The translations under genes and the position numbers were made by a program. From Candidatus Bathyarchaeia archaeon (GTDB lineage: Archaea; Thermoproteota; Bathyarchaeia; 40CM-2-53-6), in NCBI GenBank assembly GCA_049517415.1, contig JBEKSC010000030.1, positions 1 to 28,097 of the forward strand: DNA of 28,097 bases. Reading direction: 5' to 3'. This document shows, piece after piece, positions 1 to 28,097 of the stretch. The notes below the pieces were generated by a model, which was given only the letters and a program-made list of their open reading frames with translations, made no database searches and had not been told where the DNA came from. Positions within the stretch are counted from its first letter, which is position 1. Every line of letters starts with the position of its first letter.

Positions 1-448
1 CGCAGCCGCGAGTCAACCGATGATTAAAGGAATAATCGGTCTGGTTGGAGGCGCGGGGTTAATTGGTTTCGGTGTAATGCAAATCTATGGAACGCTCAGG
101 AGCAAACCTCGACCCGATAAAATTCCCACGACGAAAAATTTGCCCGCCAGTTCTCTCGTTCTCGGCTTGGCGCTGACCGGGCTTAATCCTTACTTTATTC
201 TCTGGTGGCTAACCATAGGTTCAATTCTAATCGTCCAAGCTTTAGCTTTTGCAGCCATCGTCGGCGTACTGATAATGTATGCCTCCCATGTCTGGATGGA
301 CTATGCATTTCTGACGGCAATAGCTCACCTGGGCAAGAAGGGTAGGGCTATTGTCGGTTCAAGATACTACAAGCTCGTCCTCATCGCCTTTGGATTAATC
401 CTCGCCTACTACGGCGCAACTTTCGTAGTTGACGCCGCCAAGTTGTGA
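1..448 (+). CDS. LysE family translocator, 5'-truncated by window edge
   Basis: Frame open from window start. LysE-type 'GLALTGLNPYFILWW' motif and several hydrophobic helices. Confidence 0.8.
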   Translation, partial: AAASQPMIKGIIGLVGGAGLIGFGVMQIYGTLRSKPRPDKIPTTKNLPASSLVLGLALTGLNPYFILWWLTIGSILIVQALAFAAIVGVLIMYASHVWMDYAFLTAIAHLGKKGRAIVGSRYYKLVLIAFGLILAYYGATFVVDAAKL

Positions 449-519
449 ACACGGAACGATTCCGTAAGGGTGGCACGTTTCAGCTTTTATTGCTGGAAGT
501 CGAAATCATCCCGTTCACT

Positions 520-882
520 ATGACCGCCATAAAACCTGCCCCCGTCAAACCATCCGTCCCAATTGACGTACTAAACGAGATTGACATTCGAGTTGGGACA
601 ATCGACCTTGTTGAGGAAGTGAAAGGATCGGACAAATTGGTGAAGCTGACTGTGAACTTCGGAGACCATAAAAGAAGCATACTGGCCGGAATGAGAGTGG
701 AACGCCAAAATTCGAAGGAGGTTGAAGGAAAACAGGCTCTATTCATTGTCAACCTCGAACCCAAGAGGATATTTGGAAAACTTTCGGAAGGAATGTTATT
801 CGACATAGGCTATGCGGATGGAATCACACCCGTGCTTGCGGTACCCGAACGCCCCGTACCTAATGGCACGCGAGCCGGCTGA
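520..882 (+). CDS. tRNA-binding OB-fold protein (CsaA/Trbp111/MetRS C-terminal-like)
   Basis: 'IDIRVGTI...SDKLVKLTVNFG...VNLEPKRIFGKLSEGMLF' is typical of this family. ATG at 520 preferred over the ORF-track start at 445. Confidence 0.85.
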   Translation: MTAIKPAPVKPSVPIDVLNEIDIRVGTIDLVEEVKGSDKLVKLTVNFGDHKRSILAGMRVERQNSKEVEGKQALFIVNLEPKRIFGKLSEGMLFDIGYADGITPVLAVPERPVPNGTRAG

Positions 883-907
883 CCTCTTGGCTCAAACAAT
901 GAATCAT

Positions 908-929
908 AGAAAGAAAAGGTGGGGGAGAG
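908..929 (-). terminator. Possible archaeal pyrimidine/U-rich terminator of the 950..1495 gene
   Basis: Minus strand reads CTCTCCCCCACCTTTTCTTTCT about 20 nt past the stop codon, between convergent genes. Confidence 0.35.
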
Positions 930-949
930 TTGGGATGCGCAGTCTTAGT

Positions 950-1495
950 TTATTGTTTGGAACGCATTGCGAGCAGATATCCTAATCCTCCGGCGAAGAA
1001 TCCGATTAAGCCGAGAATTAGAAAGATCGCTATTGGCTCAGTGTAGTATTGTAGGATGTTCACGTGTACTTGCATTTCGTTCCATCCCATACCTCCGAAC
1101 ATAGCAGGTTGCATGGCAGCACCACCACGGTAACCACCTGACATGGCTAGTAATGCTGCGCCCGCTACGCCGATGTTGCCAAGAACTAGATGTATCCAAG
1201 CTAATATTTTCGATGGACCCTTGTAGGTCCTGCCCTGCACAGTCTCAATGAAGAAGTAAAACAGTGAAGTCACCGCGATTCCGACCACGCCGACTGTCAA
1301 GTAGGTGAGGTATCCTACGGTGAACCAAGTTCCTGCTTCTCCACTTGCGATTACTCTGGAGACTGCAACCGGGTACAAGCCGATTTGGTCACCGAAGCCA
1401 CCTAGAAATGTGATCACTGCCGCGATGGCGCCTTGGATTATTGCTGCGTATAGAAATAGAGTGGCCATTTTGCTTTGTGCTCCTTTTGTTTGCAA
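950..1495 (-). CDS. Hypothetical membrane protein with about 4 TM helices
   Basis: Four hydrophobic segments. 'LAWIHLVLGNIGV' resembles late helices of heme-copper oxidase subunit I. TATA-like TTTTAAAT about 50 nt upstream. Confidence 0.75.
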   Translation of the reverse strand: MQTKGAQSKMATLFLYAAIIQGAIAAVITFLGGFGDQIGLYPVAVSRVIASGEAGTWFTVGYLTYLTVGVVGIAVTSLFYFFIETVQGRTYKGPSKILAWIHLVLGNIGVAGAALLAMSGGYRGGAAMQPAMFGGMGWNEMQVHVNILQYYTEPIAIFLILGLIGFFAGGLGYLLAMRSKQ

Positions 1496-1647
1496 TTCTA
1501 TCCCTCCCTCAAAGTTATGATACGGTAAATATTACCTGACCCCATTTAAAAGCCAAATATATGTTCTCGATACGAGAAAGCAAAAAATCAAATACGAGCC
1601 CCCAAACGACCCGGCATTAGTTGGGATCCTCCCAATTCCTACTTAAG

Positions 1648-2325
1648 TCAACATTGACGTTGACCAATCACACCCAGTTGCTCGATGAGTAACGGCAGGT
1701 CGTTTACTGATCCTAGAAGATAGTCTGGTTCCGCTTGAATTAATCGATCGCTCGAGAATGGCCCCGTGGCAACAGCAACCGATGGCAACCCTACCGCTCG
1801 CGCCGCCATGATGTCGATGACACCATCGCCTACAAGAATAGCTTCTTGGGGTCGGATATTCATTTTTGTCAGAATTTTTCGAACCGGGGCGCCGTCCGGT
1901 TTCATCTCTTCGCAGTCATCTCTCGTAACGATAGCGTCGAAGAACGCTGTCAGGTGGTACCGCCTGAGAGTTATCTCCGTGCCGGCATGCCCGTTGTTCG
2001 TTACTAGTCCAATTCTCAGGCCGCGAGAACGGAGCATTCGAAGCGTCTCCACAGCACCCGGGTACAAGGTAACCTCGTTGGCGCCTTTGACTTCCATGTC
2101 CTCAAGAAGGCCGTAGAATTTTCGCCGGAGGCTTGTGAAACTATCAGTATCCAGTTCTTCCTTCAATTTCTTGAGGATAAGATAGAGGCTGAGTTGTTCA
2201 TTCACTTCCGGCGTGCGCAGATTTAATTTGTCAAGTTCCCGCAATGCTTCGCGTCGAGCAGCCATGTAGTCGAGGTTGAACTTCGTTATCGTTCCGTCCA
2301 TGTCCATTACGATGCCTTTGATCAA
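1648..2325 (-). CDS. HAD-superfamily hydrolase (phosphoglycolate phosphatase-like)
   Basis: Motif I 'DMDGT', motif II 'VTNN', 'KPDG', motif IV 'VGDGVIDI'. TTG at 2325 follows a GGAGG. Confidence 0.88.
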   Translation of the reverse strand: MIKGIVMDMDGTITKFNLDYMAARREALRELDKLNLRTPEVNEQLSLYLILKKLKEELDTDSFTSLRRKFYGLLEDMEVKGANEVTLYPGAVETLRMLRSRGLRIGLVTNNGHAGTEITLRRYHLTAFFDAIVTRDDCEEMKPDGAPVRKILTKMNIRPQEAILVGDGVIDIMAARAVGLPSVAVATGPFSSDRLIQAEPDYLLGSVNDLPLLIEQLGVIGQRQC

Positions 2326-2398
2326 GCACTTGTCCTCCAAGAGTATTGCCTTGTAACAAATAATAGTGGAATTCATTAAAGGTTGATGATGATTGCCC

Positions 2399-2983
2399 AT
2401 GCCCTGGAAAGACGTTGACCTAGCTAGGGTCCACAGATTGTTCTATCCGCAAGTTCCAGTCGTTATCACTTCTGAATTTGAGGGGCGGGTTGGGGGAATG
2501 CCTGCTATCTGGTGCATGCCCCTCTCGTTCAACCCTCCCTTGATCGGAGTTGCCATCGCACCTGAACATGAGACCTACAGAATGATTATGGGCGCACGGG
2601 CGTTCGGGATAAATTGGCTAGGCTTCTCTCAGGCCAGACAGATTGGTGAGCTTGGTGAGACCTCAGCTAAAACCTACACTAACAAACTCTCGGCGACCGG
2701 TTTCAAGACAATCAAAGGCAAGAGAACATCCCAACCCATAATCCAAGAAGCCTCCGCGGCCCTGGAATGCCGCCTCAACGAAACGCACCGAACCGGGACA
2801 CATGAACTCGTGGTCGGCGAAGCAGTAAACGCAATGGCGAATAGCGATTTTGTCGATTACTGGAACCTCTCAAAATACAACCCCCTTCTCTACGTTGGTA
2901 CAGTGAATGGTAAGGAAAAGAGCTGGGTCTTCAGATCAATGCGTGGGAAGTCCGTGGAAGTGCCTCTTAGACACAAGGTTTGA
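2399..2983 (+). CDS. Flavin reductase family protein (DIM6/NTAB)
   Basis: 'YPQVPVVITS', 'LSFNPPLIGVAI', 'LECRL...GTHELVVGE'. Confidence 0.88.
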   Translation: MPWKDVDLARVHRLFYPQVPVVITSEFEGRVGGMPAIWCMPLSFNPPLIGVAIAPEHETYRMIMGARAFGINWLGFSQARQIGELGETSAKTYTNKLSATGFKTIKGKRTSQPIIQEASAALECRLNETHRTGTHELVVGEAVNAMANSDFVDYWNLSKYNPLLYVGTVNGKEKSWVFRSMRGKSVEVPLRHKV

Positions 2984-3113
2984 GCGAAGTTGGTTTGTGT
3001 ACTCGAACGTACAGGCCATCAATCTTTGATGCTGATCACGTTGAAGACGGTTTCTTACGTCAATAGGTGGCAGTTTTAGTTTTGGGCCATTTGGTCTGTT
3101 CGAGCGAGTCACT

Positions 3114-3530
3114 TTGGAATTCACTAGAGCTGAGAAACGGTTCATCGAGGATAATGATGTAGCAAGACTCGCCACAGCGGGCCCGGACGGAATCCCGCAT
3201 CTGGTTCCGGACTGTTACGCCCATAGTTCGGACGCGTTCTGGGTGGCAACTGATTACGGAACAAGAAAATACCGCAATCTCCAGAGGAACGATAAAGTCG
3301 CGTTACTCATCGATTTTGGCAACGCGTCTAATCGCGGTATACTCGTCCAAGGACGGGCTAAGACCTTCGATAGATGACCGGAGTTCCGTGAGATTTATGA
3401 CGTTTTTCACAAGAAATTCGATTGGGTTCGTGAAATGCCTCGGAAGGAAGGTGAAGCACCTTTCGTCAGGATTGAACCAATACGGAAGGTGAGTTGGGGA
3501 CTGAAACAGTCAGACCATGCATTGCTGTGA
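3114..3530 (+). pseudogene. Pyridoxamine 5'-phosphate oxidase-like (PPOX, FMN/F420 split barrel) gene with internal TGA
   Basis: 'VARLATAGPDGIPHLVP...KYRNLQRNDKVALLID'. TGA at 3375-3377, then the same frame continues PEFREIYDVFHKKFDWV...PFVRIEPIRKVSWGL to a stop at 3530. Confidence 0.8.
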
Positions 3531-3647
3531 TGAGTGCAAATCTCAGAATATTGTTAGCGACTATTTGCCTGAGAATTTACACAGTCTTGCTAAATCTTGC
3601 GTAGGCTTAATTTAGCGCCTTGCGGTGGGAGGTTTAGGTATTTGATT

Positions 3648-3881
3648 ATGAGCTATTGTGGTTGTGGTTACCCGTACAGCTACTCGTCGTACCAGTACTC
3701 CCCGTACCAGTACTATGGCTATCCACCTTACATGTCGTACCCATCGTACGGCTACTATCCATTCTACGGCTACTATCCATCCTACGGCCTGCCCTTAGGC
3801 TACGTTTACAGCGAGCCAATTGCCTTTGGTTATCCGCGCGGTGAACACCGCGTCGGCAACTGCCTAATGATCTGTCAGTAG
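3648..3881 (+). CDS. Small Tyr/Gly/Pro/Ser-rich repeat peptide (77 aa)
   Basis: ATG at 3648 after GGTGGGAGG. 22 of 77 residues are Tyr. Repeat periods are multiples of 3 and synonymous codons vary, which suggests coding. Confidence 0.6.
   Translation: MSYCGCGYPYSYSSYQYSPYQYYGYPPYMSYPSYGYYPFYGYYPSYGLPLGYVYSEPIAFGYPRGEHRVGNCLMICQ
3688..3788 (+). repeat. Short in-frame tandem repeats in the Tyr-rich ORF
   Basis: CGTACCAGTACT at 3688 and 3703 (15-nt period). TACGGCTACTATCCAT at 3747 and 3765 with a partial copy at 3783 (18-nt period). Confidence 0.75.
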
Positions 3882-3985
3882 AGCAACAACTCTTACTTCG
3901 CGTCTATGAGACAGCAATGTGAATAGCACGGTAGGCTCTAGACCGGAGGATTGTTTGGTCCTAGAGTCTTATTGGGGTCCATTCA

Positions 3986-5254
3986 ATGAGTGGCCACGAG
4001 TCACACAACGCACTTGACGTCAAACTTCTGCTTGTTGCAATGGGCATTAACGCGTTACCTCTCGGTTACACGCTCGTCGTTTTGCCGATCTACTTGAGCA
4101 ATCTAGGTTTCTCAGGCGAGGTAATCGGTGCAATAACAGCTGCTTCGTCTTTTGCAAGCACGATTGGGTTAATACCTTTCGCGATTGCAGCCGACCGTTA
4201 TGGTAGGAAGCCCTTCGTTGTTTGGGGCTTCCTATCGGCGACCTTGGCTTACATATTCTTCGCACTTACCCGCGACTTGAACTCGTTGTTAATAGCTGGC
4301 GCAATTGGTGGAATTGGGTTAGCTGGTGGTTTCAGTACCGCAGTTTGGACACCGGCGTGGACGGCACTCATATCCGAAAAGGCGGGAACGAAAGAGCGAA
4401 CCAAAGCTTTCGCATGGTCGCAAGGTATCTGGACGATTGCACTAACCGCAGGGTCAGCTGCGAGTGTTATTCCAGCCTTTTTGCGCGCACAGTTCAAATC
4501 AACATTCCTAGCATCTTACGAGTACCCATTTCTGATTTTTGTGGGCCTCTCGATTTTGTCGGGGTTAGTTCTCTTACCAATTTCTGAGTCGAAAGCGATT
4601 CCACAAAGTCCTGACGGACATCGATGGAACTTCCTCCCCAAGAAATCGCGCCCTCAAATCGCCAAGTTTTCAGCGACCTTAGGGTTAGTTGGGTTTGGAT
4701 CCGGAATTGGCCTCCAGCTGCTTTCCCTCTGGTTCAATAGGGTGTATGGGACAAGTGAAACGTCTCTCGGCCCATGGTTCGCGGTAGCCGAAATGACGTC
4801 ACTCATCGTTGTACCAATAGTTCCGAGATTGACGAAAAGCTTGGGAACCCCTAAGAGTGTTCTAATAACGCAGGGATTATCAGCCAGTCTGCTGGCGTCA
4901 ATGGTTCTTGCGCCAACCTACCAGTTCGCTGCATCTATCTTTATTGTGCGTAACTTCTTGATGAACCTAGCATGGCCAGTGCAACAATCTTACTTGATGG
5001 GAACGGTAACGCCCGACGAACGGGCTTCCGCATCAGCGATAACTTACACAATCTGGGGGATAGGAAATTCCGTTAGTCCGATTCTAGCGGGCTATTTCCT
5101 AAGCCAGGCTTCATCACTCTCGCTCTCCGCTCCTCTACTAATCGGCGGAGCAGCATATTTGGCGGGCGCTGTAGGCTTCTACATACTCTTTCGCGGAACC
5201 CCGCCACCAGAGGAGGTACTCCCCCTATCAAAGATCGGTCATGAAGTCATGTAG
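3986..5254 (+). CDS. MFS transporter
   Basis: About 12 TM segments. Motif A 'AADRYGRK'. Confidence 0.92.
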   Translation: MSGHESHNALDVKLLLVAMGINALPLGYTLVVLPIYLSNLGFSGEVIGAITAASSFASTIGLIPFAIAADRYGRKPFVVWGFLSATLAYIFFALTRDLNSLLIAGAIGGIGLAGGFSTAVWTPAWTALISEKAGTKERTKAFAWSQGIWTIALTAGSAASVIPAFLRAQFKSTFLASYEYPFLIFVGLSILSGLVLLPISESKAIPQSPDGHRWNFLPKKSRPQIAKFSATLGLVGFGSGIGLQLLSLWFNRVYGTSETSLGPWFAVAEMTSLIVVPIVPRLTKSLGTPKSVLITQGLSASLLASMVLAPTYQFAASIFIVRNFLMNLAWPVQQSYLMGTVTPDERASASAITYTIWGIGNSVSPILAGYFLSQASSLSLSAPLLIGGAAYLAGAVGFYILFRGTPPPEEVLPLSKIGHEVM

Positions 5255-5269
5255 ACAAGGGGCTTAATC

Positions 5270-5653
5270 TCAAGTCTCAACAGGGACTAGTTTCTTGCCT
5301 TCCCAGTTGAAACCTAGCTCCTTAAGCTCTTCCAAGAACCACCTGAGGTTTTCTTTCGGTTCATGAAATCTGTCGAAGAGCTCTTTCGTGACATACCCGA
5401 GGAATGAGGCGAAGAGTTGCTTATCTTCGATGTACAGCCGGTTTAGGAATAACGACAAGCGGTCAAGCTCGTAATCTCCCGTGAGCACCTCGGCATAGAC
5501 ATTTTCCCAAGCTTTCTCCAGATTGAAATACCGCACGGCTTCACGCATATACGGGAAAAGGTCAGTGAAATATTCCCGCAACATTCCCTGGGAGCGAAAG
5601 ACTGACTGCACTAGTTTTCTAATTCTCATATCTACTTCTGGAATGCCGCTCAA
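5270..5653 (-). CDS. Hypothetical protein (127 aa)
   Basis: Clean ORF filling the gap and co-oriented with upstream genes. No recognised motif. Confidence 0.7.
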   Translation of the reverse strand: MSGIPEVDMRIRKLVQSVFRSQGMLREYFTDLFPYMREAVRYFNLEKAWENVYAEVLTGDYELDRLSLFLNRLYIEDKQLFASFLGYVTKELFDRFHEPKENLRWFLEELKELGFNWEGKKLVPVET

Positions 5654-5692
5654 AGATCATCGACCTAGTGAGCCTAGAATCTTAGCTCCCTA

Positions 5693-6985
5693 TTATGGAT
5701 AGATTTCCTTGAGCATGAGTCTTATCCGATTTTCTACTTCGCTCGGTTCTACCGCGCCAGTTTCCGTAATGTATTCCGAAACGTCGTGACGTGGCGTAAT
5801 GTCGAAAAGGCCGTTTGAAGCCTGAATCCGTTCACCTAGAAAATCGGCCGTACTGAACTTCATCGACTCGCAGACACTGTAGAAGGGAATTTCCAGTTCT
5901 TTTGCTGCGGCAGCGATGCTCTCGGTTCCGACCTTGTGAAGTAGGGAACCATCCGTCAGAACGCTGTCTGCCCCAACCAACACGAGATCAGCATCCGGAA
6001 TGACTGAACCAGCCGATGAATCGGCGACGAGTTTCACAGGCACACCCAGACCCACGAGGTCCTTAGCGAGATTCTTCCCCTCCATTCCTGGATATGATTC
6101 GGTGGCATAAACTTCGAATTGTTTCCTACTCTTCATGCCTAATTCCAGTGCCCTGAGGACAGTGCTGCTGTAGCTGTGGGTGAGGACATGGCCAGCCTCT
6201 GGCAATATGGAAACAGCGTTTCTCGAGGCGTCCTCCGACGCAAGGCTTGACCGTTGAGTCGTCTGTTCAACTAGCGACCGGATTAACTTCCGGTAATCGG
6301 CAGCGGAAGCCGAGCCATTCTTCCGAGCGGCCGAGAACAGCAACATGCCAACCAGATTTCTTACATTCGCCATAGCTGGTTGCGCCTTGCGCAACTTTAA
6401 CGCCGCAAATAAGAGGTTGCAAAACATTTCCTCCCTAGTTGTGGTCCCTGAAATTTCAGTGGCCGTAGCTAGTAGCTGAAGTGCGCTCCGGCCAATTGTG
6501 CTGGCCCCGTGAACCTTATCCTTCGCAATAGCGTCGACTCCCGTCAATACCTTGATGAGCTCTTCTGGAGCAGATTCGAAGTCGTAGCGGACGCGGTCAA
6601 ACGTCTCTTCGAGTTTCGGGACCGTTTCATACGACCTTAGTTCATCGGGATGAATCCATCTGCATTCCGCATTTTCCCAATCGAGCGTAATTGTATTCGA
6701 ACGCGTATCAAACAGGAATGGGTGAACAACCCAGACAGTCTTCGATTGCTCGTCATACACGCGAAGGACCTCACCTGCCCTCACAAAGCTGATATCCTCG
6801 GAGGATAGACCGAGCTCTTCCTGTATTTCGATTTGCGCGCGATAAAGGGGAACTTCACTTCCTTCAAGGTAGCCGCTTACCGCTGCCCATTTGCCCTTGT
6901 GTGTCCCAACCCTTTCGCTTCTTTTTAGCAGAAGGATTTTCTTATCGGCAATCAGAAACGCGGTTACGACGCTTTTGTATTCCAA
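5693..6985 (-). CDS. Nudix hydrolase fused to an IF-2B / sugar-phosphate isomerase family domain
   Basis: N-terminal Nudix box 'GYLEGSEVPLYRAQIEIQEELGL'. C-terminal 'HGAS', 'QPAMA', 'THSYSSTV', 'LVGADSV', 'KVGT', 'FDITP'. Confidence 0.88.
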   Translation of the reverse strand: MEYKSVVTAFLIADKKILLLKRSERVGTHKGKWAAVSGYLEGSEVPLYRAQIEIQEELGLSSEDISFVRAGEVLRVYDEQSKTVWVVHPFLFDTRSNTITLDWENAECRWIHPDELRSYETVPKLEETFDRVRYDFESAPEELIKVLTGVDAIAKDKVHGASTIGRSALQLLATATEISGTTTREEMFCNLLFAALKLRKAQPAMANVRNLVGMLLFSAARKNGSASAADYRKLIRSLVEQTTQRSSLASEDASRNAVSILPEAGHVLTHSYSSTVLRALELGMKSRKQFEVYATESYPGMEGKNLAKDLVGLGVPVKLVADSSAGSVIPDADLVLVGADSVLTDGSLLHKVGTESIAAAAKELEIPFYSVCESMKFSTADFLGERIQASNGLFDITPRHDVSEYITETGAVEPSEVENRIRLMLKEIYP

Positions 6986-7011
6986 CTAGCCACACTGAAA
7001 ACGATCTTTGC

Positions 7012-8382
7012 TCATTTCTTTAGTGAATCTACCTGGGGCTGCGTAGTTTCCAATCGTTTCCACAATTTCGCTGCGGCGATTTGTGAGATGGATTGAGCTT
7101 TCTCTACGTCAAACGTGAGAAGTTGCTTATTCTTGACGATGAACTTGCCGTTGACAAGAACGGCTTCAACATCGTCTCCATCTACGGTATTGATTAGATG
7201 GCCTACGACGCTGTTGGCGTTGAGCGGTGTGGGGAGTAAGTTCGGTTTGATTATAATGATGTCCGCCTTCTTGCCAGGCTCTATGGACCCAAACTCCTTA
7301 TCCATGCCGTACAACTTTGCTCCGTTTACGGTCGCCATCTCTAAGATGGTGTAAGGGTCGATTGCGTTTGGGTTTTTGTGGTATACTCGGTGCAGTAAGT
7401 AGGCTGCACGCATGTTCTCGAACATGTCGAATATGTATCCGTCATTTCCTAAACCCACGTTGATTCTCTTCTCCAGCATTCTAAGAACTGGTGCAACTCC
7501 GACAGCGTTCAACATGTTGCTCATGGGGTTGTGTGCTATTCCGGTATTTGTTTGGGCAATGATGTGGATTTCGTTTTCATCGAGGTTCACGCAGTGAGCT
7601 AAGACCACGTCAGGCCCAAGCAGTCCAACGTCACGTAACCTCTCCACTGTCCGCTTACCGTAATTCTCCAAGTTGTGGTGAAGATCTCCCAGCCCTTCTG
7701 AGGCATGTATAGTAATTGGCACGTGGTACTTTACCGCCAGCGCCTTTACTCGTTTGATGAGGTCATCGGAAACGGTGAAGGAAGCGTGAATACTGAAGAG
7801 AGGTTTGGCTTTGCTCTCAGTTTTGGAATGCATTTTCTCTGCGAACCGTACGTTCTCCAATACCCCCCTCTCTCCCTCATCCTTTGAGTGCCGCTCGGTC
7901 GCTTCGAATGCTACAAAACCCCTAATCCCGACCTCCTCGACGGCACGCGCAATATGGTCCAATACGCCTGAAATTGAGTTGGGCCCTGAATAGGTGTCCG
8001 CGAAAGTTGTCACACCTGACTTAGCGAACTCAACTGAAGCAACCAAAGCGCTTGCGTAGGCATCCTCGAAACTCATCGCTTCGTCCACCGGCCACCAAAC
8101 ACGCTGAAGAATTTGCGTAAAATCTGAGGGCGGCGTTATCTTCAGCGCTGCTCCTCTCAGCAACATGCCGTACAAGTGCGAGTGGCTGCAGACAATACCC
8201 GGCATTACGATACGGCCGGACGCCTCCAAGACCTCAGCTGTAAGGTACTTCTTCTGCAGGTCGACAGCCCCACCGATTTCTACAATCTTGCCTTGCTCTA
8301 TCGCGACGGCATGACCTTCCAATATCCGTCGGCGACTATCCATCGTGACTAAAACACCATTTCTTATGAGAAGGTCAACCAA
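7012..8382 (-). CDS. Metal-dependent amidohydrolase (SsnA / MTA-SAH deaminase family)
   Basis: 'MPGIVCSHSHLY', 'PPSDFTQILQRVWWPVD' (SsnA-like), 'IHASEG', 'LGNDG', 'GSIEPGKKADI'. Probable TTG start at 8382 (MVDLLIRNG). Confidence 0.88.
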   Translation of the reverse strand: MVDLLIRNGVLVTMDSRRRILEGHAVAIEQGKIVEIGGAVDLQKKYLTAEVLEASGRIVMPGIVCSHSHLYGMLLRGAALKITPPSDFTQILQRVWWPVDEAMSFEDAYASALVASVEFAKSGVTTFADTYSGPNSISGVLDHIARAVEEVGIRGFVAFEATERHSKDEGERGVLENVRFAEKMHSKTESKAKPLFSIHASFTVSDDLIKRVKALAVKYHVPITIHASEGLGDLHHNLENYGKRTVERLRDVGLLGPDVVLAHCVNLDENEIHIIAQTNTGIAHNPMSNMLNAVGVAPVLRMLEKRINVGLGNDGYIFDMFENMRAAYLLHRVYHKNPNAIDPYTILEMATVNGAKLYGMDKEFGSIEPGKKADIIIIKPNLLPTPLNANSVVGHLINTVDGDDVEAVLVNGKFIVKNKQLLTFDVEKAQSISQIAAAKLWKRLETTQPQVDSLKK

Positions 8383-8473
8383 TAATGAAGACCAACCAGA
8401 GTAGCAACACCTTTCGATAAAATAGGTTCCTATTTGAGATGAAGACGGCTGAGTTACTCTGACTACTTCGAAG

Positions 8474-9070
8474 GTGCGAACAGTTGGCTTGGGGGATTCC
8501 ACGACGGCTGGCACCCCAGGCTTCCTTTCCCCGCTTGAAGCCCCACCTACCGGCCGAGGCAATCCCGAAAGCCAGTACGCCTACTGGATGAAGAAAGCCC
8601 ATCCCGAGTGGACCGTGTTAAATCGTGGCATCAATGGTCAGAGGTCGGATGAGATTCTGGCCAGGTTCGAACGCGATGTCCTGTCGGAGTCGCCAAATTA
8701 CGTTGTGATCCTAGGAGGAGTCAATGACGTTTACCAAGGCGCCCCCTTAGGATTTACAAAGAAACATCTGCTCACAATGTATGAGAAAGCCCTCGCTGCA
8801 AAAATTACTGCGGTTGCAGCCACAGTACTTCCCTACAACATGGCGTCGACTCGTGAAACAGGAACAATCAGTGACCTAAACAATTGGATAAAGAATGCCG
8901 CGAATCGACTTGGAATTCTCTTCTGCGATACTAATCTGGCCGTCAGGGACCCGCGCAACAAAGACCGGCTGCTCAGTACACCGGATGGACTTCACCCCGA
9001 TGTCTCAGGTTACTGTAAAATGGGCCAAGCTTTAGCTGCGACAATTGCTCGTAAAGCCAAACTGGGATAA
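8474..9070 (+). CDS. SGNH/GDSL hydrolase
   Basis: Blocks 'GDSTT', 'NRGING', 'GGVND', 'DGLHP'. Confidence 0.92.
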   Translation: MRTVGLGDSTTAGTPGFLSPLEAPPTGRGNPESQYAYWMKKAHPEWTVLNRGINGQRSDEILARFERDVLSESPNYVVILGGVNDVYQGAPLGFTKKHLLTMYEKALAAKITAVAATVLPYNMASTRETGTISDLNNWIKNAANRLGILFCDTNLAVRDPRNKDRLLSTPDGLHPDVSGYCKMGQALAATIARKAKLG

Positions 9071-9155
9071 TTTGCCCACCGGAATCCCTTTGACAAGCAG
9101 TGGCATGAACTCAGATTCAATGATAACTAAGTCTCGGTAGAATAGGGGAAAGATA

Positions 9156-10496
9156 TTGCAATCTGTTCTAATTGAAAACGGTAAGGTTCTGCGGTCGGGT
9201 CGCCTCGTCAAGGCGAGTATTGTTATCGAGAATGAAAGAATAAAATCCGTTGGCATCGCGGAATCCAAGCAGGTTGACAAGCGAATCGATGCGGGAGGTA
9301 ACCTCATCCTACCAGGCTTGGTGGACGGCCATGCTCATCTCCATGACCCTGCCTTCACGAATCGCGAGGACTTCACAACTGGTACCTCTGCCGCTGCAGC
9401 AGGGGGCGTGACGGCTGTAGTCGAGATGGTTCTTTCGACCCCTGTCGACACCCCGGAGCGTGTAAAAGCTAAAATCGAGCTGGGAAAAAGAAATTCATTG
9501 ATCGATTTCGCCCTCCACGCTGGGATGATGAACCTCAGCAACCTTCCTAACATAGCGGCAATCGCGGGTTTGGGTGTTCGATCATTCAAGACCTTCACAT
9601 GCAAACCTTACTACTCCGACGACCACACGCTCATGTCTCTGATGCGCGAGACCTCAATGCAAGATTCGATTCTGAACGTGCACGCTGAAGACGAGCAAAC
9701 GGCTAACGAAAACCTTGGCAGGCTTACTGCGGAGGGTAGAAAGGACCCTAGAGCACATAGTGAGTGGAAGCCCAATGTGGCCGAGGAGCGAGCGGTTAGG
9801 AAGGTTGTTGAATTCTCGCGGGCGCTGAAGGCCCGGCTCCACATTTCTCACATGTCCACTCGAGAGGGCGTCGAGATTGTTCGGAAAAATAAGCGCCTGC
9901 GGGTCAGATTGACTGCAGAAACCTGCCCCCATTACCTAACCTTCACGCGTAGAGATATGAAGAAACAGGGACCGTACTTGAAGATGAACCCGTCGCTGAA
10001 GGGTCCGAAAGATGTTCAGGCGCTTTGGGAGGGTCTTCGTGATGGAACCATTGACATAATCACTTCAGAACATGCGCCCGGGGAGCGCGTCGAGAAGGAA
10101 GTTGGATGGACCGATATCTGGAAGGCCTGGGGCGGCGTTCCAGCAATCGAAACCATGCTTCCTGTCCTGCTGAGTGAAGGAGTAAACAAAGACCGAATTA
10201 GCCTGACGACTATTCAGAGAATATGTTGCGAGAACCCGGCAAAAGTATTCGGCCTCTACCCTAGAAAGGGCGTAATCCAGAAAGGTGCTGACGCGGACCT
10301 GGTAATCGTTGACCTTAAGGCAAAACGGAAAGTTCGGGCCGAAGCTTTGCATTACAAGGTTGGATGGACTCCATATGAAGGCTGGACTTTGAAAGGGTGG
10401 CCTATCCTGACTGTGCGTCGAGGAGAGATATTATACGAGGACGAACAGGTGGTAGGTGAACCCGGCGTCGCAGATTTCCTACCCATGTCACTATAA
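9156..10496 (+). CDS. Cyclic amidohydrolase (allantoinase/dihydropyrimidinase/dihydroorotase family)
   Basis: 'PGLVDGHAH', 'AAAAGGVT', 'SFK', 'HAED', 'HISHMS', 'ETCPHYL', 'KMNP', 'SEHAP'. Confidence 0.9.
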   Translation: MQSVLIENGKVLRSGRLVKASIVIENERIKSVGIAESKQVDKRIDAGGNLILPGLVDGHAHLHDPAFTNREDFTTGTSAAAAGGVTAVVEMVLSTPVDTPERVKAKIELGKRNSLIDFALHAGMMNLSNLPNIAAIAGLGVRSFKTFTCKPYYSDDHTLMSLMRETSMQDSILNVHAEDEQTANENLGRLTAEGRKDPRAHSEWKPNVAEERAVRKVVEFSRALKARLHISHMSTREGVEIVRKNKRLRVRLTAETCPHYLTFTRRDMKKQGPYLKMNPSLKGPKDVQALWEGLRDGTIDIITSEHAPGERVEKEVGWTDIWKAWGGVPAIETMLPVLLSEGVNKDRISLTTIQRICCENPAKVFGLYPRKGVIQKGADADLVIVDLKAKRKVRAEALHYKVGWTPYEGWTLKGWPILTVRRGEILYEDEQVVGEPGVADFLPMSL

Positions 10497-10511
10497 ACTG
10501 GTCGAACTCCG

Positions 10512-11090
10512 ATGCTTTCACTCATTGTTCTGGCAGCAGGCAAATCCAGTCGGATGCATGGTAGAAATAAGCTACTGATCAAGGTTGAAGGCCAACCGAT
10601 GATCCGCGGAGTGGTTGAAGCAGGACTCAAGTCCAAGGCGGATGAAATGATCGTAATCCTCGGCTGGGAAGCCGAAAAAATCAAGAAAGCTCTCGAGGAC
10701 CTCCCCTGCAGATTCGTAGTGAACAAAGACTACGAGAAGGGACAGAGCAGCTCCGTGAAGGCGGGACTCAAAGAAGTTGGCGAAACGACGCAAGCTATAC
10801 TCATTCTACCGGGCGATGTAGCCAAGATAGATGCAAATTCAATCAATCTAGTCATCGACGAATATGCTCGTCGAAAGGGAACAATAATCGTGGCAGCCCA
10901 CGAAAGTAAGCCGGGACATCCGATTCTGCTTGATAGGCAGCTCTTCAACGAAGTCGAACAGATCGACGAGCAGTCGTTCGGGTTGAAAGCAGTGGTTAAG
11001 AAACATGAAGGGACAGTGCGATTCGTTGAGACCGGTTCTTCCAATGTTCTGCGAGATGTCGACACGCCGAAAGACTTGAAGGAACTCTGA
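10512..11090 (+). CDS. mocA: MocA-like molybdenum cofactor cytidylyltransferase / NTP transferase
   Basis: 'LAAGKSSRM..NKLL', 'GQSSSVKAG', 'GHPIL', 'DVDTPKDL'. Confidence 0.8.
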   Translation: MLSLIVLAAGKSSRMHGRNKLLIKVEGQPMIRGVVEAGLKSKADEMIVILGWEAEKIKKALEDLPCRFVVNKDYEKGQSSSVKAGLKEVGETTQAILILPGDVAKIDANSINLVIDEYARRKGTIIVAAHESKPGHPILLDRQLFNEVEQIDEQSFGLKAVVKKHEGTVRFVETGSSNVLRDVDTPKDLKEL

Positions 11091-11338
11091 CGGGTGAAGA
11101 CGACTCTATTCCTCGACCCCGTATCAACCTTCTTGATCTACAACGACGAAGTATGGTTGCGCAATTTCTACACGCTATATCGGGCAATGTGAGGATACAC
11201 AACGTGAACGGAGTATTTTTTCATTTCAAGAAAATATCACAAAGGAATCAGTTGCTATAACGGTTTAGTTCAACGATAAAATGTTAGACATTTGCCGACC
11301 CGACACTAGCGTGTGTCTTGAGATTGCTATTTCATAGG

Positions 11339-11882
11339 TTACGTTGTCCTTGGTGACTCATCGTGTCCGGGGTGTTGTCCCTGCTCAAACATCTTCATTG
11401 CTTTTTGGCGTTTCCGTTCCATTTCCTCTGGGGACATTTGGATGCGCATTGATAGCGACCATGCGTAGCCGAACGGGTCGGTCAGCTGGCCGTAGCGTTC
11501 GCCCCAAAACATGTCATCAAGCCGCATATCGACTCGCACCAGCCTCAACTGCCCTCCTCCAAAGAGCGTCCACATCCTTCGAGTAGATGTGAAGCGTCAC
11601 CGATGAAGCTCCAAGTTCGCGTGGATCCTTGTGTAGTGCGCCTGGGAATATATCGGAGAGCATGATGATTGAGTCACCAATTTGAATCCGCCCATGGATC
11701 AGCTTTCCGCCAGGACCCTGCTCCCGGGCCAACTCCTTCGCGTCATAAGCCTTCTTGTATCACTCAATCGCCTCCGCAGCCCCATTGATCGCAAGGTAAG
11801 GCGTAACCGTGTGAAACTCCTTCGGAACTGAGTTAAACTTCCTCAATTTCGACCCCCGTTTCTTGGATGGCTTCTTAGGCAT
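11339..11882 (-). pseudogene. VOC/PhnB-like glyoxalase family pseudogene
   Basis: ATG at 11882 gives '...FHTVTPYLAINGAAEAIE*YKKAY' (TGA at 11760-11762). A frameshift near 11534 joins 'VEAGA' to 'VDMRLDDMFWGERYGQLTDPFG'. Confidence 0.88.
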
Positions 11883-12003
11883 CAGCTAACCTCGGCTTTC
11901 AGAACATTTCAGTTCTACACGATATAAGCTCAGTAGGGAAACGCCTGACTCGGTAGGCATATTACAGTCAAACCAATGCTCACGTCTGCGAGCCGTTCGA
12001 AAT

Positions 12004-12687
12004 ATGCAGTGCCCATCCTGTGGGAATACGGTCCCGGATAATGTGAAGTTCTGCACCAGTTGCGGTAAGCAATTGGACACCGCCAAAACACTGGCCTCCG
12101 GAAGTGCTACGTCTAGTTCAGTTTTTTCGGGTAGGGCGTACATAATTGAACAGAAGCTTGTGGCGCTAAGAGATACGTTCGGCATCAAGGATAGAAACGG
12201 TAACCTTCTCGCTTACGTGAAAAAGAAAATTGTGAGCTGGGGGCCACAGTTCTACTTTGAAACGCCGGACGGCGGTAGGTTGGGTGAGATGCGAGGAAAG
12301 GTGCTCACTGTGCGGCCGACGTTTGAAATTTATGATGCACAAGACCTCGTCGCGGTTGTGAAGAAGAAAATTCTCAAACTGTTAGGCTCAGAGTGGTGGC
12401 TTGAGGATGGTTCGGGGGCGGAGGTTGCGCGAATCAAGGGGAACATAAGTGAACATAATTTCTCAATTCAATCCCCCTCTGGGGCAGAGATCGCCCAAAT
12501 CAACAAGAAGTGGGTCAGCGTTCGGGATTCATACGGCATCGAAATTCTAAGCGAAGAACTCACGCCGTACGTCATCATAGCTTACGCTATTGCGATGGAC
12601 CACGCCGAATTCAAAGCCGGGAGAGGATTTGCAGTGGGATTGGCTGGGATTGGCGCTATGACGGATGATTTTAAACCTCAATTTTGA
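12004..12687 (+). CDS. Zinc-ribbon plus LURP-one/scramblase (Tubby-C-like) domain protein
   Basis: N-terminal 'CPSCG...FCTSCG'. 'IEQKLVALRDTFGIKD' and 'IAQINKKWVSVRDSYGIEI' are LURP-one-like. Confidence 0.82.
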   Translation: MQCPSCGNTVPDNVKFCTSCGKQLDTAKTLASGSATSSSVFSGRAYIIEQKLVALRDTFGIKDRNGNLLAYVKKKIVSWGPQFYFETPDGGRLGEMRGKVLTVRPTFEIYDAQDLVAVVKKKILKLLGSEWWLEDGSGAEVARIKGNISEHNFSIQSPSGAEIAQINKKWVSVRDSYGIEILSEELTPYVIIAYAIAMDHAEFKAGRGFAVGLAGIGAMTDDFKPQF

Positions 12688-12699
12688 AGGCTGAATTCC

Positions 12700-13569
12700 T
12701 CATTTGTTCTCCGTCCAGTCGTAGAATCCCCGCCCGGTCTTCCTTCCGAGCAGGTTTGCTCGTACCATCTGTTTGAGTAGGCTGCTGGGCCGAAACTTCG
12801 GGTCGCCAGTTTCGTTCACCATAACATCTGCAATGAAGAGCGTTGTATCGATGCCGATGTAGTCGAGTAATTTCAATGGGCCTATAGGCCAATTTAGACC
12901 GAGTACGCATGCCTTGTCAATATCCTCCGGCTCGGCAACGCCTTCGGCTACGAGGAAAGCCGCCTCGTTAAGGGCAGGGATAAGGATGCGGTTTACAATG
13001 AACCCTGGCGTGTCTTTCTTAACAACAACTGGTTCCTTACCCAGCTTTGCAGTCACCTGTTTGATAGTCTCCACGGTCTCGTTTGATGTCTTCAAACCGC
13101 GTACGATCTCAATGAGCTTCATGAGTTGGGGTGGGTTGAAGAAGTGCATACCGCAAACTTTCTCAGGCCTCTTCGTCGCGGCCCCTATCTCAGTAATGCT
13201 GATTGAAGACGTATTTGAAGCGATTATTGCGTGAGCTGGCGCGTACTTGTCAACTTCAGCTAAGACCTGCTTCTTGAGCGGAGGGTTCTCGGTTACGGCT
13301 TCAATGACTAGGTCCGCGTTTTGTACAGCTTCTTTCAGGTCGAGCGTTGGGTGAATTCGATTCAGGATTTCTTTGGATTCATTCTCGCTCATTATTCCCT
13401 TTTTGACAAATCGTTGGAGGCTGTCTCGAACCATTTTCATTCCGTTGTCGATAAATCGTTGCTCAATATCTCTCATGGCAACATCAAATTTGCCGGTCTG
13501 TGCACAAACTTGTGCGATACCGTGCCCCATGAGGCCAGCGCCTAACACTCCTACACGCTTTACTTCCAT
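12700..13569 (-). CDS. 3-hydroxyacyl-CoA (3-hydroxybutyryl-CoA) dehydrogenase
   Basis: 'GAGLMGHGIAQ', 'IEAVTE', 'SNTSS', 'GMHFFNP', 'PGFIVNR', 'GRKTGRGFY'. ATG at 13569. Confidence 0.93.
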   Translation of the reverse strand: MEVKRVGVLGAGLMGHGIAQVCAQTGKFDVAMRDIEQRFIDNGMKMVRDSLQRFVKKGIMSENESKEILNRIHPTLDLKEAVQNADLVIEAVTENPPLKKQVLAEVDKYAPAHAIIASNTSSISITEIGAATKRPEKVCGMHFFNPPQLMKLIEIVRGLKTSNETVETIKQVTAKLGKEPVVVKKDTPGFIVNRILIPALNEAAFLVAEGVAEPEDIDKACVLGLNWPIGPLKLLDYIGIDTTLFIADVMVNETGDPKFRPSSLLKQMVRANLLGRKTGRGFYDWTENK

Positions 13570-13734
13570 TCCGATCACAACCAATAATCCAAGCAGGAAC
13601 CAAGATATGCTTTCCCATATGCGAAGCCTCTTAGATATTCGAATCACTTTTCAGAATAAGCGCAACATCTTGAGTTGGAATTCTAGACTAGTCGACTAAC
13701 GGGAACGTGCAGAATTGACTGCGGATTATGGTAA

Positions 13735-14457
13735 CTAGCTTGTAGTTCTCTGTCCTCTCCGCCTTCGGTATTTCAGAATCATTAACGCTGCTAGCCCAGC
13801 CACTAAGCCGCCTGCAATCGATTCGACTGGAAAACCTGGAATGCTCGTTGACGGCGTAGTTGCGCTCGTGAATGTGCTTGTTGGAGTAATTGTACTGAGC
13901 AATTCTTGGGTTGACGTATAACTCCCAGCTGATAGGTAACCCACCATGAATCCGTCCGCATCTCTAGTATTGGAAAAGTTTACGAGAACAAGGTCCCATC
14001 TCCCAGAGCTTGGGAGAGCTACATCGAAACTATACGCCATCGTGCCTAGTTGACTCGTGATTGCATCTGCCACATTCCCACAACTTCCTACTTTCAACCA
14101 ACTTTGGTAGCTAGTATCTTGTATGACATAGAAGTCAAGCGCGATGTCTGATGTGAAATTGCCAGCAACATACTGTCCTTGATTGCCCGTGAAATTGAAA
14201 TTCCAAAACTCACAGTGCAAATTTGTCCCCGTTGTAGAGACTACCTTGAAGGGACTGTTGATCAGTTGTTGATGTTGTGCCAGAGATGTAATAACACTGC
14301 TACCAACTGTAATCGTTCTTACCTGATTTACCTGGGATGCGAACGTGACGTAATTCGCACTGCCGACAGTTGCCAGCAATGATGGAATACATACGATCAA
14401 GATGGCGACTGCGTATCGTGCCTTCAAGAAACACACGTTGAACCGAACTGTCAGCAT
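13735..14457 (-). CDS. Cell-surface protein with PGF-type C-terminal sorting signal
   Basis: N-terminal signal-like segment, S/T-rich linker, then 'IPGFPVESI' + TM helix + 'RRRR'. Confidence 0.75.
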   Translation of the reverse strand: MLTVRFNVCFLKARYAVAILIVCIPSLLATVGSANYVTFASQVNQVRTITVGSSVITSLAQHQQLINSPFKVVSTTGTNLHCEFWNFNFTGNQGQYVAGNFTSDIALDFYVIQDTSYQSWLKVGSCGNVADAITSQLGTMAYSFDVALPSSGRWDLVLVNFSNTRDADGFMVGYLSAGSYTSTQELLSTITPTSTFTSATTPSTSIPGFPVESIAGGLVAGLAALMILKYRRRRGQRTTS

Positions 14458-14583
14458 CTACCCCTAAAACAGTTTGCTTGACATTGCGAACGAACTTGCG
14501 GCACGCATCGAGAATATCACGATAGCAGTTAAGGCTTAAGCGCAAGCCAGTTTGGGCTTTTCTTGTCGGCCTAGAACAGCGGG

Positions 14584-15933
14584 CTAGTTGAGTTGCGCAG
14601 CTACTTCTTTCACAGCGCCCTCGAATATTTCCAGACCGGCGTCAATTGTTTCATGTGTTATGATGAGAGGGGGAGCGAATCGCATCGTTGACCTACCGGC
14701 GGTGATGATTGCTAGGCCACGTTTGAAGCATTTGTTCATGATATCCAAAGTTTCTTGAGCGGCCGGTTCCTTCGTTCCCTTATCCTTAACGAGTTCTACT
14801 CCGACCATGAGCCCTTTGCCCCGGACATCGCCTATGATCGAGTATTTCTGCTGCATCTCTTTCAGGCGTTTCATCAGATATGCACCTTGGCGGGTTGCAT
14901 TTTCGAGGAGTTTCTCCTCCTTTATGATATCAATTACTTGGAGCCCAGCCGCGCAGGCTATGGGGTTTCCGCCAAAGGTGTTGGCATGCGAGCCCCCGTC
15001 CCAGTCCATTATTTCCTCTTTGGCGATGGTTGCCCCTATTGGTAGACCTGATGCGAGCGCCTTAGCTGATGTCACGACATCGGGCGTGATTCCCCAATGC
15101 TCGATGGCGAACCATTTTCCTGTCCGTCCCATTCCTGACTGGATTTCATCATCGACTAGAAGAATGTCGTATTTGTCGAGGATTTTCTTGAGGCGCTGGA
15201 AGTAGTCGTCAGGTGGGACGACGTACCCTCCTTCGCCTTGGATGGATTCGATGAACATAGCGGCGGTGTCTTCGGGGGGATGAAACTTCTTCAGCACCTC
15301 CTCTTCAATGAAGTCGACACACCACATATCACATTCAGGATAAGTGAGCCCGAAGGGACACCGGTAGCAGTACGGGTACGGAACATGTGTAACTTCCTGC
15401 CCCAGCGGGAAGAAGTGCCGCCTCTGTCCCGGTTTGCTCGCAGTCAGGCTCATTGTTCCGAAGGATCGGCCATGGAATGACCCCGTGTAGGCCAAGAAGA
15501 GTTGTTTCCGAGTATGCCACCGCGTCATCTTCATCGCGGCCTCGTTCGCTTCGGCACCGCTATTCGAGAAGAAAACCTTCTTTCGGAACATTCCTGGCGT
15601 AATCTTGGTAAGTTGTTCGCCGAGGTCAACGATTGGTTTGTAGTAAAAATCGGTCCATGAATAATGGATTAGCTTCTCAGCTTGTTCCTTGATCGCCTTG
15701 ACAACGCGCGGATGGCAATGGCCGACATTGAGGACCACTAAACCGGAATTGAAGTCTACAAATTCATTCCCGTCCACGTCCTTAACGTAGCATCCGGCCC
15801 CCGATTCTGCGACAAGAGGATACCACCTAACAACTGAATGCGATAGAATGTTCGTGTCCCTTTCGAGAAGTTCGCGTGCCTTCGGCCCAGGTGGTGTGAC
15901 TACAATCCTCGGTTTCTCGGCTTTAACTACCAA
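14584..15933 (-). CDS. Class III PLP aminotransferase (GabT/ornithine aminotransferase family)
   Basis: 'NSGAEANE', 'FHGRS', 'IQGEGG', 'DEIQSGMGRTG', 'AKALASG', 'NTFGGNP'. Confidence 0.93.
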   Translation of the reverse strand: MVVKAEKPRIVVTPPGPKARELLERDTNILSHSVVRWYPLVAESGAGCYVKDVDGNEFVDFNSGLVVLNVGHCHPRVVKAIKEQAEKLIHYSWTDFYYKPIVDLGEQLTKITPGMFRKKVFFSNSGAEANEAAMKMTRWHTRKQLFLAYTGSFHGRSFGTMSLTASKPGQRRHFFPLGQEVTHVPYPYCYRCPFGLTYPECDMWCVDFIEEEVLKKFHPPEDTAAMFIESIQGEGGYVVPPDDYFQRLKKILDKYDILLVDDEIQSGMGRTGKWFAIEHWGITPDVVTSAKALASGLPIGATIAKEEIMDWDGGSHANTFGGNPIACAAGLQVIDIIKEEKLLENATRQGAYLMKRLKEMQQKYSIIGDVRGKGLMVGVELVKDKGTKEPAAQETLDIMNKCFKRGLAIITAGRSTMRFAPPLIITHETIDAGLEIFEGAVKEVAAQLN

Positions 15934-16012
15934 GGTCGTTTCCTCAAACAGAAGGCCGCTTGGCCTGAGAATTGTAAAAGGCTTCCGTTCATGAGCCGCA
16001 ACTGCAACTTAA

Positions 16013-16600
16013 CTAGTACAGGTGGCAGGCAACATAGTGTCCGGGTTCATACTCCAGTACCCGCGGCACCTCAACTGAACACTTGCCGAAAACGCGCGGG
16101 CATCTTGGATGGAAGACGCAACCGGTGGGGGGGTTCAAGGCGCTGGGAATCTCTCCGGAAGGTATCTTCTTCACCGATCTCTTTTTCGGATCAGGGATCG
16201 GGACGGCTGCTAGCAACGCCTGCGTGTAAGGGTGTAGAGGGTTTCTGAATAGGTCCTCGGTTCTAGCGTACTCCATGATCTTTCCAAGGTACATTACCGC
16301 TATCTTATTACACATGTATTTTGCTACGGCAAGGTCGTGCGTTATGAGTAGAATAGTGAGGTTCAGTTCTCTCTGCATGGTTAGAAGCAGGTCCATGATT
16401 TGTGCTCTGACGGACACGTCAACCATTGCCACGGGCTCATCGGCGACGAGATATTCCGGACCGATCGAAAGCGCTCTTGCAATTACAACTCTTTGTCTCT
16501 GCCCGCCGCTAAGTTGATGGGGATAGCGAAAGTAGAACGAGTCGGCAGGCGAGAGGCCGACGCGCTCGAGAAGTTCTGATACATGTTCCCGAGATTTTTT
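16013..16600 (-). pseudogene. C-terminal fragment of an oligopeptide ABC ATPase (OppF/DppF-like)
   Basis: Has 'YPHQLSGGQRQR', Walker B 'VADEP', 'ITHDL' and the Cys-rich tail. No Walker A or N-terminal half, and no other ABC subunits nearby. Confidence 0.8.
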
Positions 16601-16688
16601 TGAATGAGCGACGCTTCCTTTATGGGGCTTACTCAAGTGCGCAAACCTCACAGTTACGGCCATGCGAACAAATGATTGTTCTACAGCC

Positions 16689-17321
16689 TTAGATGTAGAG
16701 CCCTAGTAATATGGCAACGCCAAATCCAATTATCACGAAATTTCCGACCATGAATGTTGTCAATTGTAGTTTTGCGGAAATATGCTTGTGCACTACGCCG
16801 CTGATCGATGCTAAGAAACTCTGCCAAGAGAACGAGGCAATGAAAGCTCCGGAGATGAAGAGGATTACGTTTGCAGATGATGAGGAAAAGCCATGCATTC
16901 CTAGGATTAGAGTTGTGAAGTATGTTACGGTTACGGGGTTCAGAAGTGTTAACCCAAGGAACATTGCGTAGGTCTGTGGGCAACTCGTGGTTCTGAGCCT
17001 GGGTTTGTGTGTTCGATCTGAGCGATTTCTTCCGTGATATAGCAACCATGCGCCCAGTGTGATCAACGCTGCTGCGCTTCCGGCGCGTAGGATAGGCGCG
17101 AAAGGTTGGAGAAGTGAGGCCAGTAGTGTACCCGCGAGAGCTGCAACCGATGCATAGATCAGGTCCGCTGATGCAGCGCCAGCCCCGGCGCTTAAGGCAA
17201 CCCTGAAACCTCGACGGAGGCCTAGCTCAAGGATTAGAATAGCAATTGGGCCCACTGGAATCGCAATTCCATACCCTGCTAAAACGCCACTCAGAAACGC
17301 ATCAAAAGAAGAGGTGACCAT
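16689..17321 (-). CDS. LysE family translocator
   Basis: 'IAIPVGPIAIL..GLRRG..G.GAASADLIY' and 'LTLLNPVT'. Confidence 0.9.
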   Translation of the reverse strand: MVTSSFDAFLSGVLAGYGIAIPVGPIAILILELGLRRGFRVALSAGAGAASADLIYASVAALAGTLLASLLQPFAPILRAGSAAALITLGAWLLYHGRNRSDRTHKPRLRTTSCPQTYAMFLGLTLLNPVTVTYFTTLILGMHGFSSSSANVILFISGAFIASFSWQSFLASISGVVHKHISAKLQLTTFMVGNFVIIGFGVAILLGLYI

Positions 17322-17424
17322 TGACTGTGCCCAGGAGCAATGAAAGGACTAATCGGAGATCGTATGCATTTCTCTAAGCCTGCGCCAATGATGCGGGGAA
17401 ATGAATTTGAATCAGGTAGATTAC

Positions 17425-17745
17425 TCATTCCGCTTGGACGGTTTCTTCCTCTTCGTAATCTTCTTCGTTTTCGCGGGTGAGGGTTATCTCTATTGTTGAG
17501 ATGTTTCCTCTAGTGCCATCAAAGCGAGTGACATCTTCCGAACCCAAGTTTATGCTAATAATTTGAGCATCCTTGAGGAAACTGCGCTTAAGCATTTGCA
17601 CCGTATCGATAGCTTTCTCTATCGCCTGCCCCCTCGCCCTAACCATAACTTCCCCATTTCCTGAATTGAAGAGGGTAACGCATGCGGTTACGTAGTTCAT
17701 GATGGGTTTCTTTCCGATTCGGACAAGGTTTGATTGTTCACTCAT
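17425..17745 (-). CDS. albA: DNA/RNA-binding protein Alba with acidic tail
   Basis: 'IGKKPIMNYV', 'ARGQAIEKAID', 'ISTIEITL'. Confidence 0.93.
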   Translation of the reverse strand: MSEQSNLVRIGKKPIMNYVTACVTLFNSGNGEVMVRARGQAIEKAIDTVQMLKRSFLKDAQIISINLGSEDVTRFDGTRGNISTIEITLTRENEEDYEEEETVQAE

Positions 17746-17877
17746 ATTCTTACCATGGTTTTGTTCTGTTGGGCTAACTGTAAGGAAGTTAAGCGTTCAG
17801 GGATTTTGTAATGGTAAGTTCTTCCATCAATTATTCGAGATTTAAACGTACTTCCGTACTTCATTCGTTCTGAGCAT

Positions 17878-18876
17878 TTAGCCGCCTATTGTGTGCATGG
17901 GCCTAACGTGTTCAAGTTTATCAAACTTCTTCAGTAGCGTTTCCACGCCGGTCGCCTTTCGGGATATAGAGTCGCGCATGAAATCTAAAATTGCGTCGTC
18001 GGAGCCCCCGTTTCTGAGTAAAGGCCTGAGGTCGAAGCCCGTCTTGTCGAAAAGGCATGGAACAATTTTCCCGTCCGCTGAGAGCCGTATTCTATCGCAG
18101 TCTGAGCAAAACGGTTCAGTTATCGAGGTAATCACTCCAATCTCGCCTAGGCCATCTTTGAACCGGTAGATTTTCGCCGTGCTCCCAGGTTCCCTCGTCA
18201 CGGGTTCAAGTTGGTACTGCTCTTGAATGGTTTGGATAATCTCTCTTCCGCTCACTACCTTCTTCATTCCCCAAAGGCGTTGCCCGTCGAAGGGCATGTA
18301 TTCGATAAAGCGAACTGTAATCTCGCCGGCCATTGCCAAACCAGCTAAGTCGCCTATCTCGTCTTCATTGCAACCTCGGATGATTACTGCGTTAATTTTG
18401 AGTGGCTGGAACCCGTTCTCCTTCGCCGCCTTGATGCCTTCTACGACTTTGTGGAAAACTCCGCCGCCTGTTATTTCGCTGAATCGTTCGGGTTTGAGGC
18501 TGTGTAGGCTTACGGTTATGCTTTGCAGTCCAGCCTTTCTTAGGGCCTTGGCCTTTTCGGCGAGAAGGAATCCGTTTGTGGTCATGCTCAGCGAGCTGAT
18601 TCCTGGGACGTGTGCCAGCATTTCAACGAGCTTTTCTATATCCCTACGCATCAGCGGCTCCCCTCCGCTTAGGCGGATCTTTTTCACTCCTAGTTTTGCG
18701 AAGAGTGAGACAACTCGCTCGATTTCCTCGTAGCTGAGTATCTCATTCCTGGGCAGCCACACTGGGGTTTTGGGCATGCAGAACTGGCAGCGGAAGTTGC
18801 ATCGGTCCGTAACTGATATGCGGAGCTTGCGCGCAATGCGCCCAAAAGAGTCTGTTAGGGGAATCACGTAACCCAC
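17878..18876 (-). CDS. moaA: GTP 3',8-cyclase (radical SAM)
   Basis: 'LRISVTDRCNFRCQFCMP', 'GGEP', 'FCSDCDRIRL...PCLF', C-terminal 'MHTIGG'. Confidence 0.96.
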   Translation of the reverse strand: MGYVIPLTDSFGRIARKLRISVTDRCNFRCQFCMPKTPVWLPRNEILSYEEIERVVSLFAKLGVKKIRLSGGEPLMRRDIEKLVEMLAHVPGISSLSMTTNGFLLAEKAKALRKAGLQSITVSLHSLKPERFSEITGGGVFHKVVEGIKAAKENGFQPLKINAVIIRGCNEDEIGDLAGLAMAGEITVRFIEYMPFDGQRLWGMKKVVSGREIIQTIQEQYQLEPVTREPGSTAKIYRFKDGLGEIGVITSITEPFCSDCDRIRLSADGKIVPCLFDKTGFDLRPLLRNGGSDDAILDFMRDSISRKATGVETLLKKFDKLEHVRPMHTIGG

Positions 18877-19004
18877 GCCGTCGTTTGATCAGAATACTTG
18901 TAGGGAGCCATTTAAGCGATGTCTCTAAGCCCCCTTCAGTTCATGGCTCGAACGGCTAGCTTTCTTGAGCTATAACCCGATGTTATTACGGATTCTTGGA
19001 ACCG

Positions 19005-19730
19005 CTAATCTTTCTTCCGTCGCCGTATCGAAAGAGCGACCAAGGCGACTATGAATAGAACGGCGACGAAGATAATCGACTCGTATAGTGCATCGCTGGA
19101 TACAATGAAAGCAGAAACGTTTTGACTCGAAATCGTCGGTGCGAATGTTGTCGAAGTTGACTCCGTTGATATTAGGTTTGAGGTACTCGTCATAATTGAC
19201 AGCGACGATGTAATCAGTGAACTATTTTGGACAACAGAAGTGGTGCTAATCGTCATTTCATTCAGGGGTACGACGGACAGTAGGAACGATGACCTGTAAC
19301 TTCCTACTACCGAGCCGAACAGGATCATGTAGGCGCTGGCGTAAACTAGGTATTGGCCGCTTGTCGGAGGTGCCGTGAACGTGTTTGTCACATCAATTCT
19401 TGCAGAGTTTACGGTGTTAGAGCTAGTCGAGATAAGATTCTGATGACTGTCGAACAGGTCGATACGGGCGCGTAATGGGACGACGGGGCAGGAATACAGG
19501 GTAATGGTGGTAGTGACAGTAACTGGCTGGTTGGTTGGGACTTGGTTGGGGTAGTTAAATGTGAGGAAGGCAATCTCGCATAGGTTTATGGCTTGAGCGT
19601 GCACGGCGACATTGTTCCCAAGCAAGAGCAATAGACCGAGTAGGAACAGAGCGTACCGTGAAGTTGCCAAGTTGAGCACTTTCGACCATCTAGTCCCTAG
19701 TTTCCGATAAACCGTTCTCCCCGTACGCAA
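19005..19730 (-). CDS. Secreted, C-terminally anchored protein with S/T-rich stalk
   Basis: Signal-like segment ending 'AVHAQ', a beta-rich domain, S/T-rich linker, TM helix and 'RRRKKD'. True start uncertain. Confidence 0.72.
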   Translation of the reverse strand: MRTGRTVYRKLGTRWSKVLNLATSRYALFLLGLLLLLGNNVAVHAQAINLCEIAFLTFNYPNQVPTNQPVTVTTTITLYSCPVVPLRARIDLFDSHQNLISTSSNTVNSARIDVTNTFTAPPTSGQYLVYASAYMILFGSVVGSYRSSFLLSVVPLNEMTISTTSVVQNSSLITSSLSIMTSTSNLISTESTSTTFAPTISSQNVSAFIVSSDALYESIIFVAVLFIVALVALSIRRRKKD

Positions 19731-19750
19731 TTTTATCTTTCCGTAGCACA

Positions 19751-20953
19751 GTGGGGTGGTGGACTTTGGAAAAAGGAAAGTCGGCTAAGGAACTCGGGCT
19801 TCGCAACGTCATCAGGCTTGGTTACGTAAGTCTCTTCACCGACATCTCTACCGAAATGATACTTGGCGTTTTGCCGGTTAACTTCATCATCAACGAACTT
19901 CGCGCAACCGCTGCAATACTTGGTCTAATAGAGGGATCCGCTGAAGCTGCCAATGACATATTCCGAATATTCGCCGGCGTCCTCACGGACAAGATTGCTA
20001 AGCGAAAGCCAATCGTTGTGATCGGCTATGGGTTATCCACCCTTGCCAAACCGCTCTTCGCGGTGGCCAACTCGTGGGGTCAAGCGTTTGCTGTGCGAGT
20101 TGTTGACAGAGCTGGGAAAGGGACGAGAACAACCCCTAGGGACGCGCTCATCAGCGACTCGATTCCTAAATCGCAGGCTGGGAAAGGCTTCGGGCTGCAG
20201 AGTTCGATGGACCAGGTGGGAGCAGTCTTGGGTCCCATCTTAGCATTCGTGCTGCTTCCTGTAATCGGCCTTCGAAACTTGTTCTGGATTTCTTTCATCC
20301 CTGGGTCTATTTCTCTAATCATCCTTGTGCTCTTCGTGGCCGATGCTCGAGGACGGACGAAACGAAGGACCGTGTTCGAGAACGCTAAGGCCGTACTGAC
20401 GAGAGATTTCGTGCTTTTGCTTGTGGTCTTGGAAATCTTCGCCGTAGGTGCCTACAATTTCTCGTTCATTCTGTTAGAGGCCCAGTCCCTCGGTATACAG
20501 GCGAATTTTATTCCCCTAGTTTACGCTTTGCTGAATTTTGCCACAGTCCTAATCGCCTTTCCGGCCGGTATCATCGCAGATAGGATTGGAAAACTTCCAG
20601 TCCTCCTCCTAAGCTTTCTAGTCTTCATGGGCACGTCGCTTGCTGGGGCCGTTCTTGTTGGATATTGGGCCTATGGACTCCTGATCGCCATTTTCTACGG
20701 TGGTTACTTTTCCATTTCGGATACTGTGCAGAGGGCGATGGTCCCAGACTTTACGCGGCCGGAACTGAAGGGCACCGCCTACGCCTTCTACTACACAATA
20801 ATTGCCATAGGATCCCTCGTTGCGAACTCAATATTCGGCGCCCTATGGACAAGCCAAGGCGCGGGGGTGGCGTTCCGGTTCAGCATCGCAACCTCCGCGA
20901 TCGCAGTAGTAGCCTTAATCCTCTTTACCATTCTCCACCAACGTTCGCCATGA
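19751..20953 (+). CDS. MFS transporter
   Basis: 'SLFTDISTEMI', 'DRAGKGTRTTPRDALI', 'ADRIGK', about 12 TM. The start may be the TTG at 19766. Confidence 0.92.
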   Translation: MGWWTLEKGKSAKELGLRNVIRLGYVSLFTDISTEMILGVLPVNFIINELRATAAILGLIEGSAEAANDIFRIFAGVLTDKIAKRKPIVVIGYGLSTLAKPLFAVANSWGQAFAVRVVDRAGKGTRTTPRDALISDSIPKSQAGKGFGLQSSMDQVGAVLGPILAFVLLPVIGLRNLFWISFIPGSISLIILVLFVADARGRTKRRTVFENAKAVLTRDFVLLLVVLEIFAVGAYNFSFILLEAQSLGIQANFIPLVYALLNFATVLIAFPAGIIADRIGKLPVLLLSFLVFMGTSLAGAVLVGYWAYGLLIAIFYGGYFSISDTVQRAMVPDFTRPELKGTAYAFYYTIIAIGSLVANSIFGALWTSQGAGVAFRFSIATSAIAVVALILFTILHQRSP

Positions 20954-20999
20954 GTAACATGTTGACCCCAGAAAACTACACCACACTTTGAAACGACGC

Positions 21000-21252
21000 G
21001 AAGTAGGAATCGGACTCGGCCCGAAGAAACCTAGGCTTGTCACCGGAGTAGGTCTCCCGTGCTTGGATTAACACGTTCGGTTGCGTTGACCGCTGCCCCA
21101 TTGGGGCGAAGGAAAAGTCTGAGGATTGGCCTATTCCGGGAGGTGCTGGAAAGAGTCCCCCCGTGCTGCGTGCGATTCGCGATGAACTACAACGTCGAAT
21201 TCTCAACCTGATTGAGGAAATTCAGCGACATACACCAAACTCAGCTGCGTGA
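21000..21252 (+). pseudogene. Degraded C-terminal remnant of an ArsC/LMW-PTP arsenate reductase
   Basis: Manual translation gives 'EVGIGLGPKKPRLVT', then after a frame change 'TFGCVDRCPIGAKEKSEDWPIPGGAGKSPPVLRAIRDELQRRILNL'. No N-terminal CX5R loop seen. Confidence 0.7.
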
Positions 21253-21298
21253 CGCCCAAACAATATATTGAACACGGATACGGTAACGGTGTAAACCA

Positions 21299-21550
21299 AT
21301 GCCCCGAAAAATACCAACCTCATACCTACGCAAGTTGAACGAGGAGCAGAAGAAAGCTAAGGAAATTGCGGCCAAACAGGCAACCAAGAGACCGCAGCCA
21401 GTGGACCCAGATTCGGGGAAGTTGAAGGGGTTTACGATGATTTGCCAAACGTGCGGAAGCCGGGCCCGTTTTACAGTGGATAAGTTTGGGTATGCGACCT
21501 GCGGCAACTGCAGAGCTATAGCAAGCTACAGACTCGGCCACTTAGCCTAA
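21299..21550 (+). CDS. Small basic zinc-ribbon protein (83 aa)
   Basis: Lys-rich N-terminal helix, then 'CQTC...CGNC'. Confidence 0.65.
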   Translation: MPRKIPTSYLRKLNEEQKKAKEIAAKQATKRPQPVDPDSGKLKGFTMICQTCGSRARFTVDKFGYATCGNCRAIASYRLGHLA

Positions 21551-21582
21551 CGTGACCCACAAGAAGACGAGTACTTGGTTGA

Positions 21583-21993
21583 TTAACCGCCCGCAGATAG
21601 CGGTATGAATTGAACGCGATCTCCGTCCTTTAATGAGGCACTAGGCTTCGCTGGGACACCGTTCAACAGAATCAACATCATCTGCATCATTTGTCTCATA
21701 GACGGGTGCCTCACTAGGACTGTGTCCATTAGGTCTTGGAGCGTGGCTGGGCCTTGAAGAACAAAGTACTCATCATTTGCGCTCGTATACTGAGCGATCA
21801 TCGAATAGTACACTGTTACAGTGACAAGTGAGGCTCTGCTCTCAGTTGAGCCGTTTGTCGAAACGGAAGAACTCCCAAGGTTACCCGCGATTTGCGCGAG
21901 AGGAGCTTTTGTGAAGCCGTCCGATATGAGAAGAACTCCTGCGCCAACCGCGATTGAAAATGCGGAGCGTAGAAAAGTGCGCCTTGATTTCAT
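21583..21993 (-). CDS. MoaD/ThiS/SAMP ubiquitin-like protein with N-terminal Tat-like signal
   Basis: 'SRRTFL' + hydrophobic stretch. C-terminal 'ILLNG...LKDGDRVQFIPLSAGG'. Confidence 0.85.
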   Translation of the reverse strand: MKSRRTFLRSAFSIAVGAGVLLISDGFTKAPLAQIAGNLGSSSVSTNGSTESRASLVTVTVYYSMIAQYTSANDEYFVLQGPATLQDLMDTVLVRHPSMRQMMQMMLILLNGVPAKPSASLKDGDRVQFIPLSAGG

Positions 21994-22007
21994 GGCGAGT
22001 CTCTCTA

Positions 22008-23603
22008 TCAGTCAGTAGGCTTTTTGCCGGAGCGTGTGAATAGTAGCATTATGGCCACGAGGACAACGATTCCTAGGGCGCCCAAGCCTACTAGGGTTTG
22101 GCCTGTGAGCGTTATTGTGAAGTTTGTCAGGTCATTGTAACTTGGACTTTGTGAGCCATTCGTTCCTGTGGTTGGTGTCACCGTGATGTGGCCGATCATA
22201 TATGGGTGGACGATGCAGTAGTACTCGTACGTGCCTGGGGTTGTGAATGTGTAGCTCCAGCTTTCACCTCCCCCGATTAATGCAACTTTGCCTGTAACGG
22301 CTTCGCCTGACGAGTCAAAGGCTCGGAGGTTCGCCTGTTTAGGTGAGTTTGGATCCCCTTCAGTAACTGTGTGGCCGACTGAATCTTGGTTTATCCAAGT
22401 TACCGTAGTTCCAATTGGAACCGTCAAGTCAGCTGGGACATAAGCATAGTTCAGAATCAGTACGGTATTGTTCGAAGCACCTGTGCTTGAAGTATTGGAT
22501 AAGCTTTCGGTTGCGGTCATGCTCGTCGTAATGTTCCCAGTTATCGTAGCACTCTTAATGGAAGAGATAATGGCGGGGTTTGGAGTGCCGACCACATTTA
22601 TGATGCCTAGGGCGCCGCGGTGAATTCTGAAAAGCGAATGGTCGACTATGGTTAACTTGGCTGGCACTACGGCAGTGAATTCAACCATCACAGATCCGCC
22701 TGCCGGTACAAGCGTTGTTTGAATGTTAAGCAGGGGCGGTGAGGCAATGGATCCCTCAACGTAGACTTTGTCAAGCATCCCACCTATGATGTGCAATGAC
22801 GAATCGAGGTTAGGTCCCGCGTTTAGGAAGAAGATGCGGACGGTTTCGCCAACTTTCACCTGCAGGGACCTGTTTCCTGTTATGGAGTTTACGCTGCCGT
22901 TGAATACAACGTAGTCAGGTGTCTCGCTGTCGGCTTTTTGAAAACTGAATGCTTGGAATCCTTTCTGCCCGAACGGTCCCTGTGTATAGAATTCCCCCTG
23001 CGCAATGTAGAACTCCCTTTCGACTTTCGGTAACCCGCCGAACGGTTCAACAAGAATCAGCCCATACATTCCATTGGCGATATGCGTTGGTATGTCGGGG
23101 GTTGCGCAATGGTACATGAACAACCCGACTCTCAAGGCTTTGAATTGGAAGATTGTTTCCTGCCCTGGAGGAGTTTGCGAGTACGCACCACCGCCACCTG
23201 TTCCCAGTATGGCGTGGGAATCAATCGAATGGATCATTGTGCTGTTCGGGGGGTTGATGATATGCATCTCAACTGTTTGGTTTAACCGTAACCTTATGAA
23301 AGGGCCAGGCACTGTTCCATTAAACGTCCAATAATCGTAGGTGACTCCGTCAGCCAGTTGCCCAAGTTTCTCCTCCGTTATCAATCTGACGACTACCCGG
23401 TCGGCCGAGGAAGGAGCGGATGGAATGTCGGTTGGAGATTTGCTTCTGTTCGGAGCATAAGCTGGCTGAGTTCCATCAGCGGACACAGTCAAAACAGCCT
23501 GCGTAACTGAGAGAACAGAAAATACAAGCAACAACAGAACGAGAGTGACCTTGGCAACTCTGCCGGGCAAAAGTCTTGTCCTCTCAACTTTACATGTGCA
23601 CAT
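22008..23603 (-). CDS. nirK: Copper nitrite reductase with fused C-terminal cupredoxin and TM anchor
   Basis: 'WTFNGTVPGP', 'HSIDSH', 'YHCA..IPTHIANGMYG', 'SSLHIIG', 'VDHS'. Extra type-1 Cu site 'HTVT...YYCIVHPYM'. C-terminal TM helix. Confidence 0.92.
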   Translation of the reverse strand: MCTCKVERTRLLPGRVAKVTLVLLLLVFSVLSVTQAVLTVSADGTQPAYAPNRSKSPTDIPSAPSSADRVVVRLITEEKLGQLADGVTYDYWTFNGTVPGPFIRLRLNQTVEMHIINPPNSTMIHSIDSHAILGTGGGGAYSQTPPGQETIFQFKALRVGLFMYHCATPDIPTHIANGMYGLILVEPFGGLPKVEREFYIAQGEFYTQGPFGQKGFQAFSFQKADSETPDYVVFNGSVNSITGNRSLQVKVGETVRIFFLNAGPNLDSSLHIIGGMLDKVYVEGSIASPPLLNIQTTLVPAGGSVMVEFTAVVPAKLTIVDHSLFRIHRGALGIINVVGTPNPAIISSIKSATITGNITTSMTATESLSNTSSTGASNNTVLILNYAYVPADLTVPIGTTVTWINQDSVGHTVTEGDPNSPKQANLRAFDSSGEAVTGKVALIGGGESWSYTFTTPGTYEYYCIVHPYMIGHITVTPTTGTNGSQSPSYNDLTNFTITLTGQTLVGLGALGIVVLVAIMLLFTRSGKKPTD

Positions 23604-23650
23604 ATGACTCCCGAGCAACGAACTAGGGGAAGCTTCGGGATAGTGATATT

Positions 23651-23666
23651 CCCTAACTTGTTAGGG
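23651..23666. promoter_or_regulatory. Palindromic operator candidate upstream of nirK
   Basis: CCCTAAC-TT-GTTAGGG, perfect 7-bp arms, about 50 nt upstream of the probable nirK start. Confidence 0.6.
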
Positions 23667-23684
23667 CATTATCGAACTTGGAAA

Positions 23685-24353
23685 TCATTCAATGTGAGAG
23701 GAGACTCTTTTGCCCAAGACCGACGGATGTCCCCTAAAGTGCTCCTGTATCACCCGCTTTTGTCCGCGCCTTAGTATCTCTGTCAAGGTTGCTGGCGAAA
23801 CGTCGAGGGTCTTCGCGAGCTGGCGTAGGGTTATCTTCTTCGGGAACTCGAAGTAACCTTTCTCAAGTGCGATTTGAAGAATATTCTCTTGTCTCGCGGT
23901 CAAGTCCTCCTCATCTCTTAGCTTTGAGATCCTAACGACTTCCCCCGCCACGTTCTCTCTTTCCAATTCCCGCATCAGTGATTTAACCATCGTATCACTG
24001 CCGAGAAGCGTCCACTCAAGTTTGCCGTCGGCTTTACTGTTCGCCGAGATAAGGAAGCAGTTTGCTTCGGCAAAGGTTCGGCAGGCAGTGCACTTATGAG
24101 TCTTAAGCGATCCAATAATCCTTCCGCGCTCAGCCCTGACGATGTCAATATCATACACGTAACTATCCTGCCGTAGGTAATCCACAATCTTCTCCGACAA
24201 GTCCGAGCTACTGGTTATCTCGAAGAGTTCCTGAACGCCCTTTCCTGCAGGCAGACTTCTGCAGTCTAGTACACGTACCAGTGCTGGGAAGGTTGCAGCC
24301 ACACGTTTTATCCAACTGTGCGGCGGAGTAATGCTGACGATCGCCTCAAGCAT
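23685..24353 (-). CDS. Bat/HTH-10 family transcriptional regulator with Cys-containing N-terminal domain
   Basis: 'LTARQENILQIALEKGYFEFPKKITLRQLA..LDVSPATLTEILRRG'. 'CTAC' plus further Cys. ATG at 24353. Confidence 0.9.
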   Translation of the reverse strand: MLEAIVSITPPHSWIKRVAATFPALVRVLDCRSLPAGKGVQELFEITSSSDLSEKIVDYLRQDSYVYDIDIVRAERGRIIGSLKTHKCTACRTFAEANCFLISANSKADGKLEWTLLGSDTMVKSLMRELERENVAGEVVRISKLRDEEDLTARQENILQIALEKGYFEFPKKITLRQLAKTLDVSPATLTEILRRGQKRVIQEHFRGHPSVLGKRVSSHIE

Positions 24354-24404
24354 CCAAGGTCTTGACCCCAAACCGGCCACATGCCTATAGGGGTTCTTGA
24401 CGCC

Positions 24405-24420
24405 CCCGAACCCGTTAGGG
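24405..24420. promoter_or_regulatory. Second copy of the operator candidate in the divergent regulator/hemerythrin promoter
   Basis: CCCGAAC-CC-GTTAGGG, one arm mismatch relative to the nirK site. Confidence 0.55.
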
Positions 24421-24479
24421 GTAAGCCCTATGCGCGATGGGTCATCTCTAACCTTTGAAAACGGTGGCCTTCAACATAA

Positions 24480-24989
24480 TTGGAGAATCCTAAGGAACCT
24501 CCGAGCCGCAGAACTTCAGAGATCGAGCAAAGGTCGCCACGGAGAAGCGTCGAAGGCAACGCTGGAAAAAGCTCGAGGCTTACATTCGAGCTTGCTGAGG
24601 ATCACAAGGAGATTCTTCGACAATTAGATCTGTTGAAGGTCACGCGCAAACTGGTTAGAAGCAATTCCAAGCCCACCATCATCTGCATCCACCTACAGCA
24701 ACTGTTCGCACAACATTGCGCAAGGGAGCAACGTTTCCTATACCCTCTCCTCAGCCGCTACTTGGATTCGAATGTATGCAAATTGTTAACCCAAGAGCAT
24801 GAAGCGCTCAGTAACGCAATGCGAAAAGCCGTCGAACAAATTCGTGGCAATGGCAAAGATACGTATTGGGAATCGATGTCACAACTTGATCAAATGCTGC
24901 GCTCGCATTTCTCAAAGGAAGAAAACGTCCTCTTCTGGTATTTGGACGTGCAACTGAACCCCCGAAGTTCTTTCGAACTTCCTTCTTGA
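24480..24989 (+). CDS. Hemerythrin / HHE cation-binding domain protein
   Basis: 'EDH', 'HCAREQRFLYP', 'QEH', 'HFSKEENVLF'. Confidence 0.85.
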   Translation: MENPKEPPSRRTSEIEQRSPRRSVEGNAGKSSRLTFELAEDHKEILRQLDLLKVTRKLVRSNSKPTIICIHLQQLFAQHCAREQRFLYPLLSRYLDSNVCKLLTQEHEALSNAMRKAVEQIRGNGKDTYWESMSQLDQMLRSHFSKEENVLFWYLDVQLNPRSSFELPS

Positions 24990-25102
24990 TCGAACTGACA
25001 AAGCCTTAGCCTGGCTCCGTTTTCCCGACATCGAGCTCCTTTTCGCATATTCAGCTCCAATGGTTCGAACCACGGAATTCGAACGTCTAACTCTGCATGC
25101 AG

Positions 25103-25777
25103 TCAGGAAGGAGGAACCAGTTCTAGGGCGGCCAATTCTGAAGTCCTCCTCAGGCGCATATCAAAGACTGCTTCGAAACTCTTGTGCACTTCATTCTTGA
25201 CGAGGCCGAAGTCCATCTCCCTACCAAGTAGAGCTTTCATTGAGATCATCGTTGAGCCTGGGAATCCACATGGGGTTATCATCTGGAAGTAATTCAGGTC
25301 GGTGTTTACATTGAGTGCAAACCCATGAAAGGTAACCCAGTTTCGAACTGCCGCTCCGATTGAAGCTACCTTTTTTCTACCAACCCAAACGCCCGTCTGC
25401 TCTCCGCGCTCTCCCGTAATTCCGAACTTAGCGAGAGCCCGGATTATCGTCTCCTCGATGTTCCGGAGGAACGTATGGATGTCCCGCTGGCGTGCATTTA
25501 GGTCTAGGATGGGGTACCCGACCAACTGGCCCGGGCCATGGTAAGTCCATTGGCCGCCTCGCTCTATCCTGAAGACGGGGACACCCTCCACGGTTGCTGG
25601 GACTTCTCCTGCGATCCCCTTCCCCACTGTGAAAACGTGCGGGTGCTCCACGAACACCAACGTGTCCGGTATGGCCTGCTTAACTCGAAGCTCGAGCAGC
25701 TTGCGCTGTAGGTTCCAGACTTCCGCGTAATCCCGCGAGCCTAGGTCTAGGAGATACCCTTCGATTATTGTAGGCAT
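25103..25777 (-). CDS. lipB: Lipoyl(octanoyl) transferase
   Basis: 'EHPHVFTVG', 'RGGQWTYHGPGQLVGYPI', 'KVASIG', 'HGFALN', 'ITPCG'. Confidence 0.95.
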   Translation of the reverse strand: MPTIIEGYLLDLGSRDYAEVWNLQRKLLELRVKQAIPDTLVFVEHPHVFTVGKGIAGEVPATVEGVPVFRIERGGQWTYHGPGQLVGYPILDLNARQRDIHTFLRNIEETIIRALAKFGITGERGEQTGVWVGRKKVASIGAAVRNWVTFHGFALNVNTDLNYFQMITPCGFPGSTMISMKALLGREMDFGLVKNEVHKSFEAVFDMRLRRTSELAALELVPPS

Positions 25778-25822
25778 CGAGGCATCTCACGATGCGCTAG
25801 AAAGCACGTAGCGTCGAATCAA

Positions 25823-26371
25823 TTAGAGGTACCCTGCCCTTTCCAGTACGTCTCGATGCCCCCGCGCAAGCTTCATCTTACGGACCTTCGCGGTTGGAAG
25901 GAAGCGCATCTCGGACCACCACGGCCTAATCTTGGGTAACTGCCCGATTCGCATCTCGTAAACGAAGCAAATGTCCCAGTGCCGCAATTTTCTCCCGGAC
26001 CGCTTGTACCCGGGTTTCCTAGGTGTCTGCGGCCTAACATGAGATTGCACCATGACGAAGCGAGGGGTCCCCGTAAGGCCGGCCCACTGGTGGGCGATTC
26101 GGCGGGCGGCGTTATCGGGCGGCTCTTCCATCAGAAGATGAGTCGCAGGAAGCAACCATGCACCCTCTTTCTCAATCTCACCCGCATTGCGTTTCGGGAA
26201 ACCGCCTTTCTCAGGCCAAGCGTCATGTGCCTTCGGGCGGCCGAAGAGTATTGAATCACCTTTTCGGGCAACGATGAAAGCGGATAGGCATAAACCAGCT
26301 TCGGGGGTATGAGTCATCCAAGACGCAGTTCGAGGGCCTATTCGCGCCCACCGCACATTTACAGGTCGCAT
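25823..26371 (-). CDS. Basic protein with degenerate Nudix fold
   Basis: 'WLLPATHLLMEEPPDNAARRIAHQWAGL' aligns with the Nudix box. 'HWDICFVY' downstream. Confidence 0.65.
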   Translation of the reverse strand: MRPVNVRWARIGPRTASWMTHTPEAGLCLSAFIVARKGDSILFGRPKAHDAWPEKGGFPKRNAGEIEKEGAWLLPATHLLMEEPPDNAARRIAHQWAGLTGTPRFVMVQSHVRPQTPRKPGYKRSGRKLRHWDICFVYEMRIGQLPKIRPWWSEMRFLPTAKVRKMKLARGHRDVLERAGYL

Positions 26372-26388
26372 AAGAATTCCTTCAGTTA

Positions 26389-27780
26389 TTATTTTTGTAG
26401 AATATGAATTGCTTTTCCTTTTGCGGCTTCCGAAGCTTCCATGATGCTTTCGGGCAAGGTTGGGTGTGGGTGTACCGTGAATCCAATGTCCTCCACAGTC
26501 GCGCCCATTTCAATCGCGAGCGCAGCCTCGCTGATCATATCCGACGCTTCGGCGCCAACGATGTGAACGCCCAAGACAAGGTCTGAGCTCCTGTCCGCAA
26601 CTATTTTCACGAATCCCTCGGTTTCTCCGGCTAGCATTGCGCGGCCCAGAGCTGTGAAAGGAAACTTTCCAACAATTGGATCGTAGCCCTTCTCTCTTGC
26701 TTGAGCTTCAGTGAGGCCGACTGTTGCAATTTCGGGGTCCGAGAAGATCACGCCAGCGATCGCGCGGAAGTCTGCTTCACTGTTCATGCCTGCGATGGCT
26801 TCGGCCGCTACGATGCCTTCCTTCGAGGCTTTATGGGCTAGCATTGGTGGGCCGACTATGTCGCCTATGGCGTAGATGCCGGGCACGTTCGTTTGCATTT
26901 TCTTATCGACCTGAATGAAACCGTGTGTATCTGTCTTCACGCCGGTCGCTTGCAGTCCAATCTGGTCGCTGTTCGGGCGCCTTCCCACTGTAACCAGGAC
27001 TTTGTCAGCATCGAACGCCGCTTCCTTGCCATCCTCCAATTCAGCGTAAACTTTCCCGCCGCGAAATTCTTTAGCCTTCGATTTCACGTGGTAATCCACG
27101 CCAAGTTTGCGGAGGGAACGTTCTACGACTCTCACCAGTTCAATATCCGTCTCTGGGAGAAGCTGCTCCAACATTTCAATAATCGTGACTTTGCTTCCGA
27201 GTTCGGTGTACATGGTTCCCATCTCTAGCCCCGTGACGCCTCCGCCGATTATGACGAGGTTCTTTGGAATCTCTTGAAGCGCGAGGGCTTCGGTTGAGCT
27301 GATTATGCGTGTTCCATCAAACCTGAAGGTGGGAAGGTCGAAGTAGCGTGAGCCAGCCGCTATCACAACTTCCTTTGCCTCTATGCTCTCGATCCCAGCG
27401 GCGGTCTCTACTTCAAGTTGCTTTGGGCCTTTGAAGGTGCCTATGCCCTTGATGATTTTGACATTATTCCCTTTGCACAAGTATTCGACGCCTTGCGTTA
27501 GCCGGTCTACTACACTCTGCTTCCACGCCTGTACCTTAGGAAAATCGACCCTAAGGCCGGTCACTTCGAGGCCGATCTGTTTGGCGGCTTCGAGCCTCTT
27601 CTTCAGTTTAGCTACGCGGATGAGCGCTTTGGAGGGGATGCATCCTATATTCAAACAAACTCCGCCGAGTTGACCCTTTTCGATTAGAGTTGTTTCTTTC
27701 CCAAGCTGGCCTAGCCTGATGGCGGCCACGTACCCGCCTGGTCCTGCTCCGAGAACGAGAACTTCTGTTTTCTGCGCCAT
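26389..27780 (-). CDS. lpdA: Dihydrolipoyl dehydrogenase
   Basis: 'GAGPGGY', 'GGVCLNIGCIPSK', 'LAHKAS', 'HPHPTLPE'. Confidence 0.96.
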   Translation of the reverse strand: MAQKTEVLVLGAGPGGYVAAIRLGQLGKETTLIEKGQLGGVCLNIGCIPSKALIRVAKLKKRLEAAKQIGLEVTGLRVDFPKVQAWKQSVVDRLTQGVEYLCKGNNVKIIKGIGTFKGPKQLEVETAAGIESIEAKEVVIAAGSRYFDLPTFRFDGTRIISSTEALALQEIPKNLVIIGGGVTGLEMGTMYTELGSKVTIIEMLEQLLPETDIELVRVVERSLRKLGVDYHVKSKAKEFRGGKVYAELEDGKEAAFDADKVLVTVGRRPNSDQIGLQATGVKTDTHGFIQVDKKMQTNVPGIYAIGDIVGPPMLAHKASKEGIVAAEAIAGMNSEADFRAIAGVIFSDPEIATVGLTEAQAREKGYDPIVGKFPFTALGRAMLAGETEGFVKIVADRSSDLVLGVHIVGAEASDMISEAALAIEMGATVEDIGFTVHPHPTLPESIMEASEAAKGKAIHILQK

Positions 27781-27858
27781 TCTAAACCACGATTCTGTGT
27801 TTACTTTGTCGAGTTCGTTATCGTATTGAAGGCTGGTATTTAGCTCGCTTTCTTCACG

Positions 27859-28097
27859 TCAACGCTGGAAGATTTTACTGTAGGTTAGTCCAAGCACAGC
27901 GAACACAAGAGAGATCGATAGGAGAACCCCGACGAACGGGAGGATCGCGAGCGAGATGGCTAGGGAGACCCAGGGCAGAATTTCGCCTCCTTTTCTACCT
28001 TTGAGGAGCTTTATGCCCGCGACTGAACCAATGACGTAGACTATGATTGCAGCTCCGCTTGGAATGAGAAGAGCAGTCTCTAGGTCAACATTCAGGA
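27859..28097 (-). CDS. C-terminal end of a membrane protein, probably an APC amino-acid permease (partial)
   Basis: Manual translation 'LNVDLETALLIPSGAAIIVYVIGSVAGIKLL...LGLTYSKIFQR*', three hydrophobic helices. Not in the ORF track. Confidence 0.6.
   Translation of the reverse strand, partial: LNVDLETALLIPSGAAIIVYVIGSVAGIKLLKGRKGGEILPWVSLAISLAILPFVGVLLSISLVFAVLGLTYSKIFQR

Follow-up and report, generated by a model that had tools for sequence, protein, structure and literature searches.

A MoaD-like protein with a twin-arginine-type signal encoded beside nirK in Bathyarchaeia, a candidate accessory of exported copper proteins

Ubiquitin-like relatives and copper-protein helpers

The closest described relatives of the protein considered here are small beta-grasp proteins, MoaD (PF02597; PDB 1vjk, 6jbz) and SAMP1 of Haloferax (NF041918; PDB 3po0). 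ThiS, MoaD and SAMP proteins are regarded as cytoplasmic because the chemistry of their C-terminal Gly-Gly (GG) needs ATP, and SAMPs are cytoplasmic proteins without signals. The nearest parallels in proposed role have unrelated folds. AccA, a PCuAC protein of Neisseria, is described in excerpts of PMC13006917 as an extracytoplasmic Cu(I) donor that delivers copper to the NirK-type enzyme AniA, and MelC1, the tyrosinase caddie of Streptomyces, is described in excerpts of PMC3817396 as a small helper that acts with a Tat-secreted copper enzyme and shares a two-gene operon with it. The latter excerpts also cover the Met/His Cu(I) site of CusF, and the metallation of Sec-exported cuproenzymes outside the cell membrane.

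The window analysed (28,097 nt of contig JBEKSC010000030.1, from a Candidatus Bathyarchaeia archaeon) carries a gene for a MoaD-like protein together with nirK (Table 1). This protein shares with MoaD the fold, a ThiS-family score above cut-off and a free GG at canonical spacing. It departs from MoaD in that a twin-arginine-type signal and a linker are added, R[ED] and the second proline are lost, the domain is Met-rich and acidic, and scores fall below the cut-offs of TIGR01687 (26.7 against 49.5) and TIGR01682 (16.9 against 66.15 bits). The usual company of moaD - Moco, MoaE, MoeB or AOR genes - does not recur around the gene, which sits with nirK instead. Fold and GG are likewise those of SAMP1, but NF041918 gives no hit to this protein at E up to 0.1 and matches 25 of 98 family members weakly (best E 2.5e-5). 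With AccA the likeness is one of functional analogy only, there being neither a PF04314 hit nor the HXnMX21/22HXM motif, and the situation differs from that of MelC1 in that NirK here has its own non-RR signal and a membrane anchor. Literature searches, which covered few subscription journals, returned no title or abstract on a signal-bearing MoaD, and none appears in excerpts, supplements apart, of PMC1779556, PMC2948915, PMC1949818 and PMC11237513. An exported variant of the MoaD family, if that is what the sequence encodes, has apparently not been described before.

Table 1. Features of the nirK cassette, in window coordinates
Feature	Position	Strand	Basis or remark
Gene for MoaD-like protein with predicted Tat signal	21583..21993	minus	ORF and homologues; 136 aa plus stop
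Twin-arginine-type signal or anchor, residues 1-24	21922..21993	minus	RR codons 21979-21984; hydrophobic residues 10-24
Variable S/T-rich linker, residues 25-55	21829..21921	minus	Holds N47-G48-S49 sequon, not conserved
ThiS/MoaD beta-grasp domain, residues 56-136, Met-rich	21586..21828	minus	PF02597, Foldseek, conservation
C-terminal Gly-Gly (G135-G136)	21586..21591	minus	Stop codon next
14-nt spacer, nirK stop (TGA) to MoaD-like start codon	21994..22007	minus	Sequence
NirK, copper nitrite reductase with fused C-terminal cupredoxin	22008..23618	minus	TIGR02376, 320.5 bits against cut-off 296.3
HTH_10 transcription regulator with Cys cluster	23685..24380	minus	PF04967; upstream of nirK, conserved by synteny
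Hemerythrin/HHE protein, divergent, often in cassette	24480..24989	plus	PF01814; synteny

A conserved N-terminal extension on a beta-grasp domain

The architecture proposed in a first-pass annotation of this DNA (an arginine pair, a hydrophobic region, a linker with an NGS sequon, a beta-grasp domain and a terminal GG) can be read back from the ORF, and the family assignment made there is borne out by PF02597, with 33.1 bits against a cut-off of 22.5. The plus strand of 21583-21993 has no open frame. The protein begins S3-R4-R5-T6-F7-L8-R9, followed by 15 uncharged residues (10-24), and in this genome it has no lipobox cysteine. An AlphaFold2 model is confident for the domain and disordered for residues 15-51 (pLDDT <50); its best Foldseek matches are MoaD (6jbz_B, E 8.5e-7) and SAMP1 (3po0, E 2e-5). 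The five-stranded beta-grasp fold of the model and the free C-terminal GG place the protein in the ThiS/MoaD superfamily. Convergent on the gene is an 83-aa zinc-ribbon-like ORF (window 21299-21550, plus strand), near-identical in three close loci.

Homologues were drawn from several collections. From 121 database candidates 82 were accepted: 64 have RRxF and GG, two have RRxF with a cut C-terminus, and 16 lack the pattern, 14 of these being called from downstream starts, one having KR and one RRRM. Metagenome DNA gave 92 loci, of which 80 were kept and 73 are distinct. A profile search of a 50%-identity library returned a best 150 of 201 matches, 149 once a 2130-aa protein was dropped; among the matches listed, 59 combine RR with a hydrophobic stretch, 20 have such a stretch but no RR as called, 17 carry another extension, and 53 are short. 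The 59 signal-bearing representatives among these matches have a median domain identity of 41%, and PF02597 matches 98/98 family members at E up to 1. Scanning a genome collection with one short pattern confirmed at least 11 loci, 10 in the family, mostly titled Nitrososphaeria/Thaumarchaeota or uncultured archaea. A single-protein query against 38 genomes of other genera in the order drew no hit; nine other matches in a 401-genome phylum sample scored much more weakly than members of the family (E 4e-15 to 9e-13) and were left uncounted. A 71-member archaeal ThiS cluster in the ESM Atlas is possibly that of the MoaD-like protein itself. Because the organisms behind the family loci are related and few habitats are represented, the loci cannot be taken as independent observations.

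What can be said of the extension? R5 and L8 occur in all 68 close homologues that have an N-terminus, and R4 and F7 in 67 of them. The 73 metagenome loci comprise 66 with RR, three with KR, three cut by a contig end and one deletion remnant (L118). Across the 59 representatives among the matches listed, the signal context is S/T-R-R-x-[LAFV]-L-[RK]. Within codons 1-24 of 30 distinct homologous loci, substitutions number 422, 177 and 138 at third, first and second positions respectively, and the RR codons vary synonymously; this third-position bias and synonymous variation argue that the extension is translated and conserved. The first-pass annotation had left room for homologues without the extension or the arginines, and for a true start downstream; both features are kept in homologues, and the codon-position bias supports the annotated start.

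A strict, simplified rule ([ST]RRxF[LIM] plus a hydrophobic stretch) picks only three ORFs in the 2.65 Mb genome, the MoaD-like gene among them, and the six other ThiS genes of that genome have no such extension. By the Tat model TIGR01409 the protein scores 13.2 bits, below the cut-off of 16.7, and even at E up to 1 the model matches only 39 of the 98 members of the family (lowest E 2.6e-4). Judged by sequence, the conserved S/T-R-R-x-F-L-K-type motif followed by a hydrophobic stretch is that of a putative Tat substrate. The source genome has tatC, with an adjacent ORF that is tatA-like by eye, and tatC is found in 4/5 Nitrososphaeria-type genomes tested and in 48/61 genomes of the order; being so widespread, the machinery is necessary, yet not discriminating. 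From the signal we infer that the MoaD-like protein would be exported via Tat.

The linker, in contrast to these conserved features, varies. It spans 7-62 aa with 31% S+T in the 59 representatives among the matches listed, and a sequon is present in 17/66 close homologues and in 19/59 distant ones among those matches, against 16.1 expected from shuffles. The NGS sequon singled out in the earlier annotation is present here but stands at chance frequency in the family; it was rejected as a conserved feature and carries no weight.

Genomic company of the MoaD-like gene

The upstream gene passes the NirK cut-off, and the 14-nt distance first given for the two genes is exact. NirK (536 aa) begins with a hydrophobic signal that lacks RR and ends in a membrane anchor. 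Residues that we take, from established knowledge of NirK, to be copper-site or catalytic (H130, D133, H135, H170, C171, H179, M184, H276 and H327) and cupredoxin ligands (H416, C468, H471 and M474) are all present, and are invariant in 38 homologues. The HTH_10 regulator carries a conserved C...CxxC-x7-C cluster and presumably resembles haloarchaeal regulators of anaerobic respiration such as NarO or DmsR. NirK-plastocyanin fusions are known in archaea, according to excerpts of PMC11237513, and excerpts of PMC11619403 report nirK from Bathyarchaeia peat genomes.

A contig from a peat RNA library, belonging to a relative (148 differences in 1587 nt), spans 21905-23492 and so crosses the boundary between nirK and the MoaD-like gene. 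One RNA run contained a small fraction of the region, and the scarce or missing cover outside 21496-23603 carries no weight. The short gap and this one contig suggest, if weakly, that the two genes lie on one transcript, so that co-transcription, which the first-pass annotation took as apparent, is best put as a suggestion. A sigma-70 promoter/terminator scan, by a model unsuited to archaea, found no more than shuffles did.

Is the association with nirK a general one? Of the 60 metagenome loci that allow a judgement, 58 have immediately upstream a same-strand gene with a NirK-type cupredoxin end (58/73 overall), this end being the only means by which nirK was recognised on short contigs. The other 15 of the 73 comprise 13 with <400 nt upstream, one rearranged locus with nirK nearby and one remnant. 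Among the genome-collection loci linkage holds in 6/10, and in five of these the nirK belongs to another clade; the Nitrososphaeria partner is 34-37% identical in the four loci compared. In five non-Bathyarchaeia loci the MoaD-like gene follows nirK, and at least four of these loci have an upstream HTH regulator. Within the genus, nirK occurs in 9/23 genomes: the MoaD-like gene is adjacent to it or inside the cassette in G000, G005, G010, G013 (both frameshifted), G016 and G022, in G019 gene and cassette were joined across a contig break, and in G012 and G017 (2/9) no MoaD-like gene was found beside nirK or elsewhere in the genome. The link to nirK, for whose absence the earlier annotation had allowed, spans two archaeal classes; it is strong, not obligatory.

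Several loci depart from this arrangement. In L032, L033 and L117 a hemerythrin gene, not nirK, lies directly upstream, and nirK is divergent nearby where the contig reaches. In the decayed cassette L031 (G013:C15) regulator, nirK and MoaD-like gene are all frameshifted, by decay or sequencing error, and in the remnants L118 and L142 the signal region is gone and nirK deleted or absent. Members of a 117-aa subfamily face, in four loci, an operon in which cupredoxin-like genes accompany NrfC-like and NrfD ones, the cupredoxin-like calls being made by eye without Pfam hits. The neighbours of L134, L136 and L137 are cupredoxin-type, NrfCD or Rieske/cytochrome b genes, with no nirK. The operon itself (L036-L039, e.g. 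L038:912-5863, and L136:1-2225) encodes two cupredoxin-like proteins, one of them a membrane protein and the other marked by a CxxxC motif, together with a 4Fe-4S protein of NrfC type that has an RR signal and an NrfD whose long C-terminal extension includes another RR-hydrophobic segment; neither a molybdopterin subunit nor a cytochrome c was seen in the operon. It possibly specifies a copper-based quinol-oxidising complex.

Recurring neighbours of the family are nirK, HTH_10, hemerythrin, CopD and cupin genes; E1, rhodanese and MoaE genes are not among them. CopD lies 46-701 nt downstream in 7/92 loci, two of which are duplicates of one sequence. A 167-aa membrane protein (L102:1159-1659; in the source genome C4:9007-9450) with a weak match to the COX1 C-terminus (E 1.7e-4, under cut-off) occurs in 32/92 loci, downstream of the MoaD-like gene where looked at. 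In the window, moaA (17878-18876, minus strand) lies 2.7 kb downstream, in a neighbourhood that recurs only in near-identical loci; its proximity looks coincidental. Just upstream of the nirK cassette are lipoyl ligase B and dihydrolipoamide dehydrogenase-like genes (window 25103-27780, minus strand), and at window 5693-6985 (minus strand) a NUDIX domain is fused to an IF-2B-family sugar-phosphate isomerase domain.

Possible copper loading and competing readings of the domain

Taken together, signal and gene context indicate that the MoaD-like protein is probably a Tat-exported accessory of extracytoplasmic copper proteins, the sub-threshold TIGR01409 score and its matches in 39/98 members weighing against this. 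Among the three ideas of the first-pass annotation, that of a NirK accessory factor is the best supported. Because cupredoxin/NrfCD operons without nirK flank some members, the partner is more aptly described as exported copper proteins at large.

More specifically, the protein may be a copper-loading factor for NirK and cupredoxins, a reading which we favour tentatively and at somewhat short of even confidence. It is favoured by the export signal, the exported copper partners, the CopD neighbours, the fixed methionines and the fact that no PCuAC (PF04314) or SCO gene was found in the source genome, and by the analogy with AccA-AniA and MelC1. The MoaD-derived domain would fold in the cytoplasm and the folded protein would exit through Tat, probably staying tethered by its uncleaved signal. 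The Met-rich end of the beta-grasp domain would bind Cu(I) and pass it to Sec-exported NirK, with its cupredoxin domain, metallated outside. The GG tail, at the same end, might dock in a pocket of the partner or be E1-modified before export; judged by beta-grasp topology and the strands of the model, the tail base would indeed lie together with the close of strand 1 and the beginning of strand 3 at one end of the domain.

Domain methionines in this protein are M65, M89, M99, M102, M103, M105 and M106. Among the matches listed, M106, M102 and M66 are found in 58, 57 and 55 of 59 representatives, level with GG (57/59). All three occur together in 52/59 of these representatives against 0/23 canonical MoaDs, a contrast that is partly biased since the canonical set (n=23, same search) excluded sequences with QM/GM after strand 1. 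Family domains have 4.4 Met against 1.7. Several points count against copper loading. First, family position 66, Met in 80/82 close homologues, is Ile in this protein, with M65 adjacent. Second, canonical MoaDs also have hydrophobic residues at 102 and 106, and in 11/23 of them one or more of the three positions is Met, so that the family methionines may be structural; no Cys is conserved in the family domain. Third, an invariant GG has no obvious use in a pure copper chaperone. Finally, in G012 and G017, which have nirK, the gene was not found. H96 was considered as a family-specific ligand and rejected, as canonical MoaDs share it.

The GG tail is what an E1-activated carrier would be expected to keep. 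In such a carrier the tail would be adenylated and thiocarboxylated inside, and the folded protein would be exported with its load of sulfur, or of thiocarboxylate-bound copper, by Tat, the route taken by proteins that are loaded before export. GG is present in 72/73 metagenome loci, the remaining one being cut by a contig end, and among the matches listed GG and stop keep the canonical distance from P131 in 57/59 representatives. The source genome has three ThiF-family genes and E1 hits occur in 23/23 genomes of the genus. The residues of the domain tell against activation, however. R[ED], Ala and second-Pro positions contact E1 or MoaE, and among the matches listed R[ED] in helix 1 is kept in 1/59 family representatives against 18/23 canonical proteins, while Ala at position 128, before the end of the last strand, is Asp in 48/59; the second Pro of PPxxGG, present in 21/23 canonical MoaDs, falls outside the five residues most often seen there in family members. 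Add to this the lack of E1, rhodanese or MoaE as recurring neighbours, a carrier genome (G457, completeness not given) with no full E1 match, and that we know of no sulfur cofactor in NirK, and such a carrier appears unlikely. A combined form, in which a ubiquitin-like carrier activated by E1 in the cytoplasm uses its Met cluster together with a C-terminal thiocarboxylate to bind copper, is exported folded and loaded by Tat and metallates NirK and cupredoxins, we likewise regard as rather unlikely.

Another interpretation dispenses with metal altogether. The protein could be an adaptor or regulator whose acidic, Met-rich surface docks on the cupredoxin or NirK and organises or gates electron transfer, with GG inserted in a pocket of the partner. 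Both gene contexts include cupredoxin-type domains, mean net charge is -4.0 in the family against -0.65 in canonical MoaDs, and Met-rich patches serve as pliable binding surfaces. Such an adaptor nevertheless leaves unexplained why a small cofactor-free domain should use Tat and not Sec, and we think it a doubtful account.

Could the domain instead remain in the cytoplasm, the RR-hydrophobic segment serving only as an anchor for a sulfur carrier or modifier under the nirK regulator? The Tat score is under cut-off, no cleavage site is clear, and an invariant GG could most readily be put to use in the compartment of E1 and ATP. What is conserved, though, is not general basic charge but two specific arginines and a leucine at +4, and the S/T-rich linkers resemble those of exported neighbours; moreover, with basic residues before the hydrophobic stretch, the positive-inside rule would put the domain outside by either route. 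An anchored cytoplasmic domain is accordingly improbable.

The conjugatable export tag of the first-pass annotation, ligated through GG to signal-less proteins so as to carry them through Tat, would account for the joint conservation of GG and RR, and excerpts of PMC2948915 describe SAMP-type conjugation in archaea. The idea is weak because the partners carry signals of their own - NirK a hydrophobic signal and a C-terminal anchor, the NrfC-like neighbour an RR signal - and the cassette has no recurring signal-less cargo; we consider it very unlikely. That the protein is a normal cytoplasmic MoaD whose start was mis-called and whose place beside nirK is accidental, to which the 14 of 82 database homologues called from downstream starts might point, is ruled out by the codon and synteny data. 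Only one of 73 loci (the L118 remnant) lacks the signal without being cut, and the family forms a separate clade on a quick domain-only tree (81 columns), in which one branch (SH-aLRT 96) parts 60 signal-bearing from 23 canonical sequences.

We return to the exported accessory and its possible role in copper loading. The main fact that copper loading leaves unexplained is the invariant GG. Tight selection on GG in a protein with an export signal would mean that ubiquitin-like proteins are exported in activated form, or else that GG serves some further purpose outside. If the combined carrier were correct, it would be an extracytoplasmic ubiquitin-like cofactor carrier that links sulfur-relay chemistry to copper trafficking. 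The MoaD-like protein is a concrete candidate for the copper loading of nitrite reductase, which catalyses an NO-producing step of peatland nitrogen cycling, in soil and peat archaea.
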